Positions 1-64,000 are shown, counted from the first letter of the stretch. The stretch: DNA of 64,000 nucleotides from an uncultured bacterium (GCA_964544765.1 CAZJDM010000001.1:1851-65850); one strand, 5' to 3'. Program-made: numbers and translations. The notes: generated by a model from the letters alone, not told the origin.

Positions 1-480
1 AATTGCCCCCATTAATTTAAGCTCATCTCTTACTCCCACTTGCTTCATTTCGACCCTAATTCTTAAACGAGAAGCTAAATCTTTCACCAGTTCCCTAAAA
101 TCAACCCTACCATCGGCCGAAAAATAAAAAATAGCCGCGTTGCCAACAAAATTGTATTCCACATCTAACAATTTCATTTTGAGCTTCCGATGTTTAACTC
201 TCTCCAAACAATAATCGAAAGCTACTTTTCCCTTTTGAAGATTTTTTTCTAACTGTGATAAATCTTTTGAATGAGCTCTCCTGATGGTTTTCTTTAAACT
301 TTTATGCCTTTCTTCCGTAACAGCTTCTACCCTTAAATGTTGAACTGTTCCAAATCTTAGGCCCTTATCACTTTCGACGATTACCTTGTCTTTTACACAA
401 AGATCAAAACCCTCTGCATTATAATCCTGTAGTAGTTCAGGTCTAACAAATCCCACTTTAGCAATTTTTATTAACTTCAC
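1..480 (-). CDS. PSP1 C-terminal domain protein (YaaT/RicT-like), 3' part runs off the window edge
   Basis: Reverse-strand translation from a GTG at 480 gives VKLIKIAKVGFVRPELLQDYNAEGFDLCVKDKV...VEYNFVGNAAIFYFSADGRVDFRELVKDL, typical of the PSP1 domain. It lies immediately downstream of holB, as in the tmk-holB-yaaT arrangement of many bacteria. Not in the ORF track because it is truncated by the window. Confidence 0.5.
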   Translation of the reverse strand, partial: MKLIKIAKVGFVRPELLQDYNAEGFDLCVKDKVIVESDKGLRFGTVQHLRVEAVTEERHKSLKKTIRRAHSKDLSQLEKNLQKGKVAFDYCLERVKHRKLKMKLLDVEYNFVGNAAIFYFSADGRVDFRELVKDLASRLRIRVEMKQVGVRDELKLMGAI

Positions 481-1450
481 TTTTAGCTCCAAATCCAAAA
501 AGAAACCCTTCCCAAAACATTTGAGAGTTGGGATTTAAATGTAAATTTTTTTGAAAAAATTCTACTAATCTTATTTTCCTTCTAATATCAAAAAAAGACA
601 ATCTCTTTTGTAAAACTTTAATCAGATCCATTTCACTTAATAAAACAAATCTTTGACTACCTTCTGTCACCTTAGATACCAACAGGTCTCTTAATAAAAA
701 AACCAAAATTTCTAACGCTTCTTTAAGAGACACTTGCTTAGATACTGTATCCAATAACTGAAAAAACTCAGAAGAAAAGTTACTATCATTAGCATACTTA
801 ACCAGCCTCAAAACATCTTTCCGTTGTTCTATTTTTTCAGGTTCCAGCATCATTAAAGATTTTTTTACACTACCTCGAGCAAATTTTACCGCACTCTGGA
901 TTTCAATAGCAGAACGACCCGCAAATAAATTGTTTAAAATCAGGAATAGGTTTTCATCAGATAAAGAAGAAAACCTTATTTTTACACATCGGGACCTAAT
1001 GGTCGGTAAAATTTGATGGGTTTGGTGCCCTATCAAGATAAATACGTTCTCCAAAGTCGGCTCTTCTAGTGTTTTCAACAAAGCATTGCCCGCTAAACGA
1101 TTCATATTTTCTACGTCATTAATTATTATTACTCGCTTCTTTCCCAAAACCGTTCCAACTCTGGTAAGCTCAAAAATACTACGAATTGTTGCCAACTTAA
1201 TCATTTTTTGATCTTCAAAAATTTTTACGTCCGGATATAAATTATTATCAATCTGCAGACAAGCCTTACATTTTCCACAACAATCCTCTCCCTTTGATCT
1301 TGAAGTACAATTAAGCAATTTAGCAAAATATAACGCCGTTTTTAACTTCCCAATTCCTTCAATACCTGAAAACATATATGCATTTGATACCTTTTCAGTA
1401 TCAACAACTTGTTTAAGTGCGTTTATTTGGTTTTCATGGCCTATTATCAA
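458..1450 (-). CDS. holB: DNA polymerase III delta-prime subunit (clamp loader)
   Basis: 330 aa. N-terminal AAA+ region, a CxxC zinc module (CCGKCKAC) and the clamp-loader TIRSRC sensor motif. Adjacent to tmk. Confidence 0.75.
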   Translation of the reverse strand: MIIGHENQINALKQVVDTEKVSNAYMFSGIEGIGKLKTALYFAKLLNCTSRSKGEDCCGKCKACLQIDNNLYPDVKIFEDQKMIKLATIRSIFELTRVGTVLGKKRVIIINDVENMNRLAGNALLKTLEEPTLENVFILIGHQTHQILPTIRSRCVKIRFSSLSDENLFLILNNLFAGRSAIEIQSAVKFARGSVKKSLMMLEPEKIEQRKDVLRLVKYANDSNFSSEFFQLLDTVSKQVSLKEALEILVFLLRDLLVSKVTEGSQRFVLLSEMDLIKVLQKRLSFFDIRRKIRLVEFFQKNLHLNPNSQMFWEGFLFGFGAKSEVNKNC

Positions 1451-2078
1451 AAGAAATCCTTTCTTTCACTCCCTTAATTACTATTTTGCTTATGTCCACT
1501 TCTGAAGCCTCTGTTGTATTTACCACGACAAAACGCTCTGAATTTTCCTTAGCTCTTTTTAAAAAGCCTTCCCTAACTTGATCATGGAACCGGGTTGATT
1601 CTTGATCTATCCGAGATTTAGCTTTTTTTCTATCACACACTCGGTCCAACGCAACTTTTACATCACAGTCAAATAAGAAAGTCAAATCAGGAACCACCTG
1701 AGCACAAACTAACTTATCCATTTCAATTAAATGTTTCTTATCTATCCCCCTTACATAACCCTGATAGACCCAGCTTGAATCGTAAAACCGATCTGATAAA
1801 ACAAATTTGTTGGCAATTAATGCTGGTTTAATTAAATTTTCAACATGCTGTCTTCTAGCAGCATATACCAATAACAACTCAGTTATTGCATCCATCGTTT
1901 CTGTTGGCAAATTATTAAAAATAGACCGTATTTCTTCAGCTATAGGAGTTCCACCAGGTTCTCTGGTTAAAACAGTCGGTATATTTCTAGAGGTTAACCA
2001 ATTATTTAATATTTCTATTTGAGTAGATTTACCCGTCCCTTCGCCACCTTCAAAAGTAATAAACATATAAAAACCCAC
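1434..2078 (-). CDS. tmk: thymidylate kinase
   Basis: P-loop FEGGEGTGKST. The dTMP kinase fold is recognisable through RFYDSS and the DRxxDR-like lid. The likely true start is the internal M of MFITFEGG. Confidence 0.8.
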   Translation of the reverse strand: MGFYMFITFEGGEGTGKSTQIEILNNWLTSRNIPTVLTREPGGTPIAEEIRSIFNNLPTETMDAITELLLVYAARRQHVENLIKPALIANKFVLSDRFYDSSWVYQGYVRGIDKKHLIEMDKLVCAQVVPDLTFLFDCDVKVALDRVCDRKKAKSRIDQESTRFHDQVREGFLKRAKENSERFVVVNTTEASEVDISKIVIKGVKERISFDNRP

Positions 2079-2213
2079 TTATTGACTAGACTATTATGTA
2101 TACTACATGTAAATACATGTAAATATAAACCAAGGCTCTCTTGGTTATGATCTATTGAAAACACAAAGCTGTATTGGTCTCAACCATAATCATATAAAAA
2201 GGATCAATTAATT

Positions 2214-2981
2214 GTGATCAAAACCCCTAACATACTGGATTTATACAACAAAAATATTATCTTCATTGCTGATACTCATTTAAAATCCTCAGAATCCTCA
2301 ACAATTGCCAAATTAAAATCCTCTTTACTACAAACAGATGCCAAGTACAATGTAGTCTGTTTTTTGGGAGATATTTTTGAGTTGTGGTTAGGACATAATT
2401 CTTATTTTATTAAACATTATTCATCATTTATAGATTTATGTCGTCAACTAATAGATAGAGGTATTGAGATTATTTTTATTGAAGGAAACCATGAATACAA
2501 CACTAAACAATTTTTCTCTTCCTATCTAGGAATAAGCTGCTGGCGAGGGCCTTTAAAGATCAGGCTAAATAACAAATCAGTCCTATTAACACATGGAGAT
2601 AGACTATTAAACCAAGGATATCTCTATAATTTATTTCAATTTCTAACTAAAAACCACTATTTTACCAAAATTATAAGCTATCTATTTCCCTCCAAAACAG
2701 CTTTATTGATTGGTATGGGTATCGCTAAACTGAGCAGAAAAAAATCATCATGCAAATCGGTTGATTATTATTTCGAAAACCTAAAAAAAATCATCGCCAA
2801 TTATTCAGAAGATATTTTAATCTTTGGTCATTTTCATAAAAACAAACATTTAGTCTCTAATTTAAGCATCCCAAAGAAAGAAGCCTATTGTGTCTATTCA
2901 GGCAGAAAAGACACTGAATCCTTTCAATACTTATATTATGATTATATTTTAGAAAGGTTTTCCTTTGTTAAACATGAGTAA
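2214..2981 (+). CDS. LpxH-like metallophosphoesterase (UDP-2,3-diacylglucosamine diphosphatase family)
   Basis: FIADTHL, GDIFELWLG and GNHE motifs match the calcineurin-like phosphoesterase / LpxH signature. Confidence 0.5.
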   Translation: MIKTPNILDLYNKNIIFIADTHLKSSESSTIAKLKSSLLQTDAKYNVVCFLGDIFELWLGHNSYFIKHYSSFIDLCRQLIDRGIEIIFIEGNHEYNTKQFFSSYLGISCWRGPLKIRLNNKSVLLTHGDRLLNQGYLYNLFQFLTKNHYFTKIISYLFPSKTALLIGMGIAKLSRKKSSCKSVDYYFENLKKIIANYSEDILIFGHFHKNKHLVSNLSIPKKEAYCVYSGRKDTESFQYLYYDYILERFSFVKHE

Positions 2982-3001
2982 TCCTGTTCATGAATGGTCT
3001 A

Positions 3002-4222
3002 CTAAAAACTATATCCCAAAGACACTCCAATATTTGAATACTTCAAAGATGAAACATACTGACTACCCGAAGCCACTGCCATATATTTGGTCCATTCATA
3101 TTTTGCCAATAGGTGTATACTTCTAAATTCCGCTCCTAACGAGGCAAACCATGTCAACATATGAAAAGAATCATAATTTAGCTTAACATTTCTATCATCT
3201 ACCAATACTGAGTCAGGTAAAACTTTCCCGTTACTTTGTAAGGGCACTCCTCCTCCCAATCGAAACCATAACACTTTATACAATTTCATATGCTCCTCAA
3301 GCTTCAAAGTCAAAAATTGAAACCCTAGTGATCGAATATCCCCATCTCCATCCAAGATATTAAAAGAATGAAAATTAACTAAATCGAGCTTTAATAAAGA
3401 TTCTATGTATAAATTAGGACTAAAGGTAATGGGAATTCTAAAGTTTAATCCACTCTCAACCCAATCAGTAATGGCCGCCTCGGATATGCCTTCATTGGTT
3501 TCAGCACTTTCACTATGAGGTGTTAAGGTATAATTATTATAAATCCTATAATAGGAAATAGAAAAACCCAAAACTTCCCAAATAAACTTTCTAGTAAAAA
3601 AAGACAAGGGATATAAAACAGATGATATTCCATACCGAAATACTGAATTTGATTTAATATCCTGATCATATCTCTGAACTATATTACTGGAAGGATCTCC
3701 GCCTGTCATCTCTGGCATAACTATATTGATCCTATTAGCAACCAATCGAGACATAGAGCTATCCATAAAAAAAAGAGCTCTGGGAGCCTCAGATTTTATT
3801 TTAGGAATGTAGGCTCGTTCCACCATTGCTCCGAAAACAGCAACCGCAGATTTTAAAATACCAGGTCTTTTTCTGATATATTTTCTATTTGTTAGTTTTG
3901 AAATATTAGCAATGCTGTGTTGAGGAAAAACCTTCTTTACAATCAATATAGCCAATCTTACGCGACGTCCTGCGTCAAATCCCTTTCTATCATACAACAA
4001 AACTCTCTCCCCGACCATCATACCATCATCGCTTCCAAGAGATACGTAGTAACTTTTCCCTCTAACTTTAATTATTTTACCAACTGCCGCATATAGATTA
4101 CCGGTTTTATTTAGGACCAAAAATAAAAAGAAAGAATAAAACAAAATCTTCCATATTAAAGGTTTAATCATACTCAACACCCTTTTACTGATTAATCCAT
4201 ATTTAATTAACCCGATGTGCAA
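3002..4222 (-). CDS. putative outer-membrane beta-barrel protein with an N-terminal periplasmic domain (paralog of the 4271..6079 product)
   Basis: N-terminal hydrophobic segment. A soluble domain (GKIIKVRGKSYYVSLGSDDGMMVGERVLLY) similar to the middle domain of the upstream gene. The C-terminal region ends in the aromatic terminal signature ...SLGYSF, typical of OM barrels. Confidence 0.45.
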   Translation of the reverse strand: MHIGLIKYGLISKRVLSMIKPLIWKILFYSFFLFLVLNKTGNLYAAVGKIIKVRGKSYYVSLGSDDGMMVGERVLLYDRKGFDAGRRVRLAILIVKKVFPQHSIANISKLTNRKYIRKRPGILKSAVAVFGAMVERAYIPKIKSEAPRALFFMDSSMSRLVANRINIVMPEMTGGDPSSNIVQRYDQDIKSNSVFRYGISSVLYPLSFFTRKFIWEVLGFSISYYRIYNNYTLTPHSESAETNEGISEAAITDWVESGLNFRIPITFSPNLYIESLLKLDLVNFHSFNILDGDGDIRSLGFQFLTLKLEEHMKLYKVLWFRLGGGVPLQSNGKVLPDSVLVDDRNVKLNYDSFHMLTWFASLGAEFRSIHLLAKYEWTKYMAVASGSQYVSSLKYSNIGVSLGYSF

Positions 4223-4270
4223 GTTTCACTTACACCCCGCTGTTTAAGCGTTGAATTATAATTTATCTAC

Positions 4271-6079
4271 TCAAAATGAATAGGATATACCTAAATGAAT
4301 CAAAACCATTTGCTCATATATTGATACATTGGTCATATTTAACTGGGTATTACCTGGAAAAAGATAATCGTAAATAGTCCATTCCGCACCTACTTTTAGA
4401 TCCAACACACTCTTATATTTACTCAATACCCCTAAATAATACTTTGAATAACTTGACCCATCTGAACTAAAATCGCCATATAATTTATCTGTCGCGTTCC
4501 AGAGAACTTTTTTATTAATAGCTGCTATAATGCCTAAATCATCTAATCCGGCAAACAACCTCACGTAAAGAGGTATTTGAATTCCACAACCTATATCCAA
4601 TGACATAAGTTCTCTACTAGAAACTTGTTTCGCATTATTTATATGAACACTCTCAGACGACTTGGCCTTCGATTCTACACTTTCTAAAAAAACCCCCACC
4701 TTAGGAACTATTTCAAGACCCCTACCTCCCCCAAATAAATCTAAATTGAAGATAGATTCTCCCCATATACCCATACTTTGGTAGCCAACTGATACATCGG
4801 TAGATACAGAAGGATTTTTTTTCTCCAACTTCACTGAAGATTTACCATATGAATAATCCGCTCCAATCCGAACATTAGGTAAAATATCATAATAGCCATT
4901 TATCTTAAAGAAATCCAAAAAGGCATAAGGGGATGATATTACAGCTTTATATTTACTAGATTTAATCTGGAAAAAATACAAAAATGGACCCACACTGGCT
5001 CCAATATTTATTTTTCTACTACTTGTTGGATAGGAAACTTCTTTCTCTGCTGTTATTCTAGAGTCTACCCGACTTATCCCAATCGGATGCTCTCGACTAG
5101 GAGCGATCTTAGCATGACTTCCAGTTTCTTCTGAAGGAAATTTGTCTTTCTTTTTTTGGATATATTCTCTTTCTTTTGGTTTTGGTTGTGATTTTGGTAA
5201 AAAATCTCCCCTTCTTTCAACATTACTTAAGTCCTTAGGAGAGCTTAAATCTCTTTTTAATTTTTCTCGAGTAATCTTTTTATCAAAATATTTTTGAAAA
5301 TCCAATCCATGCAATAATACCTTATCACCCACTTGGATTTTTTTCCCCTCATCTAAAGAAATAACAACACCTAACGACACCTCATCTTTAAGATCAACTA
5401 ACTTTACCGTACCTAATTCGATTTTCTGTACATCCATTAATTCACCCATACTAGGGCTTCTGATAGCATCCTCAATCCGTACTAATTTTAAGAAATCTCC
5501 CTTTTTCAATCTTAAAGTAGAACCCGCATCAATAGTAATAAACTTTCCATTAACACTTGTAACAGAGGCCTGATATGGTAATAAATTCAAAATTCTATAA
5601 TACAAATCCTTAACCATAAGCTCTACATCATACTTTAATTTCCCCTTATCTTCCGACAAAGTGAGTAATTCATTTTCAAAAGCAACTGTTCGCCCATTAC
5701 GGGCATCAACCAAACGTAAAGCAACAACGATCCTTCCATCATTTAATAAAGCACTGTCCAAGATAAATAAGGCATCAATGTCATAATTTTGGATCAGATG
5801 CTTTAATGTCTCATTATCAAGAGATACCTTTTTACTTTTGATAGATTTAACGTAAGAAGACACTACCTCTTTAGACACCAAACGAAACCTCTGTGACAAT
5901 AATATTTGTGCATTTAAAGCATCAAACAACATCTTTTTAACTTTTAAGGGAACCTCTAACCTTGGATTATTAATCGAAGCCACTATTTTATAAGTTCCAA
6001 TCGCTTTTATTACTGATGATTGAGTCAAAAGGAAAATAACTAAAATTAAAGTGTAACAAATCTTAACTAGCTTTTTCAT
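4271..6079 (-). CDS. putative secreted multi-domain outer-membrane protein with a CsgG/FlgO/TolB-N-like domain
   Basis: Signal peptide MKKLVKICYTLILVIFLLTQSSVIKA. The N-domain pattern YKIVASINNP...LFDALNAQILLSQRFRLVSKE...IDALFILDSALLNDGRIVVALRLVDARNGRTV matches the CsgG/FlgO-type lipoprotein ring fold. It is followed by a small beta-rich domain, a K/P/E-rich linker, and a C-terminal barrel ending ...LGISYSF. Confidence 0.45.
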   Translation of the reverse strand: MKKLVKICYTLILVIFLLTQSSVIKAIGTYKIVASINNPRLEVPLKVKKMLFDALNAQILLSQRFRLVSKEVVSSYVKSIKSKKVSLDNETLKHLIQNYDIDALFILDSALLNDGRIVVALRLVDARNGRTVAFENELLTLSEDKGKLKYDVELMVKDLYYRILNLLPYQASVTSVNGKFITIDAGSTLRLKKGDFLKLVRIEDAIRSPSMGELMDVQKIELGTVKLVDLKDEVSLGVVISLDEGKKIQVGDKVLLHGLDFQKYFDKKITREKLKRDLSSPKDLSNVERRGDFLPKSQPKPKEREYIQKKKDKFPSEETGSHAKIAPSREHPIGISRVDSRITAEKEVSYPTSSRKINIGASVGPFLYFFQIKSSKYKAVISSPYAFLDFFKINGYYDILPNVRIGADYSYGKSSVKLEKKNPSVSTDVSVGYQSMGIWGESIFNLDLFGGGRGLEIVPKVGVFLESVESKAKSSESVHINNAKQVSSRELMSLDIGCGIQIPLYVRLFAGLDDLGIIAAINKKVLWNATDKLYGDFSSDGSSYSKYYLGVLSKYKSVLDLKVGAEWTIYDYLFPGNTQLNMTNVSIYEQMVLIHLGISYSF

Positions 6080-6548
6080 AATGAAACTCTATGTTATTAC
6101 ATAATAAATAATTAACTTAATACTTTATTTTTTATTATTATAAAAACTTGTTATAGGTATCTCAAATTGCTCTTGAACAATAGAACTAGCAGATAGAAAT
6201 ACTTCAGATACTTTATTGGAAAATAAGTCTATTTGATCAATAGAAAGCACATGGTGATGAAAATAAGACAATATTCTCTTATCATGAACCTTTACAGAAC
6301 ATAAAACCATTACAATAAAAATGATACTTCCCAAAGAAAGGATCTTTTGAATAAGTCCAAAAACTAACCCAACCATAATTTTCCTTTCTTCTCCCGATTA
6401 ACAAGGATTAGAACAGTTAATGATTAATATCTGCATAAAAAAACACCATTTAGCCTGATTATTAATATTATGAAGGGTTTTGGCAATATTTGCAATCTTA
6501 AATTATTTTTAGCCACTACCAGTGCATGATTTTCCAGGAAGTTGTTGG

Positions 6549-8960
6549 TTATACGACTCTTTTCGATTTATAATCGTTTTTAACTTGCTGGGCCTTGTCT
6601 AAAAAATGACCCTTAAACACTCCATTATAACCAACCAGACATTCTCTAAATATCTGCTCTATACTATCGACAAAAACGATCCTAACCAATTTCATTATTT
6701 CCTTTTCAATTTTTTCTATATCTTTTTTGTTTTTTGCGGGAAGAATCACTGTTTTTATACCGTACCTCAACGCAGCTAAAATCTTTTCTTTCACCCCTCC
6801 TATTGGCAGAATTCGCCCATGTAGAGTAATTTCCCCTGTCATAGCAATATCTGCTCTAATCGGAAGTCCTGTTAGAGCCGAAACCAAGGAAATACACATA
6901 GATACCCCCGCAGAGGGTCCATCTTTTGGAATTGCAGCAGCGGGAACATGTACATGAAAATCACCATTGTAGAAAATGTTTTCATCTAATTCCATACCAT
7001 GTGCTTTAGAACGTACATAACTTAGAGCTGTCAAAATAGATTCCTTCATTACATCGCCCAAGTGTCCGGTCAGCTCTATTTTACCCTTTCCCTTCATTAC
7101 TTTACTTTCAATATATATTACATCACCACCAATTTTTGTCCAAGCAAGTCCCGTTACCACACCCACCTTAGCTTTCTGAGTGTCTCTCATGTCCATCTCA
7201 TATTGATATGGACCTAATAATTCCCGAGCATCCTTAATCTTTAAGGTCCTCTTAAAAGACTCGCCGCTAACATGTTTTCTGGCAATTTTACGAAATAAAG
7301 AGGCAATTCTTTGTTCCAAACCTCTTAATCCTGTTTCTAAAGTATAATGTCTTATTGTAGTTAAAATGGCTTCTCTGGATAAAGTAACAGGTACATCTTG
7401 CAATCCACACAACTTCAGTTGTTTCGGCAACAAATATTTAATGGCAATTTCTACTTTTTCAATTTCCGAATAACCTGATAACTCCAAGATCTCCATCCTA
7501 TCTCTTAATGGAGCTGGAATATCCTCTAAAGAATTAGCGTTGGCCAAAAACAACACGTTGGATAAATCCACTTCCAAGTTTATATAGTTATCCATAAAAG
7601 AATTATTTTGTTCTGGATCTAACACTTCTAATAAAGATGAGGTTGGATCTCCTCTATAATCAGAAGCAAGTTTGTCAATTTCATCCAGCATAATAACCGG
7701 ATTCATGGTCTTTGCCCTTTTTAATGACTGAATTATTCGCCCAGGCATAGATCCTATGTAAGTACGTCTATGTCCACGAATTTCAGCGTCATCTTTTATT
7801 CCTCCTAAGGCAATTCTTTCAAATTTCCTACCCATTGCACGTGCAATTGACTTACCTAAAGAAGTTTTACCTACTCCTGGTGCCCCAACCAAACATAAAA
7901 TAGGTCCTTTTAATGAATTAGTGAGCTTTTTAACCGCTAAAAACTCAATAATTCGTTCTTTCACATTCAAAATGCCATAATGATCCTCATCTAATACTTC
8001 TGACACCCGCTTTAGTTCAATATTATCCTGGCTCTTTTTATCCCAAGGGATATCTATAAGCCACTCAGTGTAATTTCTCACAACTGTATATTCTGCAGCA
8101 TCTTGAGGAATTCTGGATAATTTGGCAAACTGATTATTAATTTCCTTTTTTACATAGGGGGGAAGATTAATTCCCTCAACTCTTTTACGCAAGCTTTCTA
8201 AATCATCTTCAGGTATACCTGACTCACCTAGCTCTCCACGAATGATCCGCATTTGTTCCCGAAGAAAATATTCTCTTTGACTATTGGACATTTCATCTTT
8301 TACTTTGTTCTGTATATCTAGTTGTAAATGAAGAATTTCAATCTCGTTTGCTAACAACTTATCAATACGTAAAAGACGCTGATACGAATCATTACTTGTC
8401 AATAGAGCCTGAGCCTCTTCAATTTCAAAGCCCATATGAGAAGCGATAATATCTGAAAGCCTTCCTGGATCTGAAACATCTTCGATTATCATCATCATAT
8501 CTGGAGATATGAATCTACCCAGTGATATTAACGTTTCTAGCTTATCTCTAACACCCTTCATAAGAGACTTAATAACTGTCTTATCTTGTGAGGATTGGAC
8601 ATCTATAATAGGTTCAAAAAATACATGTGGTATATGTTCATCTACAACAGATATTATAATTCCTTTGGCCAAACCTTGTAATAAAACTTTAGTTCGTCCA
8701 TCGGGCATTTGCACGGTTCGTACAACTGAAACAATAGACCCTGATGGATAATAGGATGAAGATTCTCCCATTTCTCTATTAACACCTATAAATAGAAGTT
8801 TATTTTGAGAAAGGGCATAATTTAATATTTCAGTTTGAAACTCGTCTGATAAAAAAATGGGTATAACTATATTGGGATAGACAATTACTTCATCCAAAAC
8901 TAAAAAAGGTAATTTATTACCTAATTCTTCAAAAGAAGAATTCACAACGACTCCAATCAA
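6549..8960 (-). CDS. lon: ATP-dependent Lon protease
   Basis: 803 aa. LON N-domain, Walker A GPPGVGKTS, and a protease domain with catalytic PKDGPSAG. Confidence 0.9.
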   Translation of the reverse strand: MIGVVVNSSFEELGNKLPFLVLDEVIVYPNIVIPIFLSDEFQTEILNYALSQNKLLFIGVNREMGESSSYYPSGSIVSVVRTVQMPDGRTKVLLQGLAKGIIISVVDEHIPHVFFEPIIDVQSSQDKTVIKSLMKGVRDKLETLISLGRFISPDMMMIIEDVSDPGRLSDIIASHMGFEIEEAQALLTSNDSYQRLLRIDKLLANEIEILHLQLDIQNKVKDEMSNSQREYFLREQMRIIRGELGESGIPEDDLESLRKRVEGINLPPYVKKEINNQFAKLSRIPQDAAEYTVVRNYTEWLIDIPWDKKSQDNIELKRVSEVLDEDHYGILNVKERIIEFLAVKKLTNSLKGPILCLVGAPGVGKTSLGKSIARAMGRKFERIALGGIKDDAEIRGHRRTYIGSMPGRIIQSLKRAKTMNPVIMLDEIDKLASDYRGDPTSSLLEVLDPEQNNSFMDNYINLEVDLSNVLFLANANSLEDIPAPLRDRMEILELSGYSEIEKVEIAIKYLLPKQLKLCGLQDVPVTLSREAILTTIRHYTLETGLRGLEQRIASLFRKIARKHVSGESFKRTLKIKDARELLGPYQYEMDMRDTQKAKVGVVTGLAWTKIGGDVIYIESKVMKGKGKIELTGHLGDVMKESILTALSYVRSKAHGMELDENIFYNGDFHVHVPAAAIPKDGPSAGVSMCISLVSALTGLPIRADIAMTGEITLHGRILPIGGVKEKILAALRYGIKTVILPAKNKKDIEKIEKEIMKLVRIVFVDSIEQIFRECLVGYNGVFKGHFLDKAQQVKNDYKSKRVV

Positions 8961-9131
8961 AAACTTTAGTCCATCTTAGCTGTCTATAAGCCGCTATTTT
9001 TGTATCTAAAGATGAGTCGGTTACTGGTAAGAAAACTTAAATTATTGAATAGAGTATATTCTTTAAAATAACAGAAAATCCCTTGAAATTTTTTATGATT
9101 ATACTTTGTTAAGTCTAATGCTAAATATGGA

Positions 9132-9419
9132 TTATGAACCCCAAACAGGTCCTTCGTCTCCAAACATTTCCTTATCTTCTGGCTCTTCTTTTTCTCCAAA
9201 AACTTCTGGATTAATCTTATCATTATATTCAGCTCTAGTTTTAGGATTTCGCAATATTTGGTAAGCCTCTGTTATCTCTTTAAAAATCTCAGTAGTTTCA
9301 TCTGCAAGGTTGTGGTCAGGATGATATTTACGGGCCAATTGCAAATAGGTTTTACGAATCAGTTCATTACTAGCTTCACTGGTTAAACCTAATTTCTCAT
9401 ATAGGTTGTTGGGCATCAA
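9132..9419 (-). CDS. J-domain-only co-chaperone (DnaJ-like, 95 aa)
   Basis: YEKLGL...KTYLQLARKYHPDHN contains the HPD motif of a J domain. There is no G/F or zinc-finger region. Confidence 0.6.
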   Translation of the reverse strand: MMPNNLYEKLGLTSEASNELIRKTYLQLARKYHPDHNLADETTEIFKEITEAYQILRNPKTRAEYNDKINPEVFGEKEEPEDKEMFGDEGPVWGS

Positions 9420-9436
9420 TCTGCACTTTCTTTATT

Positions 9437-10261
9437 TTAATCTTTCTCTGAGCTTGATTTTTTTTTGGAGCTTTGTTCCTTTTGAGTCTCCTGATCCTCT
9501 TTTTTCTCAACCTCAACCTCATCAGTACCTGTATTGGAAGCAACTTTCACCATACTTGGTCTTAACAGTCTCTCATGAATCATAAATCCTTTTTGTAGAA
9601 CCTCCATTACCGTTTGATCTTCATATTCATCTGTATCGATTTGACTAATTGCCGCATGATACCTAGGATCAAATTTTGTATGTAAAGCATTAATTTCTGT
9701 AACACCGTGCTTTTTAAATACATCAGTAATAATTTTAAAATTCATCTCCACGCCCTCTCTAAATGACTCATATTCAGGGGAATCATCTTTAACACTTTGG
9801 TTCAAGGCCATACTAAAATTATCTGCCACAACTAAAAGATCTTTTATTAAGCTTTCATGACTATATTTGCGCCAATCTTCTTTTTCTTTTCTCATTCTTT
9901 TTCGTTGGTTATCAATATCTGCCATCGCCAGATAATATTTTTCATGTATATCATCACGCTCTTTCTGATGTGAGTCTATCTGTTTCTCCATATCCTCAAT
10001 TTGTTTTTTTAATATATCTACCTCTGATAGATCTTCCGATGGTTCTTTTGATAAATCCTTTTGCCCTTCTTCCAAGTTTACTTTCTCTCCAGATTCTTCT
10101 ATTTTTTTATCTTTCTTAGATTGTTCATCTGAAGTTTTAGAACTCCCTATTTCACTCGTTTTTGTTTTTTCATCAACATTTGATTTATTATTTTCCATAT
10201 ATTCACCATTTATAAAGTCATCGAATAAGCCACATGTGTTAATGTATTCATTCTGGATCAA
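9437..10261 (-). CDS. grpE: nucleotide exchange factor GrpE with a long K/E-rich N-terminal extension
   Basis: The C-terminal half shows GrpE dimerisation/beta-sheet motifs (LLVVADNFSMAL, FDPRYHAAIS). The N-terminal ~110 aa are low-complexity acidic/lysine sequence. Confidence 0.8.
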   Translation of the reverse strand: MIQNEYINTCGLFDDFINGEYMENNKSNVDEKTKTSEIGSSKTSDEQSKKDKKIEESGEKVNLEEGQKDLSKEPSEDLSEVDILKKQIEDMEKQIDSHQKERDDIHEKYYLAMADIDNQRKRMRKEKEDWRKYSHESLIKDLLVVADNFSMALNQSVKDDSPEYESFREGVEMNFKIITDVFKKHGVTEINALHTKFDPRYHAAISQIDTDEYEDQTVMEVLQKGFMIHERLLRPSMVKVASNTGTDEVEVEKKEDQETQKEQSSKKKSSSEKD

Positions 10262-10278
10262 TTGTCAAGATTATGGAT

Positions 10279-11517
10279 TTATCGTAAATTAAAACAATCA
10301 AACACTACTAAAGACAAGTGATCTGAAATATAGCTACCTTTATGGGCAATCATAATTCTTTGATTTTCAAAAGATAAATATCCCTTAATAACCCAGTCTT
10401 CAAATTTCTGGTTAGCTAAAAAATCGATTTCAAAAAAGGTATTTATTTTAATTAAATCAAGCCCTTTTCTAGTACGCAAAGCTGTAAAAACAAACTCCAA
10501 AACAGCTTCTTTTAGATCCCTTTTATCAAATTGATGAATATCTTTAAAAAGATTTTCTCTATCTCCATCAAAACAAGATTCTCCCCACCTTATATATTTA
10601 TTAACATTAGGAACGGTCCGATATCTTGATCCCACTTTATTATTTTTTGTGGTTAGAAAACTGGAGGCACTGGCTCCCAATCCAAGATAGTCATTATAGT
10701 GCCAATAATGTGAGTTATGTTTTGATTCAAATCCCTTAAAAGCATAGTTGGAAATTTCATACTGCTCGTATCCCAAGCTCGTCAATTGTTCATACAAATA
10801 ATGATAGAGTCTTCGCTCATCATCTTCTTTCATAGGTTTAATTGAGCCTTTTTTCACTCGATTACATAAACCGCCACTTTTGCCATACGTCAGACTATAA
10901 AATGAGACATGTTTAATAGGAAAGCTCCGGATTAATAGAATATCTTCTTTTATATCACTTTCTTCCTGACCCGGAATTCCATAAATAAAGTCCAGACTAA
11001 TATTTTCCAGGCTAATGTTTTCTAGAATCTTCAACGCATTCATTACCTGAACTTGACTTTGTTTTCTTCCTAAAATTTTTAACATCTTTTGGTTTCCACT
11101 TTGTACTCCCATACTTATTCTATTTATCCCCATCGCCTTGTATTCAACTGCCTTTTCATATGTTAGATCGGCTGGATTACATTCTATAGTAATCTCACAA
11201 TTTTTACTTACCTTCATTCTTTGATTAATAGCCTTTATGAAATTTTTAATTTGGCAAGCATCCAAAATTGATGGGGATCCACCTCCTAAATAAATCGTTG
11301 TGGGCGAAAATTCGACTCCATAATTTTTTATTACTGTATCTAACTCTATGTTTAATGCTTTCATATATTGATTAATCAAGTAGTCATCATGGTCCTTGTC
11401 CTTAATCACATAAAAATCACAATATAAACATTTTCTATAACAAAAAGGGAGATGTGCATAAACACCTCCAACTTTACCTTGACAAGGATTTGACGCTTTG
11501 ATATCTGATTTTACCAT
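10279..11517 (-). CDS. hemW: radical SAM HemW/HemN-like (oxygen-independent coproporphyrinogen oxidase family / heme chaperone)
   Basis: A CxxxCxxC-type radical SAM cluster motif (CYRKCLYCDFY) and the HemN C-terminal domain. Confidence 0.7.
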   Translation of the reverse strand: MVKSDIKASNPCQGKVGGVYAHLPFCYRKCLYCDFYVIKDKDHDDYLINQYMKALNIELDTVIKNYGVEFSPTTIYLGGGSPSILDACQIKNFIKAINQRMKVSKNCEITIECNPADLTYEKAVEYKAMGINRISMGVQSGNQKMLKILGRKQSQVQVMNALKILENISLENISLDFIYGIPGQEESDIKEDILLIRSFPIKHVSFYSLTYGKSGGLCNRVKKGSIKPMKEDDERRLYHYLYEQLTSLGYEQYEISNYAFKGFESKHNSHYWHYNDYLGLGASASSFLTTKNNKVGSRYRTVPNVNKYIRWGESCFDGDRENLFKDIHQFDKRDLKEAVLEFVFTALRTRKGLDLIKINTFFEIDFLANQKFEDWVIKGYLSFENQRIMIAHKGSYISDHLSLVVFDCFNLR

Positions 11518-11584
11518 TAACTGATTTTCCTTATTATTATTGGTAATTGGTTCTGTAAGATCGTCTATGGGCTAGGAGCTTATT

Positions 11585-11980
11585 TTGAATCCACTCAGTA
11601 ATAATCTTGATACGGACAACCTAAAGGATCTTATTACTAATCCGTGCTGTAAAAAATTAATTGAAAATCTTAGCTTAAACCAAATTTTTGAATTAAAACT
11701 ATTCTCCTTTCTTGACAAAATCCCAGAAGGTGTCTCCTTGGGGCTTTTTCCCCTAGTTGTCTCTATCGTTGAAAAAAGTATAATCCAAAACACACTGATT
11801 AAAACCAAAGGAAACCAAACTCAAGCAGCTGAAATCCTCGGAATTAACCGCAACACCCTGCGCAAGAAAATAGCAGAATTAAAATTAGATGTCTCGCTAA
11901 TAAAATCTAGAGCTAAAGAAGATAGCCGAAAAAAAATAAATATTGTGGAGCATAGTCCTTGGCCACCAGCACTCCCATGA
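11585..11980 (+). CDS. Fis-family DNA-binding protein (HTH_8)
   Basis: The C-terminal KGNQTQAAEILGINRNTLRKKI is a Fis/NtrC-type helix-turn-helix. The exact start is uncertain. Confidence 0.45.
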   Translation: MNPLSNNLDTDNLKDLITNPCCKKLIENLSLNQIFELKLFSFLDKIPEGVSLGLFPLVVSIVEKSIIQNTLIKTKGNQTQAAEILGINRNTLRKKIAELKLDVSLIKSRAKEDSRKKINIVEHSPWPPALP

Positions 11981-14661
11981 TGCAACAGTATAATGAGATT
12001 AAATCTCATTATACTGATACCATTCTATTTTTTCGTTTAGGTGATTTCTACGAGATGTTCAATGACGATGCTAAAAAAGCATCTGAAATCTTGGGAATTA
12101 CCCTCACTACTCGTAATAAAAACTCTCAAAATCCAACTCCTTTATGCGGAATACCATACCACTCAGCAGAACAATATTTAAAAAAATTAGTTAAACACGG
12201 CCTTAAGGTGGCAATTTGCGAGCAAACAGAGGATCCCAGCCAATCAAAGGGATTAGTTAAAAGAGAAGTAACTAATGTAATTACTCCTGGAATTATTTCT
12301 GACCCAGAATTTCTAGAAGGAAATGACAACAATTTCCTTTTAACAATTGGCATAGATGAATCTGATCAATTTATTCTTAGTTATGTAGATATCACTACCA
12401 GTCAACTCAACTTATGTTGGGTGAATAACTCGAAAGAATTAATTGATGAAATTTGTCGAATATCTCCTAAGGAAGTCGTTCCTATGGAGAATGTGCCCAG
12501 TAACATAGTAGATGGTTTAGAAAAGGACTCTAATCTAAAACATATCTTATTTTCTCAAAACAAGAGTTTTGATACTTTATCCTTAGAAGAAAAAACCAAG
12601 TTAATAAAAGTTCAATTTGGTGAAAAAATCCTTAAATACGATTCAAATGTTTGTTTACTAATCGGCTTTACTCTACACTATTTAATCTCTAACCAAAAAA
12701 GTGTATTAAATCACCTAAAAGAAATAAATGAACATAGAGTTTCTAACTACCTTGAGATGGATGAAGCTTCTCGAAGAAATCTAGAGATTATTCATAATAA
12801 CTCAACAATGGAAAAAAGGGGATCTTTACTATCAATACTGGATCAAACCTCAACTCCAATGGGAGGAAGGTTATTAAAACAATGGATCTTATATCCTTTG
12901 AAATCAGCTAAGTTAATCCAAGAAAGACATGAAGTAGTCAATGAGTTTTACTCTTTCCCGCCTATTCAGAATGAACTACTCAAGCTCCTAAAACAAATAG
13001 CTGATTTAGAGAGACTCAACGCCAAAATATCTTTAAAAACAGCTAACCCACGTGACCTTATTCGATTAAAAGACTCACTACTTCTTATTCCAGAGATAAA
13101 ACAATTGTTAAATAATTTATCTCATCCATCACTTAGCCAAATACTAAACCAACTTACTCCCTTGAATCCCGCTAAAGAATTGTTAGAAAAGGCTATAGTT
13201 GATGACCCCATGATTGGTTTTAATCATGGGGAATATATTAGAGAAAATTACCACCCAGAATTAGATAAATTACGAAAATTAAAAAAGGACGCTAAAGAAA
13301 TCATCGCCCGATTGGAACAAAAGGAGAGAGAAAATACAGGTATTCCCACCCTCAAGATTAGATTTAATAATGTTTTTGGATACTATATTGAAGTAAGCAA
13401 AAACAAATCTCATTTAGCTCCCAGCCATTATATTCGTAAGCAAACTCTTACTAATGCTGAAAGGTTTTTTACCCCAGAATTAAAAGAAATTGAGGAGCAG
13501 GTATTATCGGCCGAGGATAAAATACAAAATCTGGAAACCGAACTCTTCCAAAAAGTAATAAGTAGCCTACAAAATTATTCAGATCAATTAATAGAAAACT
13601 CTTCCATATTAGCAACTATTGATGTTTACCATAACTTTGCATCTATCGCCGCCAAATGGGGTTACGTTAAGCCCGAAATGAATCAAAAAGGAAATATAGA
13701 GATAATAGAAGGCAGGCATCCAGTAATTGAGCAAATTTTAAAAGACTCTCAAGATGAAACATTTGTTCCCAATGATGTCTATATAGACCAACAGAAAGAA
13801 CGGATATTACTTATCACCGGGCCTAATATGGCTGGTAAATCTACTATTATGCGACAAGTAGCTTTGATCTCTCTTTTATCTCAAATCGGAAGTTTCGTCC
13901 CAGCAAAGAATGCTGATTTATGTGTTGTAGATAAAATATTCACACGAGTTGGAGCGTCCGATAACCTAACACAGGGACATTCTACGTTCATGGTAGAAAT
14001 GTTGGAAACCGCTAATATATTAAAATCCGCTACCCAAGATAGTCTTATTCTATTAGATGAAATCGGGCGAGGTACTAGTACCTTTGATGGTGTATCTATT
14101 GCATGGGCCGTTTTAGAGAACTTGCACAATAATATCCGGGCAAAAACATTATTTGCCACCCATTATCACGAATTAACATCTTTGACTAAACAATTAACTA
14201 CGACTCATAACTATCAAGTCTTGGTCGAGGAAAAACAAGGAAAAATAAAATTCTTAAGAAAATTAACTAAAGGAGCGGTTAAAAAAAGTTATGGTATTCA
14301 AGTAGCCAAGCTAGCGGGAATTCCTGACTCAGTTATTCAAAGGGCTTTCAAGGTTTTAACTGACCTAGAAAAACAAAACTCATTGGGTATTAACCAGAAT
14401 GATACTATCAATCAATCCCCATCTATACCAATCTCAAAACCCTTTATTGGGTCAACAGATAAACAACTCAACAAATCAATTACCGAACAAACCAGTTTAT
14501 TTTCTGAACCAACCAACAGTGAGAATCAAACTAAAACGTCGAATCAAAATGAACACATGCTCACAATTGCAAAAAAGATTGCTAATTATCCTCTGAATAA
14601 AAAAACACCTCTAGAAGCCATGAATTTCATAGCAAAACTAAAAAAAGAATTGAATAATTAG
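11959..14661 (+). CDS. mutS: DNA mismatch repair protein MutS
   Basis: N-terminal TPMMQQY mismatch-binding motif and Walker A GPNMAGKST. 900 aa. The true start is possibly at the MMQQY methionines. Confidence 0.9.
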   Translation: MATSTPMMQQYNEIKSHYTDTILFFRLGDFYEMFNDDAKKASEILGITLTTRNKNSQNPTPLCGIPYHSAEQYLKKLVKHGLKVAICEQTEDPSQSKGLVKREVTNVITPGIISDPEFLEGNDNNFLLTIGIDESDQFILSYVDITTSQLNLCWVNNSKELIDEICRISPKEVVPMENVPSNIVDGLEKDSNLKHILFSQNKSFDTLSLEEKTKLIKVQFGEKILKYDSNVCLLIGFTLHYLISNQKSVLNHLKEINEHRVSNYLEMDEASRRNLEIIHNNSTMEKRGSLLSILDQTSTPMGGRLLKQWILYPLKSAKLIQERHEVVNEFYSFPPIQNELLKLLKQIADLERLNAKISLKTANPRDLIRLKDSLLLIPEIKQLLNNLSHPSLSQILNQLTPLNPAKELLEKAIVDDPMIGFNHGEYIRENYHPELDKLRKLKKDAKEIIARLEQKERENTGIPTLKIRFNNVFGYYIEVSKNKSHLAPSHYIRKQTLTNAERFFTPELKEIEEQVLSAEDKIQNLETELFQKVISSLQNYSDQLIENSSILATIDVYHNFASIAAKWGYVKPEMNQKGNIEIIEGRHPVIEQILKDSQDETFVPNDVYIDQQKERILLITGPNMAGKSTIMRQVALISLLSQIGSFVPAKNADLCVVDKIFTRVGASDNLTQGHSTFMVEMLETANILKSATQDSLILLDEIGRGTSTFDGVSIAWAVLENLHNNIRAKTLFATHYHELTSLTKQLTTTHNYQVLVEEKQGKIKFLRKLTKGAVKKSYGIQVAKLAGIPDSVIQRAFKVLTDLEKQNSLGINQNDTINQSPSIPISKPFIGSTDKQLNKSITEQTSLFSEPTNSENQTKTSNQNEHMLTIAKKIANYPLNKKTPLEAMNFIAKLKKELNN

Positions 14662-14696
14662 ATTACGCAGAAATTGGCTTGTTCAGCGCAATCTAA

Positions 14697-15845
14697 TTAG
14701 CGAACCTGTGGTCGCAACAAACTTCTGACTTCTATCATGGTTAGAGTTGGATTATAGTCTGGGGATAAAGTAAATATTAGAGGTGCGTTATTAGAGTTAA
14801 CATTTTCTGCCGCTTCTTTGGCAGCTTTAGTCACCGCTGTTTCATCTAAGTTATCGAGAGCCTCGGAAACCTGATCTGGAACATTTTTTCCATAAAGATC
14901 CTTTACTTTGCTCTCCATCATCGAATGTAATTGATCCTTTACAAAACCCCCGCCACCTTCACCCAAGGTTCCTGATACTTGGGATCTTTTCGAATTAATG
15001 TCTTCTATAATTTCACTAATAGGATCAATTACCTTATCTGGAACTCCGGCTGTTTTAAAGGAATCTACACTACTTTGTAAATCCTTGGTAAATTGATCCA
15101 AGATCCAATCAATTAAAAAGGTATTTAATAATTTTGCCAAATTATCAATGGTTGTAGCTACTTCACTAATTCTCTGTTCGTTATTAAGACTCTTATTATC
15201 CTCTTTTTTCAATTTTTCCATTTTAGCCATCGCTTCCATGGCATCTATCTCCCCATTACTATCCTTGTCAAAAAACACAGCAAAGAAAATCAGGGCACGA
15301 ATTAGGTAATTAACTCCTTTAATAATATTAACTCGTACTTTAGCATAATTAACATTATTAAATTCATTTAATAAATTTTCGGACATTCCCAAATTAATTA
15401 GAGCCAATACTTCTTTCTCATTATCCTTTATGAAGACTGCCAGGGAATCAATTTCACCATTTTCAATTTTACTAATAGTCTCACTAGAAACATTGACCGA
15501 CCCCTTTACAACGGTTGATAATTGAATTAAAGGATTTGATGACCCTTCCCCACTGGACTCATCCATACCGGAAAAAACATCCACTAATTTCTCCAATAAT
15601 TCAAAGATATCATTTCCACCTTGAGCACTTTGAGTATTAGCTAAGTTCAACTTGGCCAAAAGGTTGTTAGGGTTTTGTTCATACACATCATTAAACAATT
15701 TTGCTGCTTCGTCAAATTCTCCCTGGTCAAACAAATTTCTACCATCATACATTCGAATATCTTCTGCTTCATCTGCGTCAGAACAACTAATGATATAAGC
15801 GATTGCTATTAAAATCGAAATAAATAAAAATGAATTCTTTTTCAT
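14697..15845 (-). CDS. lipoprotein with a canonical EF-hand calcium-binding loop
   Basis: Lipobox ...IISCSDADE after the signal peptide. The loop DKDSNGEIDAMEAM fits D-x-D-x-N-G-x-I-D-x-x-E exactly. Confidence 0.5.
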   Translation of the reverse strand: MKKNSFLFISILIAIAYIISCSDADEAEDIRMYDGRNLFDQGEFDEAAKLFNDVYEQNPNNLLAKLNLANTQSAQGGNDIFELLEKLVDVFSGMDESSGEGSSNPLIQLSTVVKGSVNVSSETISKIENGEIDSLAVFIKDNEKEVLALINLGMSENLLNEFNNVNYAKVRVNIIKGVNYLIRALIFFAVFFDKDSNGEIDAMEAMAKMEKLKKEDNKSLNNEQRISEVATTIDNLAKLLNTFLIDWILDQFTKDLQSSVDSFKTAGVPDKVIDPISEIIEDINSKRSQVSGTLGEGGGGFVKDQLHSMMESKVKDLYGKNVPDQVSEALDNLDETAVTKAAKEAAENVNSNNAPLIFTLSPDYNPTLTMIEVRSLLRPQVR

Positions 15846-16107
15846 AGATCCTTTATCCTCCTGTAAAGTAAAAATTTGCTAAAGTTACGTTTTTCGTAAT
15901 AGTAATTTGAAGCTGTTTTATTTAGTATAATGAAAAAATCAGAAAAATAAAACCTACAATAATACAAGGTTTTTAAGTCTTTAATAAATGACGGTTTTTA
16001 ATATCTCTTACAAAAGCTCAAAAATCTAAATCGCTATCACTTGGACTTCAGGAAGATCTGGCTTTTTTATCATATTTACAGTAGTATTAATAAAAGCATT
16101 ATTAAAA

Positions 16108-17238
16108 ATGGCCTATAAACAATTTTTCTATTTTGCAAAAAGGAGAAATTTTTCCATGGAACTCAACAATAACAAGAATGCTGAAGATAACTCCACTGTT
16201 TTACCTAAGATTAATGTAATTATACCAGTATATAATGGAGAGCATACTATACTAAAGACATTAGAGTCGGTCTTCTCTCAAAATTATGATAATTTTGATG
16301 TTACAGTTATCGACGATTCTTCTAATGATCGATCCGTTCAGGTTATTCAAGACTCATCTTTTATTGAAAAAATTACTTTTATTCAAAACACTACTAACCT
16401 TGGGATATCTAAGACTTATAACCTTGGGGTATCAAAAACAGACGGAGAGTTCTTTTGTTTTCTCCATCACGACTGTTATTTGATAGATCCTGACTATCTG
16501 TCTAAAGGAACTAAAGTTCTCGAAGACTTAAAAATAGGAGCCGTTACCGGAAAACCTACTATTCCTTCCATCTCCAAATTATCCCTAGCTGAGAAATTAT
16601 ATACTGTTTTAAATTTTATGGATATTCTTCCTGTAAAAGAACCTAAAGTTGAGCCAGTCACCTTTGCTGAATTTAAAGCCGATTTAATACGTCGTGAAAC
16701 TTTGCAAAGCATTGGTAATTTCCCTGAATTGCAAGAAGTATCTCATTCAGGAGAAGATCAAGATATTTCATCCAAGCTTCGTGATAAAAATTTGACAGTT
16801 GTTCAACATAACGATATGTCTTTTGGCCTAAACTATGGTGGTAATCAAGACTCATTTTTGAAACTTTTTTATAAACAAGCGGTTTTAGCCAAATCCCAAG
16901 CTTTTATTATTTTAACCCACAAACAAAACACTGTTCAAAACTTGACACCCAATCGTAAATTAAGGGCCTTTCATCGTAGCTATCAGATTGGTTTTAGTGC
17001 ATTGATCTTAGTATTATTGATTATCTTTTTAGGAATTTATGTCAAAAACCTATTATTAACCATTTTAGTGGCTTTATTAGGGTTCAGGTTCTGCTTTTAT
17101 GTGTTCTATACTATTCAATACGGGCTATCGGGTTATGCCTTATTCTTTCCGTTGGTAGGTTTCTTTTGTGATCTGACGTACGGGATAAGTTTTTTCTATG
17201 GACTTCTAAATGGAATAATTAAAGGAAAACTCAAGTAG
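16108..17238 (+). CDS. family 2 glycosyltransferase with a C-terminal membrane domain
   Basis: VIIPVYNGEHTILKTLESVFSQNYDNFDVTVIDDSSND is the GT2 (GT-A) signature. The C-terminal ~110 aa are hydrophobic helices. Confidence 0.6.
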   Translation: MAYKQFFYFAKRRNFSMELNNNKNAEDNSTVLPKINVIIPVYNGEHTILKTLESVFSQNYDNFDVTVIDDSSNDRSVQVIQDSSFIEKITFIQNTTNLGISKTYNLGVSKTDGEFFCFLHHDCYLIDPDYLSKGTKVLEDLKIGAVTGKPTIPSISKLSLAEKLYTVLNFMDILPVKEPKVEPVTFAEFKADLIRRETLQSIGNFPELQEVSHSGEDQDISSKLRDKNLTVVQHNDMSFGLNYGGNQDSFLKLFYKQAVLAKSQAFIILTHKQNTVQNLTPNRKLRAFHRSYQIGFSALILVLLIIFLGIYVKNLLLTILVALLGFRFCFYVFYTIQYGLSGYALFFPLVGFFCDLTYGISFFYGLLNGIIKGKLK

Positions 17239-17253
17239 AAACAAGCAATTGTT

Positions 17254-19668
17254 TTAGTATAAATTTTCCCGCCTAGCTCTAACTATAAATGGTATACTCA
17301 ACAATAGTATCATCATTAACAACGATCCTTTATCAGCAGAATTACTCTCCTGAATTGAGCAACTTCCACTATCTGGAGCTTTGCGATTAGCGCTGGTTGG
17401 TGGCTTTGCGGTTACTTTCTTACGGAAAGGTTTATTACTATCACGTAGGCTTTTTGCTTGACGACCTTGTTTTTTAATTCTACTTTGCATTGCTTCTACG
17501 GAACTTCCTGCCGGAACACCTAAAGGATTCCCCTTCTTGCCCCCCTTAGTTCCAGCGACCATATCTCTTGACCTATCTTGGACTAACTTAGGATTTCGTT
17601 TAGGAGCCTTACTTCCTGTTGAGATTCCTCCATTTGCTGAAGTCGAGCTTGAAGCTGAAGAAGTACCTGCACCTGCTTTAGTACCTGCACCTGCTTTAGT
17701 ACCTGCACCTGCTTTAGTACCTGCACCTGCCTTAGTACCTGTGCCTGCCTTAGTACCTGCTCCTGTTCCAGCACCAATTGATCCTGTATTATACTGACTA
17801 TCATAAGTCTTTATCTGTCTCTGAGCTTTTGAACCAATAGTATTAGCTTTACACTTTTGTACAGTCTCTGAATCCCATCCAGGTTGTTTAACACATGGAG
17901 TCAGGGCTACACACTGAAAGGAGAAATTACTACTTGCACTAGGTAAATTAATATCAGGGCAATATTTTTTCTGAATACGACTAACCCCACAAACCGAAGG
18001 AATATTTAACCTTTTCCAAAGGTTGCATTGATACCTAGCTATTTCCTGGGCTATCGCACTTTTTTCTGCCGCTTCTAATGAGGTAAGCACTACTTCTAAA
18101 GCATAATCCGCAAACACCAAAAGGTGTTGTTCGTTTTCCATCAAATTAAACCCCAATCCCATAATGGCACCATCGGTAGTACTGTCTAGTTTTGCAAAAA
18201 GAGAGCCTTTGGCTTGATTACTTCCAGGAATCTGCCTGGAATCATAACCCCCTGTATCTGGGGCAATTGGAATTAAGGCCTTAGCGTCTAAATTATCTTG
18301 ATGGTATATTATAACATTATCCACTAAAGCATTTTGACTATCATGTGAAACATATTTGGCAATATAACCTAATACATACGGTTGAGGTAAGTTGGTTATC
18401 ATTGGAATTAAGGCAACCGGTCCAAATGAAGGCCTGGTTGTTTGCTGTCTGCTATCTAGTAGTATTGCCATTGATTGAAAATTAGGCATCTCTCTTAAAG
18501 TCCAACCAGATGGATCATTTTCACTAAAGATCCCACTAAGTATTGATTTAATTCCCAGTTCCGTAAATCCAACACCTTCTTTAAATACTCCCCTAAGTTT
18601 TTTGCCTTCATAGTTTTCACCTTGTACCTTTGGAGCTAACTCATCTGACATGTTATCAAATATATCTTTAACTTCTTTGGACAATTTTCGATGAATGATA
18701 TATTTATCAGTTAAAAAATAGGATATTTGAGAAAAAGCGGTATAATAATCTTCCAAATCCAATTCTCCAGAAGCAGTTGAAGTACCAGAAGCAGTTGAAG
18801 TACCAGAAGCAGTTGAAGTACCAGAAGCAGTTGGAATACCAGAAGTAGCTGAAACATCAGAAGTAGCTGGAACATTGGTCGAAACCAAATTAGCTTCGGC
18901 TAATGTCCTAATTTGATTGGAATTCACTAAGGCACTAACAGTCGGCCCACTATCACTCTCAATGGCCTCACCCCAAGATGGATAGAGCTCAAAAGGATCA
19001 TTGCCATATAGGTCACCGGATGACGACTGATCTGTTGAATCGTCTGCTGGTTCTTCTGATTCATCTGAATCACTCTCATTACGACCTTCATCACCACCAA
19101 TAGTACTTTCAGAAACATTTGAATCTGAATCCACAGCAAGTGTATTACTATCGTTAACTGAGGCTTGATCGGTTGACTCAATAGCCCACTGATCTACGAA
19201 AGCTATTAAATCTCGATCTTCTATTTGTGCCATAAAAGCTTCTGGATGCTCTCCCACGGTTCCAGAAGTAATATGACCTTCTGCTTTCTCTTTGGCCCAT
19301 AAATAATGCCGGCATACCAAACCGAAATCACCGGTTATTTGATCCTCACCACAACTAACATCCCAAGTCCTCAAGTACCTTATGCAATTTTCACTGCTTA
19401 ATTTTGTTGTATCATTTTCATTAGTACCACAAAAAAGAGCCAAGCCATCAAGATATGCCTGTAATGCTTTTTTCTCCGCCTCAACAAGGGGTTCTCTTGA
19501 AACCACCCAGTTTAAGAAAAGCAAGCCTTTTCTAGCTGATGGTTTATCTGATAGACTTCTAGCACTCGAATCTAAGAATTTTACTTGTGATGTCCCAAGT
19601 CTACATCCCGACACTACCAAAAGACCAGATAATATAAATAATAAACTTATTAATTGTAATATACGCAT
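17254..19668 (-). CDS. large repeat-containing surface lipoprotein
   Basis: Signal peptide plus lipobox LLVVSGC. Acidic S/D/E-rich region. Tandem GTSTAS and KAGAGT hexapeptide repeats. The C-terminal tail CS..KGSLLMMILLLSIPFIVRARREN is a hydrophobic helix followed by basic residues. Confidence 0.55.
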   Translation of the reverse strand: MRILQLISLLFILSGLLVVSGCRLGTSQVKFLDSSARSLSDKPSARKGLLFLNWVVSREPLVEAEKKALQAYLDGLALFCGTNENDTTKLSSENCIRYLRTWDVSCGEDQITGDFGLVCRHYLWAKEKAEGHITSGTVGEHPEAFMAQIEDRDLIAFVDQWAIESTDQASVNDSNTLAVDSDSNVSESTIGGDEGRNESDSDESEEPADDSTDQSSSGDLYGNDPFELYPSWGEAIESDSGPTVSALVNSNQIRTLAEANLVSTNVPATSDVSATSGIPTASGTSTASGTSTASGTSTASGELDLEDYYTAFSQISYFLTDKYIIHRKLSKEVKDIFDNMSDELAPKVQGENYEGKKLRGVFKEGVGFTELGIKSILSGIFSENDPSGWTLREMPNFQSMAILLDSRQQTTRPSFGPVALIPMITNLPQPYVLGYIAKYVSHDSQNALVDNVIIYHQDNLDAKALIPIAPDTGGYDSRQIPGSNQAKGSLFAKLDSTTDGAIMGLGFNLMENEQHLLVFADYALEVVLTSLEAAEKSAIAQEIARYQCNLWKRLNIPSVCGVSRIQKKYCPDINLPSASSNFSFQCVALTPCVKQPGWDSETVQKCKANTIGSKAQRQIKTYDSQYNTGSIGAGTGAGTKAGTGTKAGAGTKAGAGTKAGAGTKAGAGTSSASSSTSANGGISTGSKAPKRNPKLVQDRSRDMVAGTKGGKKGNPLGVPAGSSVEAMQSRIKKQGRQAKSLRDSNKPFRKKVTAKPPTSANRKAPDSGSCSIQESNSADKGSLLMMILLLSIPFIVRARRENLY
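17663..17770. repeat. 18-bp tandem repeat (unit gtacctgcacctgcttta), about 5.5 copies, in-frame within the lipoprotein gene
   Basis: Three perfect copies are followed by progressively degenerate copies. Encodes (KAGAGT)n on the minus strand. Confidence 0.8.
18767..18874. repeat. 18-bp tandem repeat (unit ccagaagcagttgaagta), 3 perfect plus about 3 degenerate copies, in-frame within the same gene
   Basis: Encodes (GTSTAS)n on the minus strand. Confidence 0.8.
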
Positions 19669-19691
19669 ACCCCATCCCCTATAACGGGTGA

Positions 19692-20030
19692 TTACTTAAG
19701 TTTTTATCGGCCAATTTACAAAAACCCATTAATTTTTCCATATTTATTATTTATTTCAATGGGTTACTCAAAAGGAATCTTACTCACTCGATTGTAGTCG
19801 AAATAAGAATTTACGAACTTAAAGATCTCAAATATCCCAATGATGTTAAATATTCATTAGTATGTGTTAATAAAAAAACTGGCAAAAAAGTACTTTTTGA
19901 TAATCATCATCCCAAAGGCCATCATTTCCATATTGATGACAAGGAGTACGGCTATATTTTCAGCAATATTGATAATCTTATAGAAGATTTTAAAACGAGA
20001 ATAACAGAGCACTTTAATATAAAATTTTAA
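19692..20030 (+). other. 112-codon open frame with no in-frame ATG/GTG/TTG; His-rich small protein (HHPKGHHFH). Possible non-canonical start or pseudogene.
   Basis: Stop-to-stop frame ending TAA at 20028-20030. Translates ...VVEIRIYELKDLKYPNDVKYSLVCVNKKTGKKVLFDNHHPKGHHFHIDDKEYGYIFSNIDNLIEDFKTRITEHFNIKF. It is 13 nt upstream of the wHTH gene. Confidence 0.25.
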
Positions 20031-20043
20031 CAAGGGATATATT

Positions 20044-20412
20044 ATGAAAAAATTAATCGTGGCCCTGGAATCAAATAGTTCCTTTTTTAAATCAGCTAAA
20101 AAAGAGCTTAAAGATGTTCTTGATAAAGGAAAACGAGGTTCTACTGTTTATAGAATTTCATTTTCTGAGCGCAAAGACTTTAATCGATTTATGGCAAATA
20201 TCCACGTTCTTCAAGTAATTATAAAAGACGCTCCTATATCAATTAATGAGCTAGCAAAAATATTAAACGTTGATCGAAGTGGCATCGTTAGAATATTGAA
20301 GTTCTTTGAAGAATTTGAAATTGTTAAATACGACGAAATAAAGGTCGGCAAAAGAAAACAGAAAAAGCCAATCGTCGATTTTAAGAAAATAGAAATTGAT
20401 TTGGCGTCATGA
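20044..20412 (+). CDS. small winged-helix DNA-binding protein
   Basis: INELAKILNVDRSGIVRILKFFEEFEIV is a MarR/ArsR-like wHTH segment. 122 aa with a basic C-terminus. Confidence 0.4.
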   Translation: MKKLIVALESNSSFFKSAKKELKDVLDKGKRGSTVYRISFSERKDFNRFMANIHVLQVIIKDAPISINELAKILNVDRSGIVRILKFFEEFEIVKYDEIKVGKRKQKKPIVDFKKIEIDLAS

Positions 20413-20441
20413 AAAACTTAAAACATTACCCAAGCTCAGTG

Positions 20442-21740
20442 TTACCGCTTTAAGTTGACAACCTCCTCAATCATACTGTCAGTGGTTGTAATACAACGAG
20501 AATTGGCCTGAAACCCCCTTTGAGACATAATCATTTTAACAAACTCATTGGCCAAATCTACATTTGACTCTTCTAAGGAAGATGAGAAAACACTTCCCCG
20601 ATTTCCAGATTGAGCTAAACCAACACTGGGAGATCCAGACTCTACTGTCGCGTAAAAAGAAGCCATTCCAGCCTTTTTCAACCCATTTATGTTGTTAAAT
20701 GACGCCAGAGACAAACTACATAATTGGCGCTCAATTCCGTTAGAAAACACACCTCTCATAACGCCATCTAGATCAATCTTCATGGTCTTTAAGTTTCCTG
20801 TCTCATAACCATCTTGACTATGAGTAACCACTGTAGATGGAGTACTAGCGGAAGATGTTTCCCCAAGACCATCACCACCTTCTTCTAAAATATTTGTTCC
20901 AAAATCAAAGACTATTTTTTGTTCTTGTTCAACTCCCCCCGAAAAATTAGCCATAATATCATCATGCTCCTCGTTCAAAAGCTTTCCTTCCTGATCAAAA
21001 AATATCCTTCCAGAAGCAATCACCGAAAAAACACCTTTTTCTCCACCTTCTATTTCCTGACCTTCAACTCCAGCATACCAAGACCATATATTTTCGGTTC
21101 CCGGTTTTTTAGAAAAATATACATTAGTCTCATGAGGTGTGCCGGCCGAATCAAAAACAGTAACTGAAGTGGAAAAACTACTTGTGTTTTGTGGTCTATT
21201 AGAATTGAATTCTTCAAACGAGTCAGACCGTAAATCCAAATTAACTATCATTTTCACTTGTTTGGTTTTATTGGGTGGCAAATTGGTCTTTATTACCCTA
21301 ACATCGGTCAATTTAGGAATCAAGCGCCCTGAAGGAGATGCCATATAACCTTGGACGCGGCCATTATTACTGTCTACCATATAACCGTCTTTATCAAACT
21401 GAAAGGTTCCTTGCCTTGTATATAAAAGCCCTCCTGTTGAAGAAGAGGCCTTACTTTTTACAACAAAAAACCCGTCTCCCTGAACAGCGAGATCTGTTAA
21501 TCCTGACGTCCCAGTCACTCCTCCCTGAGAGAAGATAGTAGAAGTATTTCTTAAACGCGTACCTCGACCAATCTGAGCACCTCCACCCATATCCATCGAT
21601 AACATATCCTCGAATTCAGCCCGATCATACTTAAAACCTCTAGTATTGGAATTTGCTATATTATTAGCAACAATTCCCATACTGTCAGCATTGGCGTTTA
21701 ATCCAGTTACGCCACTATATAATGCTTGCGATATGGCCAT
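20442..21740 (-). CDS. flgE: flagellar hook protein FlgE
   Basis: N-terminal MAISQALYSGVTGLNANADSMGIVANNIANSNTRGFK and C-terminal GFQANSRCITTTDSMIEEVVNLKR are the conserved flagellar rod/hook termini. 432 aa. Confidence 0.85.
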   Translation of the reverse strand: MAISQALYSGVTGLNANADSMGIVANNIANSNTRGFKYDRAEFEDMLSMDMGGGAQIGRGTRLRNTSTIFSQGGVTGTSGLTDLAVQGDGFFVVKSKASSSTGGLLYTRQGTFQFDKDGYMVDSNNGRVQGYMASPSGRLIPKLTDVRVIKTNLPPNKTKQVKMIVNLDLRSDSFEEFNSNRPQNTSSFSTSVTVFDSAGTPHETNVYFSKKPGTENIWSWYAGVEGQEIEGGEKGVFSVIASGRIFFDQEGKLLNEEHDDIMANFSGGVEQEQKIVFDFGTNILEEGGDGLGETSSASTPSTVVTHSQDGYETGNLKTMKIDLDGVMRGVFSNGIERQLCSLSLASFNNINGLKKAGMASFYATVESGSPSVGLAQSGNRGSVFSSSLEESNVDLANEFVKMIMSQRGFQANSRCITTTDSMIEEVVNLKR

Positions 21741-21766
21741 AATTACTCCCTATTTTAAGTTAATAT

Positions 21767-22666
21767 TTATTCAAGATTATTCTCTTTTGATTTATTGAAA
21801 GTACTATTAATAGCTCTTACCGCATCTACATCCACCATACCAAGGTCAGTAATAAGAACTGGTACATCTCCCTGCATACGTACACCGGTAACTCGATTGA
21901 CTGTAGCAATTTTTACTGGTACGGGCCTAGAATTAATATCCACCCCCTCGACTTCATAAAAATACACACCCTTACTAGCTTTAGTTCCGTCCAATTTTCT
22001 GCCATCCCAAGTAAATGTATTTAAACCCTCTTTTTGTTTTTCTAACGATAGCTCACCAGTTTTTTGTCCATGACTATCCCTAACAACTACCTTGCCCCTT
22101 GTAATGGGTCTATCTATCTCAAATTGACCCCTTCCTTTTGTTTTTCCATCAAATTGAAACCGTCCCCCGTCCGTCTCAACAGATTTGCCAATAAAATTTA
22201 CTAGACTATTGAAATTACCCTTATCGTTGGATTGAATTAAATTATTAATTCCTTTACCTAACTCCATTAATTGTTCCAAGCTTGTAAACTGGGCCATTTG
22301 TTGAGCTAATTCCACATTTTCTATTGGTTTGGTGGGATCTTGTACCTGCAATTGAGTAATAAATAATTTCATAAAATCGTCTTTATCTAGTTGGGTTTTA
22401 TGATTCTTTCCCGAATTAAGTACTTTCTTTTGTTCCATTACTTCAAACAACTCCTTTCCAGTTGCTGTCTGTTCCTTGATTGCTCTCTGGCGCTTAGCTT
22501 CAATGGAAGATCGATGAACCAACTGTTCAAAATCAATAGGATCTGATTTCTGATTGGTATAGTTACCCGATGTTTTTGGTGTAGTTTTAAAGTTTTTTAC
22601 ACTTTCTAAGGCATTTGACTTAATCTTATCAGAAGTTAAAACTTGTGAAGTGGATTGTATATTCAA
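21767..22666 (-). CDS. flgD: flagellar hook capping/assembly protein FlgD
   Basis: The conserved FlgD segment VELAQQMAQFTSLEQLMELGKGINNL, plus a C-terminal beta domain. Lies between fliK and flgE. Confidence 0.7.
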   Translation of the reverse strand: MNIQSTSQVLTSDKIKSNALESVKNFKTTPKTSGNYTNQKSDPIDFEQLVHRSSIEAKRQRAIKEQTATGKELFEVMEQKKVLNSGKNHKTQLDKDDFMKLFITQLQVQDPTKPIENVELAQQMAQFTSLEQLMELGKGINNLIQSNDKGNFNSLVNFIGKSVETDGGRFQFDGKTKGRGQFEIDRPITRGKVVVRDSHGQKTGELSLEKQKEGLNTFTWDGRKLDGTKASKGVYFYEVEGVDINSRPVPVKIATVNRVTGVRMQGDVPVLITDLGMVDVDAVRAINSTFNKSKENNLE

Positions 22667-22696
22667 TTTAATCTCCTTAGTAGTATTGATAAATAT

Positions 22697-24625
22697 TTAA
22701 GCACGAACACTCACCCGATCTCTAGAAATAACAGACCGATAATGTTGTTCTGGTCGTACACTGCTAGTTCTATCTGTCAGTACCCGCTGATTATTTTTTT
22801 CAACGGAATCATCAGTCTCATCATAAATAAAAGAACGCGCTTCTTTTTCCTGGTTCCTGTCAAAACCTTGATTGGCCCTTTCAAAGTTATCTGCTGTAGA
22901 CTCGTTTTCAATTTTTACATTTATACTTTTAAATTGAAGATTTTGATTATGCAAAGATTCCTTCAGTCTTCCCATACCTTCTTCTAGCATTTTCTGCACT
23001 TCTTTGGACTCAGTAACAACGGCCAAAGAAACTTCCTTACCATCAACATCCACATTAAAAATTACTTTGCCTAGGTGATCTGGTTTTAATTGTATTTTAG
23101 CTGCTCCACCACCTGATTTAATATTATATTCAGCTTTCTCAACTATCTTATCAACCATAGCCTTGATATTCTCAGCCCTGTCACCTTTCAACAACACCTC
23201 ATCTTGTTGGAAAACCGCGCTTTCTGTCTTGTTACTAGGGAAATTAGCGGTTTCAGCTCCCATATTAATATCACTCAACTGGCTAGGTTCATGGATAACT
23301 TTACCGGTGTTTTCTTTATCAACAACTGTAGCTCTAAAATCATTCTTATCGGACTTAGCCCATTTAGCTGCTATTTGTTCTGGCGTAACCTCTTTATTGG
23401 TAGACAAACCATTTACGCTCACCATTTTTTCACTAGTTTTAGTCTGATTAGCCACCGAGCCTGCTTTTGATTCATTTGCGGTTGGTGTTAGAAATAAAGA
23501 TGAATCAGTATTATTGCTTCTTACATTATTGAGCGGTTTATCTATCAAAGAATGACCGTCTTGTTTTTTAACCAGAGAGGCCACCTGCATAATATCGGTT
23601 GAGTTTTTAGTAAAGATATCAGTTGGTGCTTTCATCTGTTCATTAGAAGAAACTTTGAGAGAATGGCCCTTTGTTAATTTAATAAATGAAGTTCTATCAT
23701 GTTGTTCTTGATTTAAAGATTGTAGAGAATGACCTCCATCTTGATGCCGAATATCTGAAAGATCACTAATTAGATATTCATTACCTAAACTACCCTTTTT
23801 ATTAGAACTTCCCTCTTTCTGATAAGAACCTTTAATCAAGGGATCCTGCATAGATTTAGTTCCCCGAAGTAAATCACTTTGATGATTTTTTTCATTTTGC
23901 TTAATATTTTCAGTTCCTTTTTGAGACAGATTGGGAGCTACTATCGTAGAAGACTTTTTTTGTTGTATTTTTTCTGCCCTAACCAGATAATCCGAAAGAT
24001 CGCCCATTTTAACACTGTCTTTCAAAATTCTTAGCTCACTTTGAATAAGCTCGTGATCAAAACCCATTTGATCCAAGAGCTGTTTCATTGTAATAGATTG
24101 ATTTGGAGCAATACCAAAAGCATCAATTATTTCTGTTTCTTGATATTTGTCAAACCCTATCTCCTTTAAAATATCTGCTGGGAGTTTTTCTTCACTTAAA
24201 ACCTGATTAACCCCTTTATCCATTATAGATTTGATCAACGAATTTCTAGTAATGACTTCTACAATGCTATGTTTGAAGTCACTTTTATTACTTGTGATCA
24301 TTGGTTGTTTGGTTTTATTCATGGTTTCTGTATCAAAACTAAAAGCTCCTGTTAAAATAGACAGAAGAGGGGAGTCTTGAATTAAAAGTTGTTTTTTTTC
24401 TTCTAAATTGTTTTCCTTTTTTAATACTTTTTTTTTCCACCCCATATTAATTTTTTTATCTTCTAACGTAGGTGGTTTTTTTTTATTTGTTCTGGCCAAA
24501 ACCTTTTCAAATGAAGAGTTTTTATCTACCTTTTTCCCCGTTTTTTTTACATTTGACATGTCTTTAGTATTATCAACAATATTTCCTTTAGTTGAAGAAG
24601 GTAGTAATAAATTACTTTGCGCCAT
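22697..24625 (-). CDS. fliK: flagellar hook-length control protein FliK
   Basis: Long disordered N-terminal region. C-terminal FliK domain (IQLKPDHLGKVIFNVDVDGKEVSLAVV...). Position between ylxF and flgD. Confidence 0.7.
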   Translation of the reverse strand: MAQSNLLLPSSTKGNIVDNTKDMSNVKKTGKKVDKNSSFEKVLARTNKKKPPTLEDKKINMGWKKKVLKKENNLEEKKQLLIQDSPLLSILTGAFSFDTETMNKTKQPMITSNKSDFKHSIVEVITRNSLIKSIMDKGVNQVLSEEKLPADILKEIGFDKYQETEIIDAFGIAPNQSITMKQLLDQMGFDHELIQSELRILKDSVKMGDLSDYLVRAEKIQQKKSSTIVAPNLSQKGTENIKQNEKNHQSDLLRGTKSMQDPLIKGSYQKEGSSNKKGSLGNEYLISDLSDIRHQDGGHSLQSLNQEQHDRTSFIKLTKGHSLKVSSNEQMKAPTDIFTKNSTDIMQVASLVKKQDGHSLIDKPLNNVRSNNTDSSLFLTPTANESKAGSVANQTKTSEKMVSVNGLSTNKEVTPEQIAAKWAKSDKNDFRATVVDKENTGKVIHEPSQLSDINMGAETANFPSNKTESAVFQQDEVLLKGDRAENIKAMVDKIVEKAEYNIKSGGGAAKIQLKPDHLGKVIFNVDVDGKEVSLAVVTESKEVQKMLEEGMGRLKESLHNQNLQFKSINVKIENESTADNFERANQGFDRNQEKEARSFIYDETDDSVEKNNQRVLTDRTSSVRPEQHYRSVISRDRVSVRA

Positions 24626-24849
24626 AATGAATCCATATAAAATTTATTTGAAAATTAAACTCACGGGATAAATTAGATGCAACATCTATACCAAAATTTT
24701 TTCCCAATTTGTCTTTCAATTTTTTTTTCTAAAGTTCCAAAAAACAGAGCCGAACAGAAGATAAGATGAAAAATAGGTTTTCTTTTAAAAGACTTAAAGA
24801 ATGGAATTTTTTTCCGCTTAACCAGGAAAAAAATACTCATTACTCATAT

Positions 24850-25563
24850 TTATTTAATATTTGAAATCGCCTTGAGTCCTTTTTTCTTTTTTAGCTTGGC
24901 TAAAGCCTCGGAATACTCAACTACTTTATCTGTGTTCATTTTTTCAAAAAGCTTAGAAACAAATTTTTCTTTTAAATGAAGTAATAATTGAACCGCTAGA
25001 CCCTTGTCCATTCTTTCAAAAGCAGGGCCCGCTCTTTTTACATCCATTTTACTATACATAAGAACCAATTTTTCTAGTCTTTTCTTTTTGATTTTCTTCT
25101 CTTGTTCAATTGATTTTTTATATTCTCTATAAATCTTTTCTAACTTATTTATTTTGGCAATAATTTCTTTTTCCATCTTTTTGATATCATTCTCACGTTC
25201 TAATAATTGCCTTTCTTTCTCAACCAGCTCCATTTGTTTTTTCTTCAGTTCCGACACCGAAGGGGTATCCTTCTCTTTAGACTTGATATCTTTCCCAGGT
25301 TTGCTTACTTGTGGAATATATTTTTTTCTGGCACTCTCTTTTTGTTTGCTCATTTCTACATCTAAGGCTCTATTTTTATCTTGGTCGTATTCTTCAACCT
25401 CCTTAGAAGCTTCTTCTTTCTCATTTATACTTTTTTTCCCAGCGGACCCGCTCTTTTTTTCACTATTTTTGGCAAATAGAGAGTTTAAATCCCATGATGT
25501 TCTTTTTAAATAGACCGGCAACAAAAACAAAAAAGCAATTAAGAAAAACCATCTAACCGACAT
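24850..25563 (-). CDS. YlxF/FlbB-like flagellar operon protein (MgtE-N-like C-terminal domain)
   Basis: Single N-terminal TM, K/E coiled-coil, and a C-terminal AVQLLLHLKEKFVSKLFEKMNTDKVVEYSEALAKL. Sits between fliJ and fliK exactly where ylxF sits in the Bacillus subtilis fla/che operon. The start is taken at the internal MSVRWFF. Confidence 0.45.
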   Translation of the reverse strand: MSVRWFFLIAFLFLLPVYLKRTSWDLNSLFAKNSEKKSGSAGKKSINEKEEASKEVEEYDQDKNRALDVEMSKQKESARKKYIPQVSKPGKDIKSKEKDTPSVSELKKKQMELVEKERQLLERENDIKKMEKEIIAKINKLEKIYREYKKSIEQEKKIKKKRLEKLVLMYSKMDVKRAGPAFERMDKGLAVQLLLHLKEKFVSKLFEKMNTDKVVEYSEALAKLKKKKGLKAISNIK

Positions 25564-25996
25564 TTTTATGGAACCCTCCTTTAAAAGTAGAAAAGTCATC
25601 CATCTGCTTATTTTCAATTTTTCTTTCTTCTAATAAATATTTTTTATATTCTTTGTCTCGTAACTCATCCATCAGTTTTTGCTCTTGCTTAGCCTTAACA
25701 ATTAAATGTTCTTTTAAAGCAACATCATTTTTGGCAGCATTAATTAGCACTAACTGATCCATAATATCTTTTTTCAAACTATCAAGATAGACATTATAAA
25801 TTTTCTCTTTTTCATAAAATCCATCAACTAAAGCTTGCATCAACTGATTTTTCCTTTCAACATACTTATCGCGTAAATTAAATAATACCTCAGTTTCTTC
25901 TCTAACTTTTCGATACAAAGCCTCCAACTCTTTTAAAAGGATATTTACCCTTTCTTCTTTATATTTGCGTATAGGTTCTAAAGCAAATTTAAACAT
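25553..25996 (-). CDS. fliJ: flagellar export protein FliJ
   Basis: 147-aa coiled-coil protein immediately downstream of fliI. Confidence 0.55.
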   Translation of the reverse strand: MFKFALEPIRKYKEERVNILLKELEALYRKVREETEVLFNLRDKYVERKNQLMQALVDGFYEKEKIYNVYLDSLKKDIMDQLVLINAAKNDVALKEHLIVKAKQEQKLMDELRDKEYKKYLLEERKIENKQMDDFSTFKGGFHKNVG

Positions 25997-25999
25997 TTA

Positions 26000-27340
26000 T
26001 TATTGTGTTTCTTGATTATTATTAATTAAATCACCAATCTGCTTAACGCTTTCCTCTATAGAACATTTTTCATTAATATCCTGGCGTAAAAATGATAGCA
26101 GACCCGACCTTTTCGATATTGATTCATCAATATCCTGATCACTACCTCTTTGATAGGCGCCAATTTCGATCATCATCTTAGATCTTTCATATACAGAATA
26201 GAAATGTTTGGCTTTCATTGAAAGATTCCAATGTTCTTTATCGATAACATCAATCATTAATCGAGATAGACTGGCCTCTATATCAATTGCGGGATAAACA
26301 CCCTGCTGAGCAAGTTCTCTACTTAGTACAATATGGCCATCCAACGTACCTCTTACCGTATCCGCTACTGGATCTGTTAAATCATCCTGATCAACCAATA
26401 CGGTATATATTCCTGTAATAGCCCCCTTTCCTTTACATGTACCTACCCTTTCTAATAACTTGGGAATAGAAGAAAAAACAGACGGTGTATAACCTTTTGA
26501 GGTTGGAGGTTCTCCTATTGCTAAACCAATTTCTCGCTGTGCATGAGCAAATCGAGTTATAGAATCCATCATTAACAAAACATTCTTTCCCCTATCGCGA
26601 AAATATTCAGCAATGGCAGTCGCCAGATTAGCTCCCCTTATTCGTAAAAGAGGGGATTTTTCAGAAGACACTACCACCAAGACACTCTTGGCCAATCCTT
26701 CCGGGCCAAGATCTTTTTCAATAAACTCCCTAACTTCTCGTCCTCGTTCTCCAATAAGGCCAATAACATTAATATCTGCTTTCACATTTCTAGCCACCAT
26801 ACCAAGTAGAACAGATTTTCCTACTCCACTGCCTGCCATTAGAGCTACTCGCTGACCCTTTCCACAAGTAAAAAGACCATTAATAGCTCGAATTCCTAAG
26901 TCTATAGAATTTTTAATTTGCTTTCTATCAACCGGACTAGGTGGATCATTATATAAAGGGAAATTCTCCAGTTTTTCTGGCTCACCCTTACCATCTAAAA
27001 TATTGCCCATCCCATCCACAATTCTCCCTAAAAGTGAATCGCCAACTTTGATTAAAGCTCCTTCACCCCTTATTCGAATACTACTATTGGTGCTAACCCC
27101 TACCAGAGACTCATACGGCGCTAATAAAACTTTATCTCCCCTAAACCCTACCACCTCTGACATTAATTTGGAATTTGTCTCTTTGGATATAACATCACAA
27201 ATGTTTCCCATTCTTGCCCCTGGTAAGTACCCTTCTATAACGGTACCTATTATCTGGCACACTCTACCCTGAATGGCAAAGGATTCAACCTCTTGTATTT
27301 TTTTGTCAAAAGCTTCTGGATTAAATATTCTCATATTCAT
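26000..27340 (-). CDS. fliI: flagellum-specific ATPase FliI
   Basis: Walker A GSGVGKS, Walker B, and the F1/T3SS-ATPase fold. 446 aa. Confidence 0.9.
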   Translation of the reverse strand: MNMRIFNPEAFDKKIQEVESFAIQGRVCQIIGTVIEGYLPGARMGNICDVISKETNSKLMSEVVGFRGDKVLLAPYESLVGVSTNSSIRIRGEGALIKVGDSLLGRIVDGMGNILDGKGEPEKLENFPLYNDPPSPVDRKQIKNSIDLGIRAINGLFTCGKGQRVALMAGSGVGKSVLLGMVARNVKADINVIGLIGERGREVREFIEKDLGPEGLAKSVLVVVSSEKSPLLRIRGANLATAIAEYFRDRGKNVLLMMDSITRFAHAQREIGLAIGEPPTSKGYTPSVFSSIPKLLERVGTCKGKGAITGIYTVLVDQDDLTDPVADTVRGTLDGHIVLSRELAQQGVYPAIDIEASLSRLMIDVIDKEHWNLSMKAKHFYSVYERSKMMIEIGAYQRGSDQDIDESISKRSGLLSFLRQDINEKCSIEESVKQIGDLINNNQETQ

Positions 27341-27361
27341 AAATATTAATATTAGTTTTTG

Positions 27362-28702
27362 TTAAGAGGCTTTCTTATCTGTTAAAGAAAGATCTAATTG
27401 TTCAACCATGTGATCTATTTGCCTATCAACACTTGAATCAATTACATTCATTTCAGTTTCAATTATAAAATTCGATTTATTGATCCCTGGATCCTTTATC
27501 AATTCCGTTAGTTCCAAATCAGGAAATTTTTCTTTTAAATTGGGAACCAGATTTTGAAAATACTCATAATCATCAGGGTTAATCTTTACCTTGATTCTAT
27601 CTTTTTTGGCAGTCTTTTCTATCACCTCATAAAAAATCTGCTTCAAAATATCTTGATCCAAAGATATCTCTCTATGAATTACCCTCTTAGCTGTTTTTTC
27701 TATGATTAATTTAAAATTTTGTTCTAAAGAAGAGTATACTTTACGCTTAACCTCTTCCAACTCTTGCAACAGTTCTCCTACTTTGGTGAACAAATCATTT
27801 ACCCTAGCTTGAACACTAATAAAACCCTTTTCTTCACCAGACAACCATCCTTGATTAAAACCTTCTTTTTTGGCCGCCTCTATTTCAACCATATCATTGT
27901 CATCTAAATATTTTTTTTGCTTCTCATCTTCAATATCAACAAAACCTTGCTCAATAGATTCAGACTCAAAAATACTTGTTTTCTTTAAATCAGTATCAAC
28001 CGATTCTATTGGTGCCTTTTTTGGTTTTTCAGCGCTTTCCCCCTCCCTCACATCATCAATGTCCTCCTTAGACCTGGTATCAACTGATTTAATATCCGGG
28101 CCATCAAGGTCAACATCCTCAGGTTGGCCCTCATATCCTGTTTTTTTTCCATTCTCTTCGGATTCTTCTTCCAAACCAGAGTTTTTCATGGCCTCATGAA
28201 ACAATTTACTACCCACATCAACTTTTTCCACAGTGCTATCATAATTAAACTTCATATCCTCCATCGAGCGAGTTTTGTCCTCTTTTTTACTACCCCCCTT
28301 TTCACCATCTTGTGTTTTTTCCCGTTCTCCCCCCCCTTCCTCAGCCTCCTCTTCTTCCATTAATACCTGAGCATTTTCATCGTCATCATCTCCTAAATTA
28401 TAAAATCCTTCTCTTCGCCTTTTAATCTCTTGTTCTATATTTTTAACTTCATCAGTAAAGTCCTCTAATTTAATTCGCTTTCCTTCAGAGGAAAATGATT
28501 TCTCACAATACTCAGAAGCGTCTTTAGACAACTTTTTTAGGACTTTTTCTCCATGTTTATTTTTCCTTAATAAGTTACGAAATCGGTTATCAAAAGGAAC
28601 TTCATCAAAAGAATTAATCTCTGAAAAAGAATACTCGTCTACCTTAAATTTATGCTGATCCTTTTTCTTAATAACCATCATGACTTTATGTATCCCTTTC
28701 AT
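27362..28702 (-). CDS. fliH: flagellar assembly protein FliH with a long acidic N-terminal expansion
   Basis: The C-terminal ~150 aa are FliH-like (LEEVKRKVYSSLEQNFKLIIEKTAKRVIHREISLDQD). Position between fliG and fliI. The N-terminal ~280 aa are D/E/K-rich. Confidence 0.6.
   Translation of the reverse strand: MKGIHKVMMVIKKKDQHKFKVDEYSFSEINSFDEVPFDNRFRNLLRKNKHGEKVLKKLSKDASEYCEKSFSSEGKRIKLEDFTDEVKNIEQEIKRRREGFYNLGDDDDENAQVLMEEEEAEEGGGEREKTQDGEKGGSKKEDKTRSMEDMKFNYDSTVEKVDVGSKLFHEAMKNSGLEEESEENGKKTGYEGQPEDVDLDGPDIKSVDTRSKEDIDDVREGESAEKPKKAPIESVDTDLKKTSIFESESIEQGFVDIEDEKQKKYLDDNDMVEIEAAKKEGFNQGWLSGEEKGFISVQARVNDLFTKVGELLQELEEVKRKVYSSLEQNFKLIIEKTAKRVIHREISLDQDILKQIFYEVIEKTAKKDRIKVKINPDDYEYFQNLVPNLKEKFPDLELTELIKDPGINKSNFIIETEMNVIDSSVDRQIDHMVEQLDLSLTDKKAS
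28329..28336. repeat. homopolymeric C8 (G8 on the fliH coding strand)
   Basis: ctcc cccccc ttcc read directly. Encodes EGGGE in FliH. Confidence 0.9.
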
Positions 28703-28709
28703 TTAATAA

Positions 28710-29699
28710 TTAGACAAAAGCAGCATCTCCAGTAGCAATAACAATTTTGCCCTCCTCGTCCAATTTTCTGGCAATTGCTATCAATTCCTGTTGAGCAATT
28801 TCTACCTCGGACAATTTGACGGCGCCCATGGTTTCTATATCCTCTTGTAATTCTTGTCTTGCCCTATCAGACATATTATTGAAAATTAATTCTTTTACTG
28901 CCTCTGAGGCAGTTTTTAGAGCATACTTAAGTTTTTCTTTATTAGCGGCATTTAAGATCATTTGAATACCTCTGTCGTCTATCTTGACAAAATCATCAAA
29001 AGTAAACATAAGATTGCGGATCTGTTCTGCCAAATCAGGATCTCTCTCTTCGAGCTTATCTAATATCTGTTCTTCTGTATTTTTATCTAAGAAATTGAGC
29101 ATATCTACTATGGGTTCTACACCTCCTCTTTTCTGAACAGATACACTACCTAAGCGTTGTACTTCATGACGTAAAATCTCATCAATTTCTTCTATAATTT
29201 CTGGAGATACTGATTCCAGATTAGCAATTCTTAAGATAACCTCTGTATGAACATTTTCTGGTAGCATTTTTAAGGTATCACCACATTTCTTAGAATCCAA
29301 ATGAGCAAGTATCAATGCAATAGTTTGAGGATGTTCATTTCTAATAAAGGTAGCAAGTGTCTTAGGATCAATTAACTCTAGAGAATCTAAATTTACAGAT
29401 GCTACTAGAGCCAGGTCTTCCATTATGCCTTCAGCATCTCCGCCCATTTGCGCAAGTATTTTCTTGGTGTAGTCACTACCACCAAAATAATATTTTTGAT
29501 CAGAGTTTAATATTTGCCAAAACTCACGCATGATCTCATCGATTACTACGTCATCCACACGTCCCAATCGAGACATGGCGCTACCAATTCGCTTTATCTC
29601 AAATTCCGACATATTACGGAAGATTTCTGCCGATATTTCTTCTCCAAAAGCCAATAGCAAAATAGCAGCTTTCTGTGCTCCAGTATATTTAACTGCCAT
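28710..29699 (-). CDS. fliG: flagellar motor switch protein FliG
   Basis: MAVKYTGAQKAAILLLAFGEEISAEIFRNMSEFEIKRIG and the C-terminal torque helix region. 329 aa. Confidence 0.85.
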   Translation of the reverse strand: MAVKYTGAQKAAILLLAFGEEISAEIFRNMSEFEIKRIGSAMSRLGRVDDVVIDEIMREFWQILNSDQKYYFGGSDYTKKILAQMGGDAEGIMEDLALVASVNLDSLELIDPKTLATFIRNEHPQTIALILAHLDSKKCGDTLKMLPENVHTEVILRIANLESVSPEIIEEIDEILRHEVQRLGSVSVQKRGGVEPIVDMLNFLDKNTEEQILDKLEERDPDLAEQIRNLMFTFDDFVKIDDRGIQMILNAANKEKLKYALKTASEAVKELIFNNMSDRARQELQEDIETMGAVKLSEVEIAQQELIAIARKLDEEGKIVIATGDAAFV

Positions 29700-29739
29700 T
29701 GCTCCCCCTTATGTATCTATATTTTAATACTATACCTTC

Positions 29740-31368
29740 CTATTTAGCTGATGATGAAGGCGACATCATCATTCTAAGAGCCTCCGTTGTTTTCTGTGGC
29801 TCATGTTTTGCCAGATACATAATTTGATCTCGAATACTCAACTCTTCAAATGGTACTTCTTCGGTTATTTCAACCTTTTTCATCGGTGTCTTTTCAAAAT
29901 CAGGTTTAAACTCTTCCACCTCTGCATCAGCTGGTTTAATCTTATCTGGATCATATACTAACCATCGTAAATATGGTTTTACTACAAAAATAAAGAAGAT
30001 AATTAAACTTAGAGCCACTGAAGAAATCATTACTATATCTCGCCAAACTTTTTTCTCTTCCATAATAGCAACTTGTCTCTCTTCAAGGGCAAAAACATCC
30101 TCCTTAAATCTCATATTTTCTAAGGTTATTTGATCTCCACGTTTATCATCAAAACCAACAGACTGTCTGATAAGAGCTTCTAGCTTAGCCATTTCCTCTT
30201 TGCCTCTGGCTTCATAAGTAGGAAGATCCTTGGGAGTGGCTCCAGGTATATATTTACCATCTATAAGTACAGATACAGACAATCTTTTAATGGCTCCAGA
30301 TTCTTCAACCGTTTGAGATATTATTTTCCCGATTTCATAATTAACAGTCTGAGTAGATCGTGTTTGAGAAGAACTACTTTTATTTACCTGCACTTCGACA
30401 TCTTCATTAGGTAGATTGGCTTTAGATCCCGGAACACCGGTGGGATTTAGACCGACTCCTTTCATTGCGTCATCTGTAACTTGAGACGATCTCAATACTT
30501 GCTGTTCAGGATCATATTGTTCTTTGGTATACGATACTTGACCAAAATCAATGTCCGCGGTTACCGAAGCCATTACTTTATCCATACCGACAACTCTACC
30601 GATCAAGGTACGAATCTTACTTACATAATCCTTTTCTATTCTTCTTTTATACTCCGACTTAGATTTAGACAAACTTCCTGCTGACAGATCCTGCTCATCT
30701 TCAGTTAAAATGTTTCCCTCTCCATCTACGATGGTTATATTACCAATACTTAAGCCTTCAACACTTCTGGACACTAAATATTGTATCCCGCGCACTTGTT
30801 TTTTGGACAGTGTTTGCCCTCTTTTCAATTTTATATAAATGGCCGCAGAAGGTTCTCTTTTATCCTCTTCAAACAAACGATTTTTAGGTGATACAATATG
30901 CACTCGAGAACTTTTTATCGGTTTTAAGCGGGTAATAGTACGACTTAGCTCTCCCTCTAATGCCCGCCTCTTGTTTATATCCAATTCAAAGTCAGTTACC
31001 GCGAAGTTGGTTTGATCAAATTTCTCCCATCCGATCACACCCCCAGAAGGTAATCCTTCTTGAGACAATTCTAATCTTACATCCACATCCTTTCCGTCTT
31101 GGGCCAGTAACCTATTACCTACAAATTTATAATCCTTTATATTTTTTTTCCGTAAAACATTTTCCATGGCCAACATATCTTCATCAGTCAAATCATCATA
31201 AATGGTTTTGTAACGCTCCTGTTTTTCCAATAACAACATACTCAACATTGACACCAGAATAATACCTAATAATGAAAACAGAACTATTTTTCTAGTAACC
31301 GTTAAATTGTTATAAAAATCTTTGTTCTTACTCAAAAACTGGTCAATAAAAACTCTAAAACTTGGCAA
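29740..31368 (-). CDS. fliF: flagellar MS-ring protein FliF
   Basis: 542 aa with N-terminal and C-terminal TM segments and YscJ/FliF ring domains. Confidence 0.85.
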   Translation of the reverse strand: MPSFRVFIDQFLSKNKDFYNNLTVTRKIVLFSLLGIILVSMLSMLLLEKQERYKTIYDDLTDEDMLAMENVLRKKNIKDYKFVGNRLLAQDGKDVDVRLELSQEGLPSGGVIGWEKFDQTNFAVTDFELDINKRRALEGELSRTITRLKPIKSSRVHIVSPKNRLFEEDKREPSAAIYIKLKRGQTLSKKQVRGIQYLVSRSVEGLSIGNITIVDGEGNILTEDEQDLSAGSLSKSKSEYKRRIEKDYVSKIRTLIGRVVGMDKVMASVTADIDFGQVSYTKEQYDPEQQVLRSSQVTDDAMKGVGLNPTGVPGSKANLPNEDVEVQVNKSSSSQTRSTQTVNYEIGKIISQTVEESGAIKRLSVSVLIDGKYIPGATPKDLPTYEARGKEEMAKLEALIRQSVGFDDKRGDQITLENMRFKEDVFALEERQVAIMEEKKVWRDIVMISSVALSLIIFFIFVVKPYLRWLVYDPDKIKPADAEVEEFKPDFEKTPMKKVEITEEVPFEELSIRDQIMYLAKHEPQKTTEALRMMMSPSSSAK

Positions 31369-31386
31369 AGTTTTATCTCCTTGTTA

Positions 31387-31761
31387 CTATACTTGCATCC
31401 TCATCATTTCCTGATAAGCATCTAAAGCTTTGTTTCTTACTTGCACTAAGAGTTGAAAACTTAAAGCAGCTTTTTCCATTTGAATCATGGCTTCATGAAT
31501 ATTTTTATTCTTACCGGTTGCCAGATTAACCGCTGCTACATCGGCTTTAGCCTGCTCTTTATTAATATCAGAGATATACTCTTGTAAAAAATCACCAAAA
31601 CTTTTACTAGAGGTAGTCGCTGCTTCTGAAGCTTCTGGATTATATCCACCCAATTTAACAGTATCGGCTCTTGAAATATCTGGAAGAGAAACAACCGCTC
31701 TTAATTGACTATTAAAACTAATATCTTTCATCCGCAAATCTCCTCTAGTGTTGAAGAACAA
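31387..31761 (-). CDS. fliE: flagellar hook-basal body protein FliE
   Basis: C-terminal IHEAMIQMEKAALSFQLLVQVRNKALDAYQEMMRMQV. Confidence 0.7.
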   Translation of the reverse strand: MFFNTRGDLRMKDISFNSQLRAVVSLPDISRADTVKLGGYNPEASEAATTSSKSFGDFLQEYISDINKEQAKADVAAVNLATGKNKNIHEAMIQMEKAALSFQLLVQVRNKALDAYQEMMRMQV

Positions 31762-31772
31762 CTAATCAAGTT

Positions 31773-32210
31773 TTATTTACCTATATCTAAGGCCTTAAGC
31801 GCCATATTCTTAGTCGAATTAATTGCTGAAACATTTGCTTCATATGCTCTTGAAGCCATAATAAGATTAACCATTTCTTCCATTACATTTATGTTGGGAT
31901 ATTTTACAAATCCATCTTTATCAGCATGCATGTGCTTAGGGTCATAAACCTTTCTAGGAGGCTTTGCATCTTCGAAAATTCCTGAAACCTTAACTTCCTT
32001 GAGATCAGAGTCAGTTGCTTTAGCAACTAGATCAGCAAAATCAGTATTAGCAGAAACAGCAGATAATACGACGTCCTTCCTCCTATATGGAGCTCCATTT
32101 TCTGAGATTGTTGATTGAGCATTAGCTATATTGCTTGACAATAAATTCATTCGCGTTCTTTGAGCTGCTAACCCAGAAGAACTAATTTTCAATGCACTCA
32201 TAAAATCCAT
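31773..32210 (-). CDS. flgC: flagellar basal-body rod protein FlgC
   Basis: N-terminal LKISSSGLAAQRTRMNLLSSNIANAQST and the C-terminal rod motif. Confidence 0.85.
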   Translation of the reverse strand: MDFMSALKISSSGLAAQRTRMNLLSSNIANAQSTISENGAPYRRKDVVLSAVSANTDFADLVAKATDSDLKEVKVSGIFEDAKPPRKVYDPKHMHADKDGFVKYPNINVMEEMVNLIMASRAYEANVSAINSTKNMALKALDIGK

Positions 32211-32635
32211 TATCTACCCCCTGTTATTGCATACCTTAATAAAGCTAGTTTTTTAGAAATTACCTCTGAAGTGGCCCGATACATAATTTGGTTCTCTGCT
32301 AAGGTACCCATTTCACCTTCTACATTGACAGTATTTCCGTCATTACCAATAGATTCTGTTGGTTGAATAAAAATATCCGGCTCCAACTCACCGTTTACTA
32401 ATTGACGATCATTTAAGTAGTGGTTTCCATTGGTTGACTTTAATTTTAATTTGTCATCATGACCAATCATTTCTTGTAATTGGTTCTCAAACTCATACCC
32501 TCTGGCCCGATACCCTGGAGTTTCTGCATTAACTACATTGGCTATATGCACAGAATGTTTATTCAATCGCTGATTTAAGGCCTCACCAAAAATCTCATAA
32601 GCTTGATCAAATAATGGACTGGACACCTTAATCAT
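32210..32635 (-). CDS. flgB: flagellar basal-body rod protein FlgB
   Basis: HSVHIANVVNAETPGYRARGYEFE rod N-terminal motif. Confidence 0.85.
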   Translation of the reverse strand: MIKVSSPLFDQAYEIFGEALNQRLNKHSVHIANVVNAETPGYRARGYEFENQLQEMIGHDDKLKLKSTNGNHYLNDRQLVNGELEPDIFIQPTESIGNDGNTVNVEGEMGTLAENQIMYRATSEVISKKLALLRYAITGGR

Positions 32636-33953
32636 AAGCCCTCACCTCTATCCCTTCTTTTTTATATTCATTGATTTTATTACGAAGAGTTCTTAAACTA
32701 ATCCCCAGCATTTTAGCTGCATGGGTCCTATTTCCCATAGTTTGATCCAGGGTCTTGACTATCAGCCGCTGTTCAGCGCCTCGAATGGTCATTCCCGGTT
32801 CTAATAAATCTTTTACATCGTGGTTCCCGCTTTCTAAAGGATCCGGTGATTCAAATAAGAAATCTTCTATATTTAAAATTTGATTCCGCCCGAACAAAAC
32901 CGCTCTCTCTATCATATTTTGTAACTCGCGCACATTACCAGGCCATAGATGATTGGCTAGTTTTTCGTAAGCAGCTGGAGAGACATCTATGATATTTTTA
33001 TTGTATTGTTTATTCATTTGTTCAATGTAATATTTTGCTAAAAGAACAACATCCCCCTTACGCTCACGTAGAGGTGGAATGTGAAAGTGAATCACATTCA
33101 ACCGATAAAATAAATCTTCCCGAAAAGAACCTTTACGAACTGACTCTCTTAAATCGACATTGCTAGTAGCTAAAATTCGAATATCTAAATTAGTTACTTG
33201 TTTTCCTCCAAGACGATCTAACTCACGCTCTTGAATTACTCTTAATAATTTTGCCTGCAGCGATATATCAATTTCACTAATTTCATCTAATAAAATCGTT
33301 CCTTTGTTTGCCTGTTCAAATTTACCTATTTTCTTTTGGATAGCTCCGGTAAAGGCGCCTTTTTCATATCCAAACAACTCACTCTCTAATAAGGTTTCAG
33401 GGAGAGCCGCACAATTAACAGCTACAAAGGGATTATCCTTTCGATCTGATTCATCATGAATTAATCTAGCTAATAATTCCTTACCCGTTCCATTCTCTCC
33501 AGTAATTAGGACTGACGCACCTGTTGGAGCAATTTTTTTAGACATAGAAATAATTTCCATCAAAGAAGAATCCTCGGTAACCAATCTTCTTTTGGTAGTA
33601 TCCTGACCTTGTTGAATCAGATTTACATCAAAGTGAATTAACTTTCCTAATGGACAGATCTTTCTTCTAACAATTTTTAATCCCACATATCTTTCCAACA
33701 TCTGAAAGGATGCACCAATAATGTCATTAAATCCCATTTTATTAAAATATAATGAAGCCTTAGAATTCATCATTTCTAGATTATTTTCATGATTAACTAA
33801 TATGACACCGTCTGCCTCCCCCTCTATCAAGGTTTTCATATCCAAATGTTCTGATTTTCCGTTATTATTTAAGGATTCAACATAATTTAGATAATCCCTT
33901 GCTACACTCATATAATCTCCCTCGATGCTTATGTTAAGGTATCCAAAAATCAA
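32628..33953 (-). CDS. sigma-54-dependent transcriptional activator (bEBP) with a non-receiver N-terminal sensory domain
   Basis: AAA+ core with Walker A GENGTGKE, the GAFTGA loop (EKGAFTGA) and a C-terminal Fis-type HTH (AAKMLGISLRTLRNKI). The N-terminal ~130 aa lack REC hallmarks. Confidence 0.8.
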   Translation of the reverse strand: MIFGYLNISIEGDYMSVARDYLNYVESLNNNGKSEHLDMKTLIEGEADGVILVNHENNLEMMNSKASLYFNKMGFNDIIGASFQMLERYVGLKIVRRKICPLGKLIHFDVNLIQQGQDTTKRRLVTEDSSLMEIISMSKKIAPTGASVLITGENGTGKELLARLIHDESDRKDNPFVAVNCAALPETLLESELFGYEKGAFTGAIQKKIGKFEQANKGTILLDEISEIDISLQAKLLRVIQERELDRLGGKQVTNLDIRILATSNVDLRESVRKGSFREDLFYRLNVIHFHIPPLRERKGDVVLLAKYYIEQMNKQYNKNIIDVSPAAYEKLANHLWPGNVRELQNMIERAVLFGRNQILNIEDFLFESPDPLESGNHDVKDLLEPGMTIRGAEQRLIVKTLDQTMGNRTHAAKMLGISLRTLRNKINEYKKEGIEVRAYD

Positions 33954-34347
33954 TTATTAAACGATACGGCTGTTCTTTAAACAGAATTTGATATCGCACA
34001 TCTTTCGACTTAGCTAAGATATACCTTACTTGAAGAGATTTCTTTTCGTCATCCTGAACAACGCTGCAGCTCTTAATGTAATTAAATCCAATTTTGTCAT
34101 AAGGCTCAAATCTAGTTCTAATTTCTCTGTTGCCATTATCATCAATTACTACCTCTGACACCTCAGCAATTGTGGTTTTTTCCAAATTTAACAATAAGGT
34201 CCCAGTCTTTTCACTATAACGAGTGTTGAATTCTTTTTTTTCATTAAAAACAACTGTTACTCTATAAACATTAGTCTGATCTAAAAGGTCGGCTTCCAAT
34301 ACTCCTGTAAAACCAAAACAAAGTATAAATAGAAGAATCTTATTCAT
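33934..34347 (-). CDS. small secreted protein of unknown function, first gene behind the sigma-54 promoter
   Basis: 137 aa with signal peptide MNKILLFILCFGFTGVLEA. Its 3' end overlaps the activator start, suggesting translational coupling. Confidence 0.45.
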   Translation of the reverse strand: MNKILLFILCFGFTGVLEADLLDQTNVYRVTVVFNEKKEFNTRYSEKTGTLLLNLEKTTIAEVSEVVIDDNGNREIRTRFEPYDKIGFNYIKSCSVVQDDEKKSLQVRYILAKSKDVRYQILFKEQPYRLIIDFWIP

Positions 34348-34410
34348 TTTAGCCTCGTTTAATCAATTCTAAGAGAATAAAAACTTAACTTCTTTTATAA
34401 ATTGATGATG

Positions 34411-34427
34411 TTGCAAGTTGTGTGCCA
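34411..34427 (-). promoter_or_regulatory. sigma-54 (-24/-12) promoter: TGGCAC-N5-TTGCA on the minus strand
   Basis: The plus strand reads ttgcaagttgtgtgcca. Its reverse complement is tGGcacacaactTGCaa, with GG and GC separated by exactly 10 nt. Sits about 65 nt upstream of the 33934..34347 ORF, which leads into the bEBP-flgB operon. Confidence 0.55.
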
Positions 34428-34664
34428 TTATTAGGAAAATTTATCCTGCTTAGCTAGAAAGCTTCTGTAACTTAGATTGGCTAATTTTTACCGATAAACT
34501 ATTAGCAGAAAAAAAGACAGATTTGATAAAAATTACTCGATAATAGTGTCAAGGATTTGACTAAAATCAAATTTTTGGCGTTTATAACGGCTGATAAAAA
34601 GCCTAAATAGGAAATATGTACTAAACTGTAGGCAAGATTTTACCTAAAAGATATACTCGTTCGT

Positions 34665-35546
34665 TCACTCGAAACCGTGCTCTTTTAGAAATGCGGTAAA
34701 ATTTTTGATAATACGTTTTTCGAGCTGCCGTGCTCTTTCTCTGGTAAAACCGTACATATTTCCTATTTCCTGTAGGGTTAGAGGCTCGTCACTTAACAAT
34801 CTCTTTTCAAAGATGATTAAATCTTTATCTTTTAAAGTTTTCTTAAACTTCTTTATTAAACTAGAAAACAACTCTTTTGTTTCTTTTTCTATTAATATTT
34901 CATCTGAAGGAGATGCGTTTTCTGGAATTTGGATATCATAATGACCCGAACCTTCTTCTAAATCTTTTGCAGAGCTAATCGAAACATCTTGAGAAAAGAC
35001 TCGGGTTCTCATTTCATCAATTTCATGTTCCTTTACCTGTAAACTCTCGGCTAATAACTTGGTATTAAATTCATTTTCTGCAGAGAAAAGCTTTTCAGCT
35101 TCTTTTCTTAAATTAAAAAAAAGTCTTCTACGAGCTCCTGTGGTACCAATTTTCACTAAACTTTTATTATCCATTAAAAATTTCAAAATATAAGCCCGAA
35201 TCCACCAGGCCGCATATGATGAAACTTTTGTTCCCACATAAGGATTAAACTTCTTAACAGCTTTGATTAGCCCTATGTTACCTTCTTGAATCAGATCTAA
35301 AACGTTGGTATAGCTTTTTTGATATTCCATAGCTATTTTTACTACTAATCGCAAATTAGATGTCACCAAAATATTGGCAGCTTCCTTGTCTCCTTGCTCA
35401 TAAAGATCAACAGCATATTTAAATTCTTCTTCTCGAGTTAACAGAGGGTATTTATTTACCTCTATTAAATATTGCTTAAATGGAGATAACGGAACTAATT
35501 CTTTTTTATTAGTAACTATTAGAGATTTATCTTTGGAAATAGCCAT
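34665..35546 (-). CDS. rpoH: RNA polymerase sigma-32 (heat-shock sigma factor RpoH)
   Basis: Sigma-70 regions 2 and 4 plus the RpoH box (ARRRLFFNLRK). 293 aa. Confidence 0.7.
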   Translation of the reverse strand: MAISKDKSLIVTNKKELVPLSPFKQYLIEVNKYPLLTREEEFKYAVDLYEQGDKEAANILVTSNLRLVVKIAMEYQKSYTNVLDLIQEGNIGLIKAVKKFNPYVGTKVSSYAAWWIRAYILKFLMDNKSLVKIGTTGARRRLFFNLRKEAEKLFSAENEFNTKLLAESLQVKEHEIDEMRTRVFSQDVSISSAKDLEEGSGHYDIQIPENASPSDEILIEKETKELFSSLIKKFKKTLKDKDLIIFEKRLLSDEPLTLQEIGNMYGFTRERARQLEKRIIKNFTAFLKEHGFE

Positions 35547-35658
35547 ATAGCAAAATTCTGATTAAAATTTTTTATATTATTCTTTCTATTTTCTAGTCAT
35601 TTGGTAAAATTGAGAAATAAATACCATTAAAGAACAAAACCAAATGTAATGTAAAATA

Positions 35659-36273
35659 ATGTTTTTCAAGGTTCAACACAAAAACCATCGCTATATAATT
35701 CTATTTTTCGGATTACTTTATATTTTATTTACAAATATTTTATCCGTAACCTTAATAGCATCGGGTGAAATTGGCTTTAAAGCAGGCTACCGCACGTCTG
35801 AAATTGAGGATCAAAAATCAACCCGCCAAAATTTTTCTAGTAGTATTGGTTTCAATTACGGCCTTTTGCAATTTTACATCAGTTATGAAATCGAGAAAGA
35901 TAAGTCAGAGTATGAATTGAGCCAACAAAGCATTGAAGCCATTGAAATTACTGAATATATTATAGGGGGGACCAAACTATTTCTACCTATTACTAATAAA
36001 ATATTACCCTATCTGGCCTGCGGTTTAGGAAGACGAATAGTTGAAAAGAAAATCTACATCGAAGATGTCCCCACTTCAGTAAAATATTCAGGTCCCACTG
36101 TAAATCTGGGAGCTGGTTTACATGTAGCTTTTACTCGATATTTTGGTCTCGAATTCTCCTACACTGTAATACCAATTCCATCAAATAATGACTGGAAATC
36201 TTCTTATAATGATACTAGCAATTTTTCTTATGACCACATTATGAGTGCTGGTATAACCATTAAAATACCATAG
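35659..36273 (+). CDS. small outer-membrane beta-barrel protein (OmpW/Opacity-like)
   Basis: Signal/TM at the N-terminus, alternating amphipathic beta strands, and a C-terminal ...GITIKIP. Confidence 0.45.
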   Translation: MFFKVQHKNHRYIILFFGLLYILFTNILSVTLIASGEIGFKAGYRTSEIEDQKSTRQNFSSSIGFNYGLLQFYISYEIEKDKSEYELSQQSIEAIEITEYIIGGTKLFLPITNKILPYLACGLGRRIVEKKIYIEDVPTSVKYSGPTVNLGAGLHVAFTRYFGLEFSYTVIPIPSNNDWKSSYNDTSNFSYDHIMSAGITIKIP

Positions 36274-36347
36274 TTGACCTTTTGGGTGCAAAATAATATA
36301 CCTATATAACTTAGTGGTTAGACCTTATTAATAGGATAGTATTACTC

Positions 36348-37367
36348 ATGCCAGAAGACGATTTATATCAAATTTTAGGCATTTCCAAAAATGCCACGCA
36401 AACAGAAATTAAAAAGGCTTACCGTAAATTGGCCAAAAAATATCATCCTGATCGTAATAAAGGAGATAAAAAAGCCGAAGATAAGTTCAAAAAAATCACC
36501 GCTTCCTATGAGGTTCTTTCTGACCCTGAAAAAAGAAAACAATATGACTTATTAGGAACTACCGGTCAAAGTGGCTTTGGAGGATTTGGTAATTTTAGTC
36601 AAGGTTTTGGAGGATTTGATTTTAAAGGAAAAGGTGGGGGTTTTTCTTCCTTGTTTGATGAAATTTTTGAAAGTTTTCGTAAACAAAGAGAGGGTCCCGG
36701 ACCAGATTTTCAGCAGCAATACCAACAGCCTAGATCTCCACGAAATCTGGAGGCCACAAACATTGAGCACCCCATCAACATAAGTATTCAAGAATCTTTG
36801 GATGGAACCTCTAAAAACGTTTCATATTATAAAAGAGTCGTCTGCCCCCGATGCAAGGGCAGTCCTTTAGGGTTTTCGTCCTGTCCACATTGTCAAAACC
36901 GGGGCGTTGTGCAAAGCCAAGAAAATCTAACCGTAAAAATACCCAAAGGAATACAACCCAACACTAAAATGCGTTTAGCTGGAAAAGGTCATTTTGACCC
37001 GACAACTAACCATGCTGGACACTTGTTCCTCATTGTTAAACTAGATCCTCACCCTTATTTACGAAGAGAAGACAACGATCTTTTTTGCGATCTTCCAATA
37101 TCTTTCACCGAAGCTCTACTTGGTTGTCTGATTACCTTATCCTTTATGGGAAAAGAAATTAAATTAAAAATTCCTGCTAAAACTCAAAATGAGACCAAAC
37201 TTCGTTTAATCGGAAAGGGTCCTTATTTGTCTTCCAGAAAGTACGGTGACCTGTATTTTATTGTAAAAATTATGATTCCATCTAAATTTTCAAAAAAATT
37301 GAGTAATGCATTAACAGAAATACATGATAACTTACATTTTAACCCTAGAGACAACTGGAAAATTTAG
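36348..37367 (+). CDS. DnaJ-family co-chaperone with a reduced zinc finger (CbpA/DnaJ-like)
   Basis: J domain with HPD, a G/F-rich linker, only two CxxC pairs (CPRCKG...CPHCQNRG), and C-terminal substrate-binding domains. Confidence 0.7.
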
Positions 37368-37387
37368 AATTTTAGGGAGAGTTTTAA

Positions 37388-37666
37388 ATGAAAATTGAAA
37401 AACCAGAAAATGATGTCGATAGTATCGACTTTACTACCTTTATTTTCTCTTTAGGCTCCGCAGCCCTTATTGCTTTAGGAGAATCACCAGATCCTACAAC
37501 AAAAAAGTCCCATTTTTCTCCTTTATCCGCCAAGCAAAACATTGATATTATAGCTCTAATTCAAGAGAAAACTAAAGGAAATTTAACCAATGAAGAATCT
37601 GATTTAATATCCCGAATGCTATCGGACCTTCAAGTGAAGTATGTTTCAAAATTATCAAAATTATAA
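37388..37666 (+). CDS. DUF1844-like small protein
   Basis: FTTFIFSLGSAALIALGESPDP...ALIQEKTKGNLTNEESDLISRMLSDLQVKYV follows the DUF1844 pattern from memory. Confidence 0.4.
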   Translation: MKIEKPENDVDSIDFTTFIFSLGSAALIALGESPDPTTKKSHFSPLSAKQNIDIIALIQEKTKGNLTNEESDLISRMLSDLQVKYVSKLSKL

Positions 37667-38630
37667 AAAAATCAAAACTCTTAAAGAGATTATTATGTCA
37701 GGAATCGGTATCATTACAAACCCTTATTCAAAGAAAAACATAAAAACCCCCGGTCATAAAATTATGATGGGGTATATTTTGGGCAATAGAGGGCATTACA
37801 AAATTACAGAGAGTCTGGAAGATTTATCCAAGGTAGCAGAAGAATTTAAATCCCAAGAGATAGATATACTTGGCATAAATGGAGGAGATGGGACCATTCA
37901 AAAAACAATTACGACTTTTATTTCTGTATATGGAAAAGACAAACTACCTAAAATAGCCCTACTTAGGGGTGGAACCATGAACGTCATTGCTAATAATTTA
38001 AATATTAAAGGTAGTTCAAAAACCTTATTATTAGATTTAGTGGAAAAATACCATGCTGCAGATCCTTTTGATTATGCCAAACTACAAACTATTAAGTGTA
38101 ATGATCAATACGGATTTATTTTTACAAGTGGATTTGCCTCAAATTTTTTAGAGGAATATTATAAAAACAAATCGGGCCCCTTAGGAGCAATTTTTTTCGC
38201 CATTAAACTAGCTTTGGGTATTTTTAGAAAAAATTCTCTTATTCATCAAATTACCAAACCCGCTACCCTTACTATTCAAGGAAAAACCCTTCCTGAAACA
38301 AGTAATACATCAAATACTATCCTTATTAGTACCCTCAATTACCTCCCCTTAAGACTCAAATTATTTAATCGAATCAAAAAAGGAATGAAACGGTTTCAAG
38401 CCTTTTTTATAAATCGCCGCCCCTTTGAGTTAGTTAAACTGGTCCTGAATGTATTTTTTAGATTACCTTTAAATAAAAAGAACATCATTGAACTATTGAG
38501 TGATGAAATTATCCTATCCTCTGACCAAGGAATATTAGTTGGGTTAGATGGAGATTTATTTGGAGAGCAAAAAAATGTTAGAATATCTTTAGGACCAGAA
38601 TTAACTTTTATTCTAAATGGCAAATATTAA
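37641..38630 (+). CDS. DAGK_cat-family lipid kinase (YegS/BmrU-like)
   Basis: GINGGDGT glycine-rich catalytic motif. The likely real start is the internal MSGIGIITNPY (~37695). Confidence 0.55.
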   Translation: MFQNYQNYKKIKTLKEIIMSGIGIITNPYSKKNIKTPGHKIMMGYILGNRGHYKITESLEDLSKVAEEFKSQEIDILGINGGDGTIQKTITTFISVYGKDKLPKIALLRGGTMNVIANNLNIKGSSKTLLLDLVEKYHAADPFDYAKLQTIKCNDQYGFIFTSGFASNFLEEYYKNKSGPLGAIFFAIKLALGIFRKNSLIHQITKPATLTIQGKTLPETSNTSNTILISTLNYLPLRLKLFNRIKKGMKRFQAFFINRRPFELVKLVLNVFFRLPLNKKNIIELLSDEIILSSDQGILVGLDGDLFGEQKNVRISLGPELTFILNGKY

Positions 38631-39667
38631 TGATGATGAATACTCAAAGAACAAGCAAGAACAACTTTTTGACCACCCATTATCCCAAAATAGTTCCTTT
38701 ACCTGGAGATGCTTCTAAACGATGTTATTATAGAATATATGATAAAGAAGGAAAATCTGCGATCCTTACTGAGACCCACCTAGACTCACCGGATACCTTT
38801 AATCATTTTTTAGAGGTTCAAAATTTATTAAAAAAGCGATTTGTACCCGTTCCCGATGTTTTATTTAGCGATCCTAAGGAATTATATTTGCTCCAAACAG
38901 ATCTGGGTGACACTAGAATGTACGATCAACTTCAGTATCTTTCTTCTGAGCAAATAGAATCTCTATATAAAAAAGCCATTGATCTATTAGTCCTTTTTCA
39001 GAAAAAAACTAGTGTTAAGGCCTCCATAACCGCATATAAACAATCTTTTGATTATCACAAGTTATCCTGGGAAGTTGGATTTACCAATCAGCATTTTCTT
39101 ACTTCACTTTTATCATTAAAGAAGGAATCTCATTCCACCAAAATCATGAATTTCCTTACAGAATCATTTCATCAAATCTGCTTACAAATTTCCCAACTCC
39201 CATATATTTTAACCCATAGGGATTATCATTCTAAAAACCTCATGCTACACAAGAATAAGCTTTTTCTAATAGATTTTCAGGATGCCCGGATGGGACCCAC
39301 ATCTTATGATTTGGTTTCTTTACTAAGAGACGCATATTTTCCCCTAGATGAAAAATTACATACAACCTTAATTCGTTATTATTATCAACAAGCAATTAGC
39401 CTGCAAAATTTCATATATATTTTTCCTTCTGAATCTCATTTCATTCAACAATACCATCTTGTTTCTCTACAGCGATTATATAAAGTCATTGGATCCTTTG
39501 CTTTTATATATAAAAACAAGAATGACAAAGCATATCTCGATTATTTAAACACCGCTTTAAATAAACTAAAGGCCGCTGTTTCCTTTTTTCCTCAATATGA
39601 CAACCTATACTCCACACTGATCGAACTAAAGGATCAATTTAGTGCTTTGATGTCCAAGGTTAAATAA
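38630..39667 (+). CDS. APH/ChoK-fold phosphotransferase (AmgK-like anomeric sugar kinase or choline-kinase-like)
   Basis: HRDYHSKNLML catalytic loop and IDFQDA metal-binding motif. 345 aa. Confidence 0.55.
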   Translation: MMMNTQRTSKNNFLTTHYPKIVPLPGDASKRCYYRIYDKEGKSAILTETHLDSPDTFNHFLEVQNLLKKRFVPVPDVLFSDPKELYLLQTDLGDTRMYDQLQYLSSEQIESLYKKAIDLLVLFQKKTSVKASITAYKQSFDYHKLSWEVGFTNQHFLTSLLSLKKESHSTKIMNFLTESFHQICLQISQLPYILTHRDYHSKNLMLHKNKLFLIDFQDARMGPTSYDLVSLLRDAYFPLDEKLHTTLIRYYYQQAISLQNFIYIFPSESHFIQQYHLVSLQRLYKVIGSFAFIYKNKNDKAYLDYLNTALNKLKAAVSFFPQYDNLYSTLIELKDQFSALMSKVK

Positions 39668-40732
39668 ATGAAAGCAATGATTTTAGCCGCTGGATATGGC
39701 ACCAGACTTACTCCTATCACTGATAATTTGCCTAAACCCTTGGTACCGGTTTTAAATATTCCTATTATCGACTATACTTTATTTCAACTTTACAAGGCTA
39801 ATGTTCAAAAGATTGTCATTAATTTACATCACCACGCGGTTCAAATTCGTGATTATATTTCCACCACATGGAACAAGAAACTCAATCTAACTTTTTTGAT
39901 GGAAGAAACTATATTAGGAACCGGGGGAGGGATAAAAAATGCCCAACCATTGTTGAAAGAGGAACCTTTTTTACTTATAAATGCTGATATCCTATTTAAT
40001 CTGGATTTAACTGCATTATACCAACATCATCTCGACACTGGCTTAATAGCTACTATGGTTTTAAGACCTATGGATGCTTCTCAAATTAACAATCTTTCTA
40101 GTATTGAGTTATCCAAGCAAAACAAAATTCTTAAAATCAATCCTCCTCAAGCTGAACCTTCAAACTCACTACCACTTCACTTTGCCTGTATTCATGTTAT
40201 ATCTCCCGCTTTTTTTGATTTATTACCAACACCAGGTTTTAGTTCGATCGTAAATGATGGCTACCTTCCCTTATTAAAGGACAAGCAATCTGTAGAAGGA
40301 TTTCTATATGACGGTTTTTGGTCAGACATTGGACAGTTTCCAGATCTGTACCAAACCAATATGAAGTTACTTACAAAGCCCAATATCGTACCTTTTTACA
40401 AAGAACTCTCTGTTTTAATTAATGAAAATTCTACTTATGAACAACAAGCGCTTGAAAAAACAAGATTAATAATGAACAATATTCTGATAGGCAACAACTG
40501 TTCGATCCATCCCACCGTGCAATTAGAAGATAATTGTATTATTGGTAATTCAGTCCAGATTGATGAGAATACTCACCTATCTAATGTTTTAATTCTACCA
40601 GGTTCTCATATCCCTGCGGATAAAAAGATAATGAATGCTATTGTATATCCTAATAAAACCTTCGGTTGCACGATAAGCGCTGTAAAGTATTTGCAGGCAA
40701 TTCCTCCTTGTAAAGATAATAATAACCTTTAA
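39668..40732 (+). CDS. sugar-1-phosphate nucleotidyltransferase with a C-terminal left-handed beta-helix (MurU/LicC/GlmU-N-like)
   Basis: MKAMILAAGYGTRLTPITDNLPKPLVPV is the NTP-transferase signature. The C-terminal hexapeptide repeats are NNILIGNNCSIHPTVQLEDNCIIGNSVQID. Confidence 0.6.
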   Translation: MKAMILAAGYGTRLTPITDNLPKPLVPVLNIPIIDYTLFQLYKANVQKIVINLHHHAVQIRDYISTTWNKKLNLTFLMEETILGTGGGIKNAQPLLKEEPFLLINADILFNLDLTALYQHHLDTGLIATMVLRPMDASQINNLSSIELSKQNKILKINPPQAEPSNSLPLHFACIHVISPAFFDLLPTPGFSSIVNDGYLPLLKDKQSVEGFLYDGFWSDIGQFPDLYQTNMKLLTKPNIVPFYKELSVLINENSTYEQQALEKTRLIMNNILIGNNCSIHPTVQLEDNCIIGNSVQIDENTHLSNVLILPGSHIPADKKIMNAIVYPNKTFGCTISAVKYLQAIPPCKDNNNL

Positions 40733-40878
40733 TTCCCCTTCTAGTTCCCCTTTATTATTTTCAGCAACTATATCAGAGCCAAGAATGCAAAATATAAATA
40801 AAATTATCTTTTGCATGTTTGAATCTTATATCAATAACTGATACTTTAAAAGTAGAAGAGATTTAATAAGTTCGGTTT

Positions 40879-41967
40879 TTAAGGAAGCAAAGCGATATCC
40901 TTATTAGTTGGATCTTCATTATCAAGCATGTCCGGTATTTTTTGTTGATACAATTTTTCAACTTCTTTCCAAGAAGACAAAATCATATTATAAAATTCTT
41001 TATCGCTTAAAGTTTCCGGTCTACCTGAAAGATTGTCTTTAAGAACAGAGTCTTGGTCATTTTTATCCATATTAAGGGTTAAAACCTTACCTGAAGGATT
41101 TTCATTAATCTCATTTTGCTGATTTAAGGACTCTAATAACACCTCTTCTAAAATGTCTGCTGAAGAGGGTTTATAAGCTGCTATCTTAATAGGTTTGCTT
41201 TTCACCTTGATATCTATTTTAGTTGTATGAGAAGGTCTGGACTTAAGATCATCAACTCCGGCTATTTTTTGAGTGAAATATGTTACTCTCTGACCAGCAT
41301 AAATCACGTGTGGATTTACAATACGTGAGTGACGCCATAAAATGGGCCAACTTCTAGCATCTCCATACACTTTATGTGCAATTCCCGAAAGGGTATCGCC
41401 TCGAACAACTTTATAATACGATGGGGTTTTAGATACATATTGTGATGTAAAATCTTCATTAATAGGAGTCAATTTATAATATACGACATCTCCAACCCGA
41501 CAATTACGAATCGGTTTACCATTGGCGCCAAATATCAACTCATTTTGATTAACTGAACCATAGACTTTTTTTCTAATACTCTTCACCGATTCAAAAAGTC
41601 CAACCACATAGGGCATCATGGTTCCATGTTCCGGCAGAAATTTATTAACCTGTCCTGGCTCAGTGTTTATTCTTTGATCATCCTCAGCCATTAACTGTTC
41701 TTCAATCATTTGCTCGATAGAATTATTCAGAGAGTTATCATCTACAACACTATCTGCTTGATTATTTTGAGATTTGTCATCTTCATCAACAGGATTTTCA
41801 TCGGACGCAACAGATTTAGCTGATATATCTGTTTCAATATTCGATTGATTTTCTTCAATGGTTATTTCAACCTTTTCTTCATTATATCCTGCACATGCTA
41901 AAAATAATGTATGAACCGCAAAGATCATAATCACTATGTTTATAATTTGGGATATGATGTTTTTCAT
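40879..41967 (-). CDS. secreted LysM-domain protein
   Basis: N-terminal signal/TM, acidic low-complexity region, LysM motif (YKVVRGDTLSGIAHKVYGDARSWPILWRHS). Confidence 0.5.
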   Translation of the reverse strand: MKNIISQIINIVIMIFAVHTLFLACAGYNEEKVEITIEENQSNIETDISAKSVASDENPVDEDDKSQNNQADSVVDDNSLNNSIEQMIEEQLMAEDDQRINTEPGQVNKFLPEHGTMMPYVVGLFESVKSIRKKVYGSVNQNELIFGANGKPIRNCRVGDVVYYKLTPINEDFTSQYVSKTPSYYKVVRGDTLSGIAHKVYGDARSWPILWRHSRIVNPHVIYAGQRVTYFTQKIAGVDDLKSRPSHTTKIDIKVKSKPIKIAAYKPSSADILEEVLLESLNQQNEINENPSGKVLTLNMDKNDQDSVLKDNLSGRPETLSDKEFYNMILSSWKEVEKLYQQKIPDMLDNEDPTNKDIALLP

Positions 41968-42182
41968 AATGTAACCCCATAATATTATTACACCTATAAT
42001 TATTTACTTTATCATAATTAACTCAATCGTGAAACATTTTTTCCATTTTTTATGTGTTTTTTTTCAAACTACTCTATTGATTTTTTTACAAAAACCATGT
42101 AGAGTCCTTGACTAATACACAGTTTCGCATATTCATTGGGGAACGGTTTTAATTTCAAAAACTTATGAATAATTAATATATT

Positions 42183-43169
42183 ATGAGTTCTACACAAAAA
42201 ATTGGCGTGTTAATTTTAGCGGCAGGGTTAGGTACGCGAATGCGTAGCAAAAAGCCCAAAATGCTTCATACCTTATTCTCCCAACCCTTATTGTATTATC
42301 CTATTGATTTAGCCCTTAATTTAAATCCCGCACAAATAATACCTATTATAAGTGATTCTATAATAAAGTCAGATGTATTAACCAAATATAGTAATTATAA
42401 AAACCTTATTTCCCCCTGTATTCAAGAGGAACCCTTAGGCACCGGACACGCCGTCCAATGTGGCTTGCAGCATATATCCCCTGATATAAAGACAGTATTT
42501 ATTTTATGTGGTGATATTCCCGCCTTCTCTAGTCAAACAGCCAAAGATTTCTTAAAAAATCATGTTGATTCGAACGCCACATTAAGTGTACTTACCGCAT
42601 CGCTTCCCAATCCCTTTGGGTTTGGCCGTATCATAAAAAATGATAAAGGAGACTTCATCAAAATAGTTGAGCAAAAAGACGCTAATCCTCAAGAAAAAAC
42701 AACTAATGAGGTTAATTCTGGCATATATTGTATTGATATTAATTTTCTGCGAAAATCTATTAACCAATTATCTAATAACAACTCGCAAACAGAGTTCTAT
42801 CTCACTGATATTATAGAGATTGCTTTTAAACAGGGGCTTTCTCCAACTACCTTTAAAATAGAAGACCACATGGAAATTTTTGGAGTTAACACCTTAGAAC
42901 AACTAGCTACTATTCAACGACACATGCAAAACAAGATTTTATCTAATTTTATGGATAATGGAGTACGAATAATAGATCCCTTTACGACTTACATTTCTCC
43001 TGAAGTCAGTATCAGCCCTGATGTAACTATCCATCCTTGTACTCATATACATGGAAAAACAATTATATCAGAAGGTGCCATAATTGGACCCAATGTCAGT
43101 TTAGAAAACATCAAAATTGCTAAAAATGAGGTTATTTCTACTCAAAAAGCAATTAATATATCAAGCTAA
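42183..43169 (+). CDS. glmU: GlmU-like N-acetylglucosamine-1-phosphate uridylyltransferase lacking the C-terminal acetyltransferase half
   Basis: ILAAGLGTRMRSKKPKMLHTL matches the GlmU N-terminus. Only 328 aa. The stop is followed 20 nt later by glmS with its own RBS, so there is no room for the LbH acetyltransferase domain. Confidence 0.6.
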   Translation: MSSTQKIGVLILAAGLGTRMRSKKPKMLHTLFSQPLLYYPIDLALNLNPAQIIPIISDSIIKSDVLTKYSNYKNLISPCIQEEPLGTGHAVQCGLQHISPDIKTVFILCGDIPAFSSQTAKDFLKNHVDSNATLSVLTASLPNPFGFGRIIKNDKGDFIKIVEQKDANPQEKTTNEVNSGIYCIDINFLRKSINQLSNNNSQTEFYLTDIIEIAFKQGLSPTTFKIEDHMEIFGVNTLEQLATIQRHMQNKILSNFMDNGVRIIDPFTTYISPEVSISPDVTIHPCTHIHGKTIISEGAIIGPNVSLENIKIAKNEVISTQKAINISS

Positions 43170-43189
43170 GGAAGTAAGGAAATTAAATT

Positions 43190-45019
43190 ATGTGTGGAAT
43201 TATCGGATATATTGGAAAAAACGATGCCAGAAATGTTATTTTAGAAGGTCTTAAAACTCTTGAATACAGGGGCTATGATTCATCAGGAATTGCTGTTTTA
43301 AAGAATAAGGAGATCCGGGTTGTAAAGTCAAAGGGTAAAATAGTACAACTTGAAAAGAAACTTAAAGAAGAACCTATTGTTAGTAATATAGGCATTGGGC
43401 ATACCAGATGGGCCACACATGGCAAGCCAAATGGATTAAACGCTCATCCTCATCATATAGACAACATTGTCCTTATTCACAATGGTATTATTGAAAATTA
43501 CCATTCTATCAAACAAAAAATGATAGACAATGGTCGAAAATTTATCTCAGAAACCGATACCGAGGTTGCTGCCCATTTAGTTGCGTATAATTACCAAAAA
43601 AGTAAAAATATAAAAGAGGCCATTTTACAAAGCGTCAACCAATTAGAGGGATCCTTTTCTTTAGGAATTATCTGCCAAGATTACCCAAATAAAATCTTTG
43701 GAGTAAAAAATGGCTCTCCCTTAATTGTTGGCCATCATCCTGAACACACATTATTTGCCTCAGACATTCCGGCTTTAGTTCGCTACACCGATGAAATTTA
43801 TCACATGGAAGATCTTGAAATTACAGAGATTTCACGTGAAACCATCTCTTTTTATGATTTTGAAGGACAAACCATCAACAAATCTCCTCACAAAATGCAA
43901 TGGACCCCTGTGAACATAGAGAAGGGTGGTTATAAACATTATATGCTCAAAGAGATCTTTGAACAACCCACAGCCTTGGCCAATAATATTTCTACTCGTA
44001 TTTTTAAAGACACCGGAACTCTTAATATTAAGGAAACTGGAATTAATGAAATTGATTTAAAGCAAATTAAGAAGATCCATATCATAGCTTGTGGTACCAG
44101 CTGGCACGCTGGTTTGATAGGCAAATTTTTAATTGAAAAAATTACACGCATACCGGTCGAAGTTGATCTAGCTTCTGAGTATCGTTATAGATCGCCGCTT
44201 ATTGATAAAGAAACTATCCTAATTCCCATTTCACAATCTGGTGAAACAGCTGACACTTTGGCATCTTTAAAGCTAGCCTGCTCTAAAGACATGCCCAGCA
44301 TAGCTATTGTTAATGCTTTTGAAAGCTCTATTTCTCGCTTAGCTAATGCTGCTTTTTACACTTTAGCTGGTCCCGAAATTGGTGTCGCCTCAACTAAAGC
44401 TTTTACTACCCAGATTCTTACCCTTTATCAACTGGCCCTGGCAATTGCTCAAGAAATGAAAATCCTTTCTTCCGAGGAACTAAATGCAAAACTCCAGGAT
44501 ATAGTAACTCTTCCCTCTTTAGTGGAAAAAACCTTATCTTTATCTGGAGATATTGAAAAACTAAGTTCAATTTATCAATCCATAAACAGTTTTATGTTTA
44601 TAGGGAGAGGTATTAATTATCCGATTGCCTTAGAGGGAGCTCTTAAGCTTAAAGAAATTTCGTACATTCATGCCGAAGGATATCCTGCAGGGGAATTAAA
44701 ACATGGTCCCATTGCTTTAATTGATGAAGTAATGCCCACTGTTGCCATTTGTTTAAAAGATCATGTATACACCAAAACATTCTCAAATATTGAAGAAATT
44801 CATGCTCGCGGAGGTAAACTTATAATAATAGCTACTGAAGGAGATGAATCCTTTAACCAAATCACCGATCATGTTTTTTACCTTCCTAAGGTATCATGGG
44901 AACTTTCTCCAATATTAGCTTCTATACCTCTCCAGCTCTTGGCTTATTACATCGCAAACTTGAAAGGAACAGATATTGACCAACCAAGAAACCTCGCAAA
45001 AAGCGTCACCGTTGAATAG
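43190..45019 (+). CDS. glmS: glutamine--fructose-6-phosphate aminotransferase
   Basis: MCGIIGYIG Ntn amidotransferase start and two SIS domains. 609 aa. Confidence 0.9.
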   Translation: MCGIIGYIGKNDARNVILEGLKTLEYRGYDSSGIAVLKNKEIRVVKSKGKIVQLEKKLKEEPIVSNIGIGHTRWATHGKPNGLNAHPHHIDNIVLIHNGIIENYHSIKQKMIDNGRKFISETDTEVAAHLVAYNYQKSKNIKEAILQSVNQLEGSFSLGIICQDYPNKIFGVKNGSPLIVGHHPEHTLFASDIPALVRYTDEIYHMEDLEITEISRETISFYDFEGQTINKSPHKMQWTPVNIEKGGYKHYMLKEIFEQPTALANNISTRIFKDTGTLNIKETGINEIDLKQIKKIHIIACGTSWHAGLIGKFLIEKITRIPVEVDLASEYRYRSPLIDKETILIPISQSGETADTLASLKLACSKDMPSIAIVNAFESSISRLANAAFYTLAGPEIGVASTKAFTTQILTLYQLALAIAQEMKILSSEELNAKLQDIVTLPSLVEKTLSLSGDIEKLSSIYQSINSFMFIGRGINYPIALEGALKLKEISYIHAEGYPAGELKHGPIALIDEVMPTVAICLKDHVYTKTFSNIEEIHARGGKLIIIATEGDESFNQITDHVFYLPKVSWELSPILASIPLQLLAYYIANLKGTDIDQPRNLAKSVTVE

Positions 45020-47219
45020 CAATAAGATATTTGACCGCCTAAACGAAGCCCAAATAAGCGCTGTATCTGCTCCAGATGGCCCAATTGAGGTTTTTGCAGG
45101 AGCTGGAAGCGGCAAAACAATGGTTATAGTCGCTCGCATTGTTTATTTAATTCAAAAGGGAATTGATCCTTATTCTATTTTATCCCTAACCTTTACCAAT
45201 AAAGCCGCTAAGGAAATGAAATATAGAATTAATTCTCTGATTTCTTCCCAGGCAAACAAATGTCTTATCAGCACATTTCATTCTGCTTGCGCCTTGCTCT
45301 TAAGACCTTTTAATCATTTATTAGGATTCAATGCCCCCTTTACCATTATAGATGATACAGAACAACTTACTACTATCCGCAATATTCTTCGTGATACAGG
45401 TATATCCAGTCAATTTTTGACTCCTAAAGAAATTCAAAGCGCTATTAATAAATCCAAAAGAGAGGGAATATCCGCTGCTATTTTTGCTGGAAATGCCACT
45501 CAAAACCCTAAAACAATGGCTATTTCTCAGGTTTTCGCTACATATGAAGGGATTTTACAATCCTCCAATCAACTCGACTTTGGCTCTTTAATACTCCGTT
45601 TTGTTGATCTAATGGAAAACAATAACGATGTACTAACACATTATCAAAATCGTTTTAAATATATATTGGTCGATGAATATCAAGATACTAATCTTATTCA
45701 AAATAAATTGATCACTCTACTGGCAAAAAATCATCACAATATATTTGTGGTGGGTGACGACGACCAATCGATTTATTCCTGGCGAGGAGCTGATCCTAAC
45801 AGTTTTATTCGTTTTCAAGAAGCCTTTCCCAAAACACAAATATTTAAACTTGAGCAGAATTATAGATCCACTAAAAATATTATTGATGCATCATCTCACC
45901 TGATTGCTAAAAATACCAGTCGCACCACTAAAACCTTGTGGACCGAGAATAACAAAGGAGAGCTTATTTCAGCTGAAAGGATGTTAGACTCCTATCATGA
46001 AGCTAATTTTATCGCTGATGAGGTTCGGAACCTTAAGTTGAACGGTACTAGCTATAACCAAATGGCTATTTTTTATCGAACTAACGCTCAATCAAGATTA
46101 TTAGAAGAAATTTTTAATCGCAATAATATCCCTTATCGTATTTACGGAGGACTGCGCTTCTTTGACCGATCAGAGATTAAAGACCTAGTATATTATCTAA
46201 AAGCCATTCAAAATCCCAGTAATCAACTTGCATTAGAACGAATTATAAATAAGCCCAAAAGAGGTATTGGTAAATCCACTATTCAAAAAATTTCTGAATT
46301 TGCCAAACAAAACCAAACCTCTTTCTGGCAAATCCTGGTAGACGGAGCTCCCTCTATTAAACTTAGTAGCGGAATTCGAAAAAAACTATATGATTTCACT
46401 AGCTTTCTATTAGTATTTATGAATAAAGTTTCCAAAACCAAAGTTTCATCTTTATTAGAAGAAATCATCTCCCAAACAGAATTTCTTTCTTTTTTAGAAA
46501 AATCAGACCCTGAAACATTCTCTGATCGCTTTGAAAATATTCATGAATTAAAAAACTCTATCATGGCTATGGAAGAACTAAAACCATTATCTCTAGATGA
46601 CTACCTTCAAACCGTCAGCCTCCAATCTATGCCTGAAGAAAGTAATGAGGAAAGAGATGTAAATCAACACGAAGTTGTTTCTTTCATGACTCTTCACTCG
46701 GCAAAAGGACTTGAATTTCCTTATGTTTTTATAACCGGTGTAGAGGACGGTTTAATTCCGCATTATAATAGTACTTATGAAGTACAATCCTTTGAGGAGG
46801 AAAGGCGCCTTTTTTATGTTGGTATGACTAGAGCCATGAAAAAGCTTTTTTTAACGTATTGTATGCGCCGATTCGAACACGGCAAATATATTACCCCCAT
46901 GCCCTCTCCCTTTCTGGATGAAATCCCCGCTCAATATTTTAATCAATCTGAAATATCTACAACTTCTGACTATAATTCTTCATTACCATCCCCACTACCT
47001 TCCTCATTTAAAGAAATAACCAACCCCATTTGCAAAGAGACCAATAATGATGTATCTTCCTTTACGATAGGGCAGAAAGTAATTCATAAAACCTTTGGTA
47101 TCGGTCGGGTTTTAAAAAGAGTTACAGGCCATAGTGGTGATAAAATTACCGTTTTTTTCGATATTTGTGGAGAAAAAACTATATTACCTGAGTATTTATC
47201 TGCTTTTAAACAAACTTAA
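45012..47219 (+). CDS. uvrD: UvrD/PcrA-family DNA helicase
   Basis: AGAGSGKT Walker A and the UvrD helicase motifs. The ORF-track start at 44976 would overlap glmS by 44 nt. A TTG at 45012 overlapping the glmS stop (TTGAATAG) is the more likely start. Confidence 0.8.
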
Positions 47220-47247
47220 TGCGGACTTCGTCCGCTAGCCGCATTAT
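47220..47247 (+). terminator. GC-rich inverted repeat (gcggac-ttc-gtccgc nested within aatgcgg...ccgcatt) immediately after the uvrD stop
   Basis: Read directly. Unusual GC content for this sequence. No trailing U-tract, so terminator function is uncertain. Confidence 0.3.
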
Positions 47248-49129
47248 GAATTCTTCTACACAAAATTTTGATGTTTTAGTTATTGGAGCTGGTCATGCTG
47301 GCGTTGAGGCCTCTTTAGCTACTGCTAGATTAGGTCTTAAAACCTGTTTAATTACTATGAATTTAGATCATATAGCTTCCATGTCTTGCAATCCATCAAT
47401 AGGCGGAACAGCTAAAGGACATTTAGTTCGAGAAATTGATACTTTAGGTGGGCAAATGGGTAAAACTATTGATATGGCTGGAATCCATTTTAGAACCTTG
47501 AATGCTTCCAAGGGCCCGGCTGTTCGTTCTTCTAGAGCCCAGGCTGACAAGGATCTTTACCGTCGACTTATGACAAGAACTATCCAACTCCAACCTAACT
47601 TATCTATTAGGCAAGATACGGTAGAAAACATAATATACACCAATTCTGAAGTTACTGGAGTTAAAACCAAGCTTGGTCTACACCTATTAAGCAATCATTT
47701 GATCTTGACTACCGGAACTTTTTTAAATGGTTTAATCCACACCGGTAATAAAAACTTTGCCGCTGGACGTTTAGGTGATCAACATTGTACCGGGATAACC
47801 CATTGTCTTCAGCAAGCCGGGTTTACAACAGGACGTTTAAAAACAGGAACCCCTCCTCGTTTAGATGGTAAAACAATCGATTTTAACCAAATGGAATCAC
47901 AAGAAGGAGATATTGATTTTACACCTTTTTCTTATTCCAATCGTTTTAATGGAGTCGAAAATAAGGTTCTGTGTCATATAACCTACACCAATTCATCTAC
48001 TCATGACATCATTAGAAACAACTTCAATCGTTCTCCTTTATTTACCGGTACTATTAAAGGTATAGGTCCACGTTACTGTCCCAGCATCGAAGACAAAGTT
48101 AACCGTTTTGCCAATCGCGATCGTCATCAAGTATTTATTGAGCCTGAAGGATTGGATTGTAATGAATATTATCCTAACGGAATTTCAACCAGCTTACCAT
48201 ATGATGTTCAAATTGATTTTCTGCATCAAATTCCCGGCCTACAAGACGCTCAAATAACTCGACCTGGATATGCTGTTGAATATGATTTTATTAACCCAAT
48301 CCAATTATTTCCAACTTTAGAGTCTAAATCTTATAGTGGACTCTATTTTGCTGGACAAATTAATGGTACCTCTGGATATGAGGAAGCAGCCGCTCAAGGT
48401 TTGATAGCGGGTATAAATGCCGCTAATTCAATTTTAAAGCGTCCACCTTTCATTCTAAATCGCAATGAGTCATATATAGGAGTTCTAATTGATGATTTAA
48501 TCACTAAAGGGGCTTCTGAGCCCTATAGAATGTTTACCTCACGCGCCGAATTTAGGCTGCTATTACGAGAAGATAACACAGATGAACGTCTTCTAACCAA
48601 AGGTTATGAACTAGGTCTTATTGATAGTGATATCTACAACGATTTTAAATCTGAACAAAACACCAAAACCATTGTAACCCAGCAACTTGCTCAGTCACAT
48701 TTAGCTTTAAATTCTCCAGTGAAAAATTTCTTCTTATCTCGAAATCTACCAGTTCCATCTGGTTCTTGCTCCTATAAAACATTGTTGAAAAGAACCGAAT
48801 TTGATTACCAGCTACTTTATGATCTAGATCCTTCTCTTCCCACTGTATCAAGCTATTTAAAAAGAAAGATTAAATTTGATATAAAACTTGAAGGCTATAT
48901 CCAACGACAACAAGCTGAAATTAATCGTCTTAGCCAATTAGAACAAATAAAAATTCCCAATAATATGAACTATCGCTTGGTTAAAGGATTATCTAACGAG
49001 GTTGTCGAAATCTTAATACGAACACTTCCTCAAACCTTAGGTCAGGTATCACGAATACAGGGAATTACTCCAGCCGCTATTTCTATTCTGTATTTATATG
49101 TAAAACGGCATCTTGAGGAATCCATTTAA
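47246..49129 (+). CDS. mnmG: tRNA uridine 5-carboxymethylaminomethyl modification enzyme MnmG (GidA)
   Basis: FAD-binding [14 protein letters not shown]. The full MnmG architecture is conserved. The start is taken at MNSSTQNF rather than the hairpin-encoded upstream M. Confidence 0.9.
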
Positions 49130-49233
49130 CAAACCGGATCTCCCATTAAATTCGAAAGCTTCGCAATCAAATTATAGTGGGAGTTTATCTATTTTAGTTA
49201 AAGAAGCGATGTTATTACCAGCTTTTTATCGAA

Positions 49234-49249
49234 TGTTTCACGTGAAACT
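49234..49249. promoter_or_regulatory. parS centromere-like site (tgtttcacgtgaaact, 15/16 to the consensus TGTTTCACGTGAAACA)
   Basis: Palindromic site read directly in the mnmG-parA intergenic region. Confidence 0.65.
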
Positions 49250-49324
49250 TTTTCAAATTAATCTGATCTGTTTAATTGACACACAACATTAGTCTGTTAT
49301 GATAACCATTAATACAATAATATA

Positions 49325-49353
49325 TTTGACATTACAGTACTTTTCTATTTTAA
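49325..49353 (+). promoter_or_regulatory. candidate sigma-70 promoter TTGACA-N17-TTTAAT upstream of parA
   Basis: Read directly. About 35 nt upstream of the GGAGG RBS and parA ATG. Confidence 0.35.
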
Positions 49354-49386
49354 TTTGAGAGTATCCAATTGAATTGTGGAGGTTTT

Positions 49387-50241
49387 ATGGCAAAGATCAT
49401 TTCCATTTCAAATCAGAAAGGCGGCGTTGGCAAAACTACTACAGCGGTTAATTTAGCATCATCCTTAGCAACATCCAATAAAAGAACCCTTTTAATCGAC
49501 CTAGATCCTCAGGCCAACTCATGTAGCGGCCTCGGAGTACGCATACCAGACGGATCACCCCATATTTATAGTGTTTTAATAGGTAAGAAGAAAATAAAAC
49601 AGATAATACTTAAGTCCACCATTAAAGGACTCGACCTAGCCCCATCCAACCCTGATTTGTATGGGGTCGAAGTAGAATTATCCCAAACAATTGCCCGTGA
49701 ATATAAATTAAAAGACGCCCTAGAACCGGTTTTACCCTATTACGATTTCATCCTGATCGATTGTCCTCCAGCACTAGGAATATTAACCATTAATGCTCTA
49801 ACCGCCTCTAACTCGGTATTAATTCCCCTCCAATGTGAATATTATGCCCTAGAAGGACTTAGTAATTTACTAAATACATTTAAACTGGTACAACGCATTA
49901 ATTCTGACCTTTTTCTCGAAGGTATTTTATTTACTATGTACGACAAACGAAACAACATTTGTAATCAGGTTGTTAAAGAAGTTTCTGCACGCTTTAAAAA
50001 TTATATTTTTTCCACCATAATTCCTCGCAATGTAAAGCTATCTGAAGCTCCGAGCCATGAACAACCTATTTTGTTATATGATTATAATTCCTCAGGTTGT
50101 AAAGCTTACTTAAAACTATCTAGAGAAATAATCAGAAAAAATCTGCAACAAAAACAATCTGTGGTTACCACTAAATCAATTCCTAATAAGGTTATTAATT
50201 ATAATAGCAAGAATTCATCAATTTCAGGGAGGGGATTATGA
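49387..50241 (+). CDS. parA: chromosome partitioning ATPase ParA (Soj)
   Basis: MAKIISISNQKGGVGKTT is the deviant Walker A. The start is taken at the RBS-preceded ATG rather than the ORF-track 49369. Confidence 0.85.
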   Translation: MAKIISISNQKGGVGKTTTAVNLASSLATSNKRTLLIDLDPQANSCSGLGVRIPDGSPHIYSVLIGKKKIKQIILKSTIKGLDLAPSNPDLYGVEVELSQTIAREYKLKDALEPVLPYYDFILIDCPPALGILTINALTASNSVLIPLQCEYYALEGLSNLLNTFKLVQRINSDLFLEGILFTMYDKRNNICNQVVKEVSARFKNYIFSTIIPRNVKLSEAPSHEQPILLYDYNSSGCKAYLKLSREIIRKNLQQKQSVVTTKSIPNKVINYNSKNSSISGRGL

Positions 50242-51149
50242 AAAAACGATCTGCCTTAGGAAATGGGGTTAATTCCCTTTTTTCTAGCGATGTTGATTTA
50301 GACAAAGGGCCCTCAGTGCAGGCTCCAGTTACCAAATCTACTAAAACCCCAGCTTCCGTGTTTCAAGCTCCAATTCATAAAATACAACCAAGTCTCTCTC
50401 AACCTAGAAAGCTTTTTCAAGATGAAGATTTAGAAGAGCTATCTAAATCCATTAAGGAGGTGGGAATTATCCAACCCCTTATAGTTAAAATGGATGAAAA
50501 AGACGATTCTTTTATGATTGTCGCTGGTGAACGTAGGTGGAGAGCTGCTCAGAAGGCCGGATTACACGAAGTACCAATAATTTTACGGGAATGCGACAAT
50601 AAAGACATGCTAGAGATAGCATTAATTGAAAACATTCAAAGGCAAGATCTCAACGTTATTGAAGAAGCTGAAGCTTATCAAATGCTACAAATAAAATATA
50701 ACCTCAATCAAGAAGATATCTCTAAAAAGGTTGGAAAAGACCGTACCACCATCACCAATACCTTGCGAATCCTAAAACTTCCTCCCGAAATTCAAAGAGA
50801 TATTATTGATGAAACCTTATCTATGGGTCATGCCCGAGCTCTTTTAGCTCTCGAAAATAAAGACCTACAACTTGAAGTCCGTAATTTAATTAAAATAAAG
50901 GACTTGAATGTAAGACAAACGGAACAAATAATCCGAAAATTAAAACAAAAAAAAGACCAAAAAAACACCCTAAGCAGGGTTTATCAGGAAAATCCCAACC
51001 TACTTTTTTTGTCTGAATCACTACAAAAATATTTTGGGACCAAAGTCACAATTAAAGGACGTGGAAAAAAGGGAAAAATTGAGATATCCTATCATTCTTT
51101 CGATGACCTCGAAAGAATTTTAGATTTAATGAAGAGCAAAAATGCTTAA
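50238..51149 (+). CDS. parB: chromosome partitioning protein ParB (Spo0J)
   Basis: GLGRG-like N-terminus (ALGNGVNSLF), the ParB box, and HTH (KKVGKDRTTITNTLRILKLPPEIQ). Confidence 0.85.
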   Translation: MKKRSALGNGVNSLFSSDVDLDKGPSVQAPVTKSTKTPASVFQAPIHKIQPSLSQPRKLFQDEDLEELSKSIKEVGIIQPLIVKMDEKDDSFMIVAGERRWRAAQKAGLHEVPIILRECDNKDMLEIALIENIQRQDLNVIEEAEAYQMLQIKYNLNQEDISKKVGKDRTTITNTLRILKLPPEIQRDIIDETLSMGHARALLALENKDLQLEVRNLIKIKDLNVRQTEQIIRKLKQKKDQKNTLSRVYQENPNLLFLSESLQKYFGTKVTIKGRGKKGKIEISYHSFDDLERILDLMKSKNA

Positions 51150-51173
51150 TAATCAATTATTAGGAGTTTTTTA

Positions 51174-51578
51174 ATGAAAAATAAATCAAATCAAATGCCC
51201 ACTTATAAGGAACAATCCGCTAATCAGGGTAAACGTGAACTAAAAGCTTTTTTGGAAAAAGGGAGTGAATTTGAAGGTAAATTGATTTTTGAAGGAACAG
51301 TTCGTTTAAATGGCAAATTTACCGGTGAAATAGTCACGAATGATGTTTTAATTATAGGTGAAGATGCTGAGATTAACGCCAATATTGATGCTGGCAATAT
51401 TATTTCAAGTGGAAAAGTAAATGGGAACATTATTACCCGAGAAAAGTTAGAATTATTAAGTCCCGGTGTATTAGTAGGCAATGTTGAGACACCATGTCTA
51501 AATATCCAAGAAGGGGTAATTTTTGATGGTAATTGTAAAATGACTCCTCCCAAAAATTCCTCTCCTACCAAGATATAA
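51174..51578 (+). CDS. bactofilin (DUF583 polymer-forming cytoskeletal protein)
   Basis: Repeated beta-helical G-x-V/I-x-G-N/D hexad pattern throughout the 134 aa. Confidence 0.7.
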   Translation: MKNKSNQMPTYKEQSANQGKRELKAFLEKGSEFEGKLIFEGTVRLNGKFTGEIVTNDVLIIGEDAEINANIDAGNIISSGKVNGNIITREKLELLSPGVLVGNVETPCLNIQEGVIFDGNCKMTPPKNSSPTKI

Positions 51579-51596
51579 ATTAGGGAGATTCTTATT

Positions 51597-52211
51597 ATGA
51601 CGTTGGATATACTAAGATGGCCACACCCTATTTTATCTAAGGTGGCTGAACCCGTGACCGATTTTTCTAAAGACCTCTCTGACTTAGCTGAAGAAATGTT
51701 TGTAACCATGAATGAGGCAAATGGAATTGGATTAGCTGCTCCACAAATTGGAAAATCTATTCGTATGTTTGTAATTCATATACCTTTTACTGAAGAAGAC
51801 ACTGATGAAACAAACCACGTTGACACAGAGGTCACTTCCTCTCAAGAGGAAGATAAGAAAGATATTACCTTAGTTGAAGAATGGTGGCATAATCAGGACT
51901 TTGTATTTGTAAATCCTCAAATTATTTCTTCATCAGGTAAGGTAGTTTACAATGAAGGTTGTTTAAGTTTACCAGAAATCAATGAAGACATAACCCGGTA
52001 TCAAAAGATTAAGGTCAAATATTTTTCTTTAGATGGAGTAGAACATACTATTGAAGCCAATGATCTTTTTAGTGTATGTATTCAACATGAACTTGACCAC
52101 TTAGATGGAAAGGTTTTTATTCAACGTCTTTCAAGATTAAAATTTAGCTTGCTTAAAAAAAGAATTTTAAAAGAAATAAAAGAAGCAGAAAAAAAGGATA
52201 ATTTGTTATAA
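51597..52211 (+). CDS. def: peptide deformylase with an acidic insertion
   Basis: GIGLAAPQIG, EGCLS and HELDHL metal-binding motifs. An inserted ~30-aa D/E-rich segment. Confidence 0.85.
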   Translation: MTLDILRWPHPILSKVAEPVTDFSKDLSDLAEEMFVTMNEANGIGLAAPQIGKSIRMFVIHIPFTEEDTDETNHVDTEVTSSQEEDKKDITLVEEWWHNQDFVFVNPQIISSSGKVVYNEGCLSLPEINEDITRYQKIKVKYFSLDGVEHTIEANDLFSVCIQHELDHLDGKVFIQRLSRLKFSLLKKRILKEIKEAEKKDNLL

Positions 52212-53170
52212 TGGCAGCTCCTTATCGCATAATTTTCATGGGAACACCTGATTTTGCTCTTCCTAGCTTACGTTTATTGGCAGAAAATCCTTTATTAGAC
52301 GTTGTTGCTATTTTTTCTCAACCAGATCGCCAAGCTGGTAGGGGAAAAAAAGTTTCCGCTCCACCTGTCAAAATATTGGCATCTAAATTGGAAATTCCTC
52401 TCTATCAACTTGAATCTCTAAAATCCAAAGAAGAAACCAAATCCCTTTTTCACCAATTAAAACCGGATTGCATAATAGTAGTGGCTTATGGATTATTTTT
52501 ACCACGATGGCTTCTTAGCTTACCTCGCTGTGGTTGCCTTAATCTCCACCCTTCCTTACTACCCAAGTACCGTGGTCCTAGTCCAATCAATTTTACTCTT
52601 ATAAACGGAGATACTCAAACAGGTATTACTGTAATAGCTATTAATGACCAAATGGATGCCGGTGATATCGTACATCAAAACACCTTCACAGTCTCTGTAG
52701 ATGATACTTATCAGTCATTACACGATAAGTTATCACTTTTTGGAGCTCGAGAACTAAACCAAATAACACCTAAATGGATCAGCGGGGAAATCGAAGCATC
52801 TGCTCAAAATCATGAAACAGCTACCTTTACACAACTAATAAATAAAAGCGACGGTTTGATTGATTGGTCAAAAAGCTCTAAAACAATTGCAAATCAAGTA
52901 CGGGCATTTGATCCGTGGCCCTCATCTTTTACTTTTTTAAATAATAAACGGATTCGTTTATTCAACTATACATTTGAATTTCCATCTTTTGATAAAAATG
53001 AATATCAAACTGGACAGATAATTATTGCCAAAGAAATTATTGTGGTTCGAACCGGCGATGGATTTGTAGGTTTTAAAGAAATTCAAATGGAAGGAAAAAA
53101 ACGTTTAAAAGTAAAAGAGTTCTTAATAGGAAATACCTTGAGTCAAGACGCTCAATTTAAAAACCAATAA
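52211..53170 (+). CDS. fmt: methionyl-tRNA formyltransferase
   Basis: N-terminal formyltransferase domain (MGTPDFALPSL, HPSLLP) plus the C-terminal domain. Confidence 0.85.
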   Translation: MAAPYRIIFMGTPDFALPSLRLLAENPLLDVVAIFSQPDRQAGRGKKVSAPPVKILASKLEIPLYQLESLKSKEETKSLFHQLKPDCIIVVAYGLFLPRWLLSLPRCGCLNLHPSLLPKYRGPSPINFTLINGDTQTGITVIAINDQMDAGDIVHQNTFTVSVDDTYQSLHDKLSLFGARELNQITPKWISGEIEASAQNHETATFTQLINKSDGLIDWSKSSKTIANQVRAFDPWPSSFTFLNNKRIRLFNYTFEFPSFDKNEYQTGQIIIAKEIIVVRTGDGFVGFKEIQMEGKKRLKVKEFLIGNTLSQDAQFKNQ

Positions 53171-53192
53171 ATTAACAGATTGAGGAATTCAT

Positions 53193-53843
53193 ATGACAAT
53201 CATATCTCCTTCTATACTAGCAGCAGACTTACTAACCCTTGATAAAGAGATTGAACAACTATCTAAAGCAGGTGCAGACATGTTGCATCTGGACATTATG
53301 GATGGACATTTTGTTCCAAACCTGACTTTTGGGCCACCTCTCATCAAGCAAATCAAGAAAAAATTTCCTAATTTACCCTTAGATGTCCATTTAATGATAA
53401 CTAATGCCGAAACGGTAATAGATGATTATATTAATGCCGGAAGTGATTATATTTCAGTTCATCTGGAAGCAAATACTCATATACATCGAACTATTTCCAA
53501 AATTCAGGATAATGGACTTAAAGCTGGTGTGGCTATTAATCCATCGACCCCTATATCTCTTTTAGATAATATTCTATATTTAACCGATTTTATTTTAATA
53601 ATGTCGGTAAATCCTGGCTTTTCCTTTCAAAAATTTATTGAGCCAACTTTTAACAAAATATCTTCATTGAAAAGAAAAATAGATGAGAATGGATTTAAAG
53701 CTCAGATTGCAGTTGATGGCGGGGTTACTACAGAAAATTCTTCGACTCTTATTTCTAATGGAGCCGAAATATTGGTTTCAGGAAAAACTATCTTTGCCAG
53801 TAATGATTATGCTGAAGTTATTAAATCTCTCAAATCACCTTAG
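53193..53843 (+). CDS. rpe: ribulose-phosphate 3-epimerase
   Basis: SILAADL, HLDIMDGHFVPN and VDGG motifs. Confidence 0.85.
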   Translation: MTIISPSILAADLLTLDKEIEQLSKAGADMLHLDIMDGHFVPNLTFGPPLIKQIKKKFPNLPLDVHLMITNAETVIDDYINAGSDYISVHLEANTHIHRTISKIQDNGLKAGVAINPSTPISLLDNILYLTDFILIMSVNPGFSFQKFIEPTFNKISSLKRKIDENGFKAQIAVDGGVTTENSSTLISNGAEILVSGKTIFASNDYAEVIKSLKSP

Positions 53844-53878
53844 GTTTTTAAATTAATTTATTTTCAGCAGGAGGAACA

Positions 53879-55387
53879 TTGAAAACTCTTCTTTTGAATG
53901 GGAATCAACTATCAATTAATCAGGCAATAGAAGCAGTTACTCAAACTGTTAAATTAAAAATAGATACCAAATGTCTTCCTTATATTAATAAATCACGAAA
54001 GTTTATTGAAAATATAATCAACAAAGCGGAACCTGTTTATGGAGTAAACACTGGTTTTGGATTATTAAGCAATGAAAAAATTAAACAAAAAGATCTAAAT
54101 GCTCTTCAAGAAAACTTAATCCGCAGTCATGCTGCTGGTGTTGGAAAACCACTGGATCCTCTAATCGTCAAACTAATCATACTTTTTAAAGCTAATAGCT
54201 TGATTATAGGTCATTCAGCTGTACGACCTATAATTATAGAACAGTTACTCAATTTATTTAATCAGGAAATTATACCAGTTGTTCCTCAAAAAGGTTCGGT
54301 AGGCGCAAGTGGTGATTTAGCTCCTTTAGCTCATTTATCTTTGGTATTAATGGGAGAGGGAGAAGCTTTTTATCGAGGTAAACGCATATCAGGATCGAAG
54401 GCTTTGAAAATTGCTGGTTTAGATCCTATTAAACTATCTGCTAAAGAAGGATTATCATTAATCAACGGGACTCAAGTTATGACAGCCATTGGTTGTTGGG
54501 CTTATTATCTGGCGAATATTCTAGCTGATACTGCTGATGTGGTTGGCGCTACCACCTTAGATGCGCTTCAAGGCACTTTAGCCCCTTTTGATCCTGATAT
54601 TCAAAGAGTTAGACCCCATCAAGGACAAGAAATAGTCGCCAATAATTTTTTAAAACTGTTAGAGGAGGATGAAATTCGTGAAAATCACAAAAATGATGAC
54701 GATCGAGTTCAGGATCCTTATTCACTACGTTGTATCCCTCAAGTTCATGGAGCAGCTAGAGATATCATAGATCATGTAAAAACGGTTCTATCTAAAGAAA
54801 TAAATTCAGTTACAGATAATCCTTTAGTCTTTCCTGAAAAAGACAAAATTCTTTCTGGTGGCAATTTTCACGGCCAGCCAGTGGCATTTGCCATGGATTA
54901 CCTTGCTTTAGGCTGTGCCGAATTGGGAAGTATAGCCGAAAGGCGGATTGATAAGCTGGTCAATCCTATTTTTAATTTATTGCCGGCCTTTTTGGTAAAA
55001 AACAGCGGCTTAAATTCCGGTTTTATGATTCCCCACGTAGTTGCCGCCTCTTTAGTATCAGAAAACAAGATTTTATGTCACCCGGCTAGTATCGATTCAA
55101 TTCCTACCTCGGCTGATAAAGAAGATCATGTCAGCATGGGAACCATTGCTGCTCGTAAATGTATAGATGTAATTTATAATGTTATGCATGTTCTGGCCAT
55201 TGAAGTTATAGCCGCCTGTCAAGGACTTGATTTTCATAAGCCACTTAAACCTGGCATTGGACCGCAAAAGGTTTACCAACATGTTCGTAAGAAAGTTCCT
55301 TTCTTTAAGAAAGACATTTTCTTTGGTCCTTATATCGAAGATATTAAGAAAGATATTGAAAAAGGGATGTTTGCGTCTATATTGTAA
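53879..55387 (+). CDS. hutH: histidine ammonia-lyase family (HAL/PAL aromatic amino acid lyase)
   Basis: GSVGASGDLAPLAH contains the ASG triad that forms the MIO cofactor. 502 aa. No hutU or hutI nearby. Confidence 0.75.
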   Translation: MKTLLLNGNQLSINQAIEAVTQTVKLKIDTKCLPYINKSRKFIENIINKAEPVYGVNTGFGLLSNEKIKQKDLNALQENLIRSHAAGVGKPLDPLIVKLIILFKANSLIIGHSAVRPIIIEQLLNLFNQEIIPVVPQKGSVGASGDLAPLAHLSLVLMGEGEAFYRGKRISGSKALKIAGLDPIKLSAKEGLSLINGTQVMTAIGCWAYYLANILADTADVVGATTLDALQGTLAPFDPDIQRVRPHQGQEIVANNFLKLLEEDEIRENHKNDDDRVQDPYSLRCIPQVHGAARDIIDHVKTVLSKEINSVTDNPLVFPEKDKILSGGNFHGQPVAFAMDYLALGCAELGSIAERRIDKLVNPIFNLLPAFLVKNSGLNSGFMIPHVVAASLVSENKILCHPASIDSIPTSADKEDHVSMGTIAARKCIDVIYNVMHVLAIEVIAACQGLDFHKPLKPGIGPQKVYQHVRKKVPFFKKDIFFGPYIEDIKKDIEKGMFASIL

Positions 55388-55502
55388 CAAGTCTTCTAAA
55401 TACCAGCTTGAAATAGTCGATATTTTTAAGTATACCCAAATAGCTCACCTTTGAGGTTGATTTATCGCCTTTACGATTGAGCTATTTGAGAGATACCTAT
55501 AC

Positions 55503-56657
55503 ATGAGTTTATTCTATTTCGATCACGCAGCTTCAACGCCCATGATGCCCGAAGCTATCCAGACACTTACCAGGAGTTCAAGCTCAGATTTTATGAACTC
55601 TGCTTCTAATCATAAACTGGGAAAAGAATTGAATAAACGACTAGAAATTGCTCGTAGCAAGTTTTTAGATTTCTTAAAGGCTCACGACCACTACCAGTTT
55701 ATTTTTACTAGCTCAGCAACTGAATCAAATAATATGGTAGCCAAAGGTTTAGCTCTTAATCCGCAGGACCAGATCTTTATCTGTTTAGCAGATCATCCCA
55801 GCCTAATAAAACCATGGGACAGTAAATTATTACACCAAGTAGAGGTCCAAGAGATTCCCTGGAAAAAAAATGGACAAATTGATATAACTACACTAATAAA
55901 AACCCTAACAATAAATACTCGCTTAATCAGTCTTGCCCAGGTCAACAACCATTGTGGTAGTCTACATGATGTTATCTCAATTGCCAAACAAGTAAAAAAG
56001 ATCCATCCCCACATCCATTTCCATGTTGATGCCGCCCAATCTTTTGCTAAAATTCCTTTTCAATTGCACCCTTCAATAGATACACTATCTATATCTGCTC
56101 ACAAAATGGGTGGTCCTAAAGGAATTGCGGGTTTGTACATCAAAAAAGGAATAAAATTGGATCCTTTGATGGAAGGGGGGGGACATGAACTGGCTTTGAG
56201 ACCCTCTACCATAGCATGCCCTTTAGCTTTTTCTTTTTTAAAAGCCGCTGAGTTAAGATTTGCGAAATTAACTGAAACATATACACGATTGCTAGAATTA
56301 CACAATTATTTAATAAGAAGTCTTAAAGAACAAATCCCCGTAGTTAAAGTTCATTTCATTGATGAAGAAGACTCTGTTGTATCACCTTATATCACACTAA
56401 TTATTTTACCTGATGTATCCGCGGATATTGTAATTAGAAATTTACAAGATAAAAATATCTTTGTATCAACCAACGCCGCTTGTTCTTCCCGCATTAAAGA
56501 CGATAATCCCGCCTACCGGGTTTTGCATATTCCAAATAAATATAGAAAAAACCTAATTCGCATTTCTATAGCACCAGAAACCACTAGCGATCAAATTGAT
56601 TACCTGGTTTCTAATCTAAAGGAAGTATACTCCGACCTACATAGCATTTTAGAATAA
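55503..56657 (+). CDS. class V aminotransferase / cysteine desulfurase (NifS/IscS/NifZ-like)
   Basis: PLP-lysine context SAHKMGGPKG and the fold-type I pattern. 384 aa. Confidence 0.7.
   Translation: MSLFYFDHAASTPMMPEAIQTLTRSSSSDFMNSASNHKLGKELNKRLEIARSKFLDFLKAHDHYQFIFTSSATESNNMVAKGLALNPQDQIFICLADHPSLIKPWDSKLLHQVEVQEIPWKKNGQIDITTLIKTLTINTRLISLAQVNNHCGSLHDVISIAKQVKKIHPHIHFHVDAAQSFAKIPFQLHPSIDTLSISAHKMGGPKGIAGLYIKKGIKLDPLMEGGGHELALRPSTIACPLAFSFLKAAELRFAKLTETYTRLLELHNYLIRSLKEQIPVVKVHFIDEEDSVVSPYITLIILPDVSADIVIRNLQDKNIFVSTNAACSSRIKDDNPAYRVLHIPNKYRKNLIRISIAPETTSDQIDYLVSNLKEVYSDLHSILE
56175..56182. repeat. homopolymeric G8 inside the cysteine desulfurase coding sequence
   Basis: ggaa gggggggg acat read directly. 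Encodes MEGGGHE. Confidence 0.9.
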
Positions 56658-56717
56658 CTAGATGGTACTAATAATAGCTAAGACTACGACGTTGGAACGA
56701 ATAGGTCCATGTCCAAA

Positions 56718-57719
56718 TCAAAAATTCGATTTAATGTGATACACTCCTAAGATTACCTTTAAGAATTGCTCCTGCCACTTTTTCAAATCATCAAGCACCG
56801 AGCTTACTGTATATTGATCAGTTACGTGCCGTTTTTGCTGCCTAGCCTCTTCTAGCAACTTTTCAGCGAAGCAAACAAAATCACCATGGTATGGGAAATC
56901 AACTGATGCGATTTTATATTTAAGAGAGTTGTAGCTATATCTAAATGTAAAAGTAATATTATCTGTTTTTAGGTCATAAAAAAGACACCGATTGTGGAAG
57001 CAATTTCTTTTATCACGAGGAGTGTAATATTTCATTGGCAGGGTATCCACAATCATTCTTGCTTGCTCTGCATTAATACTTGTTCTAAATGGAAAAATTC
57101 TTACAATCTCTTCCTGAGTGATTTTATTGGGGTCTGGCGGTAATGGCACTTGATGATATATCACCTTTAAAAACCTAGTATCAGACGTTATTCTTATTTT
57201 AAGCATATCTTCTAAGAGATAATCTTCTTTTAATTCTTGCATGTACTGTGGGTTTTCTCTTAAAAAATGAAGTAATAAGTTAAGTTGTAACAATGTAAAA
57301 GAAAAGCTAATACCTAAAGTGTCTCTATCAAAACCCATCTCTACAATGATTCCTTGAGTATTTAACTCACTAATTACTTTATCAGTATCTAACAGGTGTT
57401 CTAAATATTTAGCTTTATCGGTAAGAGTACCATATTCAAGGTCCAATCCTATGCTATTGGCGACAGAGAAAATATCTTCTCTAGACTCACCACTCGACAT
57501 AAACTCTTTATGTTTGACATCCTTTGGTTTACAAATCTGATTCACTCTGCACTTATAAGCTTTAAAAAACCCAAAAGAAATCCCTGTGACATTTCCATAA
57601 AGATCTAAAACGAAAGAGCCACTATCACCATGTTGTTGACTAAAACCATATTGAGAATGGTCATGCTTGGGTACAAATAAGTCAAATTGTTGAATATCTT
57701 TATCAGGAGATTTAAACAT
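56718..57719 (-). CDS. orphan protein beginning with a trypsin-like serine-protease C-terminal remnant (GDSGS...GISFG) followed by ~270 aa of unknown function
   Basis: HGDSGSFVLDLYGNVTGISFG parallels the chymotrypsin/HtrA Ser195 region (GDSGGP...G.V.GI.S.G). There is no upstream His/Asp region. The reading frame continues open upstream into the IS200-like remnant. Confidence 0.4.
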   Translation of the reverse strand: MFKSPDKDIQQFDLFVPKHDHSQYGFSQQHGDSGSFVLDLYGNVTGISFGFFKAYKCRVNQICKPKDVKHKEFMSSGESREDIFSVANSIGLDLEYGTLTDKAKYLEHLLDTDKVISELNTQGIIVEMGFDRDTLGISFSFTLLQLNLLLHFLRENPQYMQELKEDYLLEDMLKIRITSDTRFLKVIYHQVPLPPDPNKITQEEIVRIFPFRTSINAEQARMIVDTLPMKYYTPRDKRNCFHNRCLFYDLKTDNITFTFRYSYNSLKYKIASVDFPYHGDFVCFAEKLLEEARQQKRHVTDQYTVSSVLDDLKKWQEQFLKVILGVYHIKSNF

Positions 57720-57769
57720 AAAAGGACCAACTTTTGATATAGATAAGCAGACATCACATTTGGCTAAAT

Positions 57770-58126
57770 ATGATAAAACAACTTCTCGTTTATACAGGAG
57801 AACATGTGAAAAAGATGATTAATCAATTGACAAAAAGAAATGACGCAAAATTTACTATAGAAAAGATGGAAGTCGACAAGGATCATATCCATCTTATGGT
57901 AAATGCGAATCCTAACGTATCCGCAACTCAAATTATTAGAAGAATTAAACAAAACACTACTTTTTTAATTTGGAATGAGTTTAATGATTATTTGAAAAAA
58001 CACTATTGGAAAGAGAAGACTTTTTGGTCAGATGGTTACTTTGTTTCATCTATAGGAAATGCTTCAGAAGACACTATTCGGAGGTATATTGATAACCAAG
58101 GATATAAAACACCAAGACTAAGCTGA
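57770..58126 (+). mobile_element. tnpA: IS200/IS605-family (HUH, Y1) transposase TnpA-like ORF, apparently N-terminally truncated or degenerate
   Basis: HUH motif HIHLMV and catalytic-Tyr region FWSDGYFVSSIG align with IS200 TnpA. The N-terminal beta-strand (YHxVFxxKYRR) is missing. Confidence 0.5.
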
Positions 58127-58202
58127 CATTATACTAAATATAGCAATCAAAATCAATGTATTCATCACTTAAACATCAACACCAGTTTAATCATAAGGAA
58201 AA

Positions 58203-59402
58203 CTAAAAAGAAATAATTTCCATCTGAGAAATCGTATCAACAATTCTATCCTCTAACTGAAGATTGCCAATCACCTGCTGCCAATAGGATTGATAAGGCT
58301 TGGTAATAGGGTGTTTAGCGGCAAATAAACTACAGGCGTCATCATGAGGTCTTACAGAAATGGGGTGAGTACCAATTTTCTCGGATAGATTAATAATCTC
58401 CTGTTTATTAAATCCAGATAACGGTCTAAATATTGGCAACGCAGTTGCCTGATTAACTAATGATATATTATCAAGGGTTTGACTAGATACCTGCCCTAGA
58501 GAATCACCGGTTACTATGCCTCCAGCGCCAACTTTTTGGGCAATTCTGGTGGCAATTTTAATCATGAACCAACGAAATAAGATTGTACGATAGGAGGTTT
58601 TACATTGTTTGGTAATGTCTTTTTGCACCGTTCCAAAAGGAATTATATAAAGATTACATCCATTTTGATAACGCCCTAACACTTTCATTAAATCGATAAT
58701 TTTATCTTTAACTTCTTCCCCAACATAAGGATAAGCATAGAAAAATAGAAAAGTTTGTTTACAACCCCTTTTGGACATTAAATAACTTGCCACTGGAGAA
58801 TCAAAGCCACCAGACAACAAGCACACTAGATGACCACTAGTTCCAACCGGTAATCCACCGACACCTTCGTAGCTGCGAGTATATAAATAGGATCCATCTT
58901 GTAGGATTCTTATATATAAAACTATGTCAGGATTCCTTAAATTCACTTTTAAACCATCTACGTTCTTTAAAATATGATGACCAACCTGAGCAGCCAAATC
59001 TGTGCTGGTTAAAGGAAAGGTCTTTTTAGCTCTTTTGACCCTGACCGCAAAAGTAATTAAGGACAGATCTTTCTTTGCATTCTTTTTATCCTTTATATTA
59101 TTAACTTCCGGCCTTAAGATATCTAGTGAGGAAGAAAAAATCTGTTCCATTTGCCAATCAATCTTTAAAGCGGATTGAATAGAGTGAATACCCGGAATAC
59201 ACAGCAAATTGTCTATAGTGCTCTTATCAAAATCTTTTTTTGATTCTAAAATATGACGATGATCTATTAATTGATAATGAACTTTTTCATTATGAGTCTT
59301 TTCCATTGTTTGTAATATATGTTCTTTTAAGGTTTTACGATAAAAAGATTGATTATCTCCTTTTAGCCAAAGCTCGTGAACACTAATCATTAAAATTTTC
59401 AC
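58203..59402 (-). CDS. thiI: tRNA 4-thiouridine synthase ThiI
   Basis: PP-loop SGGFDSPVA and N-terminal THUMP-like region. 399 aa. Confidence 0.8.
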   Translation of the reverse strand: MKILMISVHELWLKGDNQSFYRKTLKEHILQTMEKTHNEKVHYQLIDHRHILESKKDFDKSTIDNLLCIPGIHSIQSALKIDWQMEQIFSSSLDILRPEVNNIKDKKNAKKDLSLITFAVRVKRAKKTFPLTSTDLAAQVGHHILKNVDGLKVNLRNPDIVLYIRILQDGSYLYTRSYEGVGGLPVGTSGHLVCLLSGGFDSPVASYLMSKRGCKQTFLFFYAYPYVGEEVKDKIIDLMKVLGRYQNGCNLYIIPFGTVQKDITKQCKTSYRTILFRWFMIKIATRIAQKVGAGGIVTGDSLGQVSSQTLDNISLVNQATALPIFRPLSGFNKQEIINLSEKIGTHPISVRPHDDACSLFAAKHPITKPYQSYWQQVIGNLQLEDRIVDTISQMEIISF

Positions 59403-59656
59403 TCTTAAATCCTATGTCTGGTTTAGTGGGTATAGGGGTAATTGTCCTAAACATATACCTAATAAATATTGTCAGGCCAATCACTGATTTGCTCTAAATA
59501 ACAAACATAGATTAAATTGTACAAGCATTTATTTAAACCACTAATTGTCTACGATACGTAGGTTTTTCAACAACTTATATTAAAAATATTTTTAAGTTTT
59601 GATTTTCTCGTCCGATCCTAACTCATATAGATAAAGATATAAAAAGGAGCGACATA

Positions 59657-61243
59657 ATGACATCCATAAGAAATCGAATAAAAAAGCTAAGAAAAAACAA
59701 GAATGAAAAGGATATTCCTATAATAATGAAGGATAAATCTTCGACTACGAAGCAAAATGATCCTGAAATTACCTCCCAATCTAAATGCTCCCAAGAAGCC
59801 CAAGATAATGATAAAGAAATCCCTAATTATGCAAAAAAAACCCTAATAGATGAAGCTCATTTTAATCACATTCAACTTTTAACTTACGTAAATACTTTTG
59901 TGGTGATGGTTTGCTTCATAATGATATCAATTCAATTTTTCTCTAAAAAACCAATTCAATCTAAAACGGACCTTTCACCCTCTCAAAAAAGCTTTGCTGC
60001 TTCTAGTCTAAAAGAAACGGTTGAAAATAAGACGTTAACAGCAAGTAGTACTTCTGCAGATAAAGAAAAAAATATGAATCTTTCACCAACCATAAAAATT
60101 CGCGACCCTGAAGCAGATGATAATCCTTCCCTTTCGATAGCATTACCCTCAAGAGATATACCAAATAACAAAAAAACCAAGAAAAAACAAATGCTGGGAC
60201 CTACAATCACAAATAAAGCTATTACAAATCTACAAACAAAGGAAGAATCGAATACACCTTATAATTCTTATAACTCTAATGTTAAGGATTCCTTAAATAG
60301 AAAGTCAGAAGAATTACCCACAACAGCTTTATATAATTACTTTAAACAGTTAAATAAAAAACAAAGCGATTCACCATCTCACAGGTTTATAACTCGTGAT
60401 TTCACGTTTCACTTTTCGGACCATATCTACAAATCCGGAAAATATCAAATAACTGAAAGAATAGAGACCGTTTTGGAAGAAATAGCTAATCTGGTAAAAC
60501 CTTTCGAGAAGGATTTAACATTAACCGTGATAGGGCATTCTGAAACACAGGAAAAGGAAGTATCAAGCCATCACGATGAGCCACCTTCACTCTCTCTATT
60601 ACGAGCACAAGGAGCTATTGAGATACTAAACCTACTCGATCTCAGAGATTGTAGCGCTATAGCAGTGGGTGCTGAAAACAAAATTCGCAATGCCAGATCT
60701 ATTAGCATACGATTTGAAAGAAATATGAATCCTTCTACCAATACAGACGATCAATCACACAAAAGATTGTTAGACAAAGATGAAAAGCAAGTAAGCTCAG
60801 ATAAATTATCAATAGACAAATTTGAAGACACCCTTAATGAAATAGATCGTTTTTTAAAAACTAAAGAATTGGGTTATATTGATAGATCATCCTCAACTTC
60901 TGCGGTTCTTCATTTCAAAAACAATTATTTCAATACCGGAGAATTTAAATTATCAAGTAAAGAAAGAAAAGATATTAACCAACTGTATAAAATAATTAAT
61001 ATTTTAAGCAGCGACATAAAATTAGAGGTCATTGGACATACTGACGCTAGGAAAATAAAAACCAAAGCTCTCAAAAAAGCAGTAGCTAATAATTTGTTAC
61101 TATCTAAATTAAGGGCTCAAACTATAGCTCAAGCTATGATCAAAAGTGGATTTAAAACAGAAAACATTGAAACTCGTGGAAAAGGACCGTCAGAAAGGGA
61201 TACTCGTAGTGTTAGTATCCATATGCAAATAAAAACTATTTAA
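59657..61243 (+). CDS. membrane-anchored protein with two tandem degenerate OmpA-like peptidoglycan-binding domains
   Basis: Basic cytoplasmic N-terminus, one TM helix with no conserved Asp (LLTYVNTFVVMVCFIMISIQFF), then two OmpA_C-like modules (…LTLTVIGHSETQ…LLRAQGAIEIL and …LEVIGHTDARK…LLLSKLRAQTIAQAMIKSG). Confidence 0.55.
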   Translation: MTSIRNRIKKLRKNKNEKDIPIIMKDKSSTTKQNDPEITSQSKCSQEAQDNDKEIPNYAKKTLIDEAHFNHIQLLTYVNTFVVMVCFIMISIQFFSKKPIQSKTDLSPSQKSFAASSLKETVENKTLTASSTSADKEKNMNLSPTIKIRDPEADDNPSLSIALPSRDIPNNKKTKKKQMLGPTITNKAITNLQTKEESNTPYNSYNSNVKDSLNRKSEELPTTALYNYFKQLNKKQSDSPSHRFITRDFTFHFSDHIYKSGKYQITERIETVLEEIANLVKPFEKDLTLTVIGHSETQEKEVSSHHDEPPSLSLLRAQGAIEILNLLDLRDCSAIAVGAENKIRNARSISIRFERNMNPSTNTDDQSHKRLLDKDEKQVSSDKLSIDKFEDTLNEIDRFLKTKELGYIDRSSSTSAVLHFKNNYFNTGEFKLSSKERKDINQLYKIINILSSDIKLEVIGHTDARKIKTKALKKAVANNLLLSKLRAQTIAQAMIKSGFKTENIETRGKGPSERDTRSVSIHMQIKTI

Positions 61244-61325
61244 TTTTTCAAATCCTCGTCTTGTACATTTGACCATTGAAAAAATATGTTGTAGTTAATA
61301 AAAGCTTATTTTTTAAGGTTGTGAC

Positions 61326-61760
61326 ATGAAAAAAAACTTTGATTTTACGACATTATTTTCTGACGATTCTTTTGAAAAGCTTTCTAAGCTGACACAAAAA
61401 CGATTTATCGCCTACCTAAAATCAGACGAGACCATTACTTTTAGCGGTTCTTTTGATCAATTAGCATTGAAAATAGACCTATCTTTATCTAACAAGGACA
61501 GGTCATTCTACTATGAAATCAATGCTGCGATGGACCTAGTTTCAAATCCCCCAATTACTCCCTCAGACGCCCGGGACAAAGTAATCGACCTAATAGACCA
61601 ATATCTCATCGAATATTTTGAGAGCGGTAGAGAAGTTTTTCTTTTTATAGACTGGAAAACATATACAATTGATCAATACACTATCCACATGAAAGGACAA
61701 ATCTTAAACAAATTAGCTGAAGATATGGCGGACCAATTATTACAAGGAAATTCGCATTAA
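61326..61760 (+). CDS. hypothetical protein (144 aa)
   Basis: Unbroken ORF with an RBS-like upstream sequence. No recognisable motif. Confidence 0.35.
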   Translation: MKKNFDFTTLFSDDSFEKLSKLTQKRFIAYLKSDETITFSGSFDQLALKIDLSLSNKDRSFYYEINAAMDLVSNPPITPSDARDKVIDLIDQYLIEYFESGREVFLFIDWKTYTIDQYTIHMKGQILNKLAEDMADQLLQGNSH

Positions 61761-61794
61761 AAATTTACATCTAAGCGAATAACATCACCGTCAC

Positions 61795-63699
61795 TTATTG
61801 ACTAGCTACATTAAAAGATCCCAAGTAGGGATATTCTTTTAGATATTTTTTTATATAGTCAAGGATTTCTGTTCGTCTTTCCTCCAATATTAACCCATTT
61901 CTTGTGATTTGTTGATTTATTGATTCTAATAGATCCCGACAAGCATAATTCATATCAAATAGAGTACTTTCAACGGTTGCTCCCAGAAGAGATTGACTAA
62001 TTTTTACCTCACCATCATCAACCAATACATGCACTTCATTGATTTTACCTAACAAATTATGGTTCATAGAAAGAGTTTCTTGATAGGCGCCGGTTAAAAA
62101 GATAGCCAAATAATAGGATTTATTGCCAAAATCATGTAACTCGATATATTTCTTCTTGTCTCTAGAATCAATAAAAGCATCAATACAACCATCAGAATCA
62201 CAAGTTATATCAACTATTGTGGCCTCATAGTCTGGTTTTCTATTATGTTGTGAAATGGGAACAATTGGAAAAAGTTGCTCCAAAGCCCAATGGTCTGGAA
62301 TAGAGTTAAAAATTGAAAAATTTGCCAAAAACTTTTTCTCTTGGTTTTTCTTCAAAACAACATAAATCTCCTCAGAGATCGGACTCCCCACAACCAATCC
62401 ATAGGCCTTATTACAGATCTCATCAAAAAATATTTCACCAAAGGCTCGTTCGATTAAATTTAGATACCCTAAACGAAAAAGGTTATAGACATCATCGCGA
62501 TGATGAATAGCATCATAAAGATATTCCTCACAATTTTTTAAAGAAATATTCTTATAGATGTATTGAAGCTCTTTTAGAGCCAAATGTTCAAAATTCATTA
62601 ATTTCATATCATTGGTAATACGATTCTCATTACCCTGTATTTCTCTTATGTCCGCCACTAAAACCGAGTGATAGGCAGCAACATATCGCCCACTTTCTGT
62701 AACAATAGTGGGGTGAAGAACATTTTCAGCAGTGCATAATTCACCAATTAAAAACACCAAGTCATTGGCAAATTCCTGTACATTATAATTGGCACTGGCA
62801 TAATAAGAGGTTTTACTACCATCATAATCTACACCAATGCCCCCTCCCACATTAAGATACTTTATTGAACTACCCATTTGCATTAACTGAATATAAACTC
62901 TTACCGCTTCGGTTACCGCTGATTTTATTGTTCGAATATCGGGGATCTGACTACCGATATGATAATGCAACATAGTAAATTTACAGGTTAATTTATTTAA
63001 CTTTAATGTTTCCCAGGCTCTAATAATCTCAGTAGTTGTTAAGCCGAATTTAGAACGCTGACCACTAGTCTGGCTCCAAATACCTGTCCCCCTAGAACAC
63101 AGCTTAATACGCATTCCAATTTCTGGTAAGTCTTTAAATCTTTCGCTAAACTTTAAAATTAAGCCCAACTCATCCAGTCCTTCTATCACTAGCACCACAT
63201 TCTTTCCAATTTCTTTAGCAATAAAGGCTAGCTCAATATAACTAGCATCTTTAAATCCATTACAGACTATTAAAGCGTTTGGATGTAAATCATGGGTCAA
63301 AGCAGCAAATAGTTCAGGTTTGGTTCCTACTTCAAGCCCATATGCATATTTATCCCCATACTTTATCAATGAATCTATAAATTCCTTACGATGATTCACC
63401 TTATAAGGAAAAAGACCTAAATGTTCTCCCTGATAACCATTTTCTTTGATTGCTTTTTTAAAAGAGCCAATTAACCTACTGATTTGAGTGTCTATAATTT
63501 GAGGAAATCTAACTAAAAAAGGAGTATTGAGTGATCTATTCTCTACTTGCTTAACTATTTCTACCAGATCAACTTTTTCTTTTTTTTGTCCAGTTGGATA
63601 TATAACTACATGCCCTTTTTCATCTATATCTACATAACCAGAACCCCATTCTTCAATATTGTATAGTTCTTTGGCTGCTTCGACATTACTTCTAATCAT
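61795..63699 (-). CDS. speA: biosynthetic arginine decarboxylase
   Basis: 634 aa. The Orn/DAP/Arg decarboxylase fold-III architecture, with the SpeA-specific N-terminal extension and C-terminal beta domain, recognised by overall similarity. Confidence 0.7.
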   Translation of the reverse strand: MIRSNVEAAKELYNIEEWGSGYVDIDEKGHVVIYPTGQKKEKVDLVEIVKQVENRSLNTPFLVRFPQIIDTQISRLIGSFKKAIKENGYQGEHLGLFPYKVNHRKEFIDSLIKYGDKYAYGLEVGTKPELFAALTHDLHPNALIVCNGFKDASYIELAFIAKEIGKNVVLVIEGLDELGLILKFSERFKDLPEIGMRIKLCSRGTGIWSQTSGQRSKFGLTTTEIIRAWETLKLNKLTCKFTMLHYHIGSQIPDIRTIKSAVTEAVRVYIQLMQMGSSIKYLNVGGGIGVDYDGSKTSYYASANYNVQEFANDLVFLIGELCTAENVLHPTIVTESGRYVAAYHSVLVADIREIQGNENRITNDMKLMNFEHLALKELQYIYKNISLKNCEEYLYDAIHHRDDVYNLFRLGYLNLIERAFGEIFFDEICNKAYGLVVGSPISEEIYVVLKKNQEKKFLANFSIFNSIPDHWALEQLFPIVPISQHNRKPDYEATIVDITCDSDGCIDAFIDSRDKKKYIELHDFGNKSYYLAIFLTGAYQETLSMNHNLLGKINEVHVLVDDGEVKISQSLLGATVESTLFDMNYACRDLLESINQQITRNGLILEERRTEILDYIKKYLKEYPYLGSFNVASQ

Positions 63700-63824
63700 T
63701 TTATAACCTTATAAACATACAAAAGAACACACTCAAAACCAGAATGTCATATATCTTATAAAAGGCTACTTTTTCAAGAAATTTTACTGAAAAAAAAAAT
63801 TCTTTCTGTTAAAAATTATTTATT

Positions 63825-64000
63825 ATGAGAGTAATTTCTGGAAAATTCAGAGGAAAAAAATTAATCAGTCCTAAAGATAATCAAATCCGACCAACCAGCG
63901 ATAAAGTAAAAGGAGCCATTTTTAATATACTCCAAAGACAGATAAATGGCTCTAAATGCTTGGATCTATTTGCGGGTACTGGGAACTTAGGAATTGAAGC
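63825..64000 (+). CDS. rsmD: 16S rRNA (guanine966-N2)-methyltransferase RsmD, 5' part (runs off the window)
   Basis: MRVISGKFRGKKLISPKDNQIRPTSDKVKGAIFNI...LDLFAGTGNLGIE matches the RsmD N-terminus and SAM motif I. Confidence 0.6.
   Translation, partial: MRVISGKFRGKKLISPKDNQIRPTSDKVKGAIFNILQRQINGSKCLDLFAGTGNLGIE

Follow-up and report, generated by a model that had tools for sequence, protein, structure and literature searches.

A probably rearranged desulfurase-thiI locus with an orphan gene and a predicted dead fragment of an IscB-type IS200/IS605 element in an uncultured bacterium

Introduction

In Bacillus subtilis, thiI is directly preceded by nifZ, and NifZ and ThiI between them are sufficient for the synthesis of s4U8 (PMC5372745). 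The biology of the IscB/omega RNA IS200/IS605 family of insertion sequences has been described as well (10.1101/2023.03.14.532601; PMC9755519). Here we present a locus at which a gene pair of the first kind and a piece of an element of the second kind lie together with a gene that has no relatives. It was analyzed within a stretch of 64,000 nt of an uncultured bacterium (GCA_964544765.1 CAZJDM010000001.1:1851-65850), hereafter the window, whose GC content is 34% and whose positions are counted from its first letter. The reading that we prefer, and hold to be probable, is that the locus consists of a rearranged nifZ-thiI pair, a lineage-specific orphan gene (ORF333) and a dead 330-bp fragment of an IscB-type IS200/IS605 element.

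Results

Gene Order and the Desulfurase-thiI Pair

The genes fmt and rpe and a histidine ammonia-lyase gene are followed by a cysteine desulfurase gene (plus strand), ORF333 (minus strand), a TnpA-like ORF (plus strand), thiI (minus strand) and a gene of the OmpA family (plus strand). The desulfurase gene, located at 55503-56657 on the plus strand, was classified with Pfam and NCBIfam profiles as NifS/IscS-like (NifS/NifZ-like); its product matches Pfam Aminotran_5 over profile positions 2-371 of 371 (E = 4.7e-51), and its best NCBIfam matches are the NifS/IscS models. The thiI gene (58203-59402, minus strand) encodes a tRNA uracil-4 sulfurtransferase without a rhodanese domain, which scores 331 bits against TIGR00342 (cutoff 264.5) and contains the ThiI, THUMP and ThiI_fer domains. 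Public assemblies call a 395-aa form of ThiI, with its start at 59390, while the 399-aa form with a GTG start is not on record. To judge from these profiles, both the desulfurase gene and thiI look intact in the window. Read along the minus strand, the order is thiI, a spacer of 98 bp, the IS fragment, a spacer of 55 bp and ORF333; this block and the desulfurase gene point toward each other. The desulfurase gene and thiI are thereby convergent and 1545 bp apart, so that no shared transcript is possible, and thiI is inverted relative to its partner.

Synteny was compared with the eight nearest genomes, namely Halobacteriovorax and further Bdellovibrionales MAGs, among them one that carries the label Omnitrophota and one that is labelled Sulfitobacter. 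The two genes are adjacent and co-directional in all eight, and neither ORF333 nor tnpA was found at the locus in any of them; the same desulfurase-thiI order recurs in three more distant genomes (L017, L019, and L025). An earlier note, made on this DNA from its sequence, had placed ORF333 and tnpA exactly between the desulfurase and ThiI and proposed a comparison of the locus among related genomes, and the comparison bears it out, as a block of 1.5 kb splits a pair that is adjacent in every relative examined. Amino-acid identity to the eight genomes is 33-42% for the desulfurase and 40-48% for ThiI, and a scan of metagenomes with ThiI for closer relatives returned only matches of 32-37% identity. 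With the nearest genomes at 33-48% identity, several rearrangements could separate them from the window genome. The gene 3' of thiI in Halobacteriovorax encodes an S41 tail-specific protease (verified with Pfam for L010). The Halobacteriovorax genes 3' of thiI were considered as a source of ORF333 and rejected, since they have no similarity to it and no counterpart in the window.

ORF333 as a Coding Gene

ORF333 is a species-specific orphan protein-coding gene of 333 aa, recognized by its open frame and its codon signal, which begins with an ATG and occupies 56718-57719 on the minus strand. Its stop-free frame covers 366 codons, whereas the longest found when the window was shuffled 200 times had 189. 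Upstream of the ATG the frame is open over 33 codons, 15 of which reach into the tnpA ORF, in agreement with the earlier observation that it runs on upstream into that ORF. Its in-frame codon-usage score is 0.167 bits/codon (best other frame, -0.005), and the window's other 42 long ORFs, which served as the comparison set, range from 0.11 to 0.45 bits/codon. Both GC and GC3 of ORF333 are typical of the window and no compositional anomaly was found at the gene. ORF333 is genuinely coding, and its codon usage is native.

Homology searches recovered only the protein itself. This was the outcome of a word-index search of 5.8e9 clusters (E <= 0.01), of the same search with 18 upstream codons added (E <= 10), and of an exhaustive phmmer run against 1.84e9 representatives (E <= 0.001), in which the one protein returned was ORF333. 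By these searches ORF333 is an absolute orphan, with no homologue among about 15 billion proteins, and thus none of the kind that the earlier note had named as a refutation, with an equal start in a genome free of the IS. Scanned whole and in segments against Pfam, NCBIfam, PADLOC and PHROGs, it matched no family apart from a weak Pfam DUF31 pointer in the N-terminal piece, which is taken up below; PADLOC (anti-phage defence) and PHROGs (phage families) gave no family even at E <= 1, and tblastn against phages and plasmids gave no match. The intact paralogue that the earlier note had suggested looking for was found neither in the window (tblastn) nor in the protein databases, where no full-length relative was found either. 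Its statement that some 270 aa of the product are unrecognizable agrees with our scans against Pfam, NCBIfam, PHROGs and PADLOC, which leave the C-terminal ~260-280 aa without a match. A structure prediction, also proposed there, did yield models, but AlphaFold without an alignment reached a pLDDT of only 34 for the full protein and 37 for residues 74-333, values at which the models are unusable and a comparison of folds is pointless.

ORF333 is 100% identical across all recovered contigs that carry it, leaving no variation from which selection could be read. All of these contigs come from marine metagenomes and have ORF333 beside the same desulfurase gene, and it was found in this single genomic context only. 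No Shine-Dalgarno-like motif was seen before the ATG, which says little, since only about half of the window's genes show one. Because no terminator-like site was found between thiI and ORF333, it is plausible that ORF333 is expressed by read-through from thiI.

These data allow us to weigh the reading that ORF333 is non-functional, either as a recent pseudogene remnant or as an untranslated open frame that has not yet acquired stops. The lack of homologues, of a predicted fold and of a Shine-Dalgarno-like motif would suit such a sequence, and so would an N-terminus that looks truncated and lies beside a rearrangement joint. However, 366 stop-free codons in DNA of 34% GC, where shuffles reach 189 at most, and a frame-specific codon signal within the range of real genes speak against it, and we regard a non-functional ORF333 as quite improbable.

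A Fragment of an IscB-Type Element

The TnpA-like ORF matches Pfam Y1_Tnp with an E-value of 5e-28, over profile positions 25-121 of 121 only. Its HUH (HIHLM) and Tyr (SDGYF) motifs are retained and align with invariant columns of the homologues, while alignment with homologues of 129-136 aa shows a loss of ~30 residues at the N-terminus, the YHI..V.KYR strand among them. The earlier note had described an ORF with both motifs and without its N-terminal strand. Both points hold, but the loss is not at the N-terminus alone, as the fragment is cut at 57775 and again at 58104. These borders were read from other contigs of the same population, in which the IS stands in unrelated contexts: 57775 is precisely where identity sets in, and 58104 precisely where it stops in copies that are not cut short. 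What the window holds is hence delimited by identity to other copies as a 330-bp internal tnpA fragment of an IscB/HEARO-type IS200/IS605 element (57775-58104, plus strand). It is 99.1-99.9% identical over its full length to three contigs (L104, L105, and L113) and 100% identical to another three (L110, L111, and L112) over the shared 251 bp (57775-58025). According to the border alignment, the annotated 'TnpA' ORF of 118 aa (57770-58126, plus strand) is chimeric: the ATG and part of codon 2 (ATGAT) come from the left flank, about 110 codons come from the IS, and the right flank contributes the final seven (YKTPRLS) together with the stop. Where the right end is intact, as in L104 and L113, tnpA ends with QG-stop at the equivalent of 58104.

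Neither flank is IS-derived. On the left, the alignment borders leave a 55-bp spacer 5' of ORF333 (57720-57774), and on the right, alignment and folding mark a 98-bp spacer without an end hairpin between the relic and the thiI stop codon (58105-58202). The possibility that the flanks are diverged IS DNA was considered, as an in-frame ISRHHIWLN 5' of the ORF333 ATG had at first seemed similar to the YHIILV strand, and was rejected, both flanks aligning to the full element at shuffle level. The earlier note had suggested looking for terminal hairpins around 57720-58200; a search of the window for the end hairpins of the element with up to 3 mismatches found none, and the flanks fold no better than shuffles (z = -0.19 for 57720-57774 and z = +0.25 for 58105-58202). 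With Rfam, 55000-60500 gave no match at E <= 1, nor did the window as a whole at the gathering score, and tblastn of the window with the ORF333 and TnpA queries recovered the locus itself only. Since the relic has to borrow its start and lacks both the first beta-strand and the end hairpins, it cannot yield an active transposase or serve one as a substrate; without the first strand, it cannot encode a transposase that folds. The segment 57775-58104 is predicted to be a dead, immobile relic from which no active transposase is possible, and the earlier interpretation of the locus as an insertion scar is sound as far as the IS is concerned, the tnpA piece being a dead IS remnant.

An 8-bp direct repeat, ATAAAACA, was read from the sequence at both borders of the relic, its left copy (57773-57780) straddling the left border and its right copy (58104-58111) the right one. 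Its empirical probability by chance is about 5e-4. The repeat hints that the two flanks may once have been continuous and that microhomology was used in the joining.

The parent element was pieced together from L112, L113 and L104, and comprises a HEARO/omega RNA, iscB, tnpA and two strong right-end hairpins. The HEARO RNA (Rfam RF02033) of L112 reaches 105.7 bits, where the gathering score is 83 (E = 1e-21), and IscB contains RRXRR (E = 2e-58) and HNH. In the full-length element, tnpA has ATC where an ATG start would be expected. The end hairpins were defined from L105 and L104, and one of the two at the right end, CCCACCGACTAAAGATCGGTGGG, mirrors that at the left end, CCCAGCGACTAAAGATCGCTGGG, with compensatory changes (fold z of -6.8 at the right and -3.8 at the left). 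By its predicted components, the parent is an IscB/HEARO-type IS200/IS605 element and not a plain IS200, the family to which the earlier note had assigned it. As a check for an IscB guide, the sequences 5' of the HEARO RNA (L105 and L112) were compared with 57601-58300 and share no match of at least 8 nt with it.

Copies, Junctions and Assembly

Three left junctions of the element were recovered, namely a CCG-domain gene joined to HEARO-iscB, an ABC-2 gene joined to the first 43 nt of HEARO (these in turn joined to the tnpA 5' region), and ORF333 joined to position 57775. The three right junctions are the right-end hairpins followed by a prephenate dehydratase gene (pheA), position 58025 joined to a gldG-like gene, and position 58104 joined to thiI. 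By majority they pair into a full-length copy (L113 and L104), a damaged copy in a gldA/F/G-like ABC operon (L110 and L111), and the copy of the window.

Three assemblies (the window contig, L001, and L004) agree on the pairing of ORF333, relic and thiI, which is also the sole pairing left once the other two copies are matched. The junction pairing in the window is therefore well supported and probably correct. The path through a 330-bp repeat could in principle be a choice of the assembler, and L105 and L112 show that mis-pairing occurs. L105, which runs from ABC-2 through the IS into thiI, was considered as an IS-mediated recombinant and is more simply explained as a chimeric contig, given that its left side leads into gldG in L110 and L111; L112, which joins iscB to the gldG junction, is likewise taken as chimeric through the repeat. 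Many contigs of several assemblies end inside the fragment (at 57986, 58024 or 58098), and JGI contigs have 5 SNPs within the 330 bp versus at most 1 in the adjoining 7 kb; the repeat explains both. Since it breaks or mis-joins metagenomic contigs of this organism, gene order near it needs care.

The other copies also bear on the proposal, made in the earlier note as one of two possibilities, that ORF333 was cargo left behind by the IS. Such a passenger or accessory gene would take the place of a divergent tnpB and would have stayed when the element decayed. The geometry would be fitting, as ORF333 and tnpA are divergent with a gap of 50 bp and a similar arrangement, with TnpB divergent at a distance of 75 bp, accompanies a related TnpA (P0005, 52% identity). 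Yet ORF333 is absent from every other recovered IS context, that is, from the full-length HEARO-iscB-tnpA-RE arrangement, the relic in the ABC operon and the pheA flank. The ORF333 side, moreover, meets the IS inside tnpA at 57775, no end hairpin lies beyond ORF333, and the gene occurs in one context only and is unlike TnpB or IscB. We therefore abandon the cargo origin as highly improbable. ORF333 was also compared directly by BLASTP with the TnpB of L103 and the IscB-like protein of L101 (best E of 15 and 0.44, respectively); it has no Pfam match to these families and was rejected as a TnpB or IscB.

The Serine-Protease-Like Segment

A trypsin-fold-like catalytic-serine segment, GDSGSFVLDLYGNVTGISFG, was identified by motif at residues 31-50 of ORF333 (57629-57570, minus strand), close to the N-terminus and not at its very start. 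It fits the trypsin-fold consensus, with the catalytic Ser followed by a G-x-V-x-G-I-x-x-G strand, and the extended motif agrees with that consensus at about a dozen positions. By chance, G[DN]SG[GS] is expected 0.065 times per window, and the extended motif appeared in none of 200 window shuffles. When the N-terminal piece was scanned alone, the sole Pfam pointer was to the last 38 positions of Mycop_pep_DUF31, an S1-like peptidase family (E about 0.1). BLASTP of residues 150-215 of the V8 glutamyl endopeptidase (query sequence checked against PDB 1wcz and 1qy6) against the N-terminus of ORF333 aligned ORF333 residues 18-50 with V8 residues 154-186, centred on the catalytic Ser, with 13/33 identical residues (23.1 bits, E = 1e-4, a value for a single comparison chosen post hoc after the motif had been seen). 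A PDB-wide phmmer search with ORF333 found no S1 protease; neither Trypsin nor Trypsin_2 matched ORF333, and no S1 profile was significant.

The His/Asp half of the catalytic triad is absent from ORF333, in which 29 residues precede the motif, or 47 if the open frame up to the IS border is counted. No signal peptide is apparent by eye, and no detached 5' half was found nearby. With the Ser segment and without the His/Asp half, the product of ORF333 cannot be a protease. ORF333 probably descends from a larger gene with an N-terminal trypsin-fold protease domain, of which the last strands round the catalytic Ser would be what is left. The earlier note had the ORF opening with the Ser195 segment of a decapitated protease: the segment is there and the His/Asp half is missing, but it begins at residue 31 and not at the first residue, and the decapitation has a match at the level of the Ser motif, with no full-length relative, paralogue or nearby 5' half found to accompany it. 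The protease ancestry rests on about 33 residues, and no profile or database search is significant.

When 57775-58104 is removed in silico, the ORF333 frame runs at once into a stop upstream of the gene; the 98-bp right spacer has no frame that stays open. Given the immediate stop, the fragment did not simply split a longer ORF, and for both reasons we rejected the idea that a lost protease half is to be found on the far side of the IS fragment. The closing of the frame is what would be expected if ORF333 were an intact, fast-evolving and lineage-specific gene that has always started about here, with GDSGS...G.V.GI..G as coincidence or convergence and the IS fragment merely having landed in the spacer. 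Once the fragment is removed, the flanks form a plausible intergenic spacer of 153 bp; the direct repeat at both borders looks as if they had once been continuous, no S1 profile is significant and the codon usage is native. Against an intact gene, however, argue the extended motif with its dozen or so consensus positions, never reproduced in 200 shuffles, the 33 residues aligned with V8 around the catalytic Ser, and the fact that the sole Pfam pointer falls on the serine-bearing end of an S1-like family. Weighing the two sides, we consider this account a serious, if less likely, alternative.

Discussion

Under the preferred reading, that of a rearranged nifZ-thiI pair with an orphan gene and a dead IS fragment, the present gene order would follow from the ancestral one through a single inversion of a thiI-ORF333 block. 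ORF333 would probably be read through from thiI, and its present role, if any, would rest on the unrecognizable C-terminal ~260 residues. If a 5' half of ORF333 was lost, this may have happened in the same event that brought the IS fragment or in an earlier or separate one. As ORF333 meets the IS inside tnpA and not at an end of the element, the joint is a product of illegitimate recombination and not of transposition. A more specific history can be formulated, in which ORF333 is a young chimera of a protease sliver and ~260 residues without relatives, kept and expressed 3' of thiI in a non-proteolytic role, and made by a microhomology-type rearrangement that inserted the 330-bp fragment within the bounds of the 8-bp repeat; taken as a whole, we find it distinctly unlikely.

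The locus is ordinary genome wear and not a new system. The 118-aa 'IS200/IS605 transposase' that annotation pipelines will call here is the chimeric ORF on the dead fragment, and ORF333 is noteworthy only as a possible remnant-derived gene. As for the pair itself, the locus indicates that a dedicated desulfurase and ThiI can survive uncoupling and inversion of their genes.

Compared with known systems, ORF333 aligns with the S1B glutamyl endopeptidase V8 (PA clan, S1; PDB 1qy6 and 1wcz) over the pattern G-D/N-S-G-S-x-V ... G-x-V-x-G-I-x-x-G around the catalytic Ser, whereas it differs from S1 proteases in having no His, no Asp and no first beta-barrel, and in the about 280 unrelated residues that follow the motif. 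Its position recalls the divergent tnpA/tnpB arrangement of IS605-type elements, where an ORF of ~330-400 aa is likewise divergent from tnpA across a gap of 50-75 bp; unlike tnpB, ORF333 has no OrfB_IS605, RuvC or zinc-ribbon match, and none of the element's other recovered copies carries it. In contrast to complete IscB/omega RNA IS200/IS605 elements, the window copy has no HEARO RNA, no iscB, neither of the hairpins, no tnpA start and no first beta-strand, and its start and stop are borrowed, although over the length of the fragment such an element of the same population has a tnpA of 99-100% identity, and HUH and Tyr are kept. Finally, while the pair in the window is convergent and 1.5 kb apart, unlike nifZ-thiI of B. 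subtilis, it resembles that system in consisting of a dedicated class-V desulfurase gene and a rhodanese-less thiI, which are adjacent in all relatives examined.

Copies of the element within the population

A complete IscB-type IS200/IS605 element is also present in the same population, on three contigs (L112, 870-2801; L113; L104, 1-560). Its components are arranged in the order HEARO/omega RNA, iscB, tnpA and two right-end hairpins. The HEARO/omega RNA is located at 870-1107 of L112 (Rfam RF02033, 105.7 bits), followed by iscB at 1,103-2,509, which encodes a 468 aa protein with RRXRR and HNH domains, while the two hairpins lie 3' of tnpA at 473-528 of L104. The iscB frame extends for about 100 nt into tnpA, in a different frame from that of tnpA. 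In all copies retaining the tnpA 5' end, an ATC occupies the position of the ATG start of the homologues (L104, 67-80; L105, 870-882; the equivalent site in L110, L112 and L113), the 5' end reading ATC GAT TAT AGA, i.e., (M)DYRSKNH..., and no canonical in-frame tnpA start was found in these five contigs. The transposase of the element may be without a start, or it may be started at a non-canonical codon.

Another damaged copy is established within an ABC-transporter operon, between an ABC-2 membrane gene and a gldG-like ABC_transp_aux gene (L110, 4,041-6,484; L111, 1,374-4,042). Here the first 43 nt of the HEARO are fused straight to the tnpA 5' region with iscB deleted, and tnpA is truncated at the equivalent of position 58,025 of the window.

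Two of the contigs combine junctions from different IS copies: L105 (JGI Ga0118726_1062222) pairs the ABC-2 left junction with thiI, and L112 (SCRA20-1 scaffold_27761) the iscB left junction with gldG. Both are probably chimeric assemblies via the 330-360-bp repeat. In MAGs of the window's organism, gene order around this repeat is untrustworthy without read support.

Borders of the IS fragment and the thiI neighborhood

An 8-bp direct repeat, ATAAAACA, spans both borders of the IS fragment in the window (57,773-57,780 and 58,104-58,111). Each copy is partly flank and partly IS DNA, and with the next two bases added the copies are identical at 9 of 10 positions; the probability of such a repeat by chance is about 5e-4. 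IS200/IS605 elements are not known to produce target duplications.

Adjoining thiI in the window, a gene at 59,657-61,243 encodes a 528 aa protein with a long low-complexity N-terminal region and then two OmpA-family stretches. The next ORF (61,326-61,760; 144 aa) gave a sub-threshold PHD_like match and otherwise no family. In Halobacteriovorax-like relatives, thiI is followed by an ORF of approximately 730-750 aa (L010, 4,819-7,068; L011, 8,733-10,979; L012, 10,458-12,707; L013, 8,677-10,923; L015, 6,226-8,421), which was checked for L010 and is there a tail-specific protease (Pfam Peptidase_S41, TSP_NTD and PDZ). The window contains no equivalent of this ORF, which is unrelated to the 333 aa orphan ORF.

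TnpA homologues outside the species

The nearest TnpA homologues beyond the window's species present 52-57% identity and adjoin OMEGA nucleases (L101, 320-1,899; L103, 1,709-3,402). In L101 an RRXRR/HNH gene lies upstream of the homologue and overlaps it, while in L103 a TnpB is divergent from it and the pair is surrounded by DNA polymerase B and topoisomerase genes.
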